In this document: piece by piece, positions 1 through 64,000 of the stretch
How positions within the stretch are numbered: position 1 is the stretch's first letter
Layout: every line of letters starts with the position of its first letter
Virus record (IMG/VR): IMGVR_UViG_3300027969_000045
Direction: 5' to 3' (one strand)
Length of the DNA stretch: 64,000 bases
Source of the DNA: a virus
The notes under the pieces: generated by a model
Told to the model about the DNA's origin: nothing
Database searches by the model: none
Seen by the model: the letters and a program-made list of their open reading frames with translations, nothing else
Program-made: the position numbers and the translations under genes

Positions 1-1768
1 AATATCAACAGCAGTCGTTTCAGTTTCCAGTACAATTTCTTCGATTGACGTAACAGATGGTGGTATAGGATATGCTGCTACAACTTCACCAAAAGTTTCA
101 ATATCTACGGTTTCGGTTCAAAGTAAAGATCCAATTTTGAATTGGACAATAACTAGTGGATTATCCACTACTGCATCATTTTTGTCTGTAGTTGTTTCAA
201 ATCCAATTGTAGCAGTTGGAAGTTTTGGAGTTGTTGCTATTACAACTGATGCCAAAACATTACAATCATTGACTAATATCGGATATGCAAAAACAATAAC
301 ATTTAATTCTATTGGTATTGGATCTACAAATAAGTATATTGCTGTTGGTCAAGGTGGAAAAATTGTATCCGCAATTGGATTTGGAACCACAATATCTTCT
401 TGGACTGAAATTAATAAGTATGAGGAAACTTCTGTATTTGGAATTGTAACTAGATCTGCAAGTACATACATATCATCTTTATCTGATATCAAATATTCTC
501 AAACTTTAGATAAATGGTTTTCTGTTGGTTATTCTGGAGCAATTTTTTCTGCAATTGGTGTAGGTAGTACTTCATTTGTAAAAATTCCTTCAAATACTTC
601 AGAGAATTTGAATTCAATCGCATTTGGTAATATTATTGTTGCTGTTGGAAATAATGGCGCAATTATCACTTCTGGAATTGGAACTTTCTGGAGTTCCAAT
701 AATGTGACATCGCAAAATTTAAATAAAATAATTTGGACTGGAACAAGGTTTGTAGTGGTTGGCAACAATAATACAATACTTATTTCTTATGATGGTAATA
801 GCTGGAATGCTATAACACCAAATATTGCAGGTTCTTTTACAAATATTCATTATAATAGTTCATATGATTTATACACACTATTAGATTCTAGTGGAATTTT
901 ATATTATTCTAAAGATCTTCAAAATTGGATTCAAAGATCATCAAATCAATCAAAAATATTAAAATCCATTGATTATTCTTCAAATTTAGATAGATATATT
1001 TCTGTTGGAATTGGTGCTACGATGGTTTATTGCGATTCAGTTTATAATTTTGCCACAGCAACTTCAAATACAACATCTGGAATAATAACTTCAATTACTA
1101 TAATAAATCCTGGATTTGGTTATAATCCAAATAATGTGCCAAAAGTATTAATTGAACCAGAAAAAACAAAAATTGAAGAGATAGTATCAATTAAAGCGAG
1201 GGGTGATTTTGGAATTATTGTAGGAATTGATACAAGTGTTGGAACTGGTTCTACTATTCCCAAAATTAAATTCAATTTAAAATCTGAAAATTATGATAAT
1301 AGTACTTTGGGTATTGGATATTCTTCTCTAAATGCATATGGAGTGACAATTAGTGGCATTTCAATTGGAGATTATTTTGTAATTTATAATAGTAATGTCC
1401 AATGCGGACATGCTTTAACTGGAATTACTACAAGTTCTACTCCTTGGGTAGTTGTTGGAACTGCTAATACATTTATTGATGGTGTTTATCGTGCAGAAAA
1501 TGTAGAATCATCTGGAGTTGGAATTGTCACAGTAACTTGTAGTTTTAATCCTGGACCTGGATTGACCAATTCAATTAATTTTGTAACAAATACACAATCA
1601 ATAACAAATGGATTCTATGGAAATTATAGTTGGGGCAAAATATATGATTATCAAAATAGAGCACTTGGTTCGCCAAAACAATTCACATTAAATTCAAATA
1701 ATGGTTTGATTGGACTCTCGACCTCTCCTGAAGTCACAAGAACTAGAGGATTATTTAAAAGTAAATAA
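1..1768 (+). CDS. Baseplate wedge protein gp7-like, 5'-truncated by the window edge; BNR/beta-propeller-like repeats
   Basis: Frame is open from base 2 through the listed TTG at 137. Repeated 'VAVGxxG.I..S' units, C-terminal YSWGKI...LSTSPEVTRTRGL, directly upstream of gp8. Confidence 0.7.
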   Translation, partial: ISTAVVSVSSTISSIDVTDGGIGYAATTSPKVSISTVSVQSKDPILNWTITSGLSTTASFLSVVVSNPIVAVGSFGVVAITTDAKTLQSLTNIGYAKTITFNSIGIGSTNKYIAVGQGGKIVSAIGFGTTISSWTEINKYEETSVFGIVTRSASTYISSLSDIKYSQTLDKWFSVGYSGAIFSAIGVGSTSFVKIPSNTSENLNSIAFGNIIVAVGNNGAIITSGIGTFWSSNNVTSQNLNKIIWTGTRFVVVGNNNTILISYDGNSWNAITPNIAGSFTNIHYNSSYDLYTLLDSSGILYYSKDLQNWIQRSSNQSKILKSIDYSSNLDRYISVGIGATMVYCDSVYNFATATSNTTSGIITSITIINPGFGYNPNNVPKVLIEPEKTKIEEIVSIKARGDFGIIVGIDTSVGTGSTIPKIKFNLKSENYDNSTLGIGYSSLNAYGVTISGISIGDYFVIYNSNVQCGHALTGITTSSTPWVVVGTANTFIDGVYRAENVESSGVGIVTVTCSFNPGPGLTNSINFVTNTQSITNGFYGNYSWGKIYDYQNRALGSPKQFTLNSNNGLIGLSTSPEVTRTRGLFKSK

Positions 1769-1791
1769 ATAAAGATAAACATTTAGTAAAA

Positions 1792-3375
1792 ATGCCTGCT
1801 ATTATATCTGACCAATTTAGAATATTAAATGCTGAAACTTTTGTGAAAAGTTTTATTGGGGTAGGTCAAACTTTAAATAAATATTATACTTTTATAGGTC
1901 AACCCAATTCTACAAATCCATTGGCTGGTGGTTCTTCTTCTTGGGGGACAGGACCATCCCCTCTAGATGGATTTAAAGAAGAAAATGATATTAAAGATAC
2001 TATAATTGCAATGAAGCAAATTACTACGGATGATGTTCGTAGAATGATCAGAAAAGTTTCTTGGACTGCAGGAACAACTTATGAAATGTATAAAAATAAT
2101 TATAGTATTTACAATTTAACTCCAGTAACTAATCAATCAAGTTTATATGAATCAAATTATTATGTAATAAATGAAGATTTGAGAGTTTATATTTGTATCC
2201 AAAACGGATCAAATCCAGAAAATCCAACAGGAAGATCATCATACGATCAACCAACTTTTATTGATTTAGAACCAAGAGCTGCGGGAACTAGCGGTGATGG
2301 TTATATTTGGAAATATCTTTATACTATTAAACCATCAGAAATTGTAAAATTTGATTCCATTGAATTTATTCCAGTTCCTGAAAATTGGGGAACATCTGGA
2401 GAAAGTATAGCAACTCAATCAAATGCTATAGATGGAAAAATTAATTCAGTAATAATCAACCAAAGGGGAGTTGGATACAATCCAACATCATCTACTTTTA
2501 CAAATATTCCAATTTTAGGTAATGGTAGTGGCGGAAAAGTTACAATAACAACAGATTCTTTTGGAAAAGTCTCTGAAGTTTATGTTACTGATGGTGGGCA
2601 AGGATATACTTATGGATCTATTCAATTTTATCCTGGAGCACCAGGAATAACATCATCATTGACTAATGTTGGTGTTGGAGCCACTTCTTTTGCCACATTT
2701 GATGTAATCATACCACCAAAAGGTGGTCACGGATATGATATTTACAGAGAACTTGGTGCATATCGTGTTCTTGTGTATTCTAGATATGAAACTTTAGAAT
2801 CAAACCCAGATATAATTACGGGAAATGATTTTTCAAGAGTTGGAATTATAAAAAATCCTTTGACACTTGGGAGCAACACACAACTTTTAAATACATCTTT
2901 AATAAGTGGTCTTAGTGCAATCAAATTTACTGGTTCCGCAACTACTGCTACTACTTATGCTGTAGATTCCGTCATTACTCAAACTGTTGGTGTTGGTTCT
3001 ACGGCAATTGGTTTTGTTGCATCTTGGGATAATGTTACTGGCGTTTTGAAATATTATCAACCAGTAGGATTATCTACAATTGGTGTTGGATATAAAATAA
3101 ATCAATTTACATCATCTCCATCTTCTGGTGGAAGTTTGCTTATAAATGGTTCCTCAATGAACGGCACATCACCGCTATCAATTGATAGTGGATTTAGTGG
3201 TGTATCTACAACAATATACAACAGAACATACCAATTGGGAATGACATTCAATGCAGGTATTGCATCTGCAGAATATAATAAAAGGTCCGGTGAGGTCATA
3301 TACATAGATAATAGATCAGCAATCCCGAGATCTTCCAGCCAAAAAGAAGATATTAAAATTGTATTGGAATTCTAA
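1792..3375 (+). CDS. gp8: Baseplate wedge subunit
   Basis: MPAIISDQFRILNA start, DGYIWKYLYTI motif, C-terminal SGEVIYIDNR...QKEDIKIVLEF typical of gp8. Confidence 0.9.
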   Translation: MPAIISDQFRILNAETFVKSFIGVGQTLNKYYTFIGQPNSTNPLAGGSSSWGTGPSPLDGFKEENDIKDTIIAMKQITTDDVRRMIRKVSWTAGTTYEMYKNNYSIYNLTPVTNQSSLYESNYYVINEDLRVYICIQNGSNPENPTGRSSYDQPTFIDLEPRAAGTSGDGYIWKYLYTIKPSEIVKFDSIEFIPVPENWGTSGESIATQSNAIDGKINSVIINQRGVGYNPTSSTFTNIPILGNGSGGKVTITTDSFGKVSEVYVTDGGQGYTYGSIQFYPGAPGITSSLTNVGVGATSFATFDVIIPPKGGHGYDIYRELGAYRVLVYSRYETLESNPDIITGNDFSRVGIIKNPLTLGSNTQLLNTSLISGLSAIKFTGSATTATTYAVDSVITQTVGVGSTAIGFVASWDNVTGVLKYYQPVGLSTIGVGYKINQFTSSPSSGGSLLINGSSMNGTSPLSIDSGFSGVSTTIYNRTYQLGMTFNAGIASAEYNKRSGEVIYIDNRSAIPRSSSQKEDIKIVLEF

Positions 3376-3381
3376 AAGAAA

Positions 3382-6300
3382 ATGCCACAAAACACTAATT
3401 TAAATGTATCTCCATATTTTGATGATTTTTCTGATTCGAAAAATTACCAAAGAGTTTTATTTAAACCTGGGACTCCAATACAGGCTAGAGAATTAACAAC
3501 TCTACAATCCATTTTACAGAATCAAATTGAAAAGTTTGGAAAAAATCTTTTTAAAGAAGGTTCAATGGTCATTCCTGGTCAAATTGCATATGACCCAGAA
3601 TATACTTGTGTTCAAATTGATGAAGTCCATTTAGGTATTCCAATTTCTCTCTATATTGAGAGCCTTTTGGGTAAATTGATTCAGGGAGAAACAAGTGGCG
3701 TTAAGGCAAAAGTAGAAAATTATATCACTAATTCAGAATCAGAAAGAAATACCTATACTCTTTATATTAAATACCAAAGTTCTAGTAATAATGATTTTTC
3801 GACAAAAACATTTGTTGATGGTGAAAATTTAATTGCATTAGAAGATATTTCATATTCTTTATCTGCAATAAGATCCGGATCTACATTTGCGACATCTATT
3901 CTTTCAAATTCAACCTCTATCGGATCTGCCGCTAAAATTGTATCTGGAGTATATTTTATTCGTGGTTTCTTTATAACTGTAAATTCAGAAACAGTTATAT
4001 TGGATCAATATACTAATATCCCAAGCTATAGAGTTGGTTTATTGATTAATGAAGAAATTGTTGTGGCATCAAATGAATATGTTGATTTATTTGATAATGC
4101 TCAAGGATTTTCAAATTATGCTGCCCCAGGTGCAGATAGGTTAAAAATATCCACATCATTGATTAAAAAAAGTATTAATGATTTTAATGATGAGAATTTT
4201 ATTGAATTACTAAGAGTAGAAAATGGTTCATTGCAAAAGTTTGTAAAAGAAACAAATTACAATTTAATTCGTGATGAACTTGCAAGAAGAACTTATGATG
4301 AGGCAGGGGATTATTATATAACCCCATTTGATATTACAGCAAAAGAATGTTTAAATGACAGAATAGGAAATAATGGTATATATTTTGAAAATCAAGTAAC
4401 AAAACAAGGAAATCCAGTATCTAAAGATTTACTCTGCTTATCAGTAAGTCCAGGAAAAGCATACGTTAGGGGTTATGAAGTTGAAACTATTAATAATACT
4501 ATTATTGATTTAAATAAACCAAGAACTACTGATAATGATTACAATCAAGCAATTCCATTTAATCTAGGAAGACAAATCAATTTAAATAATGTAACTGGGA
4601 CACTTCCAGTTGGATTTGGAACAACTTCATATGTTAATTTATACAATGGAAGAACTGGAATTGCTGGAATTTTTTCCGGAACTCAAATTGGTGTTGCTAG
4701 AGTATATGATTTAAAATTAAAAAATAGTGTTTATGTAGATAATACAACACAATTTGAAACTTCTTTATATGATATTCAAACTTATACAAATCTTACATTA
4801 AATACATCATTAACACAATCCATTCCTGCATTTATTCAAGGAAATAGTAGTGGAGCAAGTGGTTATCTCGTAAATAGTGTTTCATCATCTAATACTTTAT
4901 CATTATATCAAGTTTCTGGTTCATTTGTAAATAATGAAACTATCAATATAAACGGAAATACTAATGTAAGAACGATCATTGGAGTTAGAGATTATAATTT
5001 CTCTGATATTCACCAAATAGTTGGAAATGGAGTAAGTTTCACAGCGGATCCAGTACTTTCAAATCAATCATATATTTCACAACCAGGAACAGTATTTACA
5101 ATTTCAATTGCTTCTGCTGGAATTAGTACAATTACTACTACTGACCAGAATTTTTATGTTGGCATAAACACTGGAGATATTATTTCATATACAAAACAAG
5201 GAGATACACTTCCAACATATAATCAAGTATATCAAGTTAGTACATCATCAAAAAGTATTCAAATTGTTTCGTTACCTTCCATTTCTGGTGTTTGTGTTGG
5301 AACATTGCCAACATCCACATCCACAAATACTGATATTAAAAAATCCACTCTTGATGTTTTAAATACAACAGATGTTTCTTTATATTCCAAATTAAATAAA
5401 TCAAATATTTCAAATTTAACCTTGACCGGTTCTAATATTACAATAAAGAGAAGTTATAATGTAACTATTTCTAATGGTGCTGCAACTCAAGTACTTGAAA
5501 CGGATACTAGTTTAACACTATTACCATTCAATGAACAAGATTATAATTTAGCATTTGCTAATGGAACTATAGAATCATTAAGCGACCAAAAATTAACCGT
5601 TTCTGGAAGAACCGTCAATTTGCAAAATATTAGCCAAAATGGATCTGCAGTTTTGACTGTCAGTTTCAATAAAATTAATGCTTCCACCAAAAAGAAAATT
5701 TTTAATAGATGTTCATCTTTAATTATAGACAAATCGACATCTCAAGGATCTGGTATTGGATCTACAACGTTCAATGATGGATTATCTTACAGTCAAATAT
5801 ATGGTACTAGAGTACAAGATAAAGAAATTTCTTTAAATGTGCCTGATGTATCAAATATTATTGCAATCATTGAATCTTCCACATCTGGGGATCCATCCCT
5901 ATCGTACTTACAACTTATAAATTTATCCTCTAATATTTTAAATTCGGTAAAGGGAGAATTAATCATTGGAGCAAACAGTAAAGCTGTAGCAACATTAGTT
6001 TCATCCACTGGAACAAATCAAATTGATATTGTTTATTTGAATGAGAATATATTTACTATTGGCGAACTCGTTACATTTCAAGAATCAAAAATACAGGCAA
6101 CAATAACAACAGTATTTCCTGGTGATAAAAATATTAAAAATAATTTTATCTTTGATGATGGACAAAGATCCGAATACTTAGATTATTCTAGAATTATAAG
6201 AAAGCCAAACAATTCTTCTCCTACTAGAAAAATTAGAATAATTTTCAATAATTATACAATCAGTTCTTCTGATAATGGAGATTTTGTTGGAGTGAATTCA

Positions 6301-9300
6301 TATGATAAGGATCGTTATGATGATTATATCCCATCAGTTGATGGTCTGAGAGTTACAGATCTTTTAGATTGCAGACCAAGAGTTTCTCAATTCAACAGTA
6401 CAGTTGCGTCTCCATTTGAATTCAAATCAAGAATTTTCCAAAATACAAATGGATCCGCAACTGATATTTTTGCTAAAAATAAAAATATTAATCTTTCATA
6501 TGATTATTATTTACCAAGAATAGATAGAATCTTTTTAGATAAAGATGGCGCATTTATTGTCAATAAAGGAATTCCTTCCCTTTCCCCAAAAGTTCCCAAT
6601 AGTCTAGATTCATCATTAGAAATCGGAACTGTATATTTACCTGCATATTTATTTGATGCCTCTAGTGTCAAAATATCTTTAACAACACACAAAAGATATA
6701 GAATGCAGGATATTTCTAGTTTAGATAGAAGAATTACCAATATAGAATACTACACTTCACTATCTTTACTTGAAACTGATACTCAAAATTTAACAATAAG
6801 AGATTCTACTACTCAACTTGATAGATTCAAATGTGGTTTCTTTGTAGATAATTTCAAATCTTCCAATGGTGGAGATATTTCAAATCGTTTATATAAATCT
6901 AGTATTGATAAAGATGCTGGAACATTAAATCCACAACCATATTCAACAAGTATTGATCTTCTTATTGGTTCAGAATCAATACTTGGAATAGGGACAACAT
7001 CAAATGTAGATGCAGATTTGAGATTTGTGAATGATCTAGGGTCACCAAATCTAACAAGAGTTGGTGATGTTGTATGTTTGAAATATTCTGATGTTGAATA
7101 TGTAAAAAATCCATATGCAACAAGAACCGAAAATGTAAATCCATTTAATGTCGTAAATTGGATAGGGACAATACAACTAAGTCCTTCTTCAGATACTTGG
7201 GTAGAAACAAGAAAAACTGAAAAAATATCTGACATTGAAGGATCTTATAATTCTGCCATTCAGCAATTGGGAGTTGATACTAATACTGGTCTTTCTCCAG
7301 TTGATTGGGGATCTTGGGAAACAACTTGGACTGGAGCACAAGTAACAAATGGTCCAGCACTATTCACACAGCAGACTGGATCCAATTTAACATCTTCAAC
7401 TGATTGGGTTGCTACTTCAGGATTGTGGCAATCTCGCAACCCTGAAAATGGTGTGATGATGCAAAGTCAAGATAGAACTACTACCTATCAAGACAGTTTT
7501 ATTAATTTTTCAAATCAAACTACAATTACATCAAGAAATCAGACTAGACAGGGAATACAATATGGAGTCAACCAAAGATTTGATACAACAAATCTTGGCG
7601 ATAGAGTAGTTTCTAGGGACATCTTGACTTATATGAGATCAAGAAATATTGAAGTTATTGCAAAAAGACTAAAACCAAATAGTCAATTTTATGCATTCTT
7701 TGATAATGTTGATATGACAAATTATATCATTCCTAAACTTCTAGAAGTTTCGATGATAAGTGGAACATTTTCTGTTGGGGAAACTGTTATAGGTATTTTG
7801 GGTTCAAAATCAATTAAATTTAGATTAGCATCCCAAAATCATAAGTATGGACCATATAATGCACCATCCGAATACTATTCAACCAATCCATATGATTCAT
7901 CAAGCACAATTTCATCAAGTTATTCTTCAACTACTGGTTTATTGAATCTTGATACTGCAAGTTTAGAATTGCAATCAAATTCTAGTTTTTATGGTTGTGT
8001 TTCCAATGGAATGCGTTTAATTGGACAAACTAGTGGAGCAATTGCAGACATAAAAAATCTTAGATTGATTAGTGATAATTCTGGATCTTTTATTGGATCA
8101 CTATTTATTCCAGATCCAACTTCACCATCAACTCCAGTATTTACTACAGGAAATAAAACATTTACACTCACTACAAGCTCAACAAATTCTACAATTTCTG
8201 GATTTGCTCAAAGTTCTGCGGAAACTAATTTCTCATCAAGTGGCACATTAGATAATGTAGAATCAACTACTCTTCGCATTCGTAATGCAAATATTTCTAG
8301 AGATGTAAAAACTGATGACAGAAAAACATCAGAAACAGACACAAGACTTGTGGCAAGCACATCATTCATAAACAGAACTGTAACTCAGACTAGATGGGTA
8401 GATCCACTTGCAGAATCATTTGAAGTATCGGATCCGAATGGAGTATATGTAACAAAATGTGATATTTTCTTCAAGTCAAAATCTACAAATAATCTTCCAG
8501 TTACTCTACAAGTAAGAACAATGAGTACTGGTTTGCCAACACAAACCATTCTACCATTTGCCGAAGTTATTTTGGATCCAGACAAAGTTTATATTTCAAA
8601 TGATGCTTCTGTTCCAACTACCTTTACATTCCCATCTCCTGTTTATCTTGAGACTGCAAATTCATATGCAATTGTTCTCCTTTCTGCTTCAGATGAGTAT
8701 AATGTTTGGATTTCGAGAATGACTGAAACTGATATTTCAACTTTAACTAGGCCAGAAGCAGAAAGAATTGTAGTTGCACAACAACCACTTCTTGGTTCTT
8801 TATTTAAATCACAAAATGGTTCTACTTGGGATGCAAGTCAACTTGAAGATTTAAAAATGACACTTTATCGTGCAAATTTTGTGACAAGTTCTGCGTCTGT
8901 GAGATTCTATAATCCAAATTTAGATATTGGAAATAATCAAATTGCAGCACTGAGACCAAATCCAATCCAAATGTATTCCAAATCAAGTCTAGTTGGAATT
9001 GGAACTAGTATTTCTGCTGCCAATCAAGCAAATCTAATTAATGGAGTTCAAATTTTACAAAAAAATAATTCCAATTTCTCTGGAAAATTAAGATCAGTTT
9101 TGGGTGGAATCAGCACTGGAGCAACAGGGACATTAACAATAACAAATACCGGAAGTGGTTATACAAGTGGATCTGTTACATTCCAAAATAAAAATTTAGT
9201 CGCTGTCAGTGGTTATGGTCAAGGTGCCAAAGCAAATCTTACTATAATTGGTGGTGTTGCAGTAGCTGCAACAGTTTCGGTCGGAGGAACTGGTTATGCA

Positions 9301-10899
9301 ATTGGTGATGTATTAAGTATTGCTTCCACGGATACCGGAAATCTGGGAAAAAATCTTCTTATTACAATTCCAAATACTGCTGGTATTATCACTTCAATAA
9401 ATTCTTTAATTATAGATAACATTCAAGGAAAAATTGATTCCACAGATTCGACAAAATATATTACCTATAATGGACAAACTGGTATTGTCACAATGGCGAA
9501 TGCAAGTGTAACCTCACTTATTGATATTACTACTGGTCTGAGAATTAAAGTGAATCATAATAATCACGGAATGTATTCTCCACAGAACAAAGTTACTTTA
9601 AGTGGAATTGAGCCTGATTTGTCGCCATTAAAATTATCTTCATCATATAGTTCTTCTTCAACTTCAGATCTTCCATTATCATCTTCTGCTGCAATATTTA
9701 CAATTTTTGAAAATATTGCAGTCAGTTCAGCAAATACTGGTTATATTAGTATTAAAAATGAAATAATAGGTTATACGGGGGTAAATACTTCGACTAATAG
9801 TTTGACAGGAATCACTAGAGGTCAAATTGCCGGATCGTACTCCGCAAATGATTTGGTATTTAAATATGAACTTAATGGAGTATCTTTAAAGAGAATCAAT
9901 AAAACTCACACAATTTCTGATTTATATAATATTGATTTAGATGAATATAACCTAATATTAGATACATCTTCTGATGGTGCGGATAGAACTACTTCTAATG
10001 TAAATGGATATCCAGAACTATTTTTCTCTCAAAGAAAATCTGGGGGAACATATGAATCAACAAGTCCAGTAGTTGGATTTGAAAAAGGTCCCAAAGCATC
10101 ACAAAATATTCCATTCAGTATCATAAGACCAAATATACAAACGTTATTACCACAAACTACTGAAATTAGTGCCAGAATTAGAACTTTCTCTGGAACAAGT
10201 GCTGACGGAACTGAGGCATCATTTGTGGATCAAGGATTTGAAGATATTTCATTAAATTCAAATAATATTTTAAATTCTACTAGAATTATTGCTTCTAAAA
10301 TAAATGAATCCAATAATCTTGGAAATTATCCAGGAGCAAAATCATTTACATTAGAAATGATACTTTCTACTGGAGATCCAAAAGTATCTCCAATGATTGA
10401 TTTGGATAGAGTAAATATTATTACTATTATGTCTAGATTAAATTCTCCAGTATCAAATTATGCTGCAGATTCTAGTGTTAATAGTTTAACTGATGATCCA
10501 CATGCTGCAATTTATGTGTCAAAAATTATTAAATTGAAGCAATCTGCAGATAATTTGATGGTATTATTTGATGCATATAGAGATGCTTCTAGTGATATTA
10601 GAGTAATGTATAGATTGATGAGAGATGATACCTCATCTCAACAACAAGGATTTGAATTGTTCCCAGGTTACCCAAACTTAAATAATAATGGGGATGTAAT
10701 TGATCCAAAAGACAATAATGGCCTTCCGGATAAATTTATAATACCTTCTGTTAATTTTAATGACTTAGGTAGTTATGAATTTACTGCTCATAATTTAGCA
10801 CCTTTTAATGGATTCCAAATCAAAATTTTAATGTCTGGAACAAATCAAGCACTTTATCCAAAAATTAAAGACTTGAGAGCAATCGCAACAAAATCATGA
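3382..10899 (+). CDS. Large virion structural protein (VrlC-like / DUF4815-like), 2505 aa
   Basis: N-terminal NLNVSPYFDDF...QARELTTLQSILQNQIE, APGADRLKI and DPLAESF motifs; position after gp8. Confidence 0.8.
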   Translation: MPQNTNLNVSPYFDDFSDSKNYQRVLFKPGTPIQARELTTLQSILQNQIEKFGKNLFKEGSMVIPGQIAYDPEYTCVQIDEVHLGIPISLYIESLLGKLIQGETSGVKAKVENYITNSESERNTYTLYIKYQSSSNNDFSTKTFVDGENLIALEDISYSLSAIRSGSTFATSILSNSTSIGSAAKIVSGVYFIRGFFITVNSETVILDQYTNIPSYRVGLLINEEIVVASNEYVDLFDNAQGFSNYAAPGADRLKISTSLIKKSINDFNDENFIELLRVENGSLQKFVKETNYNLIRDELARRTYDEAGDYYITPFDITAKECLNDRIGNNGIYFENQVTKQGNPVSKDLLCLSVSPGKAYVRGYEVETINNTIIDLNKPRTTDNDYNQAIPFNLGRQINLNNVTGTLPVGFGTTSYVNLYNGRTGIAGIFSGTQIGVARVYDLKLKNSVYVDNTTQFETSLYDIQTYTNLTLNTSLTQSIPAFIQGNSSGASGYLVNSVSSSNTLSLYQVSGSFVNNETININGNTNVRTIIGVRDYNFSDIHQIVGNGVSFTADPVLSNQSYISQPGTVFTISIASAGISTITTTDQNFYVGINTGDIISYTKQGDTLPTYNQVYQVSTSSKSIQIVSLPSISGVCVGTLPTSTSTNTDIKKSTLDVLNTTDVSLYSKLNKSNISNLTLTGSNITIKRSYNVTISNGAATQVLETDTSLTLLPFNEQDYNLAFANGTIESLSDQKLTVSGRTVNLQNISQNGSAVLTVSFNKINASTKKKIFNRCSSLIIDKSTSQGSGIGSTTFNDGLSYSQIYGTRVQDKEISLNVPDVSNIIAIIESSTSGDPSLSYLQLINLSSNILNSVKGELIIGANSKAVATLVSSTGTNQIDIVYLNENIFTIGELVTFQESKIQATITTVFPGDKNIKNNFIFDDGQRSEYLDYSRIIRKPNNSSPTRKIRIIFNNYTISSSDNGDFVGVNSYDKDRYDDYIPSVDGLRVTDLLDCRPRVSQFNSTVASPFEFKSRIFQNTNGSATDIFAKNKNINLSYDYYLPRIDRIFLDKDGAFIVNKGIPSLSPKVPNSLDSSLEIGTVYLPAYLFDASSVKISLTTHKRYRMQDISSLDRRITNIEYYTSLSLLETDTQNLTIRDSTTQLDRFKCGFFVDNFKSSNGGDISNRLYKSSIDKDAGTLNPQPYSTSIDLLIGSESILGIGTTSNVDADLRFVNDLGSPNLTRVGDVVCLKYSDVEYVKNPYATRTENVNPFNVVNWIGTIQLSPSSDTWVETRKTEKISDIEGSYNSAIQQLGVDTNTGLSPVDWGSWETTWTGAQVTNGPALFTQQTGSNLTSSTDWVATSGLWQSRNPENGVMMQSQDRTTTYQDSFINFSNQTTITSRNQTRQGIQYGVNQRFDTTNLGDRVVSRDILTYMRSRNIEVIAKRLKPNSQFYAFFDNVDMTNYIIPKLLEVSMISGTFSVGETVIGILGSKSIKFRLASQNHKYGPYNAPSEYYSTNPYDSSSTISSSYSSTTGLLNLDTASLELQSNSSFYGCVSNGMRLIGQTSGAIADIKNLRLISDNSGSFIGSLFIPDPTSPSTPVFTTGNKTFTLTTSSTNSTISGFAQSSAETNFSSSGTLDNVESTTLRIRNANISRDVKTDDRKTSETDTRLVASTSFINRTVTQTRWVDPLAESFEVSDPNGVYVTKCDIFFKSKSTNNLPVTLQVRTMSTGLPTQTILPFAEVILDPDKVYISNDASVPTTFTFPSPVYLETANSYAIVLLSASDEYNVWISRMTETDISTLTRPEAERIVVAQQPLLGSLFKSQNGSTWDASQLEDLKMTLYRANFVTSSASVRFYNPNLDIGNNQIAALRPNPIQMYSKSSLVGIGTSISAANQANLINGVQILQKNNSNFSGKLRSVLGGISTGATGTLTITNTGSGYTSGSVTFQNKNLVAVSGYGQGAKANLTIIGGVAVAATVSVGGTGYAIGDVLSIASTDTGNLGKNLLITIPNTAGIITSINSLIIDNIQGKIDSTDSTKYITYNGQTGIVTMANASVTSLIDITTGLRIKVNHNNHGMYSPQNKVTLSGIEPDLSPLKLSSSYSSSSTSDLPLSSSAAIFTIFENIAVSSANTGYISIKNEIIGYTGVNTSTNSLTGITRGQIAGSYSANDLVFKYELNGVSLKRINKTHTISDLYNIDLDEYNLILDTSSDGADRTTSNVNGYPELFFSQRKSGGTYESTSPVVGFEKGPKASQNIPFSIIRPNIQTLLPQTTEISARIRTFSGTSADGTEASFVDQGFEDISLNSNNILNSTRIIASKINESNNLGNYPGAKSFTLEMILSTGDPKVSPMIDLDRVNIITIMSRLNSPVSNYAADSSVNSLTDDPHAAIYVSKIIKLKQSADNLMVLFDAYRDASSDIRVMYRLMRDDTSSQQQGFELFPGYPNLNNNGDVIDPKDNNGLPDKFIIPSVNFNDLGSYEFTAHNLAPFNGFQIKILMSGTNQALYPKIKDLRAIATKS

Positions 10900-11117
10900 T
10901 TCCTGTTGAAAATAATAAATCATTATTTCGTGATGAAAAATCCGGAGCAATTATAAATTGCTCCGATAGTGATTATGAAAGATATTTGAGAGCAAAAGAA
11001 AATAAATTAAAAGAAATAGAAAAATCAAAACAACTGGAAACTGATATGGAGAATATCAAAAAAGACATTGATATGATAAAGGATTTATTGATTCAATTAG
11101 TTTTTAACAAAACCTAA
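10896..11117 (+). CDS. Small hypothetical coiled-coil protein
   Basis: ATGA overlap with the upstream gene; LFRDEKSGAIIN motif. Confidence 0.7.
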   Translation: MIPVENNKSLFRDEKSGAIINCSDSDYERYLRAKENKLKEIEKSKQLETDMENIKKDIDMIKDLLIQLVFNKT

Positions 11118-11147
11118 ATATATTAGAAAGTATTAAAATTTTAAATA

Positions 11148-11492
11148 ATGGCAGCTTCTTATGTTAGTAATATCATAATTAATTCGGGAACTGATTTTAC
11201 CCAAACATTTGATTTTGAAACCACTTCAAATACTCCATTGGATTTGACTGGATATACTGCATATTCCTCCATTAAAAAAAGTCCAGCATCATCAAAAACT
11301 ACTGCCAATTTTGTCGTTTCATTTACCAATAGAGCTTTTGGTAAATTGACAATTTCTTTAGGATCTTCAATAACATCTACAATAAGATCAGGAAGATATT
11401 CCTATGATATTTTACTGGTAGATCCCCTTTCCATTAAAACCAGAGTTGTAGAAGGGAGTGCGATTGTTGCTGCTGGTATTACTACGGTATAA
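11148..11492 (+). CDS. Putative virion structural protein (beta-sandwich, baseplate/fibre adaptor-like)
   Basis: PLDLTGY...GRYSYDILL...RVVEG pattern; CTAAATA late promoter upstream. Confidence 0.6.
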   Translation: MAASYVSNIIINSGTDFTQTFDFETTSNTPLDLTGYTAYSSIKKSPASSKTTANFVVSFTNRAFGKLTISLGSSITSTIRSGRYSYDILLVDPLSIKTRVVEGSAIVAAGITTV

Positions 11493-11494
11493 AA

Positions 11495-12130
11495 ATGGCA
11501 GATATAAGAGTAAGACTTGGATCGGAAAACGCAATTAAAGTTCCCGCTACATCTATTGTAGCGGGAGGAAAATTATATCAACTTTCTGATGTTGATGTAA
11601 GTAATGGACAAGTTGGTGGAATGGTTTTGGTGTTCAATTCCACTACATTAAAATGGCAGGCAACTAGCAATCCGGTTTTAGTTGGAACATTGACTGTAAA
11701 TGGAAATACTACACTTGGGCAAGTAAGTACAAATTTAAACACTTTTATTGGAATATCTTCTTTTTTGGGGAAGGTAAATATCGCTGGATCTATTACAAAT
11801 GCTGGTGGTGCAATATTTGATAACGTTAAAATTGATTCAAATATAATTTCATCTTTGCCTGGATCTGGAGATACTTTATATATTGATCCCTATCCAGTTG
11901 GAATAAACACCGGAGGTAAGGTAATAATTAAAGGAGATCTTCAAATTTATGGAGATACTATTTTTTCTGGAATTAGCACTAGAGGATCTGCGTATTTTAA
12001 TTCTGCTGGCAAATTGATTAGTACTAATTCTCCAGAAGTTGGATATGCGTCTACTTCAAATTATATTTTGACAACAGATAATTCAAATGTTCCGGTTTGG
12101 ACAAACATAATAGATGGAGGGCAATATTAA
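11495..12130 (+). CDS. Putative tail-fibre-associated structural protein
   Basis: LSDVDV...VLVFN..TLKWQA motif and C-terminal IDGGQY; Gly/Thr/Ser-rich. Confidence 0.55.
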   Translation: MADIRVRLGSENAIKVPATSIVAGGKLYQLSDVDVSNGQVGGMVLVFNSTTLKWQATSNPVLVGTLTVNGNTTLGQVSTNLNTFIGISSFLGKVNIAGSITNAGGAIFDNVKIDSNIISSLPGSGDTLYIDPYPVGINTGGKVIIKGDLQIYGDTIFSGISTRGSAYFNSAGKLISTNSPEVGYASTSNYILTTDNSNVPVWTNIIDGGQY

Positions 12131-12131
12131 A

Positions 12132-12323
12132 ATGAATAATGAAAATGATATTGATGTAACAATTCTAATAAATACATATTCGCAAAAAATATCTTCACTT
12201 TCAATTGAAAATATTGTATTGGAATCAAAAATTCAATCTTTAATTAAAGATTTTGAAAAAGAAAGATGTGAATTATTGGAAAAAATAAAAGAATTAAAAG
12301 AAGAAACTACTGATAAATATTAA
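12132..12323 (+). CDS. Small hypothetical coiled-coil protein
   Basis: Fills the gap before gp13; ATG at 12132 preferred because it avoids overlap. Confidence 0.6.
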   Translation: MNNENDIDVTILINTYSQKISSLSIENIVLESKIQSLIKDFEKERCELLEKIKELKEETTDKY

Positions 12324-12341
12324 AAGGAAGGTATTCAAATA

Positions 12342-13157
12342 ATGGCACAACCATCATCTCGCCAAGGATTAATTGATTATTGTTTAAGAAGACTTGGTTA
12401 TCCCGTTCTAGAAATTAATATTGAAGATGATCAAATTGATGATTTGGTAGATGATGCTATTCAATATTTTAATGAAAGGCATTATGATGGCATTGAAAAA
12501 GTATTTCTAAAGCACAAATTAGACCAAACACAATTAGATACAATAAGAACTGGTGTTACAACTTCAACTGCATCTTCGGTAGTAGGAATAACAACCGTAA
12601 GATATACGGAAACAAATAACTTTTTGCAGTTGCCAGATCACGTAATTGGTGTGAATAATGTATTTAAAGTAGATTCTAGTACAATATCCAGTGGTCTATT
12701 TAATATCAAATACCAACTGTTCTTGAATGATTTGTATTATTATGGAGCACTCGATCTATTAAACTATGCAATGGTAAAAACATATCTTGAAGATTTGAGT
12801 AGAATTATTACTCCAGATATTCAAATTAGATTCAATAAAAAAAATCATAGATTATATATGGATATTGATTGGAGCCAAATGGGTCCAAATAATTATTTAA
12901 TTTTTGATTGCTATAGATTAATAGATCCTTCAGATGCACCAAGCATTTATAACGATTGGTGGTTAAAAAAATATTTAACTGCTTTGATGAAAAGACAATG
13001 GGGTGTCAATTTAACTAAGTTTAATAATGTATCTCTTCCTGGTGGTATTCAATTTAATGGAGAAAGAATTTTAAATGATGGAATAAGGGAAGTAGAAGAA
13101 GCTGAAAAACAACTCAAGGATGAGTATGAAACTCCTCCAATGGATATGATAGGTTGA
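12342..13157 (+). CDS. gp13: Neck protein
   Basis: LIDYCLRRLGYPVLEIN, KRQWGVNLTKF..V.LPGG motifs; synteny. Confidence 0.93.
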   Translation: MAQPSSRQGLIDYCLRRLGYPVLEINIEDDQIDDLVDDAIQYFNERHYDGIEKVFLKHKLDQTQLDTIRTGVTTSTASSVVGITTVRYTETNNFLQLPDHVIGVNNVFKVDSSTISSGLFNIKYQLFLNDLYYYGALDLLNYAMVKTYLEDLSRIITPDIQIRFNKKNHRLYMDIDWSQMGPNNYLIFDCYRLIDPSDAPSIYNDWWLKKYLTALMKRQWGVNLTKFNNVSLPGGIQFNGERILNDGIREVEEAEKQLKDEYETPPMDMIG

Positions 13158-13161
13158 TAAT

Positions 13162-14577
13162 ATGTCTCCACTTAATCCTTATTTTTTAAATGGAACTGTC
13201 GGTGAGCAAAGATTAGTACAAGATTTAATCAATGAGCAGTTAAAAATGTTTGGGCAAGATATTGTCTATATGCCCAGAAAGATAGTAAATAAAAGTAATA
13301 TATTAAAAGAAGTAACTGTATCCAACTTTGATGATTCATATAGATTAGAAGCTTATATAATGAATTATCAAGGATTTGGTGGAAGGGGAGATATATTATC
13401 AAAATTTGGAGTTCAAACTACTGATGAATTAACTTTAATTATATCCAGAGAAAGATATGAAGACTTTGTTAGTACTTTTATTGTAAGTAGTGAAGAAATA
13501 GAGGTATCCACAAGACCTGAAGAAGGTGATATAATTTATTTACCTTTAGATAATACAATATTTGAAATTAAATATGTAGAGGCAAAGTCTTCATTTTATC
13601 AATTAAATAATCTTTATATTTATGAATTAAGATGCGAGGTATTTGATTATGAAGCAGATGAAAATATCAACACAGGCATCAGTGAAGTTGATGAATCTGT
13701 GAAAGATTTTGGATACATTACAACTTTAAATATGGTTAAATCTGATGCTGCACCAGCATCTGCAAATATCAATCTCGCATCTAGTCTTGCTGCCGTGTAT
13801 GGTGGTTCAGTTTCTAAAATTGATCTAATCAATGATGGTACTGGTTATTTGGCAACTCCAACAATTTCAATTTCTCGCGCAATTGTTGGGGGGATAAATG
13901 CAACTGCAGTTGCAATTATGACAAGTCGTTCCAATCAAACTGGAAAATCTATTGATAAAATAATGATTATAAATCCAGGAATTGGATATACAGTTATACC
14001 ATCAGTTACAATTGTGAGTTCAAGTGGTTCTGGTGCAATAGCAACAGCAATCGTATCATCTGGTTCTCTGAGTCCATTTGAAATTGTTAGTGGTGGTGTA
14101 GGGTATTCTACGAGTCCTATAGTAGCAATATCAACAGCACCTTCTGGCGGAACAAACGCAATAGCAGAATGTGTAATCAATTCTCTAGGAATAGTAACTG
14201 CCATTAGATATAGTAATGCTGGATCTGGATATACATCAATACCCTCAATTTCTTTCTCTTCACCTATTGGAGTTTCTACTGGAAATTATGTATTTAATGA
14301 AGTAGTTAAAGGTGTTTCTACAGGAACAACTGCACACGTTGCTGATTGGGATTATGATACAAGGATACTTAAAGTTAAAATAGCAAGTGGGTCTTTTGCT
14401 TTAGGTGAATCCATAGTTGGAATTGGAACTACTTTTGGTGGTTCCAATTCCAATTATAAACTTCTTTCAGTTAATACACAAGATGAATATGATCCATATG
14501 CAGAGAACATTCCTATTGAATCAGAAGCAGATGAATTTTTGGATTTTAGTGAGCGCAACCCCTTTGGAGATTTTTAA
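13162..14577 (+). CDS. gp14: Neck protein with internal GxGY repeat insertion
   Basis: EQRLVQDLINE, SKFG, RPEEGDIIY, C-terminal DFSERNPFG. Confidence 0.9.
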   Translation: MSPLNPYFLNGTVGEQRLVQDLINEQLKMFGQDIVYMPRKIVNKSNILKEVTVSNFDDSYRLEAYIMNYQGFGGRGDILSKFGVQTTDELTLIISRERYEDFVSTFIVSSEEIEVSTRPEEGDIIYLPLDNTIFEIKYVEAKSSFYQLNNLYIYELRCEVFDYEADENINTGISEVDESVKDFGYITTLNMVKSDAAPASANINLASSLAAVYGGSVSKIDLINDGTGYLATPTISISRAIVGGINATAVAIMTSRSNQTGKSIDKIMIINPGIGYTVIPSVTIVSSSGSGAIATAIVSSGSLSPFEIVSGGVGYSTSPIVAISTAPSGGTNAIAECVINSLGIVTAIRYSNAGSGYTSIPSISFSSPIGVSTGNYVFNEVVKGVSTGTTAHVADWDYDTRILKVKIASGSFALGESIVGIGTTFGGSNSNYKLLSVNTQDEYDPYAENIPIESEADEFLDFSERNPFGDF

Positions 14578-14606
14578 ATCTAAATACTTAATAAAAGGAC
14601 ATTATT

Positions 14607-15659
14607 ATGCTAGGAGAATACTATTACCACGAAATAGTCAAAAAAACTATAATTGCATTTGGCACCTTATTTAATAATATTAACATTAAACACAAAAAAC
14701 AAGATGGCAGTGATTATAGTACAATAAAAGTTCCTATTGCATATGGTCCAGTAGAGAAGTTTACGGCAAGATTAGAACAAAAACCAGATTTGAGAAATAG
14801 GGTTTCTATCGTTCTCCCAAGATTAGCATTTGAGATGACTAGCATTCAATACGATAATACTAGAAAAGTCTCTACTATGCAAACTTTTAAAGCATTAAGT
14901 TCTACAGATAATCAGGTAGTAAAGAAAGTTTTTATGCCTGCTCCATATAATATTGGCATTCAACTTTCTATTATGACTCAATATAATGATGATGCTTTGC
15001 AAATTATTGAGCAAATTCTTCCGTATTTCCAACCATCTTTCAATTTAACAATAAATTTGGTTTCCTCTATAGGGGAAAAAAGAGACATTCCTATGATACT
15101 TGAAAATATTAATTTTAAAGATAATTATGATAGTGGTTATGAAGAAAAAAGAATTATAATTTATGATTTAAGTTTTACTGCTAAAACTTATTTGTTTGGT
15201 CCCATTCCAGACAATACAGAAGGCTTTATCAAAAAAGTCCAGGTAGATTATTATTCTGATACAGAAACCAAAAATGCATCTAGGCAACTTCGTTATGTTG
15301 CAGAACCAAGAGCAATTAAAGATTATAATTCAGACAATACAACCTCTCTTGCACAAGATGTAGATGATAAAATTACTAAATTTATTGTAAATAATGCAAC
15401 TTCTCTTGTAGAAGATACATATATACAAATTGATGACGAAGAAATGTATATTAAATCTATATCTGGAAATACTATTACTGTATTAAGAGGTAGAGATGAT
15501 TCTTCTGTAGTTTCACATTTAAATGGTTCATCTGTAAATCTCATCAATGCTGCAGATGATAATTTGATTGAACAAACAGATGATTTTGGGTTTGACGAAT
15601 ATCGTTTTGATTATGGTGATGGTAAAATTTATAGTCCATCTAAAGGTATTGATGTATGA
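14607..15659 (+). CDS. gp15: Tail sheath stabilizer / tail terminator
   Basis: YYYHE..KKTIIAFGTLFN, VPIAYGP, QIIEQILPYFQP. Confidence 0.92.
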   Translation: MLGEYYYHEIVKKTIIAFGTLFNNINIKHKKQDGSDYSTIKVPIAYGPVEKFTARLEQKPDLRNRVSIVLPRLAFEMTSIQYDNTRKVSTMQTFKALSSTDNQVVKKVFMPAPYNIGIQLSIMTQYNDDALQIIEQILPYFQPSFNLTINLVSSIGEKRDIPMILENINFKDNYDSGYEEKRIIIYDLSFTAKTYLFGPIPDNTEGFIKKVQVDYYSDTETKNASRQLRYVAEPRAIKDYNSDNTTSLAQDVDDKITKFIVNNATSLVEDTYIQIDDEEMYIKSISGNTITVLRGRDDSSVVSHLNGSSVNLINAADDNLIEQTDDFGFDEYRFDYGDGKIYSPSKGIDV

Positions 15660-16078
15660 ATAACAAATTTGACGATATAAATCAAGCATTGGATATAGAA
15701 GCAACTTCTATAGAAAAAGAAATTGTAAAAAGATCTCCATCAAAATTATCTAGACCAACAGATAAGAATGATTTAGATGCTGATTATGAATATGCAAGAG
15801 GGCATTATTATGCCTTATTGGAAAAAGGCCAGGAAGCAATTGATAGTATATTAGAATTAGCACAAAGTTCAGAAAAAGCAAGAGATTTTGAAGTCGCTCT
15901 TCAAGGAATTAAAAGTATGGCCGATGTGGTAGATAAACTTATGGAGTTACAGCAAAAAAATAAAAAAATAAGAGAAGAAGATAAATCTAATCCAAAGAAT
16001 GTTACGAATGCACTTTTTATTGGTTCTACTGCAGAATTGCAAAAATTACTCAAGAAAGGAATCATAGATTCTAAATAG
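15656..16078 (+). CDS. gp16: Terminase small subunit
   Basis: DYEYAR...KGQEAI, NALFIGSTAELQKLLK; position. Confidence 0.88.
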   Translation: MNNKFDDINQALDIEATSIEKEIVKRSPSKLSRPTDKNDLDADYEYARGHYYALLEKGQEAIDSILELAQSSEKARDFEVALQGIKSMADVVDKLMELQQKNKKIREEDKSNPKNVTNALFIGSTAELQKLLKKGIIDSK

Positions 16079-16092
16079 TTAGAAAGTTTTAT

Positions 16093-17265
16093 ATGAAAAA
16101 TTTTAAAGAGTTTATAGATGAAACTAAAGTAATAAAATTAAAATCACATAAAACTGTAGATGAAATAGCAAAAAAACACAGACTTGATATTTCTTTTATA
16201 CAAAATCAACTTGAGATGGGAATACCAATCGAGCACGAACATACTCGTGATAAAGTTTTAGCAACTGATATTGCTTTGCAGCATTTAAATGAAATTCCGG
16301 ATTATTATACTCGTCTGAAAAAAATGGAGGCATCTGCAAAGAAAGAGCACAAAAAATTTAGAGATGTGGTAGAAGAAAAAGAGGAAAAAAGATATTGCAA
16401 TCTCTGTAAAAAAGAAGAATCGCAAAAAGAATGTAAATATGGTCCTGTTATGTGGAATATAAACACGGGAGGATTGACACAAAATCAAATTAAATTTAAT
16501 ACTACTAGAATACATCCTGCAAATGAATCAGTGACCATTGAAGATGCAAATGGCAATACTTTTTTGGAAGTTATTGATTTAATTAAACCAGAAAAAATGA
16601 AAGGTGTTAGTGAAGAAACAAAATCTGGTGACTCATCTCTTCACGATTGGTTTTCAAAAAGCAAGTCAAGTGACGGAAAACCAGGATGGGTTCAGTTGGG
16701 GGGCAGATATGCAGGGAAACCTTGTGCCAAACAACCAGGACAAAATACTAAACCAAAATGTGGTTCATCAAAAATGGCTGCAAATATGTCCGATGAGGAA
16801 GAAGATGCAGCAGCAAGAAGAAAAAGAAAAGAAGACCCAAACCCAGAAAGAATCGGGAAAGCAAAAAACGTTGCAACCGAAGAATTTGTAAATGAAGATG
16901 CTTGTAAAGAAAAAGTAAAATCTCGTTATAAGATTTGGCCTTCTGCATATGCATCTGGAGCAGTTGTTAAATGCCGTAAAGTTGGTGCGGCAAACTGGGG
17001 AAATAAGACAGAAAAAAATAATGTCTCGGAAAACTATCTGAGGATACAGACTCGCGGAACAACTTATAGTATAGTTCTCAATTGGAGAGGTAAATATATT
17101 ACAACTCAAATGTTCTTCCAACAATTTACTAGACCAACAAAATTAGAAGTAACAAGAGAAGTTAGAAAAGTTTATCCAAATGCGATTGTATTAGCATTCA
17201 ATCCATCATTAAAAGATCCAACAAAACCATTATTATTTACAGGACAAACCAATGAACCCAGATAA
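16093..17265 (+). CDS. Modular hypothetical protein with a capsid-targeting-like N-terminus (candidate internal head protein)
   Basis: Starts MKNFKEFIDE; contains a GIPIEHEHT...HLNEIPDYYTRL module and Cys-containing modules; CTAAATA at 16071. Confidence 0.65.
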   Translation: MKNFKEFIDETKVIKLKSHKTVDEIAKKHRLDISFIQNQLEMGIPIEHEHTRDKVLATDIALQHLNEIPDYYTRLKKMEASAKKEHKKFRDVVEEKEEKRYCNLCKKEESQKECKYGPVMWNINTGGLTQNQIKFNTTRIHPANESVTIEDANGNTFLEVIDLIKPEKMKGVSEETKSGDSSLHDWFSKSKSSDGKPGWVQLGGRYAGKPCAKQPGQNTKPKCGSSKMAANMSDEEEDAAARRKRKEDPNPERIGKAKNVATEEFVNEDACKEKVKSRYKIWPSAYASGAVVKCRKVGAANWGNKTEKNNVSENYLRIQTRGTTYSIVLNWRGKYITTQMFFQQFTRPTKLEVTREVRKVYPNAIVLAFNPSLKDPTKPLLFTGQTNEPR

Positions 17266-17440
17266 TATTGAACTTGACAATTTAAGTAAAATTTTTGAAT
17301 ATGAAAAAATATCAAGAGAATTAGAATCTTGCACTAATATTGATTTACTAAAAAATATTTGTAGGTGCTATGTGAAACTTTATTTAAAGCAACAAGAAAC
17401 ACTAACCTTACTGGATATGAAAGAATTTGAGGTAAAATAA
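17252..17440 (+). CDS. Small hypothetical protein
   Basis: 62-aa ORF tightly packed before gp17. Confidence 0.65.
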   Translation: MNPDNIELDNLSKIFEYEKISRELESCTNIDLLKNICRCYVKLYLKQQETLTLLDMKEFEVK

Positions 17441-17442
17441 GT

Positions 17443-19140
17443 ATGAGTAGTGGTGATCAGTATCTAGGAAATCCTTTACTAAAAAAGGCGAATACGCCAA
17501 TAGAGTTTACTAAGGATAATATTGAACAATACATAAAATGTAAAGAAGATCCTGTATATTTTGCAAGAAATTATATAAAAATTGTTTCTCTTGATCATGG
17601 TCTTGTGCCATTTGATATGTATAAGTTTCAAGAAAAACTTATCAGTAATTTCCATGATCATAGATTTAATATCTGCAAAATGCCAAGGCAGTCTGGAAAA
17701 TCCACTACTGTAGTTTCCTATTTGCTCCATTACGCAATATTTAATGATAATGTCAATATTGCAATTCTTGCCAATAAAGCGTCTACTGCCAGAGATCTTC
17801 TTGGGAGACTTCAATTAGCATACGAAAATCTCCCCAAATGGATGCAGCAAGGCGTCTTGATATGGAACAAAGGTTCACTAGAACTTGAGAATGGTTCCAA
17901 AATTGTTGCTGCTTCTACTAGTGCATCTGCTGTTCGTGGTGGATCATATAATATTGTATTTTTGGACGAATTTGCGTTCGTTCCAAATAATGTTGCAGAA
18001 GAATTTTTTAGTTCAGTATATCCTGTTATATCATCTGGTAAATCCACCAAGATGATTATTGTTTCTACCCCTCACGGGATGAATCATTTTTATAAAATTT
18101 GGCACGATGCCGAAAGAAAAAAGAACGAATATATACCAACCGAAGTTCATTGGAGTGACGTTCCTGGTAGGGATGAGGAATGGAAGCGCCAAACAATAGC
18201 AAATACTAGCGACCAACAATTTGAAGTTGAATTTGAGTGTGAGTTTCTTGGTTCTGTTGGAACTTTAATCAGTGCATCAAAATTGAAAAACTTAGTTTAT
18301 GACGATCCAATAGAAAGAAGTGGAGGATTGGATGTATATGAAGAACCACAAGAAGATCATACTTATATAATGACTGTGGATGTTTCAAGGGGATTAAATA
18401 ATGATTACTCTGCTTTTGTTGTTTTTGATATAACTACGTTTCCATATAGAATAGTTTCAAAATATAGAAATAATGAAATTAAACCTATGCTTTTTCCAAA
18501 TATTATTTTGGACGTAGCAAAAGCATATAATAAAGCATTTGTTTTGGCAGAAGTTAATGATATTGGAGAGCAAGTAACAAGTATTTTACATTTTGATTTA
18601 GAATATGATAATATTCTAATGTGTGCGATGAGAGGTAGAGCTGGACAATTGGTTGGACAAGGATTTTCTGGAAAGAAAACTCAATTGGGCGTCAAAATGT
18701 CCAAAACAGTAAAGAAAGTTGGTTGCTCTAATTTAAAAACGATTGTAGAAGATAATAAATTAATATTCAATGATTATGATATTATTAGTGAACTGACGAC
18801 CTTTATCCAAAAAAATCAATCATTTGAAGCTGAAGAGGGATCAAATGATGACTTGGTAATGTGTTTAGTTATCTTTGCTTGGTTGGTTGTCCAGGATTAT
18901 TTCAAGGAGATGACTGAAAATGATGTTCGTAAAAGAATATATGAAGACCAAAAAGAACAAATAGAACAAGATATGTCTCCTTTTGGATTCATTACTGATG
19001 GTCTAAATAATGAAAATACTTTTGTTGATACTGAAGGAGATACTTGGAAAGTTATTGGTGGCAATCAAGTTCAAGGTGATGAAAATGGATGGCATCTTGA
19101 TGAGTATGGGGATAGTTCATATATGTGGGAATATAGGTAA
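17443..19140 (+). CDS. gp17: Terminase large subunit
   Basis: PRQSGKST Walker A, FLDEFAF Walker B, nuclease motifs VDVSRG and NDDLVM; no intein seen. Confidence 0.97.
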   Translation: MSSGDQYLGNPLLKKANTPIEFTKDNIEQYIKCKEDPVYFARNYIKIVSLDHGLVPFDMYKFQEKLISNFHDHRFNICKMPRQSGKSTTVVSYLLHYAIFNDNVNIAILANKASTARDLLGRLQLAYENLPKWMQQGVLIWNKGSLELENGSKIVAASTSASAVRGGSYNIVFLDEFAFVPNNVAEEFFSSVYPVISSGKSTKMIIVSTPHGMNHFYKIWHDAERKKNEYIPTEVHWSDVPGRDEEWKRQTIANTSDQQFEVEFECEFLGSVGTLISASKLKNLVYDDPIERSGGLDVYEEPQEDHTYIMTVDVSRGLNNDYSAFVVFDITTFPYRIVSKYRNNEIKPMLFPNIILDVAKAYNKAFVLAEVNDIGEQVTSILHFDLEYDNILMCAMRGRAGQLVGQGFSGKKTQLGVKMSKTVKKVGCSNLKTIVEDNKLIFNDYDIISELTTFIQKNQSFEAEEGSNDDLVMCLVIFAWLVVQDYFKEMTENDVRKRIYEDQKEQIEQDMSPFGFITDGLNNENTFVDTEGDTWKVIGGNQVQGDENGWHLDEYGDSSYMWEYR

Positions 19141-19151
19141 GTTTAGCAATT

Positions 19152-19159
19152 TATAAATA
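19152..19159 (+). promoter_or_regulatory. T4-type late promoter for gp18
   Basis: TATAAATA in the intergenic gap before gp18. Confidence 0.75.
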
Positions 19160-19196
19160 CTTCTAGACAAAATGAAACTTCTTTAGAGGGAAAGAC

Positions 19197-21599
19197 ATGT
19201 CGCTAAACTTAGTATCTCCAGGGGTCAATATAAGAGAAGTTGACTTAACTATTGGGGGAATTACTGCATCAAATGAGCAGGTTGGCGCAATAGCAGGTCC
19301 ATTTTCAAAAGGACCAGTCAATGTACCTATTTTAATTCAGAATGAGAATGATCTTCTCAATACATTTGGAAAACCACTTTCTACCGATTCTCAATACGAG
19401 TATTGGTTGAGTGCTTCTTCATACTTATCATATGGAGGAATTCTCAGAGTTCTTAGAACAGATGGAACTACATTAAATAATTCAAACGCTTCAACAGTTG
19501 GCAGTGGTTCAACTACTTTGAAAATTTCTTCATATGAAGATTATATCAATAGCTATTCAACAGCATCTTCTTGGTCCTATGCATCAAGAGATCCAGGAAG
19601 TTGGGCAAATAATTTAAAAGTATGTGTAATTGATGCTGCTGCAGATCAAAGAGTTGCAATTGGAACTTTTGGAATGTCAGTTGGGTATGGCATTACTGTT
19701 GGATTGAATACTTCATATGCTAATACAGATGGTACTGTTGGTTCATCTGTTGGTTATTTGAGAGGAATTATTACTAATGTTGGAAATCAATATGTTGATG
19801 TAAAAGTAACTGACAGATACGATAATGCTGCTGGAACCTCAAGTTTAGTTTCATATTCGCAAAATAGCATCAATTCTTTCCAATCTGGTGTTGGTGTAGC
19901 TTATATCAAAACATCTTCTGGAGTTTCAACTTCAATTGAAGTAAATAGATTCTATGGATCTATTGGTTCTGGTTCTACAATTATCCTACCACCTTCAATT
20001 TCAGTATCACTTCCTACTGTTGCTATTGGCAATTTAGTTCAAACAATATCTAATGGTATTGTAAATGAATCTACTATCGTAGGATTAAGTACAACTCTTG
20101 TGAATGGATCACTACAGACAACTATTGTAACCAATACTGCTTCTGTTGGTGTAGGGACAAATGTTGAGTTTGTAGTAAAATCTCCAGCAGCATCTGGAAT
20201 TAATTTTACGACTGGTCCATCAACTCCAACTGTTGTTTCCGATTGGTACAATCTTCAAACTCTTGGACTTACAAATTCAACAGTTTATTGGAAGACAATT
20301 GCAGAAAGACCTTCCACTTCACAATATGTAAATGATAGAAGCGGAAAAAATGATGAGATTCACATTGTAGTTGTAGATGATAGTGGTTCTGTTACCGGAG
20401 TTGCTGGTAATATTGTAGAGAAATTTACATATTTGACAAAAGCATTTGATGGTAAAATTTCACCTACACAATCTGTATATTATAAAGATTTTATTTCTGC
20501 AAATTCAGAGTATATTTTTGCGGGTGCTGCACCAACTGGTTCTGCTACTGGATTCACAAGCACTACTGGATATACAAATACTAATATTGGTAACTGGGCA
20601 CAAAATGCTCAAGGCACAACCTTCTCTGGCGTAGGAAATATTACTTATAATTTGACTGGTGGTGTTGATTATTCTTCTTCTGGGGGAATGGGCGCTACTC
20701 TTGCTAATATTATTACTTCTTATAATGTTTTATCCAATCCAGCAGAATATCAAGTCAATTTCTTAATTAATGGTCCTTCTGGTGGTGCAACAATCTACGA
20801 ATCTCAAGCAAAAGCAAATGCTTTAATTGGAATTGCCGAAGCAAGAAAAGATTGTGTTGCTGTAATTTCCCCACATAAATCCGGAATTGTAAATATTACA
20901 AATTCCGATACTCAAACCACTAATGTTATTAATTTCTTTGATCCAATCACATCCAGTTCTTATGCTGTATTTGATAGTGGTTATAAGTATATGTTTGACA
21001 GATTCAATAATACTTTCAGATACATTCCCTGCAATGCCGATGTTGCCGGTCTGATGGCTAGAACATCTATTAACCAATACTCTTGGTTCTCTCCTGCTGG
21101 TGCCTCTAGAGGGGCAATTAATGGTGCCGTAAAGCTTGCTTACAATCCATCAAAAGCACAAAGAGATCTATTGTATCCTAAGAGAATTAATCCAATTATT
21201 TTCTCTCCTGGTGCTGGCATTATTCTTTATGGAGACAAAACTGCACTTTCATATACTTCTGCTTTTGATAGAATTAACGTTCGTCGTTTATTCCTCACAA
21301 TTGAATCTACAATTGAAAGAGCAGCAAGAGCGCAGTTATTTGAATTCAATGACATAATTACAAGATCAAATTTTGTAAATATTGTTGAACCATATCTTCG
21401 TGATGTAAAATCAAAGAGAGGCATTATTGACTTCTTGGTTGTTTGTGATGAAACAAATAACACTCCCGACGTGATTGATGGAAATCAGTTTAGAGCTGAT
21501 ATCTTTGTTAAACCTGCAAGATCAATTAACTTCATCGGACTTACCTTTGTTGCTACACGCACAGGTGTAAGTTTTGAAGAAGTTGTTGGAAACGTTTAA
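19197..21599 (+). CDS. gp18: Tail sheath protein
   Basis: LVSPGVNIREVDLT, WFSPAG, FDRINVRRLF, KPARSINFI. Confidence 0.96.
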   Translation: MSLNLVSPGVNIREVDLTIGGITASNEQVGAIAGPFSKGPVNVPILIQNENDLLNTFGKPLSTDSQYEYWLSASSYLSYGGILRVLRTDGTTLNNSNASTVGSGSTTLKISSYEDYINSYSTASSWSYASRDPGSWANNLKVCVIDAAADQRVAIGTFGMSVGYGITVGLNTSYANTDGTVGSSVGYLRGIITNVGNQYVDVKVTDRYDNAAGTSSLVSYSQNSINSFQSGVGVAYIKTSSGVSTSIEVNRFYGSIGSGSTIILPPSISVSLPTVAIGNLVQTISNGIVNESTIVGLSTTLVNGSLQTTIVTNTASVGVGTNVEFVVKSPAASGINFTTGPSTPTVVSDWYNLQTLGLTNSTVYWKTIAERPSTSQYVNDRSGKNDEIHIVVVDDSGSVTGVAGNIVEKFTYLTKAFDGKISPTQSVYYKDFISANSEYIFAGAAPTGSATGFTSTTGYTNTNIGNWAQNAQGTTFSGVGNITYNLTGGVDYSSSGGMGATLANIITSYNVLSNPAEYQVNFLINGPSGGATIYESQAKANALIGIAEARKDCVAVISPHKSGIVNITNSDTQTTNVINFFDPITSSSYAVFDSGYKYMFDRFNNTFRYIPCNADVAGLMARTSINQYSWFSPAGASRGAINGAVKLAYNPSKAQRDLLYPKRINPIIFSPGAGIILYGDKTALSYTSAFDRINVRRLFLTIESTIERAARAQLFEFNDIITRSNFVNIVEPYLRDVKSKRGIIDFLVVCDETNNTPDVIDGNQFRADIFVKPARSINFIGLTFVATRTGVSFEEVVGNV

Positions 21600-21619
21600 T
21601 TCAATAGAGGAAACCCACA

Positions 21620-22255
21620 ATGGCTAACTTAAACATTCCAAATACAAAAGACAGAACCCTTGATCAATTCAAGGGAAGAATGCTCGGGGGTGGAGCGAGA
21701 CCTAATTTATTTGAATGTGAATTGTTTTTTCCTTCCGATTCAATTCCAGTAGGAACTACCGAAGATGCGCTTTCGGATAAAACTAGATTTTTAGTCAAAG
21801 CTGCAAATCTTCCTGCTTCTACTCTTGGAGTTATTGATGTTCCATTTAGAGGAAGAAACCTCAAAATTGCTGGAGATAGAACATTTGACCCTTGGACCAT
21901 TACCGTAATTAATGATTCCGATTTCATAATTAGAACTGCTTTTGAAAGATGGATGAATCTTATCAACAAGCACGAGGATAATGCCGGAAAAAATAATCCA
22001 GTAGATTACCAAAAAGAAGTTTATGTGAAGCAATTTGGAAGAGCTTTAACTAATGGTTCAACTCCAACAAGTGCAACTCAAATTCCAGTATTGAAGCAAT
22101 ATAAATTCTACGGAGTTTTCCCAACTTCAGTAAGTGATATTGCTCTTTCGTATGATTCTTCAGATACAATTGAAGAATTCACTGTAGATCTTCAAGTTCA
22201 ATGGTGGGATGCTCTTGATCCTTCTGGCGCAACTCAACTTGGAACTGGAGCATAA
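21620..22255 (+). CDS. gp19: Tail tube protein
   Basis: GGARPNLF, FRGRNLKIAGDRTFDPWTITVIND. Confidence 0.95.
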   Translation: MANLNIPNTKDRTLDQFKGRMLGGGARPNLFECELFFPSDSIPVGTTEDALSDKTRFLVKAANLPASTLGVIDVPFRGRNLKIAGDRTFDPWTITVINDSDFIIRTAFERWMNLINKHEDNAGKNNPVDYQKEVYVKQFGRALTNGSTPTSATQIPVLKQYKFYGVFPTSVSDIALSYDSSDTIEEFTVDLQVQWWDALDPSGATQLGTGA

Positions 22256-22280
22256 ATAGTAGAAACTGATTTAATTATTG

Positions 22281-23990
22281 ATGGCTAAATTATTTGGATT
22301 TAAAATACAAGATACTACTGGAGCAGATAAGTCCAAAAGCATTATCTCTCCAGTACCTCCTAATGAGGAAGATAAGTCAGATTTTTATCTTCAAAGTGGA
22401 TTTTATGGCCAGTATGTAGATATTGAAGGTGTTTATAAAAGTGAGCAAGATTTAGTAAGAAGATATCGTGAGATGGCACTTCACCCAGAATGTGATAGTG
22501 CCATTGAAGATGTAGTAAATGAAGCAATCGTATCAGATTTGAATGATTCTCCCGTAGAGATTGAACTTTCAAATCTTCCAGCTTCAGATAAACTAAAACA
22601 AATTATTAGAGACGAATTCAAAACAATTAAAGATATTTTAGATTTTGATAGAAAATCACACGAAATATTCAGAAATTGGTATATTGATGGAAGAATCTTT
22701 TATCATAAAGTAATTGATTTTAAAAAACCAGAAGAAGGAATCAAAGAAATAAGATATATTGATCCTCTTAAAATTAGATTTATTCGTAGAGCAGAACAAT
22801 CTGGACCAAATGCAAATTTCCCAACTCCTATGGGGACAAGTAAGGATCCAATTGATATCTACCAAGCACCAAAAATAGAAGAATATTATCTATATGATCC
22901 AAATTCTTCTATGGGTACTGGAGGAACTACATCATTCAGGAATGAATCAAAAAGTGTAAAAATCACAAAAGATGCGATTACATTTATCACTTCTGGTCTT
23001 GTAGATCGCAACAAACAAACAGTTCTTTCATATCTCCATAAAGCAATTAAAGCACTCAATCAATTAAGAATGATTGAAGATAGTCTTGTAATTTATAGAC
23101 TATCTCGTGCTCCAGAACGTAGAATTTTCTATATTGATGTTGGCAATCTACCAAAAATTAAAGCTGAGCAATATCTTCGTGATGTGATGAATCGTTATAG
23201 AAACAAACTTGTCTATAACGCAGATACAGGAGAAATTCGTGATGATCGTAAGTATATGGCGATGCTTGAAGATTTTTGGTTGCCACGTAGAGAAGGTGGT
23301 CGTGGAACAGAGATCACTACACTTCCTGGTGGACAAAATCTTGGAGAACTTGCTGATATTGAATATTTCCAAAAGAAACTTTACAAATCTCTAAATGTCC
23401 CATCAAGTAGAATTGATGTTGGTGGTGGTGGCTTTAATCTCGGAAGATCTTCTGAAATTTTAAGAGATGAACTTAAATTTACAAAGTTTGTAGGAAGACT
23501 GAGAAAAAGATTTTCTCAGATGTTTAATGATTTTCTAAAAACACAACTGATTTTAAAAAATATTATTACTCCGGAAGATTGGGAATCATTATCAGAACAT
23601 ATTCAATATGATTTTATTTACGATAATCATTTTTCCGACTTAAAAAATAATGAACTTTTAAATGACCAATTGGGAGTTGTTGCCGCTATGCAACCATATA
23701 TTGGTACTTATTTCTCAACACAATATGTGAGACAGAAAGTTCTCAAACATTCCGATACTCTTATGGGAGAAATTGATAACCAAATCAAAAAAGAAATTGA
23801 AAAAGGAATTATACCAGATCCAGCAACTATTGATCCATCCACTGGTATGCCTTTTCAAGATAATTCTGCAGGAATGCAACCCCAAAATAATGCTGGAGGA
23901 ATGGATTTGGGGCAACCAATGATGGAACCAGACTTAACAAAACAAGCAAAATCCACTGAAATCAAGATGCCCAAAGGTGGAGAGATATAA
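22281..23990 (+). CDS. gp20: Portal vertex protein
   Basis: YRLSRAPERRIFYIDVGNLPK, EDFWLPRREGGRGTEITTLPGGQNLGE; ATG at 22281. Confidence 0.97.
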   Translation: MAKLFGFKIQDTTGADKSKSIISPVPPNEEDKSDFYLQSGFYGQYVDIEGVYKSEQDLVRRYREMALHPECDSAIEDVVNEAIVSDLNDSPVEIELSNLPASDKLKQIIRDEFKTIKDILDFDRKSHEIFRNWYIDGRIFYHKVIDFKKPEEGIKEIRYIDPLKIRFIRRAEQSGPNANFPTPMGTSKDPIDIYQAPKIEEYYLYDPNSSMGTGGTTSFRNESKSVKITKDAITFITSGLVDRNKQTVLSYLHKAIKALNQLRMIEDSLVIYRLSRAPERRIFYIDVGNLPKIKAEQYLRDVMNRYRNKLVYNADTGEIRDDRKYMAMLEDFWLPRREGGRGTEITTLPGGQNLGELADIEYFQKKLYKSLNVPSSRIDVGGGGFNLGRSSEILRDELKFTKFVGRLRKRFSQMFNDFLKTQLILKNIITPEDWESLSEHIQYDFIYDNHFSDLKNNELLNDQLGVVAAMQPYIGTYFSTQYVRQKVLKHSDTLMGEIDNQIKKEIEKGIIPDPATIDPSTGMPFQDNSAGMQPQNNAGGMDLGQPMMEPDLTKQAKSTEIKMPKGGEI

Positions 23991-23993
23991 ATA
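23986..23993 (+). promoter_or_regulatory. T4-type late promoter
   Basis: TATAAATA overlapping the gp20 stop codon. Confidence 0.65.
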
Positions 23994-24022
23994 GTTTTTA
24001 GTTATTAATATATTATAACAGT

Positions 24023-24238
24023 ATGGACGATTTAATAGATATGATTGCTGCTGGTGATTCTCAATCACAAGTATCTGATCGGATTAAAGATCTTCTTTTT
24101 TCTAAAAGCGCAGAAAGAATAGATGCAGTAAGACCATATGCTGCTGCTAGTCTTTTTGGTGAAGAAGATTCAGAATCTTATGAAGATGATGAGTCCGATG
24201 AAGACGATGAAGATGAATATGAAGAAGAGGAAGACTGA
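24023..24238 (+). CDS. Small acidic protein (possible prohead core component)
   Basis: Between gp20 and gp21; Asp/Glu-rich tail. Confidence 0.6.
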   Translation: MDDLIDMIAAGDSQSQVSDRIKDLLFSKSAERIDAVRPYAAASLFGEEDSESYEDDESDEDDEDEYEEEED

Positions 24239-24759
24239 TGAGTTTTAGAATTGTACAAACAGTCAGTGCAGTAAATGCTGCCGCTGCAACTACCGCAACA
24301 TCTAATCCCATCGCCCTCCAATCTGGATATATTCGTGTTTCCTGTGGAACAACTGCTGCTTACATTCAAATTTCTGAAAACCCAGTGGCAACCGCAAATG
24401 ATTTTATGATTGTTCCAAATAGTTCAGAAATTTTAAAGCAAAGAGTTGCTAGACAAAGAATTTCTGGTATTACTACAGGAGCAACAACCGTTATAGATTT
24501 TGGCGAAAATAATGGAAATCCATTTATTGTTGGTGATTATGTAACAATTCAAAATGCACATCCCGCAGGAATTAATACAGTTCATTCACAAGTGACCGTA
24601 TCAACTCCATCAAATATTACTTTGAATTATAATAGTTCTTCAGTTGTTGGAGTTGCATTAACAAATGCTTCCATTTCTAGAAGTGTGAAGGTTTCTGTAT
24701 TTGCTCCAGTGGCAGCATCTGTAAGTATTGCAGAAGTTCAAACCGCATCACTAAACTAA
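24238..24759 (+). CDS. Hypothetical protein in the head module
   Basis: 173-aa ORF overlapping the upstream stop, 1 nt before gp21. Confidence 0.65.
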   Translation: MSFRIVQTVSAVNAAAATTATSNPIALQSGYIRVSCGTTAAYIQISENPVATANDFMIVPNSSEILKQRVARQRISGITTGATTVIDFGENNGNPFIVGDYVTIQNAHPAGINTVHSQVTVSTPSNITLNYNSSSVVGVALTNASISRSVKVSVFAPVAASVSIAEVQTASLN

Positions 24760-24760
24760 A

Positions 24761-25411
24761 ATGAAACTAATCACAGAAGAAGTTCAAAAAGTAGAATTTA
24801 TTGTTGAGGGGACTGGATCCTCCAAAAGAATGTTCATTGAAGGTATATACCTTCAAGGAAATATGAGGAATCGTAATGGAAGAGAATATCCACTCGAAAT
24901 TCTTGACCGCGAAGTACGTCGTTACAACGAGTCTTTTATTCAAAAAGGTCGTGCTCTTGGTGAACTTGGTCATCCAGATGGACCAACAATCAATTTAGAT
25001 CGTGTTTCTCATAAAATTACTTCACTTATTCGTGAAGGAAATAACTTTAAGGGAAGGTCACAACTACTTTCTACCCCTATGGGCAAAATTGCACAATCAC
25101 TTATTGGTGAAGGTGTGACTCTTGGGGTTTCTTCTCGTGGTGTTGGTTCATTAATTCAAACGAATGAAGGACATAAAGTTGTTGGTGAAGATTTTATGTT
25201 AGCAACTGCTGCGGATATTGTTGCCGATCCATCTGCTCCTGATGCTTTTGTTCAGGGAATTATGGAAGGGAAAGAATGGGTATGGGATGGTGGAATTTTG
25301 AGAGAGCAATTTGCAGAAAAGACATATAAAACAATAAATACATTAGTTGACAAAAAAATGCTCAATGAGCATAAAGTAAAATTATTTGATAATTTTCTTT
25401 CAAATCTTTAA
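24761..25411 (+). CDS. gp21: Prohead protease
   Basis: ALGELGHP, GVSSRGVGSL, DIVADPSAPDAFV. Confidence 0.96.
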   Translation: MKLITEEVQKVEFIVEGTGSSKRMFIEGIYLQGNMRNRNGREYPLEILDREVRRYNESFIQKGRALGELGHPDGPTINLDRVSHKITSLIREGNNFKGRSQLLSTPMGKIAQSLIGEGVTLGVSSRGVGSLIQTNEGHKVVGEDFMLATAADIVADPSAPDAFVQGIMEGKEWVWDGGILREQFAEKTYKTINTLVDKKMLNEHKVKLFDNFLSNL

Positions 25412-25413
25412 AT

Positions 25414-25421
25414 TATAAATA
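25414..25421 (+). promoter_or_regulatory. T4-type late promoter for gp22/gp23
   Basis: TATAAATA in the gp21-gp22 gap. Confidence 0.75.
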
Positions 25422-25457
25422 AATATAGATTTAACAAAGGTAAATCGGAGAGTTCAA

Positions 25458-26648
25458 ATGTCCCGTGGTAAAAACTTACAAGAAATGGAAACAGGCACTA
25501 CACAATCTCGTACTGCTGTAAATGCCAATGCAAAGGCAGCAGAACCAATGCAAAAGTTGAGCACAGGCATTCCTGATGGTCAAACTGGTAGTTGGGAAGA
25601 TCTTGGTGGACCAACACCAGAGAATTACAGATCAGATGATGATTCTGCTAAACTTAAAACTCCTGGTGCAACCCTTAAGCAAGTTAAGGATGTTGTAAAT
25701 AAAGGAGCAAAGCCAGCAGAAGCAATGAAAACTGGTGCGGTAAAAGAAGATTCTGAATATGATGATGAAGATGAAGAACTCCTAGAAGCTGCCGAAGAAG
25801 AAGATACCGAAGATGAAGACGAAAAGGCAGAAAAGAAAAAATCTTCCAAAAAATCTGAAAAAGATGATGATGATGAAGAAGATGAAGATGACGAAGAAGA
25901 TGGCAAGAAAAAAATGGATGAATCCATTAGCATCGAAGAAGATGTTGATGCTCTTCTTGCCGGTGAAGAACTATCTGAAGAATTTAGAGATAAAGCAAAG
26001 TTAATTTTTGAAGCAGCAATCAATTCAAAGATTTCTGAAATATATGAATCTCTAGAATCACATTATGAAAATCAACTTGTTGAGCAAGTTGAAGAAATCA
26101 AATCAGAATTGACTGAAAGAGTTGATTCTTATCTTGAGTATGTAGCCGATGAGTGGCTACAAGAAAATGCCCTTGTTGTAGAGCAAGGACTTAAAACTGA
26201 AATGACCGAATCATTCCTTCAAGGAATGAAGGGTCTTTTTGAAGAACATTATGTAACAATCCCTGAAGATAAATATGATGTAATCGAGAGTATGGTAGAT
26301 AAACTTGATGAAATGGAGACCAAACTCAATGAGCAAATCGAAAGAAATATTGCTCTAAACCAAAGACTAGCAGAATCGGTTGCCGATGTAATTTTAAGTG
26401 ATGTTTCTGAAGGTCTTGCGACCTCCCAGAAAGATAAACTCGCTTCCCTATCTGAAAGTGTTGAGTTTGAAAGTGAGGCAGACTATCGTGAGAAGTTAGC
26501 AACATTGAGGGAAGCATACTTTCCAAGAAATGCTGGCGCTCAAAGAGGGTATTCGGAAGTAATTTCTGAAGAAGCTGATTATACTCAACCAGTTTCTGGT
26601 GCGATGGAATCTTATCTTCAGACACTTTCCAGAGTTTCTAAAAAGTGA
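25458..26648 (+). CDS. gp22: Prohead core scaffold protein
   Basis: LSEEFRDKAKLIFEAA, VDSYLEYVADEW; acidic; between gp21 and gp23. Confidence 0.92.
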   Translation: MSRGKNLQEMETGTTQSRTAVNANAKAAEPMQKLSTGIPDGQTGSWEDLGGPTPENYRSDDDSAKLKTPGATLKQVKDVVNKGAKPAEAMKTGAVKEDSEYDDEDEELLEAAEEEDTEDEDEKAEKKKSSKKSEKDDDDEEDEDDEEDGKKKMDESISIEEDVDALLAGEELSEEFRDKAKLIFEAAINSKISEIYESLESHYENQLVEQVEEIKSELTERVDSYLEYVADEWLQENALVVEQGLKTEMTESFLQGMKGLFEEHYVTIPEDKYDVIESMVDKLDEMETKLNEQIERNIALNQRLAESVADVILSDVSEGLATSQKDKLASLSESVEFESEADYREKLATLREAYFPRNAGAQRGYSEVISEEADYTQPVSGAMESYLQTLSRVSKK

Positions 26649-26696
26649 TTTTTAAATCATAAATCAAACTAACAATTTCCAAAAGAGGTAAAACAA

Positions 26697-28094
26697 ATGC
26701 AAATGTTCAATGCAGAACAATTGCAGGAGAAGTGGGCACCACTCCTTAATTATGAGGGTCTTGATAAAATCAAGGACTCACATCGCAGAATGGTAACCGC
26801 AGTCCTGCTCGAAAACCAAGAAAAATTCCAAAGAGAGGAGCGCGAGTTCCTTTATGAAGCCCCAACCAACTCAGCTGGTACTGGTGGTTTCTCAAATACT
26901 GGTACTGGAGCTGTTGCTACTGGACCTGTTGCTGGTTTTGACCCCGTTCTAATCAGCTTGATTCGTCGTTCTATGCCCAACTTGGTCGCTTATGACCTCG
27001 CTGGCGTACAACCAATGAACGGTCCTACTGGACTTATCTTTGCGATGCGTTCACGTTACACCAACCAAACTGGAACTGAAGCATTCTTCAACGAAGTAGA
27101 TACTTCATTCTCTGGTGAGAATGCAGGTCAGAACCTCACTGGTTCCTTCACTGATGGTGTTGCTGGTTTCGGTACTACTTCAAATCCAGCAGGTACAAAC
27201 CCAGGTCTTCTTAACCCAGTAGGAGTTGCGGCAACCAACACCTATGCTACTGGTCAAGGCATGAACACTGGCGATGCCGAAAATCTTGATGGTAGTGGCG
27301 CTAGTGCGTTCAACCAGATGGCGTTCTCAATTGAGAAAGTCACCGTTACTGCAAAGTCACGCGCATTGAAAGCTGAGTATTCACTAGAACTCGCTCAAGA
27401 CCTCAAGGCTATCCACGGTCTAAACGCAGAAGCAGAACTTGCTAACATTCTCTCAACTGAAATCCTTGCGGAAATCAACAGAGAAGTTATTCGTACAATC
27501 TACAAGATTGCTGAGCAAGGCGCTGCTGTTAATACTGCAACCGCTGGTATCTTTGACCTTGACGTTGACTCCAACGGTCGTTGGTCTGTTGAGAAGTTCA
27601 AGGGTCTTCTTTTCCAAATCGAGCGCGATGCTAACGCAATCGCACAAAGAACTCGTCGTGGAAAGGGCAACATGATCCTCTGCTCTGCTGACGTTGCTTC
27701 TGCACTCACCATGGCAGGTGTTCTTGATTACACCCCTGCTCTTAACGCTAATCTTAACGTTGATGACACCGGAAGCACCTTCGCTGGTGTTCTCCAAGGC
27801 AAGTATAAGGTCTATATTGATCCTTATTCTGCAAACGTATCTGCTAACCAGTACTACGTTGTAGGTTATAAGGGTTCTTCACCTTATGATGCTGGTCTCT
27901 TCTATTGTCCTTATGTTCCTCTCCAAATGGTTCGTGCCGTTGGTGAGAACAGCTTCCAACCAAAAATTGGATTCAAGACTCGTTACGGAATCGTTGCTAA
28001 CCCATTTGCTGAAGGCACCGCTCAAGGTTCAGGTCGTCTTCTTGCTAATGCTAACCGTTACTACCGTCGTGTACGTGTTGACAATTTAATGTAA
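26697..28094 (+). CDS. gp23: Major capsid protein
   Basis: GVQPMNGPTGLIFAMR, KSRALKAEYSLELAQDLKAIHGL, FQPKIGFKTRYG. Confidence 0.98.
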   Translation: MQMFNAEQLQEKWAPLLNYEGLDKIKDSHRRMVTAVLLENQEKFQREEREFLYEAPTNSAGTGGFSNTGTGAVATGPVAGFDPVLISLIRRSMPNLVAYDLAGVQPMNGPTGLIFAMRSRYTNQTGTEAFFNEVDTSFSGENAGQNLTGSFTDGVAGFGTTSNPAGTNPGLLNPVGVAATNTYATGQGMNTGDAENLDGSGASAFNQMAFSIEKVTVTAKSRALKAEYSLELAQDLKAIHGLNAEAELANILSTEILAEINREVIRTIYKIAEQGAAVNTATAGIFDLDVDSNGRWSVEKFKGLLFQIERDANAIAQRTRRGKGNMILCSADVASALTMAGVLDYTPALNANLNVDDTGSTFAGVLQGKYKVYIDPYSANVSANQYYVVGYKGSSPYDAGLFYCPYVPLQMVRAVGENSFQPKIGFKTRYGIVANPFAEGTAQGSGRLLANANRYYRRVRVDNLM

Positions 28095-28116
28095 GTCTTT
28101 CTCGCATCTCTTTTAC

Positions 28117-28146
28117 AAGGGACCCCAATATGGGGTCCTTTTTTTA
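28117..28146 (+). terminator. Rho-independent terminator after gp23
   Basis: aagggacccca-ata-tggggtccttt stem followed by a T run. Confidence 0.85.
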
Positions 28147-28167
28147 TGAAAATAAATAGAAATAAAA

Positions 28168-28716
28168 ATGTCCCAAACTCCTTGGTCTAAGCAATTATCA
28201 AATAGAAATTTTTTATCTCCAGTTGGATTCAAATTTTCTGTCACAAAATTGCCAAAAGTAGACTTCTTTTCAAATACAGCAGAAATTCCAGGAATTAATC
28301 TTGGTGTTGCGATGCAACCAACATACCTCAAAGACATTCCAGTTCCAGGTGATAAAATATCTTATGATGATTTTTCTTTAGAATTTTTTATAGATGAAAA
28401 TTTGGAAAACTATCTTGAAGTTCATAAGTGGTTAAGGGGACTTGGATATCCATATAGTATTCAAGAATTTATAGATTTAAAATCTAATGATGAGTATTTG
28501 CCAGATAATGCTGCCAAAAATTCATATAATGAATACTCCGATGCCACTTTATTCATCTACAATAGTAATTTTAATATCATATCGCAAGTTCATTTTAAAG
28601 ACTTATTTCCAATAAGTTTATCTACCGTTCAATTTAATTCAAAAGAATCTGACATCAATTATGTGACCGCAAGCGTCCAATTTAAGTATTCTATATATGA
28701 TATAGTTGTTTTATGA
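28168..28716 (+). CDS. gp3: Tail completion / tube terminator protein
   Basis: NRNFLSPVGFKF, DENLENYLEVHKW; position after gp23. Confidence 0.88.
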   Translation: MSQTPWSKQLSNRNFLSPVGFKFSVTKLPKVDFFSNTAEIPGINLGVAMQPTYLKDIPVPGDKISYDDFSLEFFIDENLENYLEVHKWLRGLGYPYSIQEFIDLKSNDEYLPDNAAKNSYNEYSDATLFIYNSNFNIISQVHFKDLFPISLSTVQFNSKESDINYVTASVQFKYSIYDIVVL

Positions 28717-28719
28717 TTT

Positions 28720-29148
28720 ATGAATCTTGATGAAATTCAATCGTTATGGGAAGAAGACGCAAAGATAGATCCAGATAATTTACACGAAGAATCTATTAAG
28801 ATTCCTTCACTTCACGCAAAATATTATAAAATTTATAATAATATTCTTCTTCTTAAAAAATTAGAAGAAAACAAATTTAAAATATTAAAAAAAGAAAAAT
28901 GGATGTACTTTTCCGGAAAATCAGATCCGGAAGTTTATATAAAAAATCCATTTGATTATAAGGTATTGAGACAGGATATAGATAAGTATATGGATGCCGA
29001 TGAGGACATTTTAAAATCCATATCCAAAATGGAATACTACCAAACGATGTTAAGTTATTTGGATAGTATTCTGAAAACAATAATGAATAGGTCTTATCAA
29101 ATTAAAAATAGTATTGAATATATGAGGTTCACTGCAGGTTATGGTTGA
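28720..29148 (+). CDS. uvsY: Recombination mediator
   Basis: ESIKIPSLHAKY, R.YQIKNSIE; upstream of uvsW. Confidence 0.88.
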   Translation: MNLDEIQSLWEEDAKIDPDNLHEESIKIPSLHAKYYKIYNNILLLKKLEENKFKILKKEKWMYFSGKSDPEVYIKNPFDYKVLRQDIDKYMDADEDILKSISKMEYYQTMLSYLDSILKTIMNRSYQIKNSIEYMRFTAGYG

Positions 29149-30604
29149 TTTAATTATACAAAAAAAGAATGAAATTTATCTAAAGATAGAAGCAGAACCC
29201 CATATACATCAAGAGTTATTTGATTATTTTACTTTTGAAGTTCCTGGCGCAAAATTTATGCCTCAGTATAGAAACAAATACTGGGATGGAAAAATTCATT
29301 TATACAGCAATCACACTGGGGAAATTTATGCTGGACTACTTGATAAAGTTGTATCTTGGGCAAAAAAATCCGATTACAAAGTAGAGTTCAAACATAATAA
29401 ATTCTATGGAGATCCATTTGAAGAAAATGAAAATATATCCAAAGAAGGTGTAAAAGATTATATCAATTCAATTTGTAAATATTCTCCAAGAGACTATCAA
29501 ATTGATGGTGTTTATGATGCTTTGAAATATAATCGCAAACTTTTAATCTCTCCAACTGGAAGTGGAAAGAGTTTGATGATTTATTCTTTGGTTCGTTATT
29601 ATACTGACAAAGATCTAAACACTTTAATTATTGTTCCGACTACTTCTCTCGTAAGTCAAATCTATAAAGATTTTGAAGATTATGGATGGGATGTAGATAA
29701 GCATTGTCATCAAATTTATTCAGGAAAAGAAAAACAAACAGATAAAAGTGTAACTATTTCAACTTGGCAAAGTCTCTATAAGATGGATAGAAAGTTCTTT
29801 AATACTTTTGATACTGTCATCATAGATGAATGCCATCTTGCCCGTAGCAAGTCTATTACAGGCATTATGACAAAGATGGACGATACCAAATACAGATACG
29901 GATTCACGGGCACTCTGGATGGGTCTCAGACGCATAAATGGGTTCTTGAAGGATTGTTTGGTCCTTCTTACAAAGTCACACAAACAAAAGAACTCATAGA
30001 AAAGGGTCATCTATCAAAATTAGATATTAAAGTTCTTTTATTGAAGCATAATCCACAAAAATTTGATGAATATGAAGACGAAATTCAGTATTTGATTACT
30101 CACGAAAAAAGAAATAAATTTATCAAAAATCTGACTTTGGATCTAAAAGGAAATAGTTTAGTTCTTTTTAATCGTGTGGAAACTCACGGACAACCTCTCT
30201 ATGAACTTATAAATAGTTCAGCATCAGATGAAAGAAAAATATTTTTTGTTCATGGTGGAGTGGATGCTGAGGAAAGAGAGCAAGTAAGAGCAATTACTGA
30301 AAAAGAAGATAATGCAATTATTGTTGCGTCTTATGGTACATTCTCTACTGGAATTAACATTAAAAACCTACATAATGTTATTTTTGCTTCCCCCTCAAAA
30401 TCCAGAGTTAGAAATTTACAATCAATTGGTAGAGTTCTAAGGACAAGTGAAAGTAAAACAAAAGCAGTATTATATGATATAGCGGATGATACTACTTACA
30501 AATCAAAGAAAAATTATACATTGAATCATCTTGTAGAAAGAATTCGAATTTATAATGAAGAAAAATTTAATTATGAAATTATTCAAATAGACTTTAAAAA
30601 TTAA
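29141..30604 (+). CDS. uvsW: SF2 RNA-DNA/DNA helicase
   Basis: SPTGSGKS, DECH, TGT, QSIGRVLR. Confidence 0.95.
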   Translation: MVDLIIQKKNEIYLKIEAEPHIHQELFDYFTFEVPGAKFMPQYRNKYWDGKIHLYSNHTGEIYAGLLDKVVSWAKKSDYKVEFKHNKFYGDPFEENENISKEGVKDYINSICKYSPRDYQIDGVYDALKYNRKLLISPTGSGKSLMIYSLVRYYTDKDLNTLIIVPTTSLVSQIYKDFEDYGWDVDKHCHQIYSGKEKQTDKSVTISTWQSLYKMDRKFFNTFDTVIIDECHLARSKSITGIMTKMDDTKYRYGFTGTLDGSQTHKWVLEGLFGPSYKVTQTKELIEKGHLSKLDIKVLLLKHNPQKFDEYEDEIQYLITHEKRNKFIKNLTLDLKGNSLVLFNRVETHGQPLYELINSSASDERKIFFVHGGVDAEEREQVRAITEKEDNAIIVASYGTFSTGINIKNLHNVIFASPSKSRVRNLQSIGRVLRTSESKTKAVLYDIADDTTYKSKKNYTLNHLVERIRIYNEEKFNYEIIQIDFKN

Positions 30605-30605
30605 A

Positions 30606-31004
30606 ATGTACGAAGAAGAATTTTACGCAGCTATAAAAATGGTATCCGGAGAAGAAGTTTTCTCAAAAGTTTGTCCTTGTGAAGAAGAAGATAGAACTAT
30701 CTTAATTTTAGACAATCCAGTTGTAATGGAAACTATTACCATGAAACAACTTGGAATGACCGCACTTAAAGTTGTTCCTTGGATGAAACTTACAGATGAC
30801 ACAATGTTTATTGTGGATATGGAAAAAATTATCACTATGACGGAAGTAAATGAATCTTCAATTATTAAAGTATATGAAAAATATATTAAAGATGTAAATA
30901 AAAAAACTAATAAATCAAAAATAAGTCCTAATATGGGATATATTTCTTCCATTTCTGAAGCTAGAATATCTTTGGAAAAACTTTATAAATCATCTAATAC
31001 TTAA
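30606..31004 (+). CDS. Hypothetical protein (Sm-like fold likely)
   Basis: IKMVSGEEVFS...PWM pattern; position between uvsW and gp55. Confidence 0.65.
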   Translation: MYEEEFYAAIKMVSGEEVFSKVCPCEEEDRTILILDNPVVMETITMKQLGMTALKVVPWMKLTDDTMFIVDMEKIITMTEVNESSIIKVYEKYIKDVNKKTNKSKISPNMGYISSISEARISLEKLYKSSNT

Positions 31005-31037
31005 AGATATAACTTATCTATCAACCCTAACAGAGTG

Positions 31038-31066
31038 ATTCTAACTGTTATCAAAACTAATGTCAA
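31038..31066 (-). promoter_or_regulatory. Candidate antisense sigma70-like promoter
   Basis: Minus-strand TTGACA (31066-31061), 17-nt spacer, TAGAAT (31043-31038). Confidence 0.5.
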
Positions 31067-31069
31067 GTC

Positions 31070-31099
31070 TTTACAGATAAAGAAATATTATGGTATAAT
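31070..31099 (+). promoter_or_regulatory. Sigma70-like early promoter for gp55
   Basis: TTTACA-N18-TATAAT with TG extended -10. Confidence 0.65.
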
Positions 31100-31125
31100 A
31101 GAGATAAATCAAAATTCATAAAATA

Positions 31126-31632
31126 ATGAAAGAAAGAAAAAATCCACATTATGTAAATAATAAAGATTTTCATGATGCCTTAATTGTATACAAAATGAAA
31201 ATTGATATTGCAAAGGAAAAATATTTCCAAAAATATGATAAGTATCCTCCAAACAATGGACCCTGGGAAGGAAAACCAAGAATACCAAATTATTTGGGAG
31301 ATTGCTTTTTGAAAATTGCTACACACCTTTCATATCGTCCGAACTTTGTAAATTATATGTTCCGCGAAGATATGATAAGTGATGGAGTGGAAAATGCAGT
31401 TCAATACATTCATAATTTTGATGTAGAAAGAACTAATCCATTTGCTTACTTTACTCAGATTGTTTATTATGCTTTTCTTCGCAGAATTCAAAGGGAGAAG
31501 AGGCAAATGGAAATTAAAGATAAACTAATTGAACGTAGTGGATTTGAAGAAGTATTTACATCAGATGAAAGTGGTTTTAATTCTGATTACAATACGATTA
31601 AAGATAATGTACATATTAAGATGAATCAATGA
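31126..31632 (+). CDS. gp55: Late-transcription sigma factor
   Basis: HYVNNKDF, FLKIATHLSYRPNFVNYMFREDMISDG, NPFAYFTQI. Confidence 0.95.
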   Translation: MKERKNPHYVNNKDFHDALIVYKMKIDIAKEKYFQKYDKYPPNNGPWEGKPRIPNYLGDCFLKIATHLSYRPNFVNYMFREDMISDGVENAVQYIHNFDVERTNPFAYFTQIVYYAFLRRIQREKRQMEIKDKLIERSGFEEVFTSDESGFNSDYNTIKDNVHIKMNQ

Positions 31633-31678
31633 AACTTGGATTAAATAGAATCTTTATCCTAAGCATTGTCATTAATTA

Positions 31679-31728
31679 TTTCTAACCGCAAAATATTATA
31701 AATATTTGTGATACTATGCAGTTAGAAA
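31679..31728 (+). promoter_or_regulatory. Inverted repeat enclosing the late promoter upstream of the HNH gene
   Basis: tttctaaccgca (31679-31690) pairs 11/12 with tgcagttagaaa (31717-31728); TATAAATA at 31697-31704. Confidence 0.65.
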
Positions 31729-31732
31729 AACA

Positions 31733-32377
31733 ATGAAAACAGGAAAATACGCAAAATATACACCCGAAGAACGCAAAAAAATACAAGCAGAAAATTTGCG
31801 AAAAAATAAAGAAACAGCAAAAGAAAGAGGATACACTAGAAGAAATGCTGCTCGTGAAGAAGCAATTGAAGAAGGCAAAAAAACTTATGAAGGTCCTATT
31901 GCTTGTAAAAAATGTGGTAGTTATGAAAAGTATGTGTCTAGTAGGAATTGTGCTCCTTGTGCTATAAAATCTGGTTTAGAAAAACTTAATAATAAAGAGT
32001 TGATGGAACCTTATAGAACAAAGGAGAAGAAACAAAAATATTGTGAGGACAATAAAGAAAAAGTTAATGGAATAAAAAGAAAATATGCTAAAACTGAAAG
32101 GGGCAAGGCAATAGGTTGTGAAAAGTCAAGGAGGTATAGTGCCAGAAAACAACTTGGCATTCCGGTAGATATTACAGAACAGCAACTTAGGCAAATACAG
32201 GAAGTATATCAACAGGCACAGCACTTGACTTTTACTACTGGTGTGCAGTATGATGTAGACCATATTGTTCCCTTATTTGAAGGTGGATTGCACCATCCGA
32301 ATAATTTACAAGTTATCACACACAAAGAGCATCTTATGAAAACTGCGAAAGAAAATAGTAGGAGGCAACAGAAGTGA
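31733..32377 (+). CDS. Free-standing HNH homing endonuclease
   Basis: CxxC...CxxC plus C-terminal VDHIVPL..GGLHHPNNLQVIT..EH. Confidence 0.88.
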   Translation: MKTGKYAKYTPEERKKIQAENLRKNKETAKERGYTRRNAAREEAIEEGKKTYEGPIACKKCGSYEKYVSSRNCAPCAIKSGLEKLNNKELMEPYRTKEKKQKYCEDNKEKVNGIKRKYAKTERGKAIGCEKSRRYSARKQLGIPVDITEQQLRQIQEVYQQAQHLTFTTGVQYDVDHIVPLFEGGLHHPNNLQVITHKEHLMKTAKENSRRQQK

Positions 32378-33417
32378 AGGTGGGTTTGATTTGTGACACC
32401 CACTATGGATTTAAGAAAGCAAATAAATCTTTTCACGATTATTTTGCTAAATTTTATGGTGAAGTATTTTTCCCTATATTAGAAAAAAGAAAAATCAAAA
32501 CAGTAGTTCATTTGGGAGATTCTTTTGATAATCGCAAAGGTGTTGATTATTGGGCATTAGAATGGGCAAAGAAGAATGTTTATGACCGATTTGAAAAATT
32601 GGGAATCACAGTTTATAATATAGTAGGAAACCACGATTCTTATTATAAGAATTCCAATGAAGTAAATGCAGTTGATGGATTGTTAAAACAATATGATAAT
32701 GTGATACCAATTTCAAGACCAACAGAAATTTGTATTGAAGGAATGAATTCTTTGGTTCTTCCTTGGATTTGTTCCGATAATGAAGAAGAAACTTTTAATT
32801 TAATTCAAGAAACCAAAGCAAAAGTTGTTTTTGGGCATTTAGAGTTAAATGGATTTTCTGCTTATCCTGGCCATATTATGACTGATGGATTGTCTGCTGA
32901 AAAATTTGAAAAATTTGATAGAGTATTTACCGGTCATTATCATACTAAATCTGATAATGAAAAAGTATTTTATCTCGGAAATCCTTATCAAATGTTTTGG
33001 AATGATGTGGATGATGCTAGAGGATTTCATATTTTTGATACTGATACTTATGAATTGGAATATTTTAAAAATCCATACAATATATTTGAAAGAATCTACT
33101 ATGAAGATAGTGATATAAAAAAAATTGACAGTCCCATTTTAAAAGATAAAATTGTAAAAGTTATAGTTCGCAAAAAAACAAATCAATTAAATTTTGATAA
33201 ATTTTTAGATAAAATTGTAAAATCTTCACCTTTAGATTTGAAAGTTGTAGAAATTATTGATGTTGATGATGAAGATGTAGATTGCGAAGAAATATCTGCA
33301 GAAGATACATTATCCATTTTGGATAAATATGTAGAAGAAGCGGAATTTGGTTTAGACAAAACTATAATCAAAAAACTACTTCGGGATGTATATAAAGAAG
33401 CATTGGAATCAAACTGA
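32374..33417 (+). CDS. gp47: Recombination endonuclease subunit (Mre11/SbcD-like)
   Basis: DTH, HLGDSFDNRK, GNHD, GHYH metallophosphoesterase motifs; GTG start with GGAGG at 32361. Confidence 0.95.
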   Translation: MKVGLICDTHYGFKKANKSFHDYFAKFYGEVFFPILEKRKIKTVVHLGDSFDNRKGVDYWALEWAKKNVYDRFEKLGITVYNIVGNHDSYYKNSNEVNAVDGLLKQYDNVIPISRPTEICIEGMNSLVLPWICSDNEEETFNLIQETKAKVVFGHLELNGFSAYPGHIMTDGLSAEKFEKFDRVFTGHYHTKSDNEKVFYLGNPYQMFWNDVDDARGFHIFDTDTYELEYFKNPYNIFERIYYEDSDIKKIDSPILKDKIVKVIVRKKTNQLNFDKFLDKIVKSSPLDLKVVEIIDVDDEDVDCEEISAEDTLSILDKYVEEAEFGLDKTIIKKLLRDVYKEALESN

Positions 33418-33701
33418 TGTATTTACTTACAATTAAAGGAAAAGAAGACGAAGGGGCATATGCCGTAACCGATGAAGATGGAGAAAAGGCTCTGTATCTT
33501 TTTGAGGATGGTGATGATGCTGAACGTTATTCTGGATTATTGGAAGCAGAAGATTATCCTGAAATGACTATAATTGAAGTTGATGATGATCTTGCAGTAA
33601 AAACCTGCGAGATCTATGGGTACAATTATGTTATAATTAATTCAAATGATTTTGTAATACCACCAAGAGAATATGATACTGTTCAAGCGAATAAAATTTA
33701 A
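33417..33701 (+). CDS. Hypothetical acidic protein
   Basis: 94-aa ORF coupled between gp47 and gp46. Confidence 0.7.
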   Translation: MYLLTIKGKEDEGAYAVTDEDGEKALYLFEDGDDAERYSGLLEAEDYPEMTIIEVDDDLAVKTCEIYGYNYVIINSNDFVIPPREYDTVQANKI

Positions 33702-35388
33702 GAATTTTTTGTCTTCTGGAAATACGCCAACAGAAATTAATTTTGCCGAAGTTTCAACAACATTAATTGTTGGAACAAATGGTTCTGGCAAAAGTACAAT
33801 GTTGGATGCCTTGTGTTTTGTTTTATTCAATAAAGCATTTAGAAAGATTGTAAAAAATCAACTCATCAATTCAACCAATGAAAAAGAATGTCTGGTTGAA
33901 ATTGAATTTAATATTTCAGACAAAGAATATAAAGTCATAAGAGGAATTAAACCAAATATTTTTGAAATTTGGATTGATGGTGTTCTACAAAATCAAGTAG
34001 CAGCATCAAACGACCAACAAAAATACCTAGAAGATACAATACTGAAATTAAATTATAAATCATTTACGCAAATTGTAATTCTTGGAAGTGCTTCTTTTGT
34101 GCCTTTTATGCAACTTTCGGCAGCACATCGTCGTGAAGTTGTGGAAGACTTATTGGATATTAAAATATTTTCAACAATGAATTCCATTTTAAAAGAAAAA
34201 ATAAGAAATTCAAATGAAAAAATAAAAGAATTCACTTTGCTTGAAAAATCAATTGACGAAAAGATTTTGATGCAGACTGATTTTATTGAAGAATTGGAAA
34301 AAAGAGGTAAAAAAAATATAGAGCAAAAGCAAAATAAAATTCAAGAACTTTTTGATTTAGAAGTTTCTGTGAGTGATGAAATTGACGCGATACAAAAAAA
34401 AGTTGTTTCATTAAATTCGCAACTTGAAGAGTTTTCGGATGCAGCAACTAAACTCAAAAAACTCACCTCCCTTAAAGGAAAAATACAACAAAAAGTTATT
34501 TCTATTACTGAAGAGCACAAATTTTTTAATGAGAATTCTGTATGTCCAACTTGCAAACAATCAATTGAAGAAGATTTTAGGTTCAATAAAGTAAATGAAA
34601 TAGAAACAAATTCAAAAGATTTGAAAGAAGGATATGTTGAATTGGAAAGGACAATTGAAGATGAAGAAAAAAGAGAAGAACAATTCATTCAAATTTCAAA
34701 AGAAATATCAAGATTGAATAATGAAATTTCCAAAGATAATATTTGTATTTCAAATTACAGAAAAAATATTAAAGAATTGCAGAATGAAATTCAAACCATT
34801 ACAGAGCAATTTGAAAATAAAAACATTGAAACCGAAAAATTAAAATTTTTACATAAAGAAAAAGAAGATAATTTTAAAAAGAAATCAAAATATAAAGAAA
34901 CTGTAAATTATTTTGACTTTGCTCAACTTTTAATGAAAGACGGTGGGGTTAAATCAAAAATTATTCAAAAGTATATTCCATTGATGAATCAACAAATCAA
35001 TAAGTATTTGCAGATGATGGAGTTTTATATTAATTTTACTCTTGATGATGAATTCAAAGAACATATTAAATCTCCAATTCACGAAGATTTCAGTTATGAA
35101 AGTTTTAGTGAAGGCGAAAAAATGAGAATTAACTTGGCAATTCTTTTCACTTGGAGAGAAATTGCTAGAATGAAAAATAGTGTCTCTACAAATCTTTTGA
35201 TTTTAGATGAAGTTTTTGATAGTTCTTTAGATAATACTGGAACTGATTACTTTACAAAAATCATCAAATATGTGATTAAAGATACTAATGTGTTTGTGAT
35301 TTCGCATAAGACAGATGAATTGATTGCTAAGTTTGATAAAATTATTACATTTGAAAAAGTGAAAGGATTTTCTAAGATAAGCACTTGA
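33673..35388 (+). CDS. gp46: Recombination ATPase subunit (Rad50/SbcC-like)
   Basis: GTNGSGKST, CPTC zinc hook, FSEGEK signature, LILDEVFDSSLD. Confidence 0.96.
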   Translation: MILFKRIKFKNFLSSGNTPTEINFAEVSTTLIVGTNGSGKSTMLDALCFVLFNKAFRKIVKNQLINSTNEKECLVEIEFNISDKEYKVIRGIKPNIFEIWIDGVLQNQVAASNDQQKYLEDTILKLNYKSFTQIVILGSASFVPFMQLSAAHRREVVEDLLDIKIFSTMNSILKEKIRNSNEKIKEFTLLEKSIDEKILMQTDFIEELEKRGKKNIEQKQNKIQELFDLEVSVSDEIDAIQKKVVSLNSQLEEFSDAATKLKKLTSLKGKIQQKVISITEEHKFFNENSVCPTCKQSIEEDFRFNKVNEIETNSKDLKEGYVELERTIEDEEKREEQFIQISKEISRLNNEISKDNICISNYRKNIKELQNEIQTITEQFENKNIETEKLKFLHKEKEDNFKKKSKYKETVNYFDFAQLLMKDGGVKSKIIQKYIPLMNQQINKYLQMMEFYINFTLDDEFKEHIKSPIHEDFSYESFSEGEKMRINLAILFTWREIARMKNSVSTNLLILDEVFDSSLDNTGTDYFTKIIKYVIKDTNVFVISHKTDELIAKFDKIITFEKVKGFSKIST

Positions 35389-35413
35389 CTTTTTTTGATT
35401 TTTGTGTTAGTAT
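35385..35413 (+). promoter_or_regulatory. Sigma70-like early promoter
   Basis: TTGACT-N17-TAGTAT with TG extension. Confidence 0.55.
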
Positions 35414-35437
35414 TTTAAGGTAGTTTGATACTAAATT

Positions 35438-35746
35438 ATGAAATGGAAGTACAATGAAGAACAAATTCTAAAAGATATTGGTGAATATGTTCTCAGTACA
35501 TATGGTAGTCATTACGTCGGCAGTGAAGAAGGATATGAAGATATTCAAACGATTGATTTGGCTGCTTCCAAAGGACTTGCTCAAGACTTCTGTCAAGTGA
35601 ATATTTTGAAGTATGGTTCTAGATATGGGCAAAAGAATGGTCGCAATAAAAGAGATTTGCTTAAAGTCATTCATTATGCTATGCTACTTCTTCACTTTGA
35701 CAGGCACTATAGCCGTGTTGATAATGGACTGGATGAATTTAAATGA
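35438..35746 (+). CDS. Conserved hypothetical protein (DUF3310-like)
   Basis: FCQVNILKYGSRYGQKNG...DLLKVIHY motif. Confidence 0.65.
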   Translation: MKWKYNEEQILKDIGEYVLSTYGSHYVGSEEGYEDIQTIDLAASKGLAQDFCQVNILKYGSRYGQKNGRNKRDLLKVIHYAMLLLHFDRHYSRVDNGLDEFK

Positions 35747-36408
35747 AACTATCTGAAAATACAATTTCAATTCTTAAAAACTTTGCGTCAATTAATCAAT
35801 CTATTCTTGTGAAGAGTGGATCAAAAATTCGCACTATGTCTGTAATAAAAACTATCTTGGCACAGGCAGAAGTAGAAGAAGAATTTCCAAAAGACTTTGC
35901 AATTTATGATTTAAATCAATTTCTAAACGGTCTTAGCCTTCACCAAGACCCAGAACTTGATTTTTCAAATGATAATTATCTTGTAATCCGAGAAGGGAAA
36001 CGTAAGGTAAAGTATTTCTTTGCTGATCCAGAAGTAATTGTTTCTGCGCCAGAAAAAGAAATTGAACTTCCTTCCAAAGATGTTTGTTTTCAACTTGATC
36101 ATTCCCATTTAGATAAATTGAAAAAAGCATCAGCAGTATATCAGTTGAATGATCTATCTGTAATTGGTGATGCTGGTGTAATTCGTTTGGTTGTAAGAGA
36201 TAAGAGAAACGATACTTCTAACGAGTATTCAATTACTGTGGGAGAAACTGATAAGGAATTTGTGTTTAATTTTAAAGTTGAAAATCTTAAAATTATTCCA
36301 ACAAATTATGATGTTGTGATTTCATCTAAACTCATTTCCCAATTTACAAATGAGAAGTATAATTTGAATTATTGGATTCCAATGGAACCCGATTCTGAAT
36401 TTAAATAA
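35743..36408 (+). CDS. gp45: Sliding clamp
   Basis: MKLSENTISILKNFASINQSI, FAIYDLNQFL. Confidence 0.95.
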   Translation: MKLSENTISILKNFASINQSILVKSGSKIRTMSVIKTILAQAEVEEEFPKDFAIYDLNQFLNGLSLHQDPELDFSNDNYLVIREGKRKVKYFFADPEVIVSAPEKEIELPSKDVCFQLDHSHLDKLKKASAVYQLNDLSVIGDAGVIRLVVRDKRNDTSNEYSITVGETDKEFVFNFKVENLKIIPTNYDVVISSKLISQFTNEKYNLNYWIPMEPDSEFK

Positions 36409-36425
36409 CTTTATTTTTTTATATT

Positions 36426-36956
36426 ATGAACATTTTTGCCAATGATCAGTGTCCGGTGCTTTCTGCCGTGGCACTTCCTGACAAATACTCAGTGAAAATG
36501 CCCTTGGAGACCTGTCAGATGATTTCTGTCATCTACTCCAAGTGGTACTATGATTGGGGAACCATTCCAAAGAAAGACGGCACCCCCTATAATACAGAGA
36601 AGGGTGCCTTCCGTAATCATCCTTGTACTCAATGGGCAGCAAAATCCCACGAGAACCTTGCTTGGTTGATTCGGCACGGATTTGCCCTTTGTAATGAGTA
36701 TCGGCATCGTTATGAAAAAGACCACGCTTGTATGAAAGGTCTTGAAGTTGCGGAGAATATCTTTGCTACTAAAAGTGGAAAAGAAATCGGTATCTACAAA
36801 AATGTGGTAGAATTCACAAGGGCAATGTCGGATGAGTTCAAGTGCGATACTTCAATTGATACATTTGAGGCATATAGAAGATATGTTGCCTCCAAACCCT
36901 GGGTGAAGGATAATTACCTTCGCATCCCCGAAAGACGACCGCAATGGGTGGTATAA
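36426..36956 (+). CDS. Pyrimidine-dimer DNA glycosylase (DenV/Pyr_excise-like)
   Basis: MNIF...DK..VKMPLETCQM, NHPCTQWA, LCNEY..RY.K.H motifs. Confidence 0.7.
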   Translation: MNIFANDQCPVLSAVALPDKYSVKMPLETCQMISVIYSKWYYDWGTIPKKDGTPYNTEKGAFRNHPCTQWAAKSHENLAWLIRHGFALCNEYRHRYEKDHACMKGLEVAENIFATKSGKEIGIYKNVVEFTRAMSDEFKCDTSIDTFEAYRRYVASKPWVKDNYLRIPERRPQWVV

Positions 36957-36963
36957 ATAATGA

Positions 36964-37036
36964 TGCCTGGTTTGTTCGCACTTTTCGGGTGGGGGAGTAG
37001 AAATGCTCTCCCTTATAAATAGTATTGCGAACAAAC
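36964..37036 (+). promoter_or_regulatory. Structured leader with late promoter for GIY-YIG copy 1
   Basis: gtttgttcgca (36970-36980) pairs perfectly with tgcgaacaaac (37026-37036); inner hairpin 36991-37012; TATAAATA 37014-37021. Confidence 0.7.
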
Positions 37037-37048
37037 AACAGAGCAGAA

Positions 37049-37618
37049 ATGTATTACTACACTTACGCATATTTGCGTGAAGATAAAACTCCTTATTATA
37101 TTGGTAAGGGTAAAGGTAATAGAATTAACTCTAAACAAAGAAGTATAAAACCCCCCAAAGATAAAAGTAGAATAATATACCTCAAACAAAATCTAACTGA
37201 AGCAGAGGCATTTAGACACGAAATCTATATGATTGCTGTGTTCGGTAGAAAGGATTTAGGAACTGGTATTCTTCATAATAGAACTGATGGTGGTGATGGT
37301 GCTTCTGGTACTGTAAGAAGTGTGGAAGTTAAGAAAAAGCAAAGTGAAAGGATGAGTGGAGAAAACAATCCTCACTATGGTAAAAGAGGTAAAGAGGGAC
37401 CTCATTATGGTAAAAAACATACGCAAGAAACAAAAGATAGAATAAGAAAATCTCTACAAGGTAATGTAATTTCCAAAGAAACTAGAATAAAGATTAGTGA
37501 AAAAAATAAACTAAATCAACTTGGAGAAAACAATTCCTTTTATGGGAGAAAACATACAGAAGAAACTAAAAGAAAAATGAGTGAGGCAGCAAAACGAAGA
37601 AAAGAAAAAGGTTCTTGA
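37049..37618 (+). CDS. Free-standing GIY-YIG homing endonuclease with NUMOD3-like repeats
   Basis: YTYAYLR...PYYIGKG..R, E, N..DGG; repeated YGKKHT.ETK..(I/M); start at ATG 37049. Confidence 0.9.
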   Translation: MYYYTYAYLREDKTPYYIGKGKGNRINSKQRSIKPPKDKSRIIYLKQNLTEAEAFRHEIYMIAVFGRKDLGTGILHNRTDGGDGASGTVRSVEVKKKQSERMSGENNPHYGKRGKEGPHYGKKHTQETKDRIRKSLQGNVISKETRIKISEKNKLNQLGENNSFYGRKHTEETKRKMSEAAKRRKEKGS

Positions 37619-37643
37619 CTTTTGTTGATTGTCGTGCTAAACT
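37615..37643 (+). promoter_or_regulatory. Sigma70-like early promoter
   Basis: TTGACT-N17-TAAACT with TG extension; -35 overlaps the GIY-YIG stop. Confidence 0.55.
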
Positions 37644-37670
37644 AAACACTAAACCTTACTGGATTTAATT

Positions 37671-38108
37671 ATGACTACGATTAAAACTTATGCGATTAAT
37701 GAACTCACCAGAATTGGAATGTATAATTCTGGGGAAGAAATGAATGATGAAATGTGTGAACATATTCTCAAAATAGTGGATGTATTTGACGAAGAGGGGC
37801 ACTCTGGATTTTCGGCAGAATATGCGATTGGTATTCTTCAAAAACTTCTAAGATGGGAACCACTTTCGCCCTTGACTGGTGATGATGATGAGTGGAAGAA
37901 TTTGGAGAATGAAGGATTTCAAAATAAGAGATGCTCTCGTGTCTTCAAGGATGAAAAAGGTGGACAAGCATATGATATTCGTGGCAAAGTCTTCGTAAAT
38001 CCTGATGGTGCTGCTTTTACTAGTCGTGACAGTCGGGTGTATATTGACTTTCCGTATGTTCCTAAAACTGAATATGTAAATGTAGAACACGAAACTACTG
38101 AAGACTGA
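37671..38108 (+). CDS. Hypothetical phage protein
   Basis: 145-aa ORF; GHSGFSA...PLSPLTG.DDEW...QNKRCSRVFK motif. Confidence 0.7.
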   Translation: MTTIKTYAINELTRIGMYNSGEEMNDEMCEHILKIVDVFDEEGHSGFSAEYAIGILQKLLRWEPLSPLTGDDDEWKNLENEGFQNKRCSRVFKDEKGGQAYDIRGKVFVNPDGAAFTSRDSRVYIDFPYVPKTEYVNVEHETTED

Positions 38109-38110
38109 TT

Positions 38111-38347
38111 ATGACTTTTAAATTAACACAAGAACAAATCGATACTATTCGAGAAGTATTTGATAAACAATCACCCGGACAGTATGATTTTGATTGTTGG
38201 GAAGGAATATACAAACAACTCCTACTGGCGGATGAAAAATATATTAAAATAACTGAAGAAGGAAAGGAAGTACTTTCAATTTTTTATCTGAAACCTCAAG
38301 GTAGGGGACCACTTTGTATCGAAATGGTAAAAGTAACCAGAGATTGA
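38111..38347 (+). CDS. Hypothetical protein
   Basis: 78-aa ORF packed in the operon. Confidence 0.6.
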   Translation: MTFKLTQEQIDTIREVFDKQSPGQYDFDCWEGIYKQLLLADEKYIKITEEGKEVLSIFYLKPQGRGPLCIEMVKVTRD

Positions 38348-38389
38348 GATTATTCGCAGATTATTATTACCTTTGAACTTATTTAAATT

Positions 38390-39343
38390 ATGAACACAGA
38401 CAGAACTGACTTCTTGTGGTGCGAAAAATATCGCCCAAAGACGATTGAGGATTGTATCCTTCCAGAAGGTATTAAAAAGACTTTCCAAGACTTTCTAAAT
38501 AGGGGTGAAATTCCAAATATGCTACTTGCCGGTCCTGCCGGATGTGGTAAGACTACAGTAGCAAAAGCACTATGTAATGAATTAGGGGTAGATTTTTATG
38601 TCATTAATGGATCCGACGAAGGTAGATTCCTCGATACTGTCCGAAACAATGCGAAAAACTTTGCTTCGACCGTCTCACTTTCTTCGGATGCTAAACACAA
38701 AGTCATCATCATTGATGAAGCAGACAATTCAAGTAAAGATGTTCAACTCCTTCTACGGGCGTTTACTGAGGAATTTAACAAGAATTGCCGATTTATCTTT
38801 ACCTGTAACTACAAAAACAAAATTATTGAACCCCTTCACTCCCGATGTGCAGTTGTTGAGTTCTCAATCCAAGGCAAAGAAAAAGCGCAGTTGGCAGGAT
38901 CCTTTTTCAAGCGTCTTCAAAACATCTTGGATGAAGAGAGGATCCGATATGATCCGAAAGTCCTTGCAGAACTGATCAATAAGCACTTTCCTGATTGGCG
39001 TAGAGTTCTCAACGAATGCCAAAGGTATTCTGTAAGTGGTGAAATTGATTCTGGTATTCTTGCATCGTTCTCTGACGTAAAAGTAAATGATCTCATTAAA
39101 TGTCTCAAAGAAAAGAACTTTACGGAAGTTCGTAAATGGGTTATATCCAATCTTGATAATGACTCTTCTGTTATTCTTCGTAGGGTGTATGATGCACTTT
39201 ATGAATCTTTGGTTCCTTCTAGTATTCCTGCCGCTGTTCTTACTATTGCGAAGTATTTGTATCAAGGTAGTTTTGTTGCCGACAATGAAATAAATCTTCT
39301 TGCTTGTTTGACTGAAATAATGTGTGAGTGCGAGTTCCTATGA
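38390..39343 (+). CDS. gp44: Clamp loader large subunit (AAA+)
   Basis: LWCEKYRP, GPAGCGKTT, IIDEAD, LHSRC. Confidence 0.96.
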   Translation: MNTDRTDFLWCEKYRPKTIEDCILPEGIKKTFQDFLNRGEIPNMLLAGPAGCGKTTVAKALCNELGVDFYVINGSDEGRFLDTVRNNAKNFASTVSLSSDAKHKVIIIDEADNSSKDVQLLLRAFTEEFNKNCRFIFTCNYKNKIIEPLHSRCAVVEFSIQGKEKAQLAGSFFKRLQNILDEERIRYDPKVLAELINKHFPDWRRVLNECQRYSVSGEIDSGILASFSDVKVNDLIKCLKEKNFTEVRKWVISNLDNDSSVILRRVYDALYESLVPSSIPAAVLTIAKYLYQGSFVADNEINLLACLTEIMCECEFL

Positions 39344-39612
39344 GTTTCAATCACTTAAAAGACGAACCAGTAAAGACAACTCCTGAAAATGTGAAGGAAG
39401 CAAATGAAGCACTTTATCGTGCCAAGTGGAATCTTCCCCAAGCGGCAAAGCACTGTGGAATGACCAATAAAGAAATGAAATTAACCTTTTGGGAATATTT
39501 GAAGTATCATAAACCAGATTTTGAAATTCAAAAAGAACCAAAAATTCAACTTAATTTTGATGGTTGTTATAATTATAATAGATTGAAAAAAGAAGGATTA
39601 GCTGATGGTTGA
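39340..39612 (+). CDS. Hypothetical protein
   Basis: ATGA overlap with the gp44 stop; VKTTPENVKEANEAL...AAKHCGMT motif. Confidence 0.6.
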   Translation: MSFNHLKDEPVKTTPENVKEANEALYRAKWNLPQAAKHCGMTNKEMKLTFWEYLKYHKPDFEIQKEPKIQLNFDGCYNYNRLKKEGLADG

Positions 39613-39988
39613 ACTTAAAGATTGGTTGAAATCAATCAATCAGAATAAAAAAAATATTATGGATGGCGACGCATCAACAGAAAAAGATTATGCTCCATAT
39701 ATTATCAATCGTTGCTTATCCGCACATATTGATTGCTTAATGTATGTAAATGAAATGAATAAATATCACTTTCTTCCAAAGAAGCTTCAATATGATTTTT
39801 TTATAAATATTTTGAGAACCAAAAAGAGATATTCTACTTGGTTAAGTAAAGAAAAAATCAAAGATATTGATTATGTCAAACGTTATTATGGATATAATAA
39901 TGAAAAGGCACTACAAGCTTTGTCTATTCTATCAAAAGAACAATTAACATTTATTAAAGCGAAATTTGAAACTGGAGGAACAAAATGA
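39605..39988 (+). CDS. gp62: Clamp loader small subunit
   Basis: LKDWLKSIN, Y.PYIINRCLS, YYGYNNEKALQAL. Confidence 0.92.
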   Translation: MVELKDWLKSINQNKKNIMDGDASTEKDYAPYIINRCLSAHIDCLMYVNEMNKYHFLPKKLQYDFFINILRTKKRYSTWLSKEKIKDIDYVKRYYGYNNEKALQALSILSKEQLTFIKAKFETGGTK

Positions 39989-40422
39989 GTGTAATTCAAG
40001 AACCTGTTGTAAATTGGACACCTGACCAAATGGTTGAGGTAATCCTAAATGAACCTGATGACTTTCTGAAAGTTCGTGAAACTTTGACACGCATCGGAGT
40101 TGCTTCACGCAAGGAAAAGAAAATCTATCAATCTTGCCATATTCTTCACAAGCAAGGCAGATACTATCTTGTGCATTTTAAAGAATTATTTGCACTTGAT
40201 GGAAAACACGCAAATCTTACGGTAAATGATGTCCAACGTCGTAATCGTATTGTACAACTTCTTGCAGATTGGGGACTTATTACTATAATTTCTCCGGAAA
40301 AAATTACTGATATTGCACCTTTGAATCAAATTAAAGTTCTTGCATTTAAAGATAAGGGTGAATGGGAACTTGAAACCAAATATAATATTGGCAAAAAGAC
40401 CAAACCACAGGAAACCGAATGA
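39985..40422 (+). CDS. regA: Translational repressor
   Basis: DDFLKVRETLTRIGVAS, QSCHILHKQGRYYLVHFKELFALDG. Confidence 0.96.
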   Translation: MSVIQEPVVNWTPDQMVEVILNEPDDFLKVRETLTRIGVASRKEKKIYQSCHILHKQGRYYLVHFKELFALDGKHANLTVNDVQRRNRIVQLLADWGLITIISPEKITDIAPLNQIKVLAFKDKGEWELETKYNIGKKTKPQETE

Positions 40423-40428
40423 TTTTGT

Positions 40429-40453
40429 AGGGAGTTCAACACTCCCTTTTTTT
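40429..40453 (+). terminator. Rho-independent terminator after regA
   Basis: agggagt-tcaac-actccct followed by a T run. Confidence 0.8.
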
Positions 40454-40528
40454 ATGTTCTGTGATATATACTAGTGATGTTGCCTTCGGGGACATCATTC
40501 ACTTACAGACGCTTTAAGGAGGTCTATT

Positions 40529-41014
40529 ATGTTTGGAACAGATTCATTTACACTTACAGTACCACAAACTGCAAAGTATTTGTTGGAAATTCAAAAGAAT
40601 AGTATTGGGATGGATGAGTGGTTTAAAAAATTTGATAGTGCGTTTGATACGCACACAAATTATCCACCATACAATTTAGTCAAAGAAAGTAGTGTTGAAT
40701 TTAGATTAGAAATCGCACTTGCTGGATACAAAAAAGAAGATATTAGGGTATCTACGGAAGAAAATATACTTACCCTTGATGTAGCAGAAGATAAAAAATC
40801 CAAAGATGCTACCGAATATCTTCATAATGGAATAGCAAAAAGAAGATTGAAAAGAACTTGGACTTTATCTAATGATGTAGTTCTTGGTGATGTTTCTTTT
40901 GTTGATGGATTGCTTACCATCAAACTAAATAGAGTTATTCCAGAGCATCAAAAGAGAAAAGTTTATGAAATCATTTCAGGAGTTCGTGAAGACAATTCGG
41001 GAAATGAAGGGTGA
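40529..41014 (+). CDS. hsp20: Small heat shock protein (Hsp20/IbpA-like)
   Basis: NYPPYNL, LEIALAG, YLHNGIAKR, DGLLTIKL; AAGGAGG RBS. Confidence 0.92.
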   Translation: MFGTDSFTLTVPQTAKYLLEIQKNSIGMDEWFKKFDSAFDTHTNYPPYNLVKESSVEFRLEIALAGYKKEDIRVSTEENILTLDVAEDKKSKDATEYLHNGIAKRRLKRTWTLSNDVVLGDVSFVDGLLTIKLNRVIPEHQKRKVYEIISGVREDNSGNEG

Positions 41015-41126
41015 TTTTGGCGCTGATGAAAAGATGAGTGATCAACCAGTTAATTGTTATGGTAAAACCGTGAAATATAAAATGGCGCCAAACAAAAAAG
41101 TATGTGCCTTTAAAAGAAAAAGATAA
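40965..41126 (+). CDS. 53-aa basic protein with a capsid-targeting-like N-terminus (not in the ORF track)
   Basis: Hand translation: MKSFQEFVKTIREMKGDFGADEKMSDQPVNCYGKTVKYKMAPNKKVCAFKRKR*; CTAAATA at 40925-40931; fills an otherwise empty gap. Confidence 0.6.
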   Translation: MKSFQEFVKTIREMKGDFGADEKMSDQPVNCYGKTVKYKMAPNKKVCAFKRKR

Positions 41127-41163
41127 ATAATTGTGGGCTACCCCAATTAACTATCGTCGCCGC

Positions 41164-41207
41164 AGAGGGGAAGACTGGCAGAATCAGTCTTGACACCCCT
41201 CTTTTTT
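41164..41207 (+). terminator. Terminator-like hairpin overlapping the -35 of the next promoter
   Basis: agagggg/cccctct and aagactg/cagtctt stems followed by a T run. Confidence 0.7.
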
Positions 41208-41218
41208 CTTGTTATAAT
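41190..41218 (+). promoter_or_regulatory. Consensus sigma70 promoter for the DNA polymerase operon
   Basis: TTGACA-N17-TATAAT with TG extension. Confidence 0.85.
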
Positions 41219-41239
41219 ATATGAACGTATGAGGAATTT

Positions 41240-41635
41240 ATGTCAATTAAATTAGCACTTCTTAAATCAGGAGAAGAAGTGATTGCCGATATTAAAGAGA
41301 TTGTGAATGAAGAAGAAAAGATAGTTTCTCTTCTATTTTCAAATCCATATGTCGTTAAACTGATTACTCCACAAATTTTAGTTGAAGAATTGTCCGAATC
41401 ACCAGAGATGGAATATAAAGTTTCCTTTTCTTCTTGGTTGCCATTATCTCTAGAAAAAGATATTGTGGTTAGGACTGATTGGGTGGTTTCAATTGTAGAA
41501 CCAGTAGAAATGGTAAAAAAATCTTACGAGGAAAAATTTAATGGAAGAGGAAATGACATTGCCGATGGACGAGCAGGTGGAGGAAACGACAATTCAAGTA
41601 TTGATCTTAACGAATCAATTAGTTTTAATCAGTGA
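41240..41635 (+). CDS. Hypothetical protein (Sm-like fold likely)
   Basis: IKLALLKSGEEVIADI...WLPLS...DWVVSIVEP. Confidence 0.7.
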   Translation: MSIKLALLKSGEEVIADIKEIVNEEEKIVSLLFSNPYVVKLITPQILVEELSESPEMEYKVSFSSWLPLSLEKDIVVRTDWVVSIVEPVEMVKKSYEEKFNGRGNDIADGRAGGGNDNSSIDLNESISFNQ

Positions 41636-41852
41636 AGTAAGAGAAGTTTTAGCTGACATTGGGCAACCTGATTGTTTGCTAATCAAACCTTACCAAATCA
41701 AGAAAGGAATTGCTGAAGACAATTATCTAGTGCCTTGGTTATTTGGTGATTATACGAACGAAAAAGAAATTGCTTTAAGTTCTGATAAAATTTTAACATT
41801 AGTAGATCCAAAAAAAAATTTACTTGAAGAATATTTAAAACTTTCCAAATGA
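41541..41852 (+). CDS. Hypothetical protein (Sm-like fold likely); start uncertain
   Basis: GQPDCLLIKPY...PWL...SSDKILTLVDP; directly upstream of gp43. Confidence 0.65.
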   Translation: MEEEMTLPMDEQVEETTIQVLILTNQLVLISEVREVLADIGQPDCLLIKPYQIKKGIAEDNYLVPWLFGDYTNEKEIALSSDKILTLVDPKKNLLEEYLKLSK

Positions 41853-41858
41853 GGATAA

Positions 41859-44354
41859 ATGCGTTTTTATACATCAGTTTATGAGAAATTTAATAAAATT
41901 TATGTGCGAGGGTATGAAGACGGAAAGTATTTTGAATCAATAGAAGATTTTTATCCTACCTTTTATGTTTCTTCAAAAAAAGAAAGTAAGTATAAAACTT
42001 TGAGTGGAGAATCAGTAGAACCGATTCAACCTGGAAAAATATCAGAGTGTAAAGATTTTCTTCAAAAATATTCAAATGTTGATGGATTTTCTGTTTATGG
42101 AAATGATAATTATAAAGCACAATATATTTCCCAAACATATCCAGAAGACGAAATTGAGTTTAATATTAAGAAAATTCGTCTTGTGACAATTGATATTGAG
42201 GTTGCTTCTGAGAATGGATTTCCAAATGTATTTGATTGTGCGGAAGAACTTCTAGCAATCACATTACAAAACTACGCAACAAAGAAGTTGGTATGTTTTG
42301 CTTCTCGTCCTTATATTAATACCCGTAAGGATGTTGAATATGTTGAGTGTAGAGACGAAATTGATTTAATTCAACATTTTCTCGGATTTTGGGAAAGGGA
42401 AACTCCAGATGTGATTACAGGATGGAACTGTGAATTGTATGATATTCCTTATATTGCTGGAAGAATTGAAAGAATTTTGGGAGAGAAAGAAGCACGTCGT
42501 CTTTCACCTTGGGGAAACATTCACAGAAGAGAACTTGTAATTAAAGGAAGAGAACAAATCTCTTATGAAATTTCTGGAGTTTCTGTGATTGATTATCTTG
42601 ATCTTTATAAAAAGTTTACTTACAAAGCACAAGAATCTTATCGTCTAGACCATATTGCGAATGTGGAATTAGGCCAAAAGAAATTAGATCACTCTGAATT
42701 TGAGACCTTCAAGGATTTTTATACAAAAGATTGGCAGAAGTTTATTGATTATAATATTAGAGACGTAGAACTTGTAGATCAACTAGAAGATAAAATGAAG
42801 TTAATTGAACTTTGTTTTACAATGGCGTATGACGCAAAAGTAAATTTTAATGATGTTTTCTATCAAGTAAGAACTTGGGATGCTATCATTTATAATTACT
42901 TAAAGAAAAGAGATATTGTCATTCCTCCTAAGGACCATTCGGAAAAGAGTGATAAATTTGCTGGTGCATATGTAAAAGATCCAATTCCCGGAAAATATGA
43001 TTGGGTAGTGAATTTTGACCTTAACAGTCTATACCCTCACCTGATTATGCAATATAATATAAGTCCAGAAACTTTAATTGACCAAAGGCATCCTTCTGTA
43101 ACTATTGATAAAATTTTAAATCAAGATATTACTTTTGATAAGTATAGTGATTATGCAGTTTGTGCGAATGGCGCGATGTATCGCAAAGATGTTCGTGGAT
43201 TTCTTCCAGAACTAATGGAAAAAATGTATAACGACCGTGTAATCTTCAAGAAAAAGATGTTGGTTGCAAAGCAGCAATATGAAAAAACCAAGACAAAAGA
43301 ATTGGAAAAAGAAATTGCAAGATGCAACAACATCCAAATGGCGAAAAAGATTTCTCTTAATAGTGCTTACGGTGCTATTGGAAATGCATACTTTCGTTAT
43401 TATAAACTAGCAAATGCCGAAGCAATCACAATGTCTGGGCAAGTTTCCATTCGTTGGATTGAAAGTAAAATGAATTTATACTTGAATAGAATTCTTAAAA
43501 CTAATAATATTGATTATGTGATTGCTTCTGATACAGATTCTATCTATCTTAACTTAGGTCCATTGGTTGATAAAGTGTATAGCGGAAAGGAAAAAGATAC
43601 TAAAAGTATTGTTTCATTTCTAGATAAACTCTGCAAGGTAGAACTTGAAAAATACATTGATAGTTGTTATCAAGAACTGGCAGAATATGTAAATGCATAT
43701 GACCAAAAGATGCAAATGAAACGTGAGAATATCGCAGAACGTGGAATCTGGACTGCCAAAAAACGATACATCTTAAATGTTTGGGATAGTGAAGGTGTTC
43801 GTTATGAAGAACCTAAACTTAAAATAACAGGTATTGAGGCGGTTAAATCTTCAACTCCTGCTCCGTGTCGTCAAATGATTAAAGACGCACTTAAAATAGT
43901 GATGACAAAAACAGAAGATGATCTAATTTCTTTTATAGATAATTTTCGTAAAGATTTCAATCAACTTTCTCCAGAAGAAATTTCATTTCCAAGAACAGTT
44001 TCTGATGTAAATAAATACAAATCTTCTTCAACTCTTTATAGTAAAGGAACGCCAATTAACGCAAGAGGAGCAATTCTTTATAATTATTTAATTAAAGAAA
44101 AAAAGTTAGATAAGAAGTATGCGAAAATTCAAAATGGCGAGAAGATTAAATTTTGTTATTTAAAACTTCCAAATCCAATTCAAGAAAATGTTATTTCTTA
44201 TATTCAAGAATTTCCGAAGGAATTTGGGCTGGACAAATACATTGATTATGACCTACAATTTAGTAAAGCATTTTTGGAGCCAATGAAAGTAATTTTGGAT
44301 TCAATTGGTTGGAGAACAGAAAAAACAGTAACACTTGACTCATTTTTTATATAG
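41859..44354 (+). CDS. gp43: Family B DNA polymerase
   Basis: DIE exonuclease, FDLNSLYPHLI, KISLNSAYG, SDTDS; uninterrupted. Confidence 0.98.
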   Translation: MRFYTSVYEKFNKIYVRGYEDGKYFESIEDFYPTFYVSSKKESKYKTLSGESVEPIQPGKISECKDFLQKYSNVDGFSVYGNDNYKAQYISQTYPEDEIEFNIKKIRLVTIDIEVASENGFPNVFDCAEELLAITLQNYATKKLVCFASRPYINTRKDVEYVECRDEIDLIQHFLGFWERETPDVITGWNCELYDIPYIAGRIERILGEKEARRLSPWGNIHRRELVIKGREQISYEISGVSVIDYLDLYKKFTYKAQESYRLDHIANVELGQKKLDHSEFETFKDFYTKDWQKFIDYNIRDVELVDQLEDKMKLIELCFTMAYDAKVNFNDVFYQVRTWDAIIYNYLKKRDIVIPPKDHSEKSDKFAGAYVKDPIPGKYDWVVNFDLNSLYPHLIMQYNISPETLIDQRHPSVTIDKILNQDITFDKYSDYAVCANGAMYRKDVRGFLPELMEKMYNDRVIFKKKMLVAKQQYEKTKTKELEKEIARCNNIQMAKKISLNSAYGAIGNAYFRYYKLANAEAITMSGQVSIRWIESKMNLYLNRILKTNNIDYVIASDTDSIYLNLGPLVDKVYSGKEKDTKSIVSFLDKLCKVELEKYIDSCYQELAEYVNAYDQKMQMKRENIAERGIWTAKKRYILNVWDSEGVRYEEPKLKITGIEAVKSSTPAPCRQMIKDALKIVMTKTEDDLISFIDNFRKDFNQLSPEEISFPRTVSDVNKYKSSSTLYSKGTPINARGAILYNYLIKEKKLDKKYAKIQNGEKIKFCYLKLPNPIQENVISYIQEFPKEFGLDKYIDYDLQFSKAFLEPMKVILDSIGWRTEKTVTLDSFFI

Positions 44355-44362
44355 GAGGTAAA

Positions 44363-45367
44363 ATGGATTTTTTAAAAGATATAGTAAACGAAATTGGTGG
44401 AGAATACACACAACTTGCATCAGAGATTGACGAAACTGAAACGTATGTGGACACTGGTAGTTACATATTCAATGCTCTTGTTAGCGGGAGCATCTTTGGT
44501 GGGGTATCTGGTAATAAAATTACTGCAATTGCGGGCGAATCAAGCACTGGAAAAACTTTCTTTAGTTTGGCAGTCGTTAAGAATTTTCTTGATAATAATC
44601 CTACTGGATACTGTCTGTATTTTGATACTGAAGCTGCAATCACCAGATCCTTATTAGAGGGGAGAGGCATTGACACAACTCGCTTGGTCGTTGTCAATGT
44701 TGTCACCGTAGAAGAGTTCCGTGGGAAGGCGCTTAAAGCAGTTGATCTTTATATGAAGAAACCCGAAGCAGAACGCAATCCTTGCATGTTTGTGCTAGAT
44801 TCTTTGGGAATGCTTTCTACCAGTAAGGAGATCAACGATGCTCTGAACGACAAGGAGGTGCGAGATATGACCAAATCTCAACTCATCAAAGGTGCATTCC
44901 GTATGCTCACACTGAAACTGGGTCAGGCAAATATTCCAATGATCGTGACGAATCACTTATATTCTGTTGTGGGAGCTTATGTTCCAACACAAGAACAATC
45001 TGGAGGAAGTGGATTGAAGTATGCAGCTTCTTCTATAGTTTATCTTTCCAAAAAGAAAGAAAAAGATGGGACGGAAGTTATTGGTAACATTATTAAATCA
45101 AAATTAGTCAAATCTCGTTTAAGTAAAGAAAATCAAGAAGTAGAAATACGACTTTATTATGATGAAAGAGGTCTTGATAAGTATTATGGTTTATTGGAAC
45201 TTGGAGAGATTGGTGGATTGTGGAAAAATACTGCTGGTAGATATGAAATGGATGGAAAAAAAATATATGGAAAGGAAATATTAAAAAATCCAGAACAATA
45301 TTTTACTCCTCAAGTATTACAAGCACTTGATGAAATTGCTAGGCAAAAATTTTCTTATGGAAAATGA
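44363..45367 (+). CDS. uvsX: RecA-like recombinase
   Basis: AGESSTGKT, FDTEAA, VLDSLG, GGSGLKYAAS. Confidence 0.95.
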   Translation: MDFLKDIVNEIGGEYTQLASEIDETETYVDTGSYIFNALVSGSIFGGVSGNKITAIAGESSTGKTFFSLAVVKNFLDNNPTGYCLYFDTEAAITRSLLEGRGIDTTRLVVVNVVTVEEFRGKALKAVDLYMKKPEAERNPCMFVLDSLGMLSTSKEINDALNDKEVRDMTKSQLIKGAFRMLTLKLGQANIPMIVTNHLYSVVGAYVPTQEQSGGSGLKYAASSIVYLSKKKEKDGTEVIGNIIKSKLVKSRLSKENQEVEIRLYYDERGLDKYYGLLELGEIGGLWKNTAGRYEMDGKKIYGKEILKNPEQYFTPQVLQALDEIARQKFSYGK

Positions 45368-45395
45368 TATAAATAAGTGTGGTTACTAACCATAC
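45368..45395 (+). promoter_or_regulatory. Late promoter plus short hairpin before the HNH gene
   Basis: TATAAATA 45368-45375, then gtgtggtt-act-aaccatac. Confidence 0.6.
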
Positions 45396-45399
45396 ACAA

Positions 45400-45957
45400 A
45401 TGTTTATAGATACGCACCACATAATACCAAGATCTGAAGGTGGAACTGATGATCCAAAAAATCTTGTTAAACTTCCAAGAAGATTACATCAAGAAGTTCA
45501 TCATCGTAGGTGGTTAGTTGGTGGATCTATTAATGATTTGTATGCTTTCCAAATATTAGGCGGAAATTTATCAGACGATGAATTGAAAAAAATTTATGAA
45601 GATCAAGTTTATAGATGTAAGAGGGATCAAACTAAATTGACTGAATCTAGAATAAATTCTGATAAATGGAAACAATCACATCAAAATGATGAATATAAAC
45701 AAAAGAAAAGAGAACAGAGTATTTTATTAAATAAACTTGGAAAAATTAATTCTAAAGAATCATCAATGCTTATAAGTGAAAAGAAAAAATCGGTGAAAAA
45801 TTACAATTCAAAATTAATTTCAGTTTATGGTAAAATATGGGAGGATGCTTCTAAATGTGTAAGAAGTGGTGGTTCTAATGGATTAAGTTTAAGACAATTG
45901 AGATACCGAGCGAATGAAATTAATTATCCCGATATATTTTATGTGGAGCAAATTTAG
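45400..45957 (+). CDS. Free-standing HNH homing endonuclease
   Basis: THHIIPRSEGGTDDPKNLVKL..RLHQEVH; ATG at 45400 preferred. Confidence 0.85.
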   Translation: MFIDTHHIIPRSEGGTDDPKNLVKLPRRLHQEVHHRRWLVGGSINDLYAFQILGGNLSDDELKKIYEDQVYRCKRDQTKLTESRINSDKWKQSHQNDEYKQKKREQSILLNKLGKINSKESSMLISEKKKSVKNYNSKLISVYGKIWEDASKCVRSGGSNGLSLRQLRYRANEINYPDIFYVEQI

Positions 45958-45959
45958 TT

Positions 45960-46520
45960 ATGGTAATTGATTTAAATTATTTTGTTCAAGTTCATGAAAA
46001 TGCACTGGAAGAAAATGTTTGTGATTTCTTAATTTCATTATTTGATCAAGTTCCAGATAAACACGAGAGAATAGAAAACGAAAGAAAACCAAACTTCACT
46101 CAATTCAATCTTACTGAAAACTGTAAGATCACAGACGAAGTAAATACTGTTCACAATCATTTAATTAAAAAAACTTTTGATTATCGTAATGAATATTATG
46201 ATATGATTGATAAGAGAGTTTTTCCGGAAGAACACGCATTTGAACAATTTCGCATTAAGAGGTACAATAATGATGGCAATGACGAATTTGACACTCACGT
46301 AGATGTTATAGATCACGCAACATCAAGAAGATATTTGGCATTCTTTTGGTATTTGAATGATGTAGAACAGGGAGGAGAAACTAAATTTGCTGATATGATT
46401 ATACAACCAAAGAAAGGGAGTCTTCTTGTATTCCCTCCTCTTTGGATGTTTCCTCACGCAGGATTGCAACCAATAAGCAATCCAAAATATATTTTACACA
46501 CGTATTTGCACTATAAGTAA
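45960..46520 (+). CDS. 2OG-Fe(II) oxygenase
   Basis: HxD (HVD), YLNDVEQGGET, PKKGSLLVFP, distal His. Confidence 0.88.
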   Translation: MVIDLNYFVQVHENALEENVCDFLISLFDQVPDKHERIENERKPNFTQFNLTENCKITDEVNTVHNHLIKKTFDYRNEYYDMIDKRVFPEEHAFEQFRIKRYNNDGNDEFDTHVDVIDHATSRRYLAFFWYLNDVEQGGETKFADMIIQPKKGSLLVFPPLWMFPHAGLQPISNPKYILHTYLHYK

Positions 46521-47152
46521 TGGAAAAAGTCGAAACTACTATTTTAAGAAATTTACTTTTTAATAATGATTATTGTAGAAAAGTATTACCATTTATTAAA
46601 AATGAATATTTTGAAAACCTTCACGAGAAGGTAGTTTTTGAAGAGATTTGTAAGTTTATTGTTGCTTATGATGGTCTTGCGACAAAAGAAGTTCTTTTAA
46701 TTGAAACTGAAAAAAGAACTGATATTACAGAAGATACTTATAAAACAATTTGTGAATATGTTTCTAATTTAGATAATACTCCTGCTGATACGAATTGGGT
46801 TACTGATACTACAGAAAAATGGTGCCGTGATAGAGCAATCTATCTTGCACTTATGGAAAGCATTAAAATTGCTGACGGACAAGATGATAAGAAGAATAGA
46901 GATGCAATTCCAACTATTCTTCAAGAAGCACTTGCTATTTCTTTTGATGACCATATTGGCCACGATTATCTAAACGATTATGAGGACAGATTTAATTCTT
47001 ATCACAGAAAAGAAGATAAAATTTCTTTTGATTTGGAATATTTTAACAAAATTACCAAAGGTGGTATTCCCAATAAAACACTCAATATTGCTTTAGCTGG
47101 TTGCGTTCATCCAGAAACCAGAGTTAAAATCAGATTTAGGAAGATTTCTTGA
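46520..47152 (+). CDS. gp41: Replicative helicase N-terminal fragment (194 aa) fused to a 16-aa N-intein
   Basis: gp41 N-domain up to KTLNIALAG, then CVHPETRVKIRFRKIS*. Confidence 0.93.
   Translation: MEKVETTILRNLLFNNDYCRKVLPFIKNEYFENLHEKVVFEEICKFIVAYDGLATKEVLLIETEKRTDITEDTYKTICEYVSNLDNTPADTNWVTDTTEKWCRDRAIYLALMESIKIADGQDDKKNRDAIPTILQEALAISFDDHIGHDYLNDYEDRFNSYHRKEDKISFDLEYFNKITKGGIPNKTLNIALAGCVHPETRVKIRFRKIS
47102..47152 (+). mobile_element. Split intein N-fragment (atypically short, 16 aa)
   Basis: Cys1 block-A pattern C-V-x-P-x-T-x-V begins exactly inside Walker A. Confidence 0.88.
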
Positions 47153-47804
47153 TTTTGGAGTTTGGTGCTGGTTCTCCAGTTCCAAACTTCCAACCTTCAT
47201 TTAGTTTTATATCAACTTCTTCTGGTGATACTCTTTTCCATCCCTTTGTTCCCGGTAAATGCATTACCTTTTTGCCTTTATGTGCCTTTCCCCCTAATGA
47301 TGCTCGTGTTTTTCTTCCTTCATTAGATGCCCAATAATTGAATTCTGTGGATGCTCTTTGTTTTCCTCCAATTGATGCTCTTTCCTTTCTGCCTTCTTCT
47401 GTACTCCAATAATAGAAATTTTTAGTATTATTGATTAGATATTCTTGTTTTTGTATTTCTATTCCTTTTAGTCTCCAATCTTTTCTTTCTTCTACTGGGA
47501 TTGAGAAGAACCCAATTTGATTATCTCTACAAAATTCTCCTATTATTTTTCTGTGTTGGGGTGTTATATTTGCCCCCAACATTTTCATAGACCTTAAATC
47601 ATTTGGATTTTTATAAATTTTCCAAAGTAAATAATGTGCTATGATATGTTCTCTTACACTTAAATAAGTGAGATTTTCTTCACTATTATCTCCCCCCATA
47701 TGTTTTGGAGTAATATGGTGTTCGTGTATCCCAGAATATTTTTTATAATTGTCTTTTCTTGACCTATTGCTTTCGCATAGATTATAATAGATTTGACTAA
47801 ACAT
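47136..47804 (-). CDS. HNH homing endonuclease (Mob-like), antisense, between the gp41 halves
   Basis: HEHHITPKHMGG.N..ENL..LSVREHIIAH.LLWKIY; purine-rich RBS AGGGGAA before the ATG. Confidence 0.9.
   Translation of the reverse strand: MFSQIYYNLCESNRSRKDNYKKYSGIHEHHITPKHMGGDNSEENLTYLSVREHIIAHYLLWKIYKNPNDLRSMKMLGANITPQHRKIIGEFCRDNQIGFFSIPVEERKDWRLKGIEIQKQEYLINNTKNFYYWSTEEGRKERASIGGKQRASTEFNYWASNEGRKTRASLGGKAHKGKKVMHLPGTKGWKRVSPEEVDIKLNEGWKFGTGEPAPNSKIKKSS
47759..47788 (+). promoter_or_regulatory. Candidate sigma70-like promoter for the IntC-gp41C gene, embedded in the antisense HNH
   Basis: TTGACC-N18-TATAAT, ending 49 nt before the ATG at 47838. Confidence 0.5.
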
Positions 47805-47825
47805 TTCCCCTGTCCCTGCTACTAC

Positions 47826-47833
47826 TATTTATA
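47826..47833 (-). promoter_or_regulatory. Late promoter for the antisense HNH
   Basis: Plus-strand tatttata = minus-strand TATAAATA, 21 nt upstream of the HNH ATG. Confidence 0.75.
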
Positions 47834-47837
47834 CAAA

Positions 47838-48215
47838 ATGTGGATTGAAAAAGAAACATCAATTGCTGAAATCAAAACATTACTTGATAATGGATATGAA
47901 GTGGAGGTCGATTCTCCCGATGGATATGTTCCTGTTAATTTTTTTATTAATAAAGGAATGTACGAAGAATATGAATTGCACTTGTATGATACTACTACTA
48001 AAGTAAAATGTAACGAAAGTCATTTATTTGAAACTAATCAGGGGTGGATTTCTGCTAAATCATTAGAGTATTCTAATTCGTATTGGGAGTTTATTACTAA
48101 AGACGGACTTAGAATTGGTAAGGTTATTAAGACCAATAATCAAATACCTATTGTAGATATTAATGTAAATCATCCAAATCATAGGTATTATACTAATGGG
48201 GTTTCCTCCCATAAT
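47838..48215 (+). mobile_element. Split intein C-fragment (126 aa; carries blocks B, F, G)
   Basis: DSPDGY, block B-like CNESHLF, block F/G VDINV...HRYYTNGVSSHN, +1 Thr. Confidence 0.9.
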
Positions 48216-49010
48216 ACTGGTGTCGGAAAATCTTTGTTTATGTGTCATTTTGCTGCATCAGTTCTTCTTCAAGGAAAAAATGTTTTATACATTACACTTG
48301 AAATGGCAGAGGAAAAGATTGCTGAAAGAATTGACGCAAATCTTCTAAACATTAATATTAAAGACATTGAAACATTACCTAAAATGATGTTTGACTCAAA
48401 AATAAATAGTATTGCGAAGAAGACTCAAGGAACTTTAATTATTAAAGAGTATCCAACTGCTTCCGCACACGCAGGACATTTCAGAGCACTTCTAAATGAA
48501 CTCTCTCTTAAGAAATCATTCAGACCTGATATTATTTTTATTGACTACCTTAATATTTGTGGTTCCTCAAGATATAAGAGTAATTTTTCAGTTAATTCTT
48601 ATTCATATATTAAAGCAATTGCAGAAGAACTTCGTGGTCTTGCAGTTGAAGCAAATGTTCCAATTGTTTCCGCTACTCAAACTACTCGTAGTGGTTTTTC
48701 TAGCTCTGATCCTGATCTTACTGATACTTCTGAATCCTTTGGTCTCCCTGCTACTGCTGATCTTATGTTTGCCCTTATTAGCACAGAAGAGTTGGAACAA
48801 CTCGGGCAGATTATGGTAAAACAATTGAAGAATAGATACAATGACCCAACAATGAATAAAAGATTTGTAGTTGGTATTGACCGTGCGAAGATGAGATTAT
48901 TTGATGTAGAGCAAAGTGCTCAAACCGATATACTTGACTCTGGACAAGAAGAAGAGTATACTTATGAAGAAGATAAACCCAAAAAACAATTCTCTGGATT
49001 TAAATTTTAA
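47838..49010 (+). CDS. gp41: 126-aa C-intein fused to the replicative helicase C-terminal fragment (264 aa)
   Basis: ...HRYYTNGVSSHN|TGVGKSLFMC resumes Walker A; YITLEMAEE, FIDYLNI, SATQTTR, KQLKNRY; ATG at 47838 preferred over the TTG at 47793. Confidence 0.93.
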   Translation: MWIEKETSIAEIKTLLDNGYEVEVDSPDGYVPVNFFINKGMYEEYELHLYDTTTKVKCNESHLFETNQGWISAKSLEYSNSYWEFITKDGLRIGKVIKTNNQIPIVDINVNHPNHRYYTNGVSSHNTGVGKSLFMCHFAASVLLQGKNVLYITLEMAEEKIAERIDANLLNINIKDIETLPKMMFDSKINSIAKKTQGTLIIKEYPTASAHAGHFRALLNELSLKKSFRPDIIFIDYLNICGSSRYKSNFSVNSYSYIKAIAEELRGLAVEANVPIVSATQTTRSGFSSSDPDLTDTSESFGLPATADLMFALISTEELEQLGQIMVKQLKNRYNDPTMNKRFVVGIDRAKMRLFDVEQSAQTDILDSGQEEEYTYEEDKPKKQFSGFKF

Positions 49011-49420
49011 TGACTAAAAAAATTGACTTTTCTAAATATCAAAACTTTGTAGATGCTGTAACTAGTGATGCATCTAAAGACTTTCTTGCTCTTTCTGACC
49101 GTATGGTAGAACTTGATGAGAAAGGTGCTAATATTGAAAGACTTTTGACTGCTGGTGTTGGTATTAATGCCGAAGGTGGTGAATTTCTTGAGATTGTGAA
49201 GAAAATGCTATTTCAGGGAAAACCTTGGAATGACGAAACCCGTACTCACCTGATTAAAGAACTTGGAGATACGATGTGGTATGTTGCCCAAGCCTGTATT
49301 GCTCTTGAAGTTTCTTTTGATGAAGTAATTCAAACCAATATTGACAAGCTAATGAAGCGTTATCCAGAAGGTTATTTTGATGCTTACTACAGCGAAAATC
49401 GTGAAGTGGGAGACATTTGA
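49010..49420 (+). CDS. mazG: MazG-like nucleotide pyrophosphohydrolase
   Basis: AEGGEFLEIVKK, KELGDTMWYVAQ, N..KL.KRYP. Confidence 0.9.
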   Translation: MTKKIDFSKYQNFVDAVTSDASKDFLALSDRMVELDEKGANIERLLTAGVGINAEGGEFLEIVKKMLFQGKPWNDETRTHLIKELGDTMWYVAQACIALEVSFDEVIQTNIDKLMKRYPEGYFDAYYSENREVGDI

Positions 49421-49596
49421 TGGCAAAAACTGTAACTATTAAAATGGATGTTCGTTCTGCTGCGGCAGTTCGTCAAATTCTTTTTGAACACCAAAAAACA
49501 TATACTTATGATGAGTATACTATTCCTCCTAGGATTGCTGATATTCGTAGTGTAATTACGGACATTGATAAAAAAATTGAAGAACAAGTAAAATAA
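49420..49596 (+). CDS. 58-aa hypothetical protein (below the ORF-track cutoff)
   Basis: TGATG coupling to mazG; MAKTVTIKMDVRSAAAVRQILFEHQK...IEEQVK*. Confidence 0.6.
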   Translation: MAKTVTIKMDVRSAAAVRQILFEHQKTYTYDEYTIPPRIADIRSVITDIDKKIEEQVK

Positions 49597-49602
49597 TAAT
49601 TT

Positions 49603-49641
49603 AATCCCCCCTCTTTCTAAATATAAGAAAGAGGGGGGATT
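49603..49641 (+). promoter_or_regulatory. Perfect 16-bp hairpin sequestering the RBS, with a late promoter at the loop
   Basis: aatcccccctctttct / agaaagaggggggatt; CTAAATA at 49617-49623; ATG at 49646. Confidence 0.8.
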
Positions 49642-49645
49642 TCTT

Positions 49646-51148
49646 ATGGCAGTTGGAGCTTCTATGAATGAAACATTTTTTGCAATATATTATGTAATTG
49701 CAAAAAAATCTAAAGCAAATAATAAAAGGGATTTTATTTTAAATACTATTGAAATTAATCCTTCTTTTTGGAAAAATTCTTATCTTTTGCCCGGTACATT
49801 ATCCGGAGCTTTAAAAAAACTTGGAATAGATGATGAATTAAGTTCTTTGAATAGTGATATTAGAAGACTTGGTAGGGAAAGGCCCGAAGAAATTTATGAT
49901 TTTTTTGAAAGAAGAAAATGGGACGATTTGTTGAAACAGCAAACAATTAATTTTTCAAAAAATCCTAAAACTGCTTTCATACGAAATAATAATCTTTCAT
50001 TATTGAGAGGTAGTGAATTTTTAGAAAAATCAAATTTAAAAGAATTTTTAAAAAAATTTAGAAAAATTTATTTTGGAGTTTCTGGATTATATAAAGATGA
50101 AAGATGGAATCCAAGTGATATTTGGTTTTATAATCAAAATAGTTTAAAGGAAATACAGGATTACATATCTCAAACATCTATTATAAAAAATGATATAAAA
50201 AATAAAGAAATTATAAAAAATTTAGCATTAGAAGACATCAATGGTCTTAATCAATTAATATTTAAATTATATAAAGATAAAAATTTAGCCCCAATTTCAT
50301 TAAAAAAAGCTTCTCTTGGGGTTGCCGGAAGTTCTTCTTTAAATATTAGTTTGATAAATTCTCCCGAAAAACCATATAGATATAAACCATCACTGGAGAA
50401 AATTACAAACATTAAAAATTCAATAAACTCTAACTCATATGAAATCAATGGCGAACTTTCATTTCAAATAGAAGTAGAACATATTGTTTTAACTGAAACT
50501 GGAAAAAAAGTACCCAAAAAAATAATAGATAAAGTTTTTTATAATGATGCTGGTAATGGATTTAAATCTCAAACCAAAGGTGCCCCAGCTGCTGCAGGAC
50601 AAGTTGGAAAAAAAATAATAGAAAAAAATGTATATACTTCAAATGCATTAAAAAAAATATTAAATATTCGCAAATCAACTATTAAAAATAATTTTAACAA
50701 AAAGGATATAATTAGTAATATTCCTTTAAGTGGAAGAGCACAAAGTCCTACAACTAATTCATCTGTTGAATATTTACAAAAATTAGCAGAAGATGCAGAC
50801 CATTCTTTAATTAATAAAACACCTAATATAAAGTCTTACTTTCCCAACACGTCTGCTCAAGATAAACTTGAAATTAATTTTGCAATTGATAATGCAGGCA
50901 CAAAAAAAGAACAAGATGAAATTAGAATCAATCTTTGGGAATCTTGTACTAGTAGAGGAATTGTAGATAGAAAAGAATATGAAAAAATGGTTACTAGAAT
51001 TGGAGCAAGATTGCATAAAAAATCAAGAAAAAAAGGACAACAAAATATGACTATCCAAGAGGCAGAAAATTTAGCTAAAGATTTGATGAGGGCAAGAAAT
51101 GTCAATCCAACAAGAATACCATCTTCATTTCATATAAAATTATATTGA
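49646..51148 (+). CDS. Putative PD-(D/E)xK-like endonuclease
   Basis: N-terminal helix Glu (MNETF), WNPSDIW and PISLKK motifs; Lys/Asn-rich. Confidence 0.55.
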   Translation: MAVGASMNETFFAIYYVIAKKSKANNKRDFILNTIEINPSFWKNSYLLPGTLSGALKKLGIDDELSSLNSDIRRLGRERPEEIYDFFERRKWDDLLKQQTINFSKNPKTAFIRNNNLSLLRGSEFLEKSNLKEFLKKFRKIYFGVSGLYKDERWNPSDIWFYNQNSLKEIQDYISQTSIIKNDIKNKEIIKNLALEDINGLNQLIFKLYKDKNLAPISLKKASLGVAGSSSLNISLINSPEKPYRYKPSLEKITNIKNSINSNSYEINGELSFQIEVEHIVLTETGKKVPKKIIDKVFYNDAGNGFKSQTKGAPAAAGQVGKKIIEKNVYTSNALKKILNIRKSTIKNNFNKKDIISNIPLSGRAQSPTTNSSVEYLQKLAEDADHSLINKTPNIKSYFPNTSAQDKLEINFAIDNAGTKKEQDEIRINLWESCTSRGIVDRKEYEKMVTRIGARLHKKSRKKGQQNMTIQEAENLAKDLMRARNVNPTRIPSSFHIKLY

Positions 51149-51172
51149 ATAAATAACTAAAAACCAATATAA

Positions 51173-52366
51173 ATGAAGACTTTTGCCCAGTTTATAATAG
51201 AAGCACGAACTACTGCCGCATCCACGGAAGCAAAGAATCGTGGTCTTAAAAGTGATGCCCATGGAGATTATTACGATAATCAAGGAAATCTTGTAGCAAA
51301 AACTGTGGGAGGAAAGTTACAATATTTTGGTCAAGGTGGTGCCGGGGCACAACAGCAGCAACAAACACAACAAAGGACTTCACAAACATCATCACAACAA
51401 ACTGCGCCACAGCAGACTCAAACTGCACCACAGGAAGAGCAACAAGAACCAAATGGTGCAGTAATTGTATTGGGAAGATTCAATCCGCCATCCAAAAATC
51501 ACGAAGCACTTTTGAGATCGGGATATTCGCAAGCAAATAGAAGAAAATTTGAATATCGCATATACCCAAGTCGTATTCAGGATGATGCTACAAATCCATT
51601 GAATGTAAGACTTAAAGTTTCTTATATGCAATCAATGTATCCACAATATGCAGAATATATTGTGGATAGTGATAAGATGAAAACAATATTTGATGTTCTT
51701 GAATCTTTATATGGTGATGGATATACTGATGTAGTTATCGTTGTTGGTCAAGATAGACTTGGAGAATTTCAAAGTTTAGCACACAAAGGCGAAGGAGAAG
51801 CATATCAATTCAATACCATTCAGGTAATTTCTGCTGGTGTGAAAGATCCAGATAGTGATGTTGGAGGTGCTGGTTCTTCTGCGATGATGAGAACCGCTGC
51901 TGCTATGGGAGATTTTGAAAAGTTTTCAAGTGGCCTTCCCGCTACTATGAAGGTTAGTGAAAGAAAAGAAATGTTTAATACTATAAAAAGGTCTATGAAG
52001 GTAAATGAAAATACTGAATTATGGAAAATAGCGCCTGAACTTGATTATAATGGAATGAGATGGAACTATAAGAAAAATGGATTATTTGAGGTGGGAGCAT
52101 TCGTTGAAAATTTAAATACTGGATTAGTTGGAAGAATACTTCGCAAGGGGTCAAATCATCTTATCTGTGTGACAGAAGATGGAGTAATGTTTAAGAGTTG
52201 GTTAAGAGATTTGAGAGAAGTTCAAGAGATTGGAACTTGTGATTATAGAGCACACGCGCAATCAATGACGCCCGGACAACCAGTAGTTCCTTATACGGAT
52301 ACTGAAATTAAAATAACAGTACCAAAGAAAAAGATAAATACTAAAAGAAATAGTGGGTCTAAGTAA
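51173..52366 (+). CDS. Cytidylyltransferase-like nucleotidyltransferase with a capsid-targeting-like N-terminus
   Basis: GRFNPPSKNH (HIGH-like), NPL, VVGQDR, SSAMMR; begins MKTFAQFIIEA. Confidence 0.75.
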   Translation: MKTFAQFIIEARTTAASTEAKNRGLKSDAHGDYYDNQGNLVAKTVGGKLQYFGQGGAGAQQQQQTQQRTSQTSSQQTAPQQTQTAPQEEQQEPNGAVIVLGRFNPPSKNHEALLRSGYSQANRRKFEYRIYPSRIQDDATNPLNVRLKVSYMQSMYPQYAEYIVDSDKMKTIFDVLESLYGDGYTDVVIVVGQDRLGEFQSLAHKGEGEAYQFNTIQVISAGVKDPDSDVGGAGSSAMMRTAAAMGDFEKFSSGLPATMKVSERKEMFNTIKRSMKVNENTELWKIAPELDYNGMRWNYKKNGLFEVGAFVENLNTGLVGRILRKGSNHLICVTEDGVMFKSWLRDLREVQEIGTCDYRAHAQSMTPGQPVVPYTDTEIKITVPKKKINTKRNSGSK

Positions 52367-52370
52367 AAAA

Positions 52371-54293
52371 ATGAAGACTTGGAAAGAAATTATTACCGAA
52401 GCGAAAACAAAAAGAGAGCAACAACTTGCAGCTGCGACTGCACAACTTGCTGATAAAGACCCATCAATGCCAAAATCTCTTCAAAGTAAAGAAAAGAAAG
52501 CAAAAGACAAAAGAGACTATCAATCGGCTCATACCCAACTGTTGAGAGATATTCACCAGTTCAAAAAAGAAAAATATGAAGCACAAAAACAAGCACAAAT
52601 TGATAAATTAAAGAAACAGGGAGTAGAGAAACACGCAGCAGCAGCAAAAGCATCTATTTCTGGCATTAAAACCCAACAGATTAGTAGTCAAGATAAAGAA
52701 GGAACTGCATATTCCAAAGCAATGGGAAATGTAGGTTCTGCTGCTGCTGGCGTTGCTGGTGCAGCAGTTAATCTTACAAAGTTGACTTTTGCAAAAAGAA
52801 AAGCAAATGCAGCAGCAAATGCAGCAAAAAAAGCACAACCAGAAAAGAAAGAACCAGGGGCACCTGGAAGACCACCACAAGCAAATAAAACTGCACCAGC
52901 AACTCCTGGGACTGGATCTTCAAGTTCAGCACCTACGCCAAAAGCAACTGCACCAGCAACTAGACCCGCTGGACCCAAAGGACCTTCTGGACCATCGGGA
53001 CCAGCAGCAATGAGACCAAAAGGACCTTCTGGACCAAAAGGACCATCGGGACCAGCAGCAATGAGACCAAAAGGACCGGGATCTAATGTATCAACCGGAC
53101 AAAAACCAACTGCGCCAGCATCAACAACACCAACAGTTCCAGCGAAACGTGTTGTGCATAAAGCACCAACCGCATTTGGATTTCCTGTTGGTCGTTTAGC
53201 TACAGCAACTGCAGTTGCTGGTAAAACTTTATCCGGAAAATTTCATACTATTGGACGAGGAGGAGAAAATCCACTCAGCAAAAGAATTGATAAAGCCAAT
53301 GCGGTAAAAAGACCATATAAAGGAAATACGTCAAATATTAGAGAAAAATATTCCAATTGGAGAGATGAATTGCTCACCGAACAGGGATTGATTATTGAAA
53401 TTGATGATTTTGGATTAAAAGATAACAAAAAAGAAAAAGGAGAGAAAAAGATTATTGACGTGATGAAAGGAAAGAATAAGATTGATATTAATCCAAATGA
53501 AACTTCGGTTAAAGAAGAGGTGTCTGGTGTGGATACTCAACAAAATCCAAATCAAGCAAATGATTTAGAAAAAAAACAAAAAGCAATACAAAGACAAATC
53601 TTATTGAAAAAAATACAGTCATTATCTGTTCCTGGTCCAACTGATATTACTGCATCTTATGACCCAAGAATTGAAGAGGCATATAAAGACGAAGAAGGCG
53701 GAATGTCCCGCAATGAACTTTCTACTGTGGAAAGAGCAATCAAATCTCTTCGTAAAAAAATAAAGTCTAATAATCAACAGTTGCCTGCTTGGGTCCAATC
53801 TAAAATCACAAAAGCAGCAGACTATATTGATACTGCTGCAGATTATATGTCAGGTGAAACTGAACAAGTTAAAGAAGCATATGATGATGACAATGAAACT
53901 TTCCGTCAGCATTCTCGTGAGAGATTTACTGCTGGTCCTGCTGATGATGATGGAGCACAAAGAACTTCTAGAATTCTTCAAAGAATGAAAGAAATGAATA
54001 AAGATGCTGAACCAAAGAAAAAGAAAAAGAAAAAAAAAAATAAACTAAAAGAAGAAGGACCCGTATTATCTGTTGGTAGAGGTGAAAAACTTTCAGTAGA
54101 AAAGGGTGGTGGACTTACTCAAAAAGGCAGAGATAAATATAATCGTGCTACTGGTTCGCATCTTCAAGCACCAGTAACTGGTGATGTAAAACCAGGAAGT
54201 AAAGCAGCAAAACGTAGAAAAAACTTCTGTTCTCGTAGTAGAAGTTGGCATGGTGAAAGAGGATTAGCAGCAAGAAGACGTTGGAAGTGTTAG
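52371..54293 (+). CDS. Modular low-complexity protein with a capsid-targeting-like N-terminus
   Basis: MKTWKEIITEA start (ATG 52371); Pro/Ala/Gly-rich middle; LPAWVQSKIT.AADY module; C-terminal GGLTQKGR...RRKNFCSR...RWKC module. Confidence 0.7.
   Translation: MKTWKEIITEAKTKREQQLAAATAQLADKDPSMPKSLQSKEKKAKDKRDYQSAHTQLLRDIHQFKKEKYEAQKQAQIDKLKKQGVEKHAAAAKASISGIKTQQISSQDKEGTAYSKAMGNVGSAAAGVAGAAVNLTKLTFAKRKANAAANAAKKAQPEKKEPGAPGRPPQANKTAPATPGTGSSSSAPTPKATAPATRPAGPKGPSGPSGPAAMRPKGPSGPKGPSGPAAMRPKGPGSNVSTGQKPTAPASTTPTVPAKRVVHKAPTAFGFPVGRLATATAVAGKTLSGKFHTIGRGGENPLSKRIDKANAVKRPYKGNTSNIREKYSNWRDELLTEQGLIIEIDDFGLKDNKKEKGEKKIIDVMKGKNKIDINPNETSVKEEVSGVDTQQNPNQANDLEKKQKAIQRQILLKKIQSLSVPGPTDITASYDPRIEEAYKDEEGGMSRNELSTVERAIKSLRKKIKSNNQQLPAWVQSKITKAADYIDTAADYMSGETEQVKEAYDDDNETFRQHSRERFTAGPADDDGAQRTSRILQRMKEMNKDAEPKKKKKKKKNKLKEEGPVLSVGRGEKLSVEKGGGLTQKGRDKYNRATGSHLQAPVTGDVKPGSKAAKRRKNFCSRSRSWHGERGLAARRRWKC
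52971..53077 (+). repeat. In-frame tandem duplication encoding collagen-like GPx repeats
   Basis: 38-nt ggaccatcgggaccagcagcaatgagaccaaaaggacc at 52989 and 53040 (51-nt period). Confidence 0.85.
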
Positions 54294-54294
54294 T

Positions 54295-55311
54295 ATGTCT
54301 CAAGATTTGAATGATTTTTTTAAATTATTAGCAGAAGATAAGAAACAAAAAAAAGAAGAATTTGATAATCTTGTAGGAGATTTGGGATTAAATTCTCTTT
54401 TTGGTGAATTTGCTGCAATTAAAAAAGAACAAAAAGAAAAAAAGATAGAAGAAAAGAAAAAAACAGAATCTATTATTGGTGAACTTACTTTAGATTCTGT
54501 TTTTAAAGAAGTTGTTAATTTAAAAAAAGAAACAAAAAAGAAAAAAGTACAAGAACAAAAAACAATCCAAGCATTTGAAACTTGGTTATATTCTGATTCT
54601 GTATTGGAACAAGATGAAATAATCAATGAAGTTATTGAAGAATCTTTGGAAGAAGTTCTTGAGGTTCTTGAAGATAACAAAGAAGAATTGGAAGAATTTA
54701 ATAAAATTGAAGAACCAACATTAATTGAAAAATCATTAGGTCTTCTTGCCGAACCAAGTGATGTCAAGCAACAAAATGACCCATTAACTCCATTAGATCA
54801 AAAGTTCGCAACACTTGATGATTTACAAAAACATTACAGTACTTTCCTTTCTCGTATTCAACAACAACTTTCCACATTAGGTGGAGGGGGAGAAACCAGA
54901 TTAAGATACTTGGATGATATTGTAGGTATTGCAACGAATTCTGGTGCTTATGATGGAAAGTATTTGCAATGGAACTCTACTACTAATAAAGCAGAATTTA
55001 CTGACCCAAGTGATTCAGAATCTACAACAATAGTTTCAATTACTGGAATTACCACTTACTATCAGGCAACCGATAATGATGATTATATTGGTGTCAATGC
55101 TAGTGTTCCTGTAACAATAGTTCTTCCAACATCTCCAAATACTGGAAAAAAAATCATCGTCAAAGATGAGGGAAATAATATATCTACATATAGTATTAGA
55201 GTTCAATCAGGTATTGGTAAAAGTGTAGAAAACGATACTTCTGTGATTATGTCTATCAATCATCAATCACTAACATATTTTTTTAATGGAAACAATTGGT
55301 TTATTATCTAA
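54295..55311 (+). CDS. Hypothetical protein: charged coiled-coil N-terminus, structural beta-rich C-terminus
   Basis: QQQLSTLGGGGETRLRYLDD motif; VTIVLP...GKKIIVKDEG tail-like domain. Confidence 0.65.
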   Translation: MSQDLNDFFKLLAEDKKQKKEEFDNLVGDLGLNSLFGEFAAIKKEQKEKKIEEKKKTESIIGELTLDSVFKEVVNLKKETKKKKVQEQKTIQAFETWLYSDSVLEQDEIINEVIEESLEEVLEVLEDNKEELEEFNKIEEPTLIEKSLGLLAEPSDVKQQNDPLTPLDQKFATLDDLQKHYSTFLSRIQQQLSTLGGGGETRLRYLDDIVGIATNSGAYDGKYLQWNSTTNKAEFTDPSDSESTTIVSITGITTYYQATDNDDYIGVNASVPVTIVLPTSPNTGKKIIVKDEGNNISTYSIRVQSGIGKSVENDTSVIMSINHQSLTYFFNGNNWFII

Positions 55312-55322
55312 CTAAATATCAA

Positions 55323-55400
55323 TACCTGTGTGGTTCGCATCTATCAGGTGGAAAGGGTGCTTTCGGGCACCTTTTCTTGTATAAATAGTATTGCGAACCA
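55323..55400 (+). promoter_or_regulatory. Structured leader with late promoter for GIY-YIG copy 2
   Basis: tggttcgca (55331-55339) pairs with tgcgaacca (55392-55400); 11-bp UUCG hairpin 55351-55376; TATAAATA 55380-55387. Confidence 0.7.
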
Positions 55401-55413
55401 TAACAGAATAAAA

Positions 55414-55980
55414 ATGATTTATTACACTTACGCATATTTGCGGGTAGATAGAACACCTTATTACATAGGAAAAGGAAAAGGTAATAGGGCATATAGAAGA
55501 AGATATAAAGGTGAAGTAAGAGCACCAAAGGATAAGTCAAGAATAATTTTCCTAAAACAAAACTTAACCGAAGAAGAAGCATTTAAGCACGAAATCTATA
55601 TGATTGCCGTGTTCGGCAGGATAGATTTAGGAACTGGTATTCTTCACAATAGAACTGATGGTGGTGAAGGTGCTTCTGGTGCTATAAGAAGTGAAGAAAC
55701 AAAATTAAAAATGAGAACTCCTAAAAAAACAACAATAAATATGAAAAAACCAAAAAGTGAGGAGCATAAGAAAAAAATAGGATTGCGTAGAAAAGGAAAA
55801 AAACACACGGAAGAAGCAAGAAAAAAAATGAGTGATGCTCAGGTTAGGAGAATTATCACTGATGAATTTAGAGAAAAAATTCAAAAAAGTAGAATGGGAA
55901 GAAAACATTCCGAAGAAACAAAACAAAAAATGAGAGAAAAAGCATTATTAAGAGAAGAACTAAAACGGAACAATAAATAA
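55414..55980 (+). CDS. Free-standing GIY-YIG homing endonuclease with NUMOD3-like repeats
   Basis: YTYAYLR...PYYIGKG; catalytic domain nearly identical to the 37049 copy; start at ATG 55414. Confidence 0.9.
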
Positions 55981-55998
55981 GGTATCAATATAATTGTT

Positions 55999-56775
55999 AT
56001 GTCTTATAATCCACTTCCCCAACCAGCACAATCCGTAGTTTTTACTGGGGCAGGAAATACAGTAGTAAGTTTTTCCAATCCATTTCCAGTATCGTTGGGT
56101 TCTTCCAATATTACGATTACTGGTAATGTAAATGTTGGAACCACAGTATCAGTCACAAGTTCTCCACAAAATCCAAATCATGTACATCTTACAGAAGTTG
56201 GAACATCAGGAATTCTAACAACACCATACCTTCCAGTAGGTATATCAACTTTTAATAATATTATAGTTGTCAAACAACCTGAAGGCAGTTTATATTCATT
56301 TAACAATCACGCAACAAATACAAATCGTGGTTGGACTATGGATGATACAATGAGACCCGTAATGAGTATTAGAGTAAATAGTTCTGGAACTACTATATCA
56401 GATTTGGCAGAAATTACAGAATATGAAATTGGAAATAATAACGCCAATCAAAGTACTATCATCTATGAGTGGTATGAGGGTGATATTAATATTGCTGGAG
56501 CAGCAATTCCTGCTTGGAATTCATTAGGAACAAAATTACAATATAGAGTATATCAAGATAAGTATAGTACTAATACGGGAAATACCTTCACACAAAATAG
56601 TTCTGTTATGAGACATAGTGGAGTTATTATTGGAAAAAATACTTCAGGTGATGAAGGACCATCAACTATGCATGGTGGAGCATCTCCAAATATGCTTACA
56701 CTTTGTATGAAAAGAGTTGATAATTCAACAAAATTAGATGTTTGGTTTGCTTTTACTTGTAAGGAATTATCGTAA
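55999..56775 (+). CDS. Putative virion structural protein
   Basis: Ser/Thr/Asn-rich; NPFPVSLG motif; AATAAATA upstream. Confidence 0.55.
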   Translation: MSYNPLPQPAQSVVFTGAGNTVVSFSNPFPVSLGSSNITITGNVNVGTTVSVTSSPQNPNHVHLTEVGTSGILTTPYLPVGISTFNNIIVVKQPEGSLYSFNNHATNTNRGWTMDDTMRPVMSIRVNSSGTTISDLAEITEYEIGNNNANQSTIIYEWYEGDINIAGAAIPAWNSLGTKLQYRVYQDKYSTNTGNTFTQNSSVMRHSGVIIGKNTSGDEGPSTMHGGASPNMLTLCMKRVDNSTKLDVWFAFTCKELS

Positions 56776-56854
56776 ATAGTAATAATTACTTCTATGAATG
56801 TTATTGGGAACTTGTAAGTAATAAATAAGATAGGATACTTCACCGGAGGTTATT

Positions 56855-57040
56855 ATGTCTACAGCACTAATACTTGGATTTTTTAAAGCAAATCCAACAC
56901 TCATTTTAACTATTCTTTTTGCAGTTTCGGAAGCACTTGGAGCAAATCCAAAAGTCAAAGCAAACGGTCTTCTTTCACTTATTCTTTTACAAGTCCAAGG
57001 ACAACTAAAAGGCAAAGGTGCTAAAGATTTGACACCTTAA
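56855..57040 (+). CDS. Small hydrophobic membrane protein (holin-like candidate)
   Basis: GGAGG RBS; two hydrophobic segments flanking SEALGANPKVKANG; basic C-terminus. Confidence 0.55.
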   Translation: MSTALILGFFKANPTLILTILFAVSEALGANPKVKANGLLSLILLQVQGQLKGKGAKDLTP

Positions 57041-57061
57041 ATATAAATCAAATATATCACT

Positions 57062-57096
57062 AAATGGAGACTTAATTTATAGGTCTCCATTTTTTT
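57062..57096 (+). terminator. Rho-independent terminator followed directly by a late promoter
   Basis: aaatggagactt / aggtctccattt plus T run; TATAAATA 57096-57103. Confidence 0.8.
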
Positions 57097-57129
57097 ATAA
57101 ATAAAAATAGGAAACTTACGGAAAAGAGA

Positions 57130-58155
57130 ATGGCACTCTGGGGCATTTCAACAACATCGGAAACTGCGGCAAACAATTACGCTATTCCAAAATTCCAATC
57201 TGAGACTGATCGTAACAGAAGTCCTTGGAATACATTTGCAGATGTTCGTGGTTGGGTTCAAAGAAGATACAAGACTAAAGTAAATTCAGGAATTTCTACT
57301 CGTTACTTTGACGAAGTTTTAGTTCCAGTTGTTGGATTGAATAGTACTGCAGCAGTAGGAGGAACTACTGGTATTGGTACTGCCGGTCCAGTCGCAGTTT
57401 TCTTTGAAGATCCTAACCAAGCATCACCAATTTCTGTAGGTGGTGGTGGAACTACTGGTATTGCTACGAATACTACTGGTTATGTTCATTTAGTGTTCAA
57501 TGAACTTGTATTTGCTGGTGCTGGTGCAACAGTTAGAATTCGTACCTTTGATGCAAATAATGCTAACGAATCAACAGCAATTGTTGGAACTGCAGTATCA
57601 AATACTGGAACTCAATATGCTTGGGCGGGACCTGCTGCTAATCACGGTTCGCCAAATGTATATACTGGATTTAATGGTCAAATTACAAACCGAGTAGCAT
57701 TTGCATTCACTACACCAAGTACTGTTTTGACTGCACAAGTTGCAATCTCAACAACATTGACTACAACAGGACAAACTGTTGCTGTTGGTGCAACTAACAT
57801 TTTTGTTGATTCGGTAACAGGTGTTTCTATTGGAAGTTCCCTCACAGTTGCAGGCAAACTTGCAAATGTTCCTATTGTTGCTGTTGGAACTACCACCGTT
57901 CAGATTGGAACTGCAAGCACAATTGCAACAACGATTACTCAAGGACTTGGAGTTACATTCAGCACAAGAACTGTTGCTACTAAATTGTTTATTGATATTC
58001 CAAGTGGATTTGTTGGTGTAATTACTGACGGATCAAATGGTGTTGGTGTAATTAATTCATTCACTTCACAATTTGGAGACCTTCTTCGTAATGTTGGTGG
58101 TGCAGGAACTACTGGATCTGTTGGACTTGGAACTACTACATTAACTGTTAGATAA
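57130..58155 (+). CDS. Putative virion structural/decoration protein
   Basis: MALWG start, Thr/Gly-rich Ig-like composition, own late promoter. Confidence 0.6.
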   Translation: MALWGISTTSETAANNYAIPKFQSETDRNRSPWNTFADVRGWVQRRYKTKVNSGISTRYFDEVLVPVVGLNSTAAVGGTTGIGTAGPVAVFFEDPNQASPISVGGGGTTGIATNTTGYVHLVFNELVFAGAGATVRIRTFDANNANESTAIVGTAVSNTGTQYAWAGPAANHGSPNVYTGFNGQITNRVAFAFTTPSTVLTAQVAISTTLTTTGQTVAVGATNIFVDSVTGVSIGSSLTVAGKLANVPIVAVGTTTVQIGTASTIATTITQGLGVTFSTRTVATKLFIDIPSGFVGVITDGSNGVGVINSFTSQFGDLLRNVGGAGTTGSVGLGTTTLTVR

Positions 58156-58162
58156 AAATTAA

Positions 58163-58534
58163 ATGAAATTTGATGAATTGAACGAAGAAAATTATATAAT
58201 CTTTGCTATCAAACACTACGAAAATCCTCAAGCAATGACGCAAGAGGATTTTTTTGAAGATATGAAAAGATTTAAGTGGATTAAACGACTTCTAAACAAA
58301 TACAAAAACACAGGTGAATTGAATATTCATCTAATTATTAATCATTTTATGGTTCTTTATAATGTATTTGGTGAAGCAGCAACACCTTTATTATTTTATA
58401 AATTGAATAAAGAATTGTGGAGTATATTGAAAACTTTTGTTTTGTACCTTGGAAGACTTCCAGAGTATCCAAAGACATCTATACACGATATACCAATTGA
58501 TATTGAATGTCTTAAAATTTTAAAATCAATCTAA
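58163..58534 (+). CDS. Conserved hypothetical T4-like phage protein
   Basis: FAIKHYENPQ...DMKRFKWIKRLL...LIINH...LYNVFG. Confidence 0.7.
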   Translation: MKFDELNEENYIIFAIKHYENPQAMTQEDFFEDMKRFKWIKRLLNKYKNTGELNIHLIINHFMVLYNVFGEAATPLLFYKLNKELWSILKTFVLYLGRLPEYPKTSIHDIPIDIECLKILKSI

Positions 58535-58755
58535 TGAAAGAAGAAACTCTTTTAAAATTTATTAATATTGTTCGTAATCTTCGTGAGGATGGTGAAATGG
58601 TTATTACTAATAATGCATCAAGTGGAAAAATTGCGGGATTGCCACCGGATAATCCTCCGGTCTTTAAGAATAGAAAAACTGAACCAAAAAGAAAAAATCG
58701 CAATCCATTTTTTAAAAATTTAGATCAAATAGAAAGACGAAACCCACCGCAATAG
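58534..58755 (+). CDS. Hypothetical protein
   Basis: TAATG coupling; NNASSGKIAGLPPDNPPV. Confidence 0.6.
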   Translation: MKEETLLKFINIVRNLREDGEMVITNNASSGKIAGLPPDNPPVFKNRKTEPKRKNRNPFFKNLDQIERRNPPQ

Positions 58756-58759
58756 AAAA

Positions 58760-59224
58760 ATGTTCAATCAAAACGTTACCTCTGATACAAAGATAGCTGT
58801 TCTAGAAGAAAGATTATCTGTATATGAGCAGATGGTAAGTAGGATTGACATAGCAATTCAAAAAATTAGTGAGACTAATCAAGGAATTAGCAAAATGCTC
58901 ACAATTCACAATGAAAGAATTGAGCAATCAATTAGAACTGATGATATAATTGTAAAAATGATAGAAGATATGAAAATATCGTCAAAAATACAACACGAAG
59001 CAATCAGTGAAGAGATAGGGGAAAGAATAGAAAAATTAGAAAAAAAGGTAGAACACATATCACAAATAAAATGGATGACAGTTGGTTGTGGTGTGATTCT
59101 TGCTATACTTACGACGGCAATTTCATCTCTTGCTTCTGGAATGTGGACTCCTTCTGGAATGCAACAAAATAAAACAAATCAAAGTCAAAGTTTGACCGTA
59201 CCAAATATTCGTGCTAGCATATAA
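58760..59224 (+). CDS. Coiled-coil protein with a C-terminal transmembrane helix
   Basis: Heptad pattern, then WMTVGCGVILAILTTAISSLA. Confidence 0.65.
   Translation: MFNQNVTSDTKIAVLEERLSVYEQMVSRIDIAIQKISETNQGISKMLTIHNERIEQSIRTDDIIVKMIEDMKISSKIQHEAISEEIGERIEKLEKKVEHISQIKWMTVGCGVILAILTTAISSLASGMWTPSGMQQNKTNQSQSLTVPNIRASI
59192..59220 (+). promoter_or_regulatory. Sigma70-like early promoter for primase/nrd
   Basis: TTGACC-N17-TAGCAT with TG extension. Confidence 0.55.
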
Positions 59225-59242
59225 GTCCTGAACTTTTTGTGA

Positions 59243-60247
59243 ATGAATTTTATTGATCAAAAATACATTGGTCTGGTTTCTTCAAGACTGGAGAAGTTTA
59301 AACAAGTTAAAACTGGACTGTATAATTTTAGATGTGTATATTGTGGGGATTCACAAAAGAATAAAAGCAAGACAAGAGGATATATTTACGGTTATAAGAA
59401 CGATCATAATTACAAGTGTCACAATTGTGGAGTATCTAAATCTTTTACTAATTTTCTAAAAGATATTGACACCACTCTTTATGATCAATATATTATGGAG
59501 AGATATAAGAATGGTTCTACTGGCAAGGGATCTAATACACCGGAACCAAAATTCACCTTTGAAAAACCAAAATTCACAAAAAAAGCATTTGATTTGCCAT
59601 CCATCGCAGAACTAAATAAAGAACATTCGGCAAGAATTTATTTAGAAAACAGAAAAATTCCTCAAGATTTTTTGAGTCAATTATTTTATTGTGAAAAGTT
59701 CAAACAATGGACGAATGAACAAAAAAAAACTTTTGAATCTACAAAATACGATGAACCTAGAATCATCATTCCACTTATCAACAATGGAGAAATATTTGGA
59801 TTTCAGGGTCGTAGTTTAAGTAAGAAACCAAAAGTAAAATACATCACAATTATTCTAGATGAAGATCAACCAAAAATTTATGGATTAAACAGAATTGATT
59901 GGAACAAAACTGTTTATGTTGTAGAAGGTCCATTTGATAGTATGTTTATTGAAAATTCAATTGCGATGGTTGGTGCGGATATTGATAAAATGTTTTTCAT
60001 AGCAAATTTTGAAACCAATTTTGTTATGGTCTATGATAATGAAAAAAGAAATAAAGAGATGGTTGCACGATTAGAAAAAAGCATTGAGATGAAATTTCCT
60101 GTGGTAATTTGGCCAAAAGATTTAAAGGAAAAAGACATTAATGATATTGTATTATCTGGACAAGACGTGGAATCTATGCTAAAATTAAATACTTACCAAG
60201 GATTAGAAGCAAAACTTAAATTTACCAACTGGAAAAAAGTAGCATGA
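59243..60247 (+). CDS. gp61: DNA primase
   Basis: Zinc ribbon CVYCGDS...CHNC, FQGR, TOPRIM EGPFDS, YDNE, KDIND. Confidence 0.95.
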   Translation: MNFIDQKYIGLVSSRLEKFKQVKTGLYNFRCVYCGDSQKNKSKTRGYIYGYKNDHNYKCHNCGVSKSFTNFLKDIDTTLYDQYIMERYKNGSTGKGSNTPEPKFTFEKPKFTKKAFDLPSIAELNKEHSARIYLENRKIPQDFLSQLFYCEKFKQWTNEQKKTFESTKYDEPRIIIPLINNGEIFGFQGRSLSKKPKVKYITIILDEDQPKIYGLNRIDWNKTVYVVEGPFDSMFIENSIAMVGADIDKMFFIANFETNFVMVYDNEKRNKEMVARLEKSIEMKFPVVIWPKDLKEKDINDIVLSGQDVESMLKLNTYQGLEAKLKFTNWKKVA

Positions 60248-61959
60248 GTAACGGCATAAACGTAGTTAAGAGAGATGGGTCTATTGAAAGTTTAGACCTC
60301 AATAAACTTCATTTGATGGTTGAAGAGTCTTGTAAAGACCTTGCTGGAGTGTCTGCATCTCAAGTTGAGATGACTTCTGGAATTCAATTTTATGATGGAA
60401 TTTCAACAAGAGAAGTTCAAGAAATTTTGATCAAATCTGCAGCAGATTTGATTGATTTAGAAAATCCAAATTATCAGTTTGTGGCAGCAAGACTTCTTTT
60501 GTTCTCTGTTCGTAAATCACTTTACGGAAAAATTAAAGATCATCCTACATTCTTTGAACATATTAATAAATGTGTAGATGCAAGTGTTTATGATAAGGAA
60601 ATCTTATCATATTATACGGAAGAAGAACTAAATCGTCTTGGTGATTATATCAAACATAAACGGGATTATCTCTTCACCTATGCCGGTCTTCGTCAAGTTG
60701 TTGATAAATATCTTGTTCAAGATAGAAGCACCGGACAAGTATATGAAACTCCACAGTTCATGTATATGATGATTGCTGCAACAAAATTCTCCCAATATCC
60801 AAAAGAAACTCGTCTTTCATATGTAAAGAGGTACTATGACGCAATATCAAAACACAAAATCAACATCCCAACACCAATTATGGGAGGAGTTAGAACTCCT
60901 TTACGACAATTTGCAAGTTGTGTTCTTGTTGATTCTGATGATACCCTCGATAGCATCGGTCACTCTGATTTGGCTATTTACAAGTACGTTGCTCAAAGGG
61001 CTGGCATCGGTATCAATGCGGGCAGAATACGTGGTATCAATTCTAAAATCAGAGGCGGAGAAGTACAACACACAGGTGTTATTCCCTTCCTTAAAAAGTT
61101 TGAAGCAACTGTCAGAAGTTGCACTCAAAACGGTATCAGAGGTGGTTCAGCAACTGTTCACTTTCCAATCTGGCACCAAGAAATAGAAGACATTATTGTT
61201 CTGAAAAATAATAAGGGAACTGAAGATAATCGTGTTCGTAAGTTAGACTATTCTATTCAAATCAGCAAAATCTTCTATGAACGATTTATCCGCAACGAAG
61301 AAATCACACTCTTCTCTCCCCACGATGTTCCTGGTCTTTATGATGCTTTTGGCACTGATGGATTTGACGACCTTTATGTGGGTTATGAACGAAATGAATC
61401 TATTCCAAGAAAAACTATCGGTGCTCAAGAACTCTTTCTGGACCTTCTAAAAGAACGTGCAGAAACAGGTCGTATTTATATTATGAATATTGACCATTGT
61501 AATTCTCATAGTTCTTTTCTTGATAAGGTTTCAATGAGTAACCTTTGTGTTGCTGGTGATACAAAGATTAAAATCAAATACCCAAAAGCAATATATGATG
61601 ATATTGGAGAGATTTATGATTGGAAAGTTTATGAAGAAGAAATTGAGATTGGAGATCTGGATGAATATATTAGTTCCAGAGAAATTAGAGTTATGTCTTA
61701 TAAAGTAAGTGATAATGATCCTTGTGAGGATGTTCCTCAAATAGAAGTTCTTTCTTATAATACAGAAACTAATCAACAAGAATGGGCACCTATTACAGCA
61801 TTTGCCGAAACATCACCAAAAGCAAAGGTAATGAGAATTACTGATGAAGAAAGTGGTAAGAGTATTGTAGTGACACCAGAGCATAAAGTATTCACAAAAA
61901 ATCGTGGATATGTAATGGCAAAAGACCTAACCGAAACTGATGAGTTGGCAATCAACTAA
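60244..61959 (+). CDS. nrdA: Class Ia ribonucleotide reductase alpha N-fragment (434 aa) fused to a 137-aa N-intein
   Basis: ATP cone VVKRDG, PTPIMGG, FASCVL, ends SMSNL|CVAGDT... Confidence 0.95.
   Translation: MSNGINVVKRDGSIESLDLNKLHLMVEESCKDLAGVSASQVEMTSGIQFYDGISTREVQEILIKSAADLIDLENPNYQFVAARLLLFSVRKSLYGKIKDHPTFFEHINKCVDASVYDKEILSYYTEEELNRLGDYIKHKRDYLFTYAGLRQVVDKYLVQDRSTGQVYETPQFMYMMIAATKFSQYPKETRLSYVKRYYDAISKHKINIPTPIMGGVRTPLRQFASCVLVDSDDTLDSIGHSDLAIYKYVAQRAGIGINAGRIRGINSKIRGGEVQHTGVIPFLKKFEATVRSCTQNGIRGGSATVHFPIWHQEIEDIIVLKNNKGTEDNRVRKLDYSIQISKIFYERFIRNEEITLFSPHDVPGLYDAFGTDGFDDLYVGYERNESIPRKTIGAQELFLDLLKERAETGRIYIMNIDHCNSHSSFLDKVSMSNLCVAGDTKIKIKYPKAIYDDIGEIYDWKVYEEEIEIGDLDEYISSREIRVMSYKVSDNDPCEDVPQIEVLSYNTETNQQEWAPITAFAETSPKAKVMRITDEESGKSIVVTPEHKVFTKNRGYVMAKDLTETDELAIN
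61546..61959 (+). mobile_element. Split intein N-fragment (137 aa)
   Basis: CVAGDTKI block A; VTPEHKVFT block B (TxxH); GYVMAKDL. Confidence 0.93.
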
Positions 61960-61963
61960 TATG

Positions 61964-62017
61964 ATAGGAAGTGTAATTTCTATATTTTATAAATAGTTAT
62001 GAGATTACACTTCCTAT
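61964..62017 (+). promoter_or_regulatory. 17-bp hairpin with the late promoter in its loop, before the GIY-YIG gene
   Basis: ataggaagtgtaatttc / gagattacacttcctat (one G-U); TATAAATA 61988-61995; ATG at 62019. Confidence 0.8.
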
Positions 62018-62018
62018 A

Positions 62019-62693
62019 ATGAAAACATATATTGTTTATAAAATTACCAATAAGAATAACGGAAAATCTTACATAGGAAAAACTGAATACTCATTAGAAC
62101 ATCGTTGGAATCGTCATTTATCATCGGCAAGAAATGGTTCTAAATTTAGATTTCATTCTGCTATTAGAAAATATGGTGAAGATTGTTGGGACTTATCTGT
62201 GATTGAAACCTATCTGACCGAAGATGAAAACTTTATTAACGAAAAAGAAACTCACTTTATTAAACTCTTTGAAAGTGATACTAAAAAAGGTTATAATGCT
62301 ACTTCAGGTGGAACTGGTGGATGGATGCTTCCCAAATGCTCTCCGGAGGTTCAGGAAGAATGGAGAAACAATATTTCTATAAGAACTACTGGTTCCAACA
62401 ATCCAAACCATTCTGGATATACTGATGAGCAACTTATAGAAATAGGTGTAAAGTTTGTTAAAAAATTTGGATTTATTGGTGGTAGAACGAGAATAGTTGA
62501 TTTTGCCAGTAATGAATTGAATATAAAGTTTCCAAAACATTTTTCTAAAAATAGATTTGGAGGAAACCATCAAAACTTTTATAAATCTATTGAAGAACAG
62601 ACTGGATTGGTGTATAATTCATATTATAGAGACGAAACTCAAAGAACACTTGCTAAACAACTTTTAGAACAAAACAGGAGAAAAAAATGCTAA
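62019..62693 (+). CDS. GIY-YIG homing endonuclease between the nrdA halves
   Basis: IVYKITN..NGKSYIGKT, R..RH, E, GYN..GG. Confidence 0.9.
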   Translation: MKTYIVYKITNKNNGKSYIGKTEYSLEHRWNRHLSSARNGSKFRFHSAIRKYGEDCWDLSVIETYLTEDENFINEKETHFIKLFESDTKKGYNATSGGTGGWMLPKCSPEVQEEWRNNISIRTTGSNNPNHSGYTDEQLIEIGVKFVKKFGFIGGRTRIVDFASNELNIKFPKHFSKNRFGGNHQNFYKSIEEQTGLVYNSYYRDETQRTLAKQLLEQNRRKKC

Positions 62694-62785
62694 AGATTGA
62701 ATATCTTGAAGAAGAAATTCCAGTTTATGATATTACTGTAGAAGGAACACACAATTTCTTTGCAAATAATATTCTGGTCCATAAT
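62687..62785 (+). mobile_element. Split intein C-fragment (33 aa)
   Basis: VYDITVEGTHNFFANNILVHN blocks F/G, +1 Cys. Confidence 0.93.
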
Positions 62786-63781
62786 TGCCAAGAGATTACA
62801 CTTCCCACCAAACCTCTTCAACATATTGATGATCCAGATGGAGAGATTGCTCTCTGTATTCTTTCTGCAATCAATGTGGGTAAAGTTAAGGATGATAGTG
62901 AATTTGAAGAACTTTGTGATTTGGCTGTTCGTGGGTTGGAAGAACTCATTGATTATCAGCAATATCCAATAGTTGCTGCTGAAAAATCAACAAAAGCACG
63001 TAGATCTCTTGGTGTTGGATTTATTGGTTTGGCACATTATCTTGCTAAACTTGGTTTTGATTATGATTCTCAAGAAGCATGGGATGCAGTTCATAGTCTT
63101 TCTGAATCATTCCAATATTTCTTACTCAAATCTTCTAATCAGATTGCCAAAGAAAAAGGTGCTTGTGAATATTTCAATCGCACAAAGTATTCCCAAGGAA
63201 TTCTTCCAATTGATACATACAAAAAGGATGTTGATGAACTGTCAAATCCAACTCTTCAACACGATTGGGAAACACTTAGAGAAGATATAAAACTGTATGG
63301 TCTTAGACACTCCACACTATCCGCACAGATGCCCTCTGAGAGCAGTTCAGTCGTCTCTAATGCAACTAATGGAATTGAACCCCCTAGAGGTTATTTGTCC
63401 GTCAAACAGTCTAAAAAAGGTCCTCTCAAGCAAATTGTTCCACAGTTTCAAAGTCTTAAAAACAATTATACGCTTCTTTGGGATATGCCTAGCAATCGTG
63501 GTTATATTAATATTGTTGCAGTTATGCAAAAATTCTTTGATCAAGCGATTTCTGGAAACTGGTCATATAATCCGGAGAATTATCCCGATAATGAAGTTCC
63601 TGTTAGCGTAATGGCACAAGATATGCTCACTTGCTTTAAGTATGGGCACAAAACAGCATATTATCAGAATACTTATGATGGTAAGTCCGATGAAATCAAA
63701 GAAGAAAAATCCAACCTTGACAGTTTAGTGCAGGACATACTAAACTCTAATGAAGATGACTGTGAGAGTTGTAAAATTTGA
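62687..63781 (+). CDS. nrdA: 33-aa C-intein fused to the ribonucleotide reductase alpha C-fragment (331 aa)
   Basis: ...NNILVHN|CQEITLP; ALCILSA, MPSESSS, KTAYY, C-terminal CESC; AGGAG RBS at 62676-62680. Confidence 0.95.
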   Translation: MLKIEYLEEEIPVYDITVEGTHNFFANNILVHNCQEITLPTKPLQHIDDPDGEIALCILSAINVGKVKDDSEFEELCDLAVRGLEELIDYQQYPIVAAEKSTKARRSLGVGFIGLAHYLAKLGFDYDSQEAWDAVHSLSESFQYFLLKSSNQIAKEKGACEYFNRTKYSQGILPIDTYKKDVDELSNPTLQHDWETLREDIKLYGLRHSTLSAQMPSESSSVVSNATNGIEPPRGYLSVKQSKKGPLKQIVPQFQSLKNNYTLLWDMPSNRGYINIVAVMQKFFDQAISGNWSYNPENYPDNEVPVSVMAQDMLTCFKYGHKTAYYQNTYDGKSDEIKEEKSNLDSLVQDILNSNEDDCESCKI

Positions 63782-63783
63782 TT

Positions 63784-64000
63784 ATGGAAGAAACTAAAAC
63801 AATACAAGGTATGACTGTTCTTAATACCCAACAAGTAGATTTCAAAAAACAACCAATGTTTTTTGGAGCACCTCAAGGAATTCAAAGATACGATTCTTAT
63901 AAGTATCCTGTCTTTGATAAACTCACACAGCAGCAACTTGGTTTCTTCTGGAGACCAGAAGAAATCTCTCTTCAAAAAGATCGTTCTGACTATCTGACAC
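63784..64000 (+). CDS. nrdB: Ribonucleotide reductase beta subunit, 3'-truncated by the window edge
   Basis: KQPMFFGAP, RYD.YKYPVFDKLT..QLGFFWRPEEISLQKDR. Confidence 0.92.
   Translation, partial: MEETKTIQGMTVLNTQQVDFKKQPMFFGAPQGIQRYDSYKYPVFDKLTQQQLGFFWRPEEISLQKDRSDYLT

Follow-up and report, generated by a model that had tools for sequence, protein, structure and literature searches.

The window, the whole stretch of 64,000 nucleotides that was analyzed, belongs to an uncultured T4-like cyanophage, in which the replicative helicase gp41 is encoded in two genes. We consider it highly probable that this is a fractured gp41 gene carrying an intein of the VidaL family, that the intein was split by an antisense HNH cassette, that the two gene products are trans-spliced, and that intein and cassette form a composite mobile element. 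The features of the locus are as follows:

46520..47152, plus strand: gp41 N-gene ORF, 210 aa, ending ...LNIALAG-CVHPETRVKIRFRKIS-stop
46520..47101, plus strand: N-extein of gp41 (DnaB-like replicative helicase), 194 aa, ending ...NKTLNIALAG, colinear with S-SCSM1 gp41
47102..47149, plus strand: IntN, 16 aa, CVHPETRVKIRFRKIS, with Cys1 as the first nucleophile; TGA stop at 47150..47152
47136..47804, minus strand (antisense to gp41): predicted free-standing homing-endonuclease gene of the HNH type, 222 aa
47152..47839, no strand assigned: inserted homing-endonuclease cassette, 688 nt between the gp41 halves, delimited by comparison with the contiguous allele
47759..47788, plus strand: sigma-70-like promoter candidate (TTGACC, 18 nt, TATAAT; 11/12 matches)
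47826..47833, minus strand: TATAAATA, late-promoter motif of the T4 type, with a GGGGA run resembling a ribosome-binding site after it and the HNH ATG 21 nt downstream
47838..48215, plus strand: IntC, 126 aa, MWIEKETS...HRYYTNGVSSHN, with blocks B (CNESH), F (VDINV), and G (SSHN)
48216..49010, plus strand: gp41 C-extein, 264 aa plus stop (49008..49010); its first residue is Thr+1, within Walker A (TGVGKS)

According to the first-pass annotation, gp41 stops at LNIALAG followed by a 16-aa piece and restarts as MWIEKETS...; these limits proved to be exact, with an interval of 688 nt. Removal of the 16-aa and 126-aa pieces had been said to restore the P-loop and to give a 458-aa helicase, and this agreed with our data: the exteins of 194 and 264 aa sum up to 458 aa and were both colinear with gp41 of Synechococcus phage S-SCSM1, which has no interruption. 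In the alignment with this protein, the junction was exact (NKTLNIALAG/TGVGKSLFMCH), zero residues being gained or lost. Both extein halves were full length and free of frameshifts, and their protein identity to intact gp41 was 64–85%. The Pfam DnaB_C domain was matched from residue 127 of the IntC-plus-extein protein (E 5.5e-18), and the N-extein gave a weak match to the Pfam DnaB N-terminal domain. Neither a second gp41 nor a second copy of the helicase or the endonuclease was found within the 64-kb window. A TTG at position 47793 was rejected as the start of the C-gene in favor of the conserved ATG at 47838, because the in-frame sequence 5' of MWIEKE differs among loci and a stop codon is located two codons upstream in two of them (L065, L066). 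No Shine–Dalgarno sequence was seen before the IntC ATG upon sequence inspection.

The following residues characteristic of class 1 inteins were present: the N-terminal nucleophile, the block B His, the block F Asp, the His-Asn pair, and the +1 nucleophile. Cys1 (codon 47102..47104) is located directly 3' of ...ALAG and was kept in 67 of the 67 related loci with a visible IntN. IntC residues His62, Trp70, Asp107, His125, and Asn126 were invariant in family alignments of 42 and 58 rows, the block B His, the block F Asp, and the terminal His-Asn being invariant family-wide. Two features had earlier been regarded as oddities, and neither was. Thr+1 (codon 48216..48218) is typical of the clade, being found at every related gp41 locus, and is a recognized class 1 nucleophile (PMC7765530); the +1 residue tracks the host P-loop and is Thr (rarely Ser) in gp41-type, Ser in UvsX-type, and Cys in other hosts. 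The replacement of the block B Thr by Asn (NxxH) extends to the whole family, and this Thr is also missing in the experimentally active VidaL. The suggested charge complementarity was confirmed by counting: basic and acidic residues number five and one in IntN, and two and eight over the N-terminal 30 positions of IntC. Such opposite charges of IntN and the N-terminus of IntC fit electrostatic pairing of the pieces.

The resemblance to VidaL, proposed in the first-pass annotation, was supported by both sequence (E 1.1e-11) and structure (TM 0.85–0.90). The former value was obtained in a sequence search with the window IntC against PDB 6vgv (VidaL); the whole contiguous allele matched VidaL in HMMER with an E of 1.8e-13, and the split point was aligned residue for residue. 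Residue 16 of both IntN pieces corresponded to residue 16 of the contiguous allele, and the first Met of VidaL IntC corresponded to residue 17; the atypical split with a 16-aa IntN claimed for the window is thus the break of VidaL, 16 residues and then Met. The AlphaFold model of the window IntC (pLDDT 93.8) had 6vgv as its best PDB match (TM 0.85, rmsd 2.1 Å). The complete domain was represented by a model of the natural contiguous allele of locus L058, rather than by the two chains of the window together; IntC of this allele is 69% identical to that of the window, and its IntN differs in 1 of 16 residues. This model (pLDDT 93.3) was superimposed on 6vgv with TM values of 0.86/0.90 and an rmsd of 1.5 Å. 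In the structural matches, identity to VidaL was 29–30%. The split falls in a loop between the strands at residues 12–18 and 24–29 of the L058 model. All top PDB structure matches of the models (pLDDT 93–94) were inteins, with 6vgv in first place, and the fold was that of the Hint domain (horseshoe), in the window IntC as well as in its contiguous relative.

IntC had no matches in Pfam and PHROGs, its homology being detected only against PDB sequences and a large protein library. Ankyrin/DARPin matches to IntC residues 10–47 were set aside as a motif coincidence (a helix followed by DxxGxxP), since these residues belong to the Hint domain in VidaL as well as in the two models. Data on VidaL were taken from the PDB chain alignment and from PMC13014065. 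The identification of the pieces as an intein was upheld by the invariant catalytic residues and the Hint-domain models, and the expectation of a new member of a known family was of the right class, the intein being a relative of the characterized VidaL. On the evidence of alignments and models, the two pieces together make up a class 1 intein that belongs to the VidaL family and has a VidaL-type atypical split at the S1 site.

The origin of the break was apparent from comparison with the contiguous allele, which reads TCT TGG TGG ATT where the window reads TCT TG[A...AT]G TGG ATT; in the stop codon, the A therefore comes from the insert, as do the A and T of the start codon. The cassette boundaries are ambiguous by one or two shared bases. 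Judging from this comparison, the break in the intein was made by insertion of the free-standing antisense HNH gene. The 3' end of this gene overlaps IntN, covering its last four codons and the stop (the last 17 nt of the N-gene). The HNH protein matched PHROG 655 'homing endonuclease' (E 2.2e-15) with a visible HEHH...N...H motif; its score against Pfam HNH was 16.7 bits, under the cutoff of 21.4. HNH was the longest ORF of the gap in 52 of 67 related loci. The presence of an antisense HNH gene in the interval was absent from the first-pass annotation.

Two candidate promoters are associated with the cassette. The TATAAATA motif (or TATATAAATA) was retained at the same spot in nearly all split loci; since its enrichment across the window was not significant (14 found vs. 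8.9 expected), we regard it as a putative late promoter. The other HNH gene of the window also possesses a late-promoter motif (45368..45375). The sigma-70-like candidate is located ~50 nt 5' of the IntC start, inside the antisense HNH coding region, and was kept in most split loci. Synonymous diversity of the HNH codons was 0–0.17 under its two hexamers versus 0.14–0.50 in the spacer codons, which is suggestive, though only that, of a promoter for IntC. Unlike the case reported by Dassa et al., no hairpin that would sequester the ribosome-binding site was predicted 5' of the HNH gene (z = +1.07).

Related loci were abundant in IMG/VR. The ...SSHN/TGVGKS junction was found in 78 of 80 of them, and this recurrence indicates that the split arrangement is not due to chance. 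Both halves were visible in 67 loci, including 61 split and 6 contiguous ones; among the split loci, 58 carried the cassette and 3 had no endonuclease. In the contiguous alleles (L046, L056, L058–L061), IntN, with one K/R change, is directly joined to the rest of the intein. Gaps of 684–689 nt recurred in many loci, while some were rearranged and had gaps of 1.1–1.6 kb; the length of the IntN tail varied from 14 to 20 aa. Locus L058 contained both this intein and one of the kind described for gp41 by Dassa et al. within one gp41. Among 50,697 phage records, no gp41 copy of the intein was found in cultured phages; only distant relatives (identity of 33% at most) were present there, in other genes.

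Median dN/dS values were 0.26 for IntC, 0.14 for HNH, and 0.10–0.18 for the exteins, as calculated from codon alignments in which the pairs are not independent. At the level of these ratios, the intein is under purifying selection. Contiguous and split alleles occurred together in one near-identical clade (97% support). Contiguous L058 and split L062/L031 had N-exteins 74–78% identical right up to the junction, IntN 100% identical, and IntC 97–99% identical; identity of the C-extein was 90–96% in the first 100 nt and 67–80% afterwards. Intein DNA that is 97–100% identical between helicase genes of ~75% identity is a signature of homing. The comparison of loci indicates that the intein element is real, mobile, and common in viral metagenomes.

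We propose that a mini-intein of class 1, belonging to the VidaL family, was located in the Walker A motif, between its Gly and Thr (AG/TGVGKS), and that the HNH cassette later entered, in antisense orientation, at codon 17 of the intein gene, giving rise to a stop after intein residue 16 and to a new ATG. Due to this stop and start, two proteins would be produced: the N-extein with the 16-aa IntN, and the 126-aa IntC with the C-extein. The basic IntN would dock as the missing N-terminal strands on the acidic, near-complete Hint domain of IntC. Splicing would then proceed by the standard class 1 route, i.e., Cys1 thioester formation, attack by Thr+1, cyclization of the terminal Asn, and an O-to-N shift, which would restore the P-loop and yield the 458-aa helicase; the helicase would be made only by trans-splicing. 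The intein and the HNH gene, the latter presumably supplying the nuclease behind the mobility, would constitute a composite mobile element homing between diverged gp41 genes.

The halves of the helicase could instead associate non-covalently, with the intein pieces as a mere dimerization handle, in the manner of intein-less fractured phage genes like Aeh1 nrdA. In favor of such an association, Thr+1 tends to react more slowly as a nucleophile than Cys or Ser. Fractured phage genes functional without splicing are also on record (Dassa et al. 2009, PMC2677866). However, the P-loop would then remain broken by 142 foreign residues, and Cys1, the block B His, the block F Asp, the His-Asn pair, and Thr+1 would hardly be expected to be kept, as they are, in all related loci; the purifying selection on the intein and the splicing of the homologous VidaL also make this explanation very unlikely. 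Even less credible is a dead helicase left behind by endonuclease invasion, with replication performed by another helicase. The larger, rearranged gaps of some related loci would agree with such decay, but the exteins are intact and similar to uninterrupted gp41 along their whole length, dN/dS values are low in both exteins and intein, the catalytic residues are conserved, the same arrangement recurs in dozens of diverged phage contigs, and the window offers no other gp41 to take over.

Phage HNH genes frequently reside within group I introns, and the interval might accordingly be removed as RNA, or else skipped by ribosomal bypassing. No group I/II intron or other Rfam match was found in 46400..49100 on either strand, and the HNH gene is antisense. 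Moreover, the flanking 16 and 126 residues form a Hint domain that is contiguous in natural alleles, and loss of the 688 nt alone would only produce a contiguous intein, still requiring protein splicing; we therefore assign almost no probability to removal at the RNA level. Equally negligible is the possibility that the interruption arose from faulty assembly or sequencing, which is refuted by the recurrence of the same architecture in over 50 independent contigs from metagenomes of many samples.

Besides the trans-spliced composite element, we considered a more far-reaching and considerably more doubtful proposal, namely that the HNH cassette is an independent mobile element with codon 17 of the intein gene as its target and with a divergent promoter pair. 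If so, it would be the choice of endonuclease target, and not folding constraints, that fixes the S1 split site of natural inteins with a short IntN, and contiguous alleles would have turned split, and back, repeatedly. With the cassette would come two promoters, one late and serving the nuclease, the other sigma-70-like and serving the C-half of the helicase; the halves would be timed differently, and helicase assembly would consequently hinge on the overlap of their expression.

Few natural split inteins have an IntN of peptide size; they are used for semisynthesis and live-cell labelling, and VidaL is the reference example. The locus changes nothing known in kind. The element occurs commonly in public viral metagenomes, and for VidaL, its closest relative, a crystal structure has been solved and applications have been published. 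The clade comprises dozens of natural variants of the same 16-aa architecture with only ~30% identity to VidaL, having a Cys1/Thr+1 pair, a Gly/Thr-Gly extein context, and matched contiguous and endonuclease-free alleles. It thus provides material for developing orthogonal pairs and for understanding why a 16-residue fragment suffices. For phage biology, every proposed stage of gene fracture is represented at this single site, from the contiguous intein through invasion by the endonuclease to its loss, and the locus family also displays clear homing tracts.

The intein of the window shares with VidaL its class (class 1), a natural atypical split after strand beta2 (S1 site) that leaves an IntN of 16 aa, Cys1, the HxNHRYY motif, terminal SHN, the lack of the block B Thr, and insertion into a P-loop. 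The crystallized VidaL chain differs in running into Ser-Gly after the intein, whereas the window member has Thr+1 in the gp41 P-loop; the Ser-Gly continuation fits a UvsX-type P-loop (SGKS), which is seen in the nearest relatives of VidaL. The Lake Vida set reportedly also included 'T4Lh' (T4-like helicase) inteins; if so, the present host and site have already been published. T4Lh or Lake Vida inteins had no match in the literature searched, a body of texts to which the primary VidaL papers do not belong. For VidaL (PDB 6vgv/6vgw), PMC13014065 cites Burton et al. 2020 and Neugebauer et al. 2017. The same source describes the S1 split site and gives, for VidaL with its IntN likewise of 16 aa, a splicing half-time of ~1 min at 37 °C; for the pair of the window, we infer both splicing and its rate.

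Other natural split inteins with a short IntN are PolB16 OarG (15 aa), AceL TerL (25 aa), and GOS TerL (PMC10189870, PMC13014065). They share with the window's intein an IntN of synthetic size, a long IntC, and an origin from phages or metagenomes, and PolB16 is also split at S1. They differ in intein lineage and host protein: PolB16, which was ranked far below VidaL by Foldseek, has Ser1 and Ser+1, and the TerL inteins are split after helix alpha1 (S2 site), unlike the S1 site of the window. An intein of the same family, 31.5% identical to the window IntC, is carried by the fractured UvsX of Pseudomonas jumbo phage PA5oct and its relatives; its 17-residue IntN-type piece, CLPETAKVKIRLSKKQS, lies in a P-loop and is followed by a stop, and there is an ORF between the halves. 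The differences are the UvsX host with Ser+1 and an intervening ORF of 477 aa located on the same strand. The PA5oct record annotates the N-part of UvsX as a hypothetical protein.

Among the fractured genes of Dassa et al. 2009, with the gp41-1 to gp41-9, NrdA, NrdJ, and IMPDH split inteins (PMC2677866), the same organization is found: an essential phage replication gene is divided into two same-strand halves, which bear the split-intein pieces and flank a homing-endonuclease gene. Adjacent same-strand halves with an endonuclease between them, by which a fractured gene is defined there, were present at the window locus. Endonuclease-free alleles, the cyanophage gp41 host, and a late-promoter motif at the endonuclease gene are further likenesses. 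The inteins differ in being canonically split, with a long IntN and an IntC of ~35 aa, and gp41-1 to gp41-7 are located elsewhere in gp41; the endonucleases are of the GIY-YIG or Vsr-like types, and that of the window is of the HNH type and antisense. Fracture of genes by HNH endonucleases was merely suggested by Dassa et al. 2009 (PMC2677866); at the present locus, a predicted HNH endonuclease gene does fracture its host, as they considered possible.

In the window, gp41 was encoded by two plus-strand open reading frames, the gap between which contained a further gene:

46520..47152, plus strand: gp41 N-gene, with 194 DnaB-like helicase residues (ending in ...NKTLNIALAG) and the IntN
47136..47804, minus strand: putative HNH homing-endonuclease gene of 222 aa (PHROG 655 'homing endonuclease', E 2.2e-15; weak Pfam HNH match)
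ATG at 47838, stop at 49010, plus strand: gene of the IntC and gp41 C-extein

Directly after NKTLNIALAG, the N-gene continued with CVHPETRVKIRFRKIS and a TGA stop. The first 126 residues of the C-gene (MWIEKETS...HRYYTNGVSSHN) ended at 48215 and were followed by TGVGKSLFMCH..., the Pfam DnaB_C match starting exactly at the Thr after the IntC. Against gp41 of Synechococcus phage S-SCSM1, which is uninterrupted, the extein parts aligned edge to edge with no residue gained or lost (NKTLNIALAG/TGVGKSLFMCH), and the joined helicase had 194 + 264 = 458 aa. All cultured cyanophage relatives found by blastn had an unbroken gp41. Therefore, given this ORF layout, the DnaB_C start, the exact junction, the 458-aa sum and the one-piece cyanophage genes, the first-pass annotation had described the fracture of gp41 accurately; the minus-strand 222-aa ORF in the gap had been left unmentioned.

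The window IntC matched the VidaL chain (PDB 6vgv/6vgw) over its whole length with an E value of 1.1e-11, which bears out a resemblance noted earlier; the Spl DnaX and gp41-1 inteins were matched more weakly. The IMG/VR scan revealed 80 related loci at 58–93% identity. In six of them (L046, L056, and L058–L061), the 16 IntN residues of the window, apart from one K/R exchange, ran into W-WIEKE... without a stop; each of these loci encodes a natural contiguous mini-intein of 142 aa at this position of gp41. The contiguous allele aligned with VidaL end to end (E 1.8e-13), and residue 16 of the VidaL IntN and the first Met of its IntC fell on contiguous-allele residues 16 and 17. The window break therefore occupies the homologous position, in agreement with the earlier proposal of an atypical split with a 16-aa IntN. 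The IntN of VidaL has 16 aa, the split lies directly after strand beta2, and the splicing half-time is about one minute at 37 °C (PMC13014065).

The AlphaFold2 model of the contiguous allele (pLDDT 93.3, pTM 0.86) placed the break in the loop between strands at residues 12–18 and 24–29. Its top Foldseek match was 6vgv (E 1.4e-12, TM 0.86/0.90, rmsd 1.5 Å, 30% identity), followed by other inteins only. The window IntC modelled alone (pLDDT 93.8) also had 6vgv as its best match (TM 0.85, rmsd 2.1 Å, 29% identity). Alignments of the family with 42 and 58 rows showed no variation at the block B His, a Trp, the block F Asp, or the final His-Asn. The IntN tail varied from 14 to 20 residues among related loci, which fits a tolerant loop. 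IntC residues 10–47 (window 47865..47980, EIKTLLDNGYEVEVDSPDGYVPVNFFINKG) resembled the ankyrin-repeat consensus and matched DARPin/ankyrin entries in the PDB and, in several stretches, long repeat proteins of the library searched; since the models show these residues as the helix and hairpin belonging to the Hint domain, the matches look coincidental.

Thr+1 and the NxxH of block B, previously regarded as unusual, are characters of the clade and no anomalies of the window member: HN/TGVGKS was found in each of the 78 related loci in which the end of IntC could be read, and the block B consensus of the family was CNxxH (A-F-N-H in VidaL). Among 244 matches (E up to 0.001) from a search of 1.84 billion representative proteins, the +1 residue tracked the host P-loop: gp41-type hosts had Thr (rarely Ser) before [GN]VGKS, UvsX-type hosts had Ser before GKSY, and the others had Cys. 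Thr+1 is among the standard nucleophiles of class 1 inteins (PMC7765530). In library proteins P0047, P0064, P0084, P0090, P0096, and about 25 others, the IntC-like domain began 35–80 residues into the protein, after a helical-looking extension without a Cys1-type IntN; these may be split inteins that carry an extra N-terminal module, or their starts may have been called wrongly.

The codons at the break were ...AAG ATT TCT TGG TGG ATT GAA... in the contiguous allele and ...AAG ATT TCT TG[A ... 688 nt ... AT]G TGG ATT GAA... in the window; therefore, the third base of TGA and the first two of ATG come from the insert. The last four codons and the stop of the antisense HNH ORF extended into the IntN codons. 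Both halves were visible in 67 related loci. The antisense HNH ORF was the longest gap ORF in 52 of them, with gaps typically of 684–689 nt, like that of the window; six had longer gaps in which a plus-strand ORF was the longest, six had a contiguous intein, and three were split with the endonuclease lost (stop-to-start distance of 5 nt in L069 and L070, overlap as TAATG in L006). The gaps of L034, L037, L039, and L040 (1037–1575 nt) additionally held a plus-strand ORF of 257–278 aa beginning with M[ND][SA]QE[IF]R.LQEAYMEVVE; a similar gene occurs elsewhere in these phages (downstream in L079), which suggests extra cargo captured in the gap.

We infer expression signals around the HNH gene and the IntC start from the following features:

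47833..47826, minus strand: TATAAATA motif, 21 nt before the HNH start and with a GGGGA run after it
47759..47788, plus strand: promoter candidate TTGACC-18-TATAAT with 11/12 matches; the IntC start lies about 50 nt downstream

The TATAAATA motif was conserved at this position in almost every split locus; it was not enriched over the window as a whole, and no hairpin was predicted upstream of the HNH gene. The promoter candidate lies within the HNH coding region, where synonymous diversity was 0–0.17 under the two hexamers versus 0.14–0.50 in the spacer codons; this low diversity, over few codons, is suggestive of a promoter. A second free-standing HNH gene of the window (45379..45957, 192 aa; PHROG 655, E 8e-16), flanked by uvsX and a 2OG-Fe(II) oxygenase gene, had TATAAATA at 45368..45375, with 3 nt separating the motif from the GTG start of the gene (45379).

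As for removal of the interval at the RNA level, no intron or other RNA family matched the region, and loss of the insert from the RNA would leave the intein in place. An artefactual stop and restart is excluded by the recurrence of the arrangement in many samples. Median dN/dS over sequence pairs, which are not independent of one another, was 0.14 for the HNH gene, 0.26 for IntC, and 0.10 and 0.18 for the exteins on either side. The gene is unlikely to be dead, because the exteins are intact and under selection and the catalytic residues are kept. Non-covalent assembly of the two helicase halves is likewise improbable, since the P-loop itself is broken and no splicing residue has been lost.

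In a phylogeny of 89 intein sequences of the gp41 type, split and contiguous forms were interspersed: the best tree needed 15 changes of state, at least two of them forced by well-supported branches, and one clade (97% support) united three contiguous and three split alleles, almost identical. At the DNA level, the identity of contiguous L058 to split L062 and L031 was 74–78% over the N-extein as far as the junction, 100% over IntN, 97–99% over IntC, and 90–96% over the first 100 nt of the C-extein, falling to 67–80% beyond, as would be expected if homing had been recent and the co-conversion tract short. L026, which carries the cassette (the endonuclease insert), was 92–99% identical to L058 in every segment compared. 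Thus, the intein, with or without the endonuclease gene, is spreading among diverged helicase genes; the nuclease responsible is something we infer.

Ribonucleotide reductase NrdA of the window was also fractured, by a canonical split intein (60244..63781):

60244..61959: NrdA N-gene, ending with about 137 aa of IntN that starts CVAGDTKIKIKY
62019..62693, same strand as the NrdA halves: GIY-YIG endonuclease gene
62687..63781: NrdA C-gene, opening with a 33-aa IntC ending in VHN, then Cys+1

Both halves had Pfam matches to the RNR barrel and to intein splicing. One gp41 gene on an IMG/VR contig (L058, 2368-4130) carried two inteins, the contiguous VidaL-type one in the P-loop and a classic gp41-1 split intein starting further on, at SGY/CLDLKTQVQTPQGMKE...; the window gp41 lacks the latter and is continuous there (TRSGF-SSSD).

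The split intein of the window is of practical and not of conceptual interest, its kind being already known. The Lake Vida set, the source of VidaL, reportedly also included 'T4-like helicase' inteins. In the cultured Pseudomonas jumbo phage PA5oct (L082:60-3066 = NC_071039.1 134722-137728) and about ten close relatives, UvsX too is fractured, by an intein of the family to which that of the window belongs. In PA5oct, the UvsX N-part is an 81-aa ORF ending ...FAGESG-CLPETAKVKIRLSKKQS-stop, called a hypothetical protein in the record; a 477-aa ORF on the same strand comes next, then MEYIEKE...FSSHN/SGKSY. Compared with VidaL, the window locus has every family feature testable here and, from sequence and models, would work alike. 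It shares its gene arrangement with the 'fractured genes' of Dassa et al. (PMC2677866) but differs from them in its antisense HNH endonuclease and atypical split site.

Follow-up and report, generated by a model that had tools for sequence, protein, structure and literature searches.

An antisense HNH cassette in a split Walker A intein of a fractured cyanophage gp41 helicase gene, most likely acquired by invasion of a contiguous intein

Organization of the fractured gp41 locus

How a helicase gene could have been broken within its Walker A loop by an intein that itself holds an endonuclease gene on the opposite strand, and how the separated parts could be expressed, is the question raised by one locus in a 64,000-nucleotide stretch of viral DNA (IMG/VR record IMGVR_UViG_3300027969_000045; the whole stretch is called the window below). 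The gp41 helicase gene is fractured there. Its first part is gp41-N with an IntN of 16 aa, its last part an IntC of 126 aa followed by gp41-C, and an antisense Mob-like HNH gene lies between them. The two gp41 ORFs lie in their original order at one locus, gp41-N at 46520-47152 and gp41-C at 47838-49010. By comparison with the intein-less gp41 of S-SSM7, the N-extein (46520..47101, plus strand) has 194 aa and ends in ...NIALAG, and the C-extein (48216..49010, plus strand) begins with the Walker A sequence TGVGKS and holds a DnaB_C domain (Pfam, 5.5e-18). The joined exteins correspond to the uninterrupted S-SSM7 gp41 (...NIALAG-TGVGKS...), and the intein insertion point is the Walker A loop (AG/TGVGKS).

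All sequence features listed in the original prediction, which was made from the DNA letters of the window, were located at the positions given for them. Its statement that no minus-strand gene besides the HNH gene is convincing stands as far as testing allows, as the other minus-strand ORFs of at least 100 aa are either nested in plus-strand genes or have no family match. The locus was absent from the cultured phages in the deposited collection searched. Elsewhere in the same window NrdA is fractured with a same-strand GIY-YIG gene, a canonical example of a fractured gene.

The intein and its split site

IntN (47102..47152 including a TGA stop, plus strand) has the sequence CVHPETRVKIRFRKIS. 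IntC (MWIEKE...GVSSHN; 47838..48215, plus strand) finds its best PDB match in the VidaL intein 6vgv with an E value of 1e-10, in an alignment that begins at the S1 break and in which about one third of the residues are identical, as judged by eye; IntC is also homologous to the Spl DnaX and gp41-1 inteins. The atypically split VidaL intein (PDB 6vgv/6vgw) was reportedly described by Burton et al. in PNAS in 2020, and its source was presumably a helicase or UvsX gene of T4-like type in a Lake Vida metagenome. The residues of a class 1 intein (HINT) are present, namely Cys1 at 47102, ...NESH... within IntC, and the terminal SSHN, whose HN end is followed by Thr+1 at 48216. The split is of the S1 type and falls directly after beta-2: IntN has 16 aa, residue 4 of IntC is aligned to residue 23 of the fused VidaL chain, and the split relatives all begin at query residues 16-18. 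VidaL is likewise an S1-split, fast-splicing intein with a 16-aa IntN, and it splices in vitro (PMC13014065). Homology to VidaL suggests protein trans-splicing of the two halves here as well.

Cassette borders

The original prediction held that the HNH gene had invaded a contiguous mini-intein after about residue 12-16, bringing with it the IntN stop and an early promoter for the downstream half. Relatives with a contiguous intein were sought on this account, and mini-inteins at the same Walker A site were found in several metagenomic loci (L048, L057, L058, L060-62, L154 and L155), against which the insertion borders could be mapped. The contiguous alleles differ from the window by exactly a cassette of 688 bp (47152..47839), inserted after intein residue 16. 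With the border marked by a slash, the junctions read TCT TG/A...AT/G TGG ATT in the window, TCT TGG TGG ATT in L048-type alleles and TCT TTG TGG ATT in L154. On the two sides of the cassette, identity to L154 is 94% and 92% up to the very borders, which move by 1 nt to 47151-47838 if this TTG-type allele is taken as the reference. The cassette thus divides one codon, TGG or TTG, and so gives rise to the TGA stop of IntN (TG from intein DNA, A being base 1 of the cassette) and to the ATG start of IntC. Both codons are hybrids, and neither is carried whole by the cassette. As for the early promoter, the plus-strand motif is indeed inside the cassette and, at the level of the motif, conserved in relatives.

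The HNH gene

The minus-strand ORF 47804->47136 codes for 222 aa, and its final 5 codons and stop are inside the IntN DNA. As had been noticed, the two genes overlap tail-to-tail, by 17 nt, from the HNH stop (47136-47138) to the IntN stop (47150-47152). The assignment as a Mob-like HNH protein was borne out by phrog_655 'homing endonuclease' (E 2e-15) and by tblastn matches to T4-type 'Mob-like HNH homing endonuclease' genes. With Pfam HNH (PF01844) the window protein scores 16.7 bits, below the cut-off of 21.4, and its relative L007 passes at 22.7 bits. The median dN/dS of 0.14 among 17 alleles indicates a real coding gene, and the residues H27, H29, H30, N44, H53 and H57 do not vary among 11 diverse members. 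Judged by this strong purifying selection and the invariant H/N/H residues, the gene appears to be functional. A duplicated motif (...W-S-T-E-E-G-R-K-E-R-A-S-I-G-G-K / ...W-A-S-N-E-G-R-K-T-R-A-S-L-G-G-K) was seen as predicted, with both copies conserved across the family; its interpretation as a NUMOD module was dropped, as no Pfam match appeared even at E 5. An AlphaFold model reached a mean pLDDT of 72 and a pTM of 0.40, and the top Foldseek rows against the PDB were HNH domains with E values of 0.3 or worse, so that the structure serves as weak support.

The presence/absence polymorphism of the cassette at one exact site among metagenomic relatives, together with tracts 95-100% identical in diverged backgrounds, is indirectly consistent with a site-specific homing enzyme, which the HNH protein probably is. 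Intein-less gp41 Walker A DNA, the target originally proposed, is one of two candidates, the other being the contiguous-intein allele.

Putative promoters facing each other

Upstream of the HNH gene the T4-type late promoter motif was confirmed: the minus strand carries TATAAATA at 47833->47826 (TATTTATA on the plus strand, 47826-47833), 4 nt from the ATG of IntC (47838), and the start codon of the HNH gene (47804) follows 21 nt downstream of the motif. The late promoter of cyanomyoviruses is NATAAATA (PMC2984593). By itself the octamer shows no enrichment, with 14 copies in the window against 8.9 expected, and the significance of this copy derives from its position and its conservation: nearly every relative with an HNH gene has kept it, and a motif of this type precedes the HNH gene in most of the distant lineages that were examined, as the identical octamer in three of them and as variants in others. 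The HNH gene is probably transcribed late from its own promoter. Between the motif and the start codon lies a purine-rich leader, GCAGGGACAGGGGAA (47805..47819, minus strand), conserved in relatives as CAGG(G/A)ACAGG(G/A)GA, which is a probable ribosome-binding region. A hairpin sequestering this region, as in Dassa's loci and in Aeh1 mobE, was considered and rejected, since the fold of 47836->47780 (-6.3 kcal/mol, z -0.9) is not significant. A hairpin-like inverted repeat after the late motif is apparent by eye in some distant relatives.

On the plus strand, a sigma70-like promoter was present as claimed, with TTGACC at 47759-47764, a spacer of 18 nt and TATAAT at 47783-47788 (11/12 matches). 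It is the best promoter match in 7 kb, lies antisense to HNH codons 6-16, among the first ~50 coding nt of that gene, and is directed at IntC-gp41C, whose start is ~50 nt downstream. IntC has no Shine-Dalgarno sequence, and the same is true of 32 of the 55 genes of the window.

Allele states and lateral transfer among relatives

Relatives of the locus preserve nearly all stages of gain and loss of the cassette. L031 and L051 have HNH genes with internal deletions in which the 5' promoter segment is kept, and some relatives carry extra cargo genes in the split gap; five cargo ORFs taken from them had no Pfam match. Relatives with the same split and no HNH gene, which the original prediction regarded as evidence against invasion, do exist (L002, L021, L069 and L070). 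However, they look like secondary losses, so that this view of them was too strict. L069 and L070 retain cassette ends, and the IntN tail of L002 matches a cargo-type junction; in L021 no footprint was recognised. These alleles were accordingly set aside as a refutation of invasion. Searches for relatives gave roughly 700 homologs and, separately, a set of 244 representatives. Because IntC and HNH of the window itself served as seeds for the sampling of loci, which was capped at 80, the frequencies of the allele states are biased. The FastTree tree of the sampled loci carries the same bias, and the direction of the event was for this reason not inferred from it.

Between the window and L003, identity is 99% over 47096-47972 and 60-85% in the flanks. 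More generally, 32 locus pairs combine HNH genes at least 95% identical with exteins at most 80% identical, and the HNH gene, with or without IntC, can be 95-100% identical between helicases that are merely 73-80% identical. Near-identical HNH genes in diverged helicases point to recent lateral transfer. In L028/L035 and L009/L011 the near-identical tracts span the HNH gene and the entire IntC.

Direction of the event, role of the nuclease and origin of the embedded promoter

Invasion of a contiguous intein is the most likely origin of the arrangement, as the comparison of alleles suggests, though in the case of the window's own allele the contiguous ones may instead have arisen by re-fusion. 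The opposite course, in which an intein already split, with the HNH gene antisense inside it, is ancestral and contiguous alleles arose from it by in-frame deletion of the cassette, seems to us quite unlikely. It would agree with the finding that all retrieved HNH homologs, down to 39% identity, are in the same split arrangement, but the sampling of loci was seeded with the HNH and IntC of a split allele. Contiguous L154 and L155 are tips beside HNH-bearing loci in the extein tree of the sampled loci; moreover, RFRKIK-W at the L155 junction is similar to RFRKLK, the cargo-type IntN tail, and this junction is that of the HEG-less split allele L002 less 5 nt, and deletions clearly occur (L069, L031, L051). 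Against this, when intein relatives were clustered at 50% identity, at least 22 of the 150 cluster representatives were contiguous in gp41 (at least 19 being S1-split in gp41), and these reach down to ~35-40% identity. In the deep contiguous lineages the loop is variable at the cassette insertion point, and contiguous loops after beta-2 are long, mutually unrelated and without cassette remnants; a deletion leaving exactly one junction codon, without microhomology, would also be improbable. Gain, decay and loss of the cassette appear to be ongoing within the cyanophage clade, with re-fusion probably occurring too. Even less likely, in our estimate, is that the HNH gene is a domesticated or decaying passenger and that the mosaics stem from ordinary homologous recombination of co-infecting phages. 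The window HNH does lack the C-terminal I-TevI-type DNA-binding domain (helix-turn-helix) present in some longer relatives, and the borders of the identical tracts vary between pairs. Yet the tracts are centred on the HNH gene in several independent pairs, selection is strong and the catalytic residues are invariant, and the shortened 222-aa form is the commonest one and 99% identical across diverged backgrounds.

The plus-strand motif (TTGAC-N17/18-TAnnnT) could also have arisen incidentally from the HNH codons, the DNA being AT-rich, with IntC-gp41C expressed by upstream read-through only, which we consider unlikely, if less so than the two preceding readings. The -10 element lies under conserved I-Y-(Y/S)-N-L codons (I-Y-x-N-L) in AT-rich DNA, so that part of the motif could be explained by coding; since the remaining genes all share the plus strand, read-through from upstream could express the downstream half; all promoter-like matches in the 7-kb region together are at the level of chance (35 observed, 34.8 expected); and HEG-less split alleles, from which the motif is absent, cope without it. 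Sites with at least 11/12 matches are nevertheless ~4-fold enriched on the plus strand, with 8 in 64 kb including the embedded one against 1.8 expected from Markov simulations, and tend to precede genes. Scored in the HNH codon register, since distant lineages have longer spacers before IntC, the motif is in register in 11 of 13 diverged lineages, even though the HNH residues at the -35 vary (RSR, KSR, CKR, SQL, SKL, CQR). Third-codon positions within the hexamers are invariant (4/4), and the codon for Lys14 is AAG in all 14 alleles with Lys there, whereas Lys 17, 21 and 22 use AAA. In a small control set of 5 co-oriented HNH homologs the motif is weak and has no good -35, and this very 5' segment survives in the loci with decayed HNH genes. 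Given this conservation, the embedded promoter probably helps to express the downstream helicase half.

Discussion

Taken as a whole, the locus is best explained, and with good probability, as a fractured gp41 gene of a T4-like cyanomyovirus whose intein was invaded by an antisense HNH cassette. A VidaL-family class-1 mini-intein would occupy the Walker A loop of gp41, and a free-standing 688-bp HNH cassette would have entered the intein loop after the second beta-strand in opposite orientation. As VidaL homology suggests, gp41N-IntN and IntC-gp41C would be made separately and trans-spliced by the intein halves into an intact helicase. The mosaic identity tracts suggest that the HNH enzyme probably cuts cassette-free alleles in mixed infections, and that the cut alleles may then acquire the cassette by repair, together with some or the whole of IntC. 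Transcription of the HNH gene would probably be late, and the helicase-strand promoter in its 5' end would probably aid the downstream half.

A further reading, tentative and in its entirety rather doubtful, is that the cassette is an intein parasite that has been made hard to lose. For this, five things would have to hold together: that the split severs the essential C-terminal half of the helicase from upstream translation signals; that the first 16 HNH codons supply a promoter for this half on the opposite strand; that selection on the helicase preserves the HNH 5' end even in decayed nucleases (L031, L051); that the face-to-face early (+) and late (-) promoters, with ~25 nt of transcript overlap, form a temporal switch keeping the nuclease silent until replication is underway; and that the gap has turned into a landing pad for cargo genes with late promoters.

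Entry of a homing endonuclease gene into a variable loop after beta-2 offers a natural origin for atypically split inteins with an ultra-short IntN; VidaL-type inteins are valued for protein semisynthesis, and the hundreds of natural S1-split variants are a resource. The locus also suggests that an endonuclease gene which fractures another gene can lie antisense to it and can hold, within its coding sequence, a promoter for that gene. For inteins and homing endonucleases in general, the picture is unchanged.

The closest solved relative of the intein is VidaL, which shares the S1 split after beta-2, the 16-aa IntN and Cys1. The AceL-TerL and GOS-TerL inteins also combine a short IntN with a long IntC in phage-like metagenomic DNA, but their IntN has 25-37 aa with an S2 site, TerL being broken after helix alpha-1. 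PolB16 OarG, again from such DNA, has a short IntN (15 aa) and a long IntC and differs in being cysteine-less. All three belong to other exteins and intein families. F-CphI and the psbA intron, for which 'collaborative homing' was reportedly described by Zeng, Bonocora and Shub in 2009, likewise tie a free-standing endonuclease gene to a self-splicing element in a cyanomyovirus, except that the element is an intron and the endonuclease is beside it, not inside. T4-type Mob HNH endonucleases share a homologous HNH N-terminal domain and late-promoter control, and their genes are free-standing in replication and nucleotide-metabolism loci; unlike the window gene they are co-oriented with their neighbours, and the antisense promoter motif is weak in the 5 genes scored. 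An HNH gene of Aeh1 also splits its host gene, nrdA, in that case with no intein (Gibb & Edgell, cited in PMC2677866). Antisense transcription over an endonuclease gene, predicted here, is shared with cyanophage S-PM2, in which the antisense RNA CfrI runs across such a gene (PMC2984593); CfrI, unlike the arrangement in the window, is a separate small transcript.

Fractured genes were described by Dassa, London, Stoddard, Schueler-Furman & Pietrokovski 2009 in NAR, including the cyanophage-like gp41-1 to gp41-9, with a HEG-less split allele (gp41-7) among them and a model in which an endonuclease gene invaded an intein and brought control elements (PMC2677866). The invasion model is therefore not novel to the present locus. 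The published loci likewise consist of IntN, an endonuclease gene and IntC, with a TATAAATA late promoter before the endonuclease, but their three ORFs share one strand, with the 3' end of the endonuclease gene overlapping IntC. With its HNH gene on the opposite strand, overlapping IntN tail-to-tail, the window is a variant of this fractured gene. The published endonucleases are GIY-YIG or Vsr-like, an HNH type having been predicted and not seen there; their inteins are broken at the canonical site, with an IntN of 88-105 aa, in place of a break after residue 16, and gp41-1 to gp41-7 are inserted at another gp41 position than Walker A. New with respect to that work are the opposite-strand endonuclease gene and its HNH type, as well as the S1 position of the split and the promoter embedded in the HNH gene. 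Unlike the loci of 2009, the present one has contiguous counterparts, and since contiguous, occupied, decayed, emptied and cargo-bearing alleles still segregate in public metagenomes, the gene-breaking model of Dassa et al. becomes testable with matched alleles.

Organization of the split gp41 locus

The window is a segment of a T4-like cyanomyovirus with the order gp43, UvsX, a plus-strand HNH gene, a 2OG-Fe(II) oxygenase, gp41 and MazG. The replicative helicase gp41 is divided between two plus-strand ORFs. The first (46520-47152) encodes the N-terminal 194 aa of gp41 followed by a 16-residue N-terminal intein half (IntN, CVHPETRVKIRFRKIS) and a TGA stop codon, and the second (47838-49010) encodes a 126-aa C-terminal intein half (IntC) with SSHN at its end, after which come TGVGKS and the DnaB_C domain (Pfam, 5.5e-18). 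Between the helicase halves lies a 222-aa HNH ORF on the minus strand (47804 to 47136), which overlaps the IntN ORF tail-to-tail by 17 nt (47136-47152). A minus-strand late motif, TATAAATA (47833 to 47826), is located 4 nt from the IntC ATG, and a plus-strand TTGACC-N18-TATAAT is found at 47759-47788. All of these signals, the overlap and a duplicated HNH motif were found where the original prediction had placed them. Its claim that the HNH gene is the sole convincing minus-strand gene also held for ORFs of at least 100 aa, the others on that strand being nested in plus-strand genes or having no family match.

The joined exteins, ...NIALAG/TGVGKS..., give exactly the uninterrupted gp41 sequence of Synechococcus phage S-SSM7, which places the intein within Walker A and a Thr at +1. 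Among solved structures, the VidaL intein (6vgv) is closest to IntC (E 1e-10); their alignment starts at residue 4 of IntC and position 23 of the fused VidaL chain. VidaL is atypically split, having a 16-aa IntN, a break at S1, the site after beta-2, and fast splicing in vitro (PMC13014065).

Contiguous inteins define the inserted cassette

At least 80 loci with a window-type IntC and at least 73 with a window-type HNH were found in IMG/VR, and the protein database contained 713 IntC homologs; neither the intein nor the HNH was found in the INPHARED copy of deposited phage genomes. The arrangement is shared by most loci, among them loci of far more distant T4-like phages whose HNH homologs are as little as 39% identical; L007-type loci carry a 39%-identical HNH at the same position. 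Relatives with a contiguous intein at the same site, as had been called for to map the insertion, were found. Six loci (L048, L057, L058 and L060-62) carry a contiguous in-frame intein reading ...RFRKIS-W-WIEKE.... In two close syntenic relatives, L154 and L155, the match to the window runs right up to 47150 and resumes at 47839, with flank identities of 94% and 92%; their inteins, also contiguous, read RFRKIS-L-WIEKE and RFRKIK-WIEKE. The window DNA, TCT TG/A...688 bp...AT/G TGG ATT, corresponds to TCT TGG TGG ATT or TCT TTG TGG ATT in contiguous alleles, and a cassette at 47152-47839 (+/-1 nt) therefore interrupts one single codon. Since the contiguous alleles lack exactly this 688-bp cassette, the core of the original prediction, that a contiguous mini-intein was invaded by the cassette after residue 16, is supported. 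The further claim that the cassette brought the IntN stop is correct only in part: the stop was created at the border, but as a hybrid codon, TG/A, consisting mostly of intein DNA. The IntC start is likewise hybrid, so that each border carries one such codon, and the final five HNH codons and the HNH stop lie in IntN DNA beyond the cassette.

Other allele states were also observed. Two split alleles without the endonuclease gene (L069 and L070) read TCT TGA TT ATG and keep the end bases of the cassette. L002 and L021 are split without HNH, and the IntN tail of L002, RFRKLK, matches the left junction of the cargo type. In two decayed loci (L031 and L051) all that is left of the HNH is an internally deleted gene. 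About 20 cargo loci have one extra plus-strand ORF in the gap between the IntN stop and the 3' end of the HNH, in many cases with a TATAAATA-like motif directly 3' of that stop; no Pfam family was found for the five cargo ORFs searched. They occur in L013, L026, L030, L038, L045, L046, L056 and others, examples being a 123-aa HExxH-like protein and a family beginning MDAQ(E/D)FR(S/N)LQEAYMEVV, and the helicase halves are as far as 1.6 kb apart. In L073 a different HNH-like gene without a PHROG match (791-1444) lies between the same intein halves on the sense strand, as gp41. When 1.84 billion cluster representatives were searched exhaustively without a profile, the intein was contiguous, near residue ~195 of gp41-like proteins of ~550-735 aa, in at least 22 clusters, and at least 19 IntC-gp41C clusters started at the S1 site. 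The segment after beta-2 in the deep contiguous lineages is a loop variable in length and sequence. In L154, the closest contiguous-intein relative, the genes called in 1-1835 are an HNH ORF (1-487) followed by a DNA_pol_B ORF of 448 aa. Another HNH gene seems to precede or interrupt its DNA polymerase gene, gp43, which may be fractured.

The endonuclease and its mobility

For the minus-strand product, phrog_655 ('homing endonuclease') was matched at E 2e-15, and tblastn returned T4-type genes annotated by their depositors as Mob-like HNH homing endonucleases. Its Pfam HNH score was below threshold, and the top rows of a fold search were weak, all being HNH domains. The H...N...H residues were invariant in 11 diverse family members, and the median dN/dS over 17 alleles was 0.14. 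Some relatives have an extra C-terminal I-TevI-type DNA-binding domain (PF20987), which the window HNH lacks. Further endonuclease-type genes were seen elsewhere in the window. One, on the plus strand between uvsX and the 2OG-Fe(II) oxygenase gene, is a second HNH gene (45368-45957; phrog_655, Pfam HNH 2.2e-5). The GTG listed as its start comes immediately after a TATAAATA (45368-45375), so translation may instead begin at an internal Met. The free-standing ORF 37025-37618 has three NUMOD3 motifs (Pfam 3.4e-20) and TATAAATA upstream (37014-37021), and adjoins a pyrimidine-dimer glycosylase gene.

Over 47096-47972 the window differs from L003 by 9 mismatches in 877 nt (99% identity); identity to the left of this tract is 60-85%, and divergence to the right is dense. 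The tract stops 45 codons into IntC, indicating that the recipient already carried an intein. Among 49 loci, 32 pairs had HNH genes at least 95% identical and exteins at most 80% identical, and the tract of near identity shared by L028 and L035, like that shared by L009 and L011, takes in the HNH and the whole IntC and ends near the IntC/extein junction. Such tracts indicate that the HNH has recently passed between diverged helicase genes, taking some or all of the intein with it. This pattern is the signature that would be expected of homing with co-conversion, although ordinary recombination could possibly also leave such tracts of identity. If the HNH is homing, its target may be either the loop DNA of the contiguous intein or intein-less Walker A DNA.

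Expression signals

In cyanomyoviruses NATAAATA is the accepted late promoter, and sigma70-like motifs are found on early genes (PMC2984593). Essentially all close relatives keep both the TATAAATA on the minus strand and the purine-rich CAGGGACAGGGGAA leader, and most distant lineages examined have TATAAATA or a close variant upstream of HNH. The plus-strand TTGACC-N18-TATAAT is the top promoter match within 7 kb and one of 8 plus-strand sites in the window scoring at least 11/12, against 1.8 expected. Of 58 unique relatives, 44 have a motif of at least 10/12 ahead of IntC, usually 46-62 nt from its start; the divergent-HNH loci and both HNH-remnant loci are among them, and the motif is absent from the loci lacking the endonuclease gene. 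The four third-codon positions within the hexamers were invariant against a 40% background; Lys14 is encoded by AAG in all 14 alleles having Lys there, and Lys 17, 21 and 22 by AAA. Scored in the HNH codon register, a 9-11/12 motif occupies the same nucleotides (-10 at sense nt 17-22, -35 at nt 40-46) in 11 of 13 lineages of 41-85% identity, and the residues encoded under the -35 differ among the lineages keeping it. Five co-oriented Mob-like homologs reached just 8-9/12, with poor -35 elements. This comparative evidence argues for a functional promoter antisense within the endonuclease gene. That the signals were supplied by the cassette, as originally proposed, is likewise supported. No hairpin was found in the HNH leader in the window. 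Elsewhere, a perfect 16-bp GC-rich inverted repeat (49603-49641) directly upstream of a 500-aa ORF at 49646 spans the GAGGGGGG ribosome-binding site of that ORF and was scored by the scan as a minus-strand terminator-like site.

Comparison with known fractured genes

Dassa et al. (2009) described 26 'fractured genes', including cyanophage-like gp41. In the model they proposed, an intein is invaded by a free-standing endonuclease gene, which splits the host gene, introduces control elements and is later lost; fracturing by HNH was predicted, not observed (PMC2677866). The original prediction is an instance of this model. No description of the present arrangement was found in the literature searched, outside which the VidaL discovery report falls. 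A fractured NrdA in the same window is of the canonical type: the N-part with the intein N-half (60244-61959) is followed by a GIY-YIG gene on the same strand (62019-62693), which overlaps the IntC-NrdA C-part (62687-63781) by 7 nt. One phage thus carries both canonical and atypical fractured genes. In the published loci all three ORFs are on the same strand, the endonucleases are GIY-YIG or Vsr-like, and the break point is canonical except in one terminase (PMC2677866), whereas at the present gp41 locus the endonuclease is antisense and of the HNH type, and the break is at S1, leaving an IntN of 16 aa. The gp41 locus differs further in its insertion in Walker A and its predicted embedded antisense promoter, and its contiguous counterparts fix the insertion to the nucleotide.
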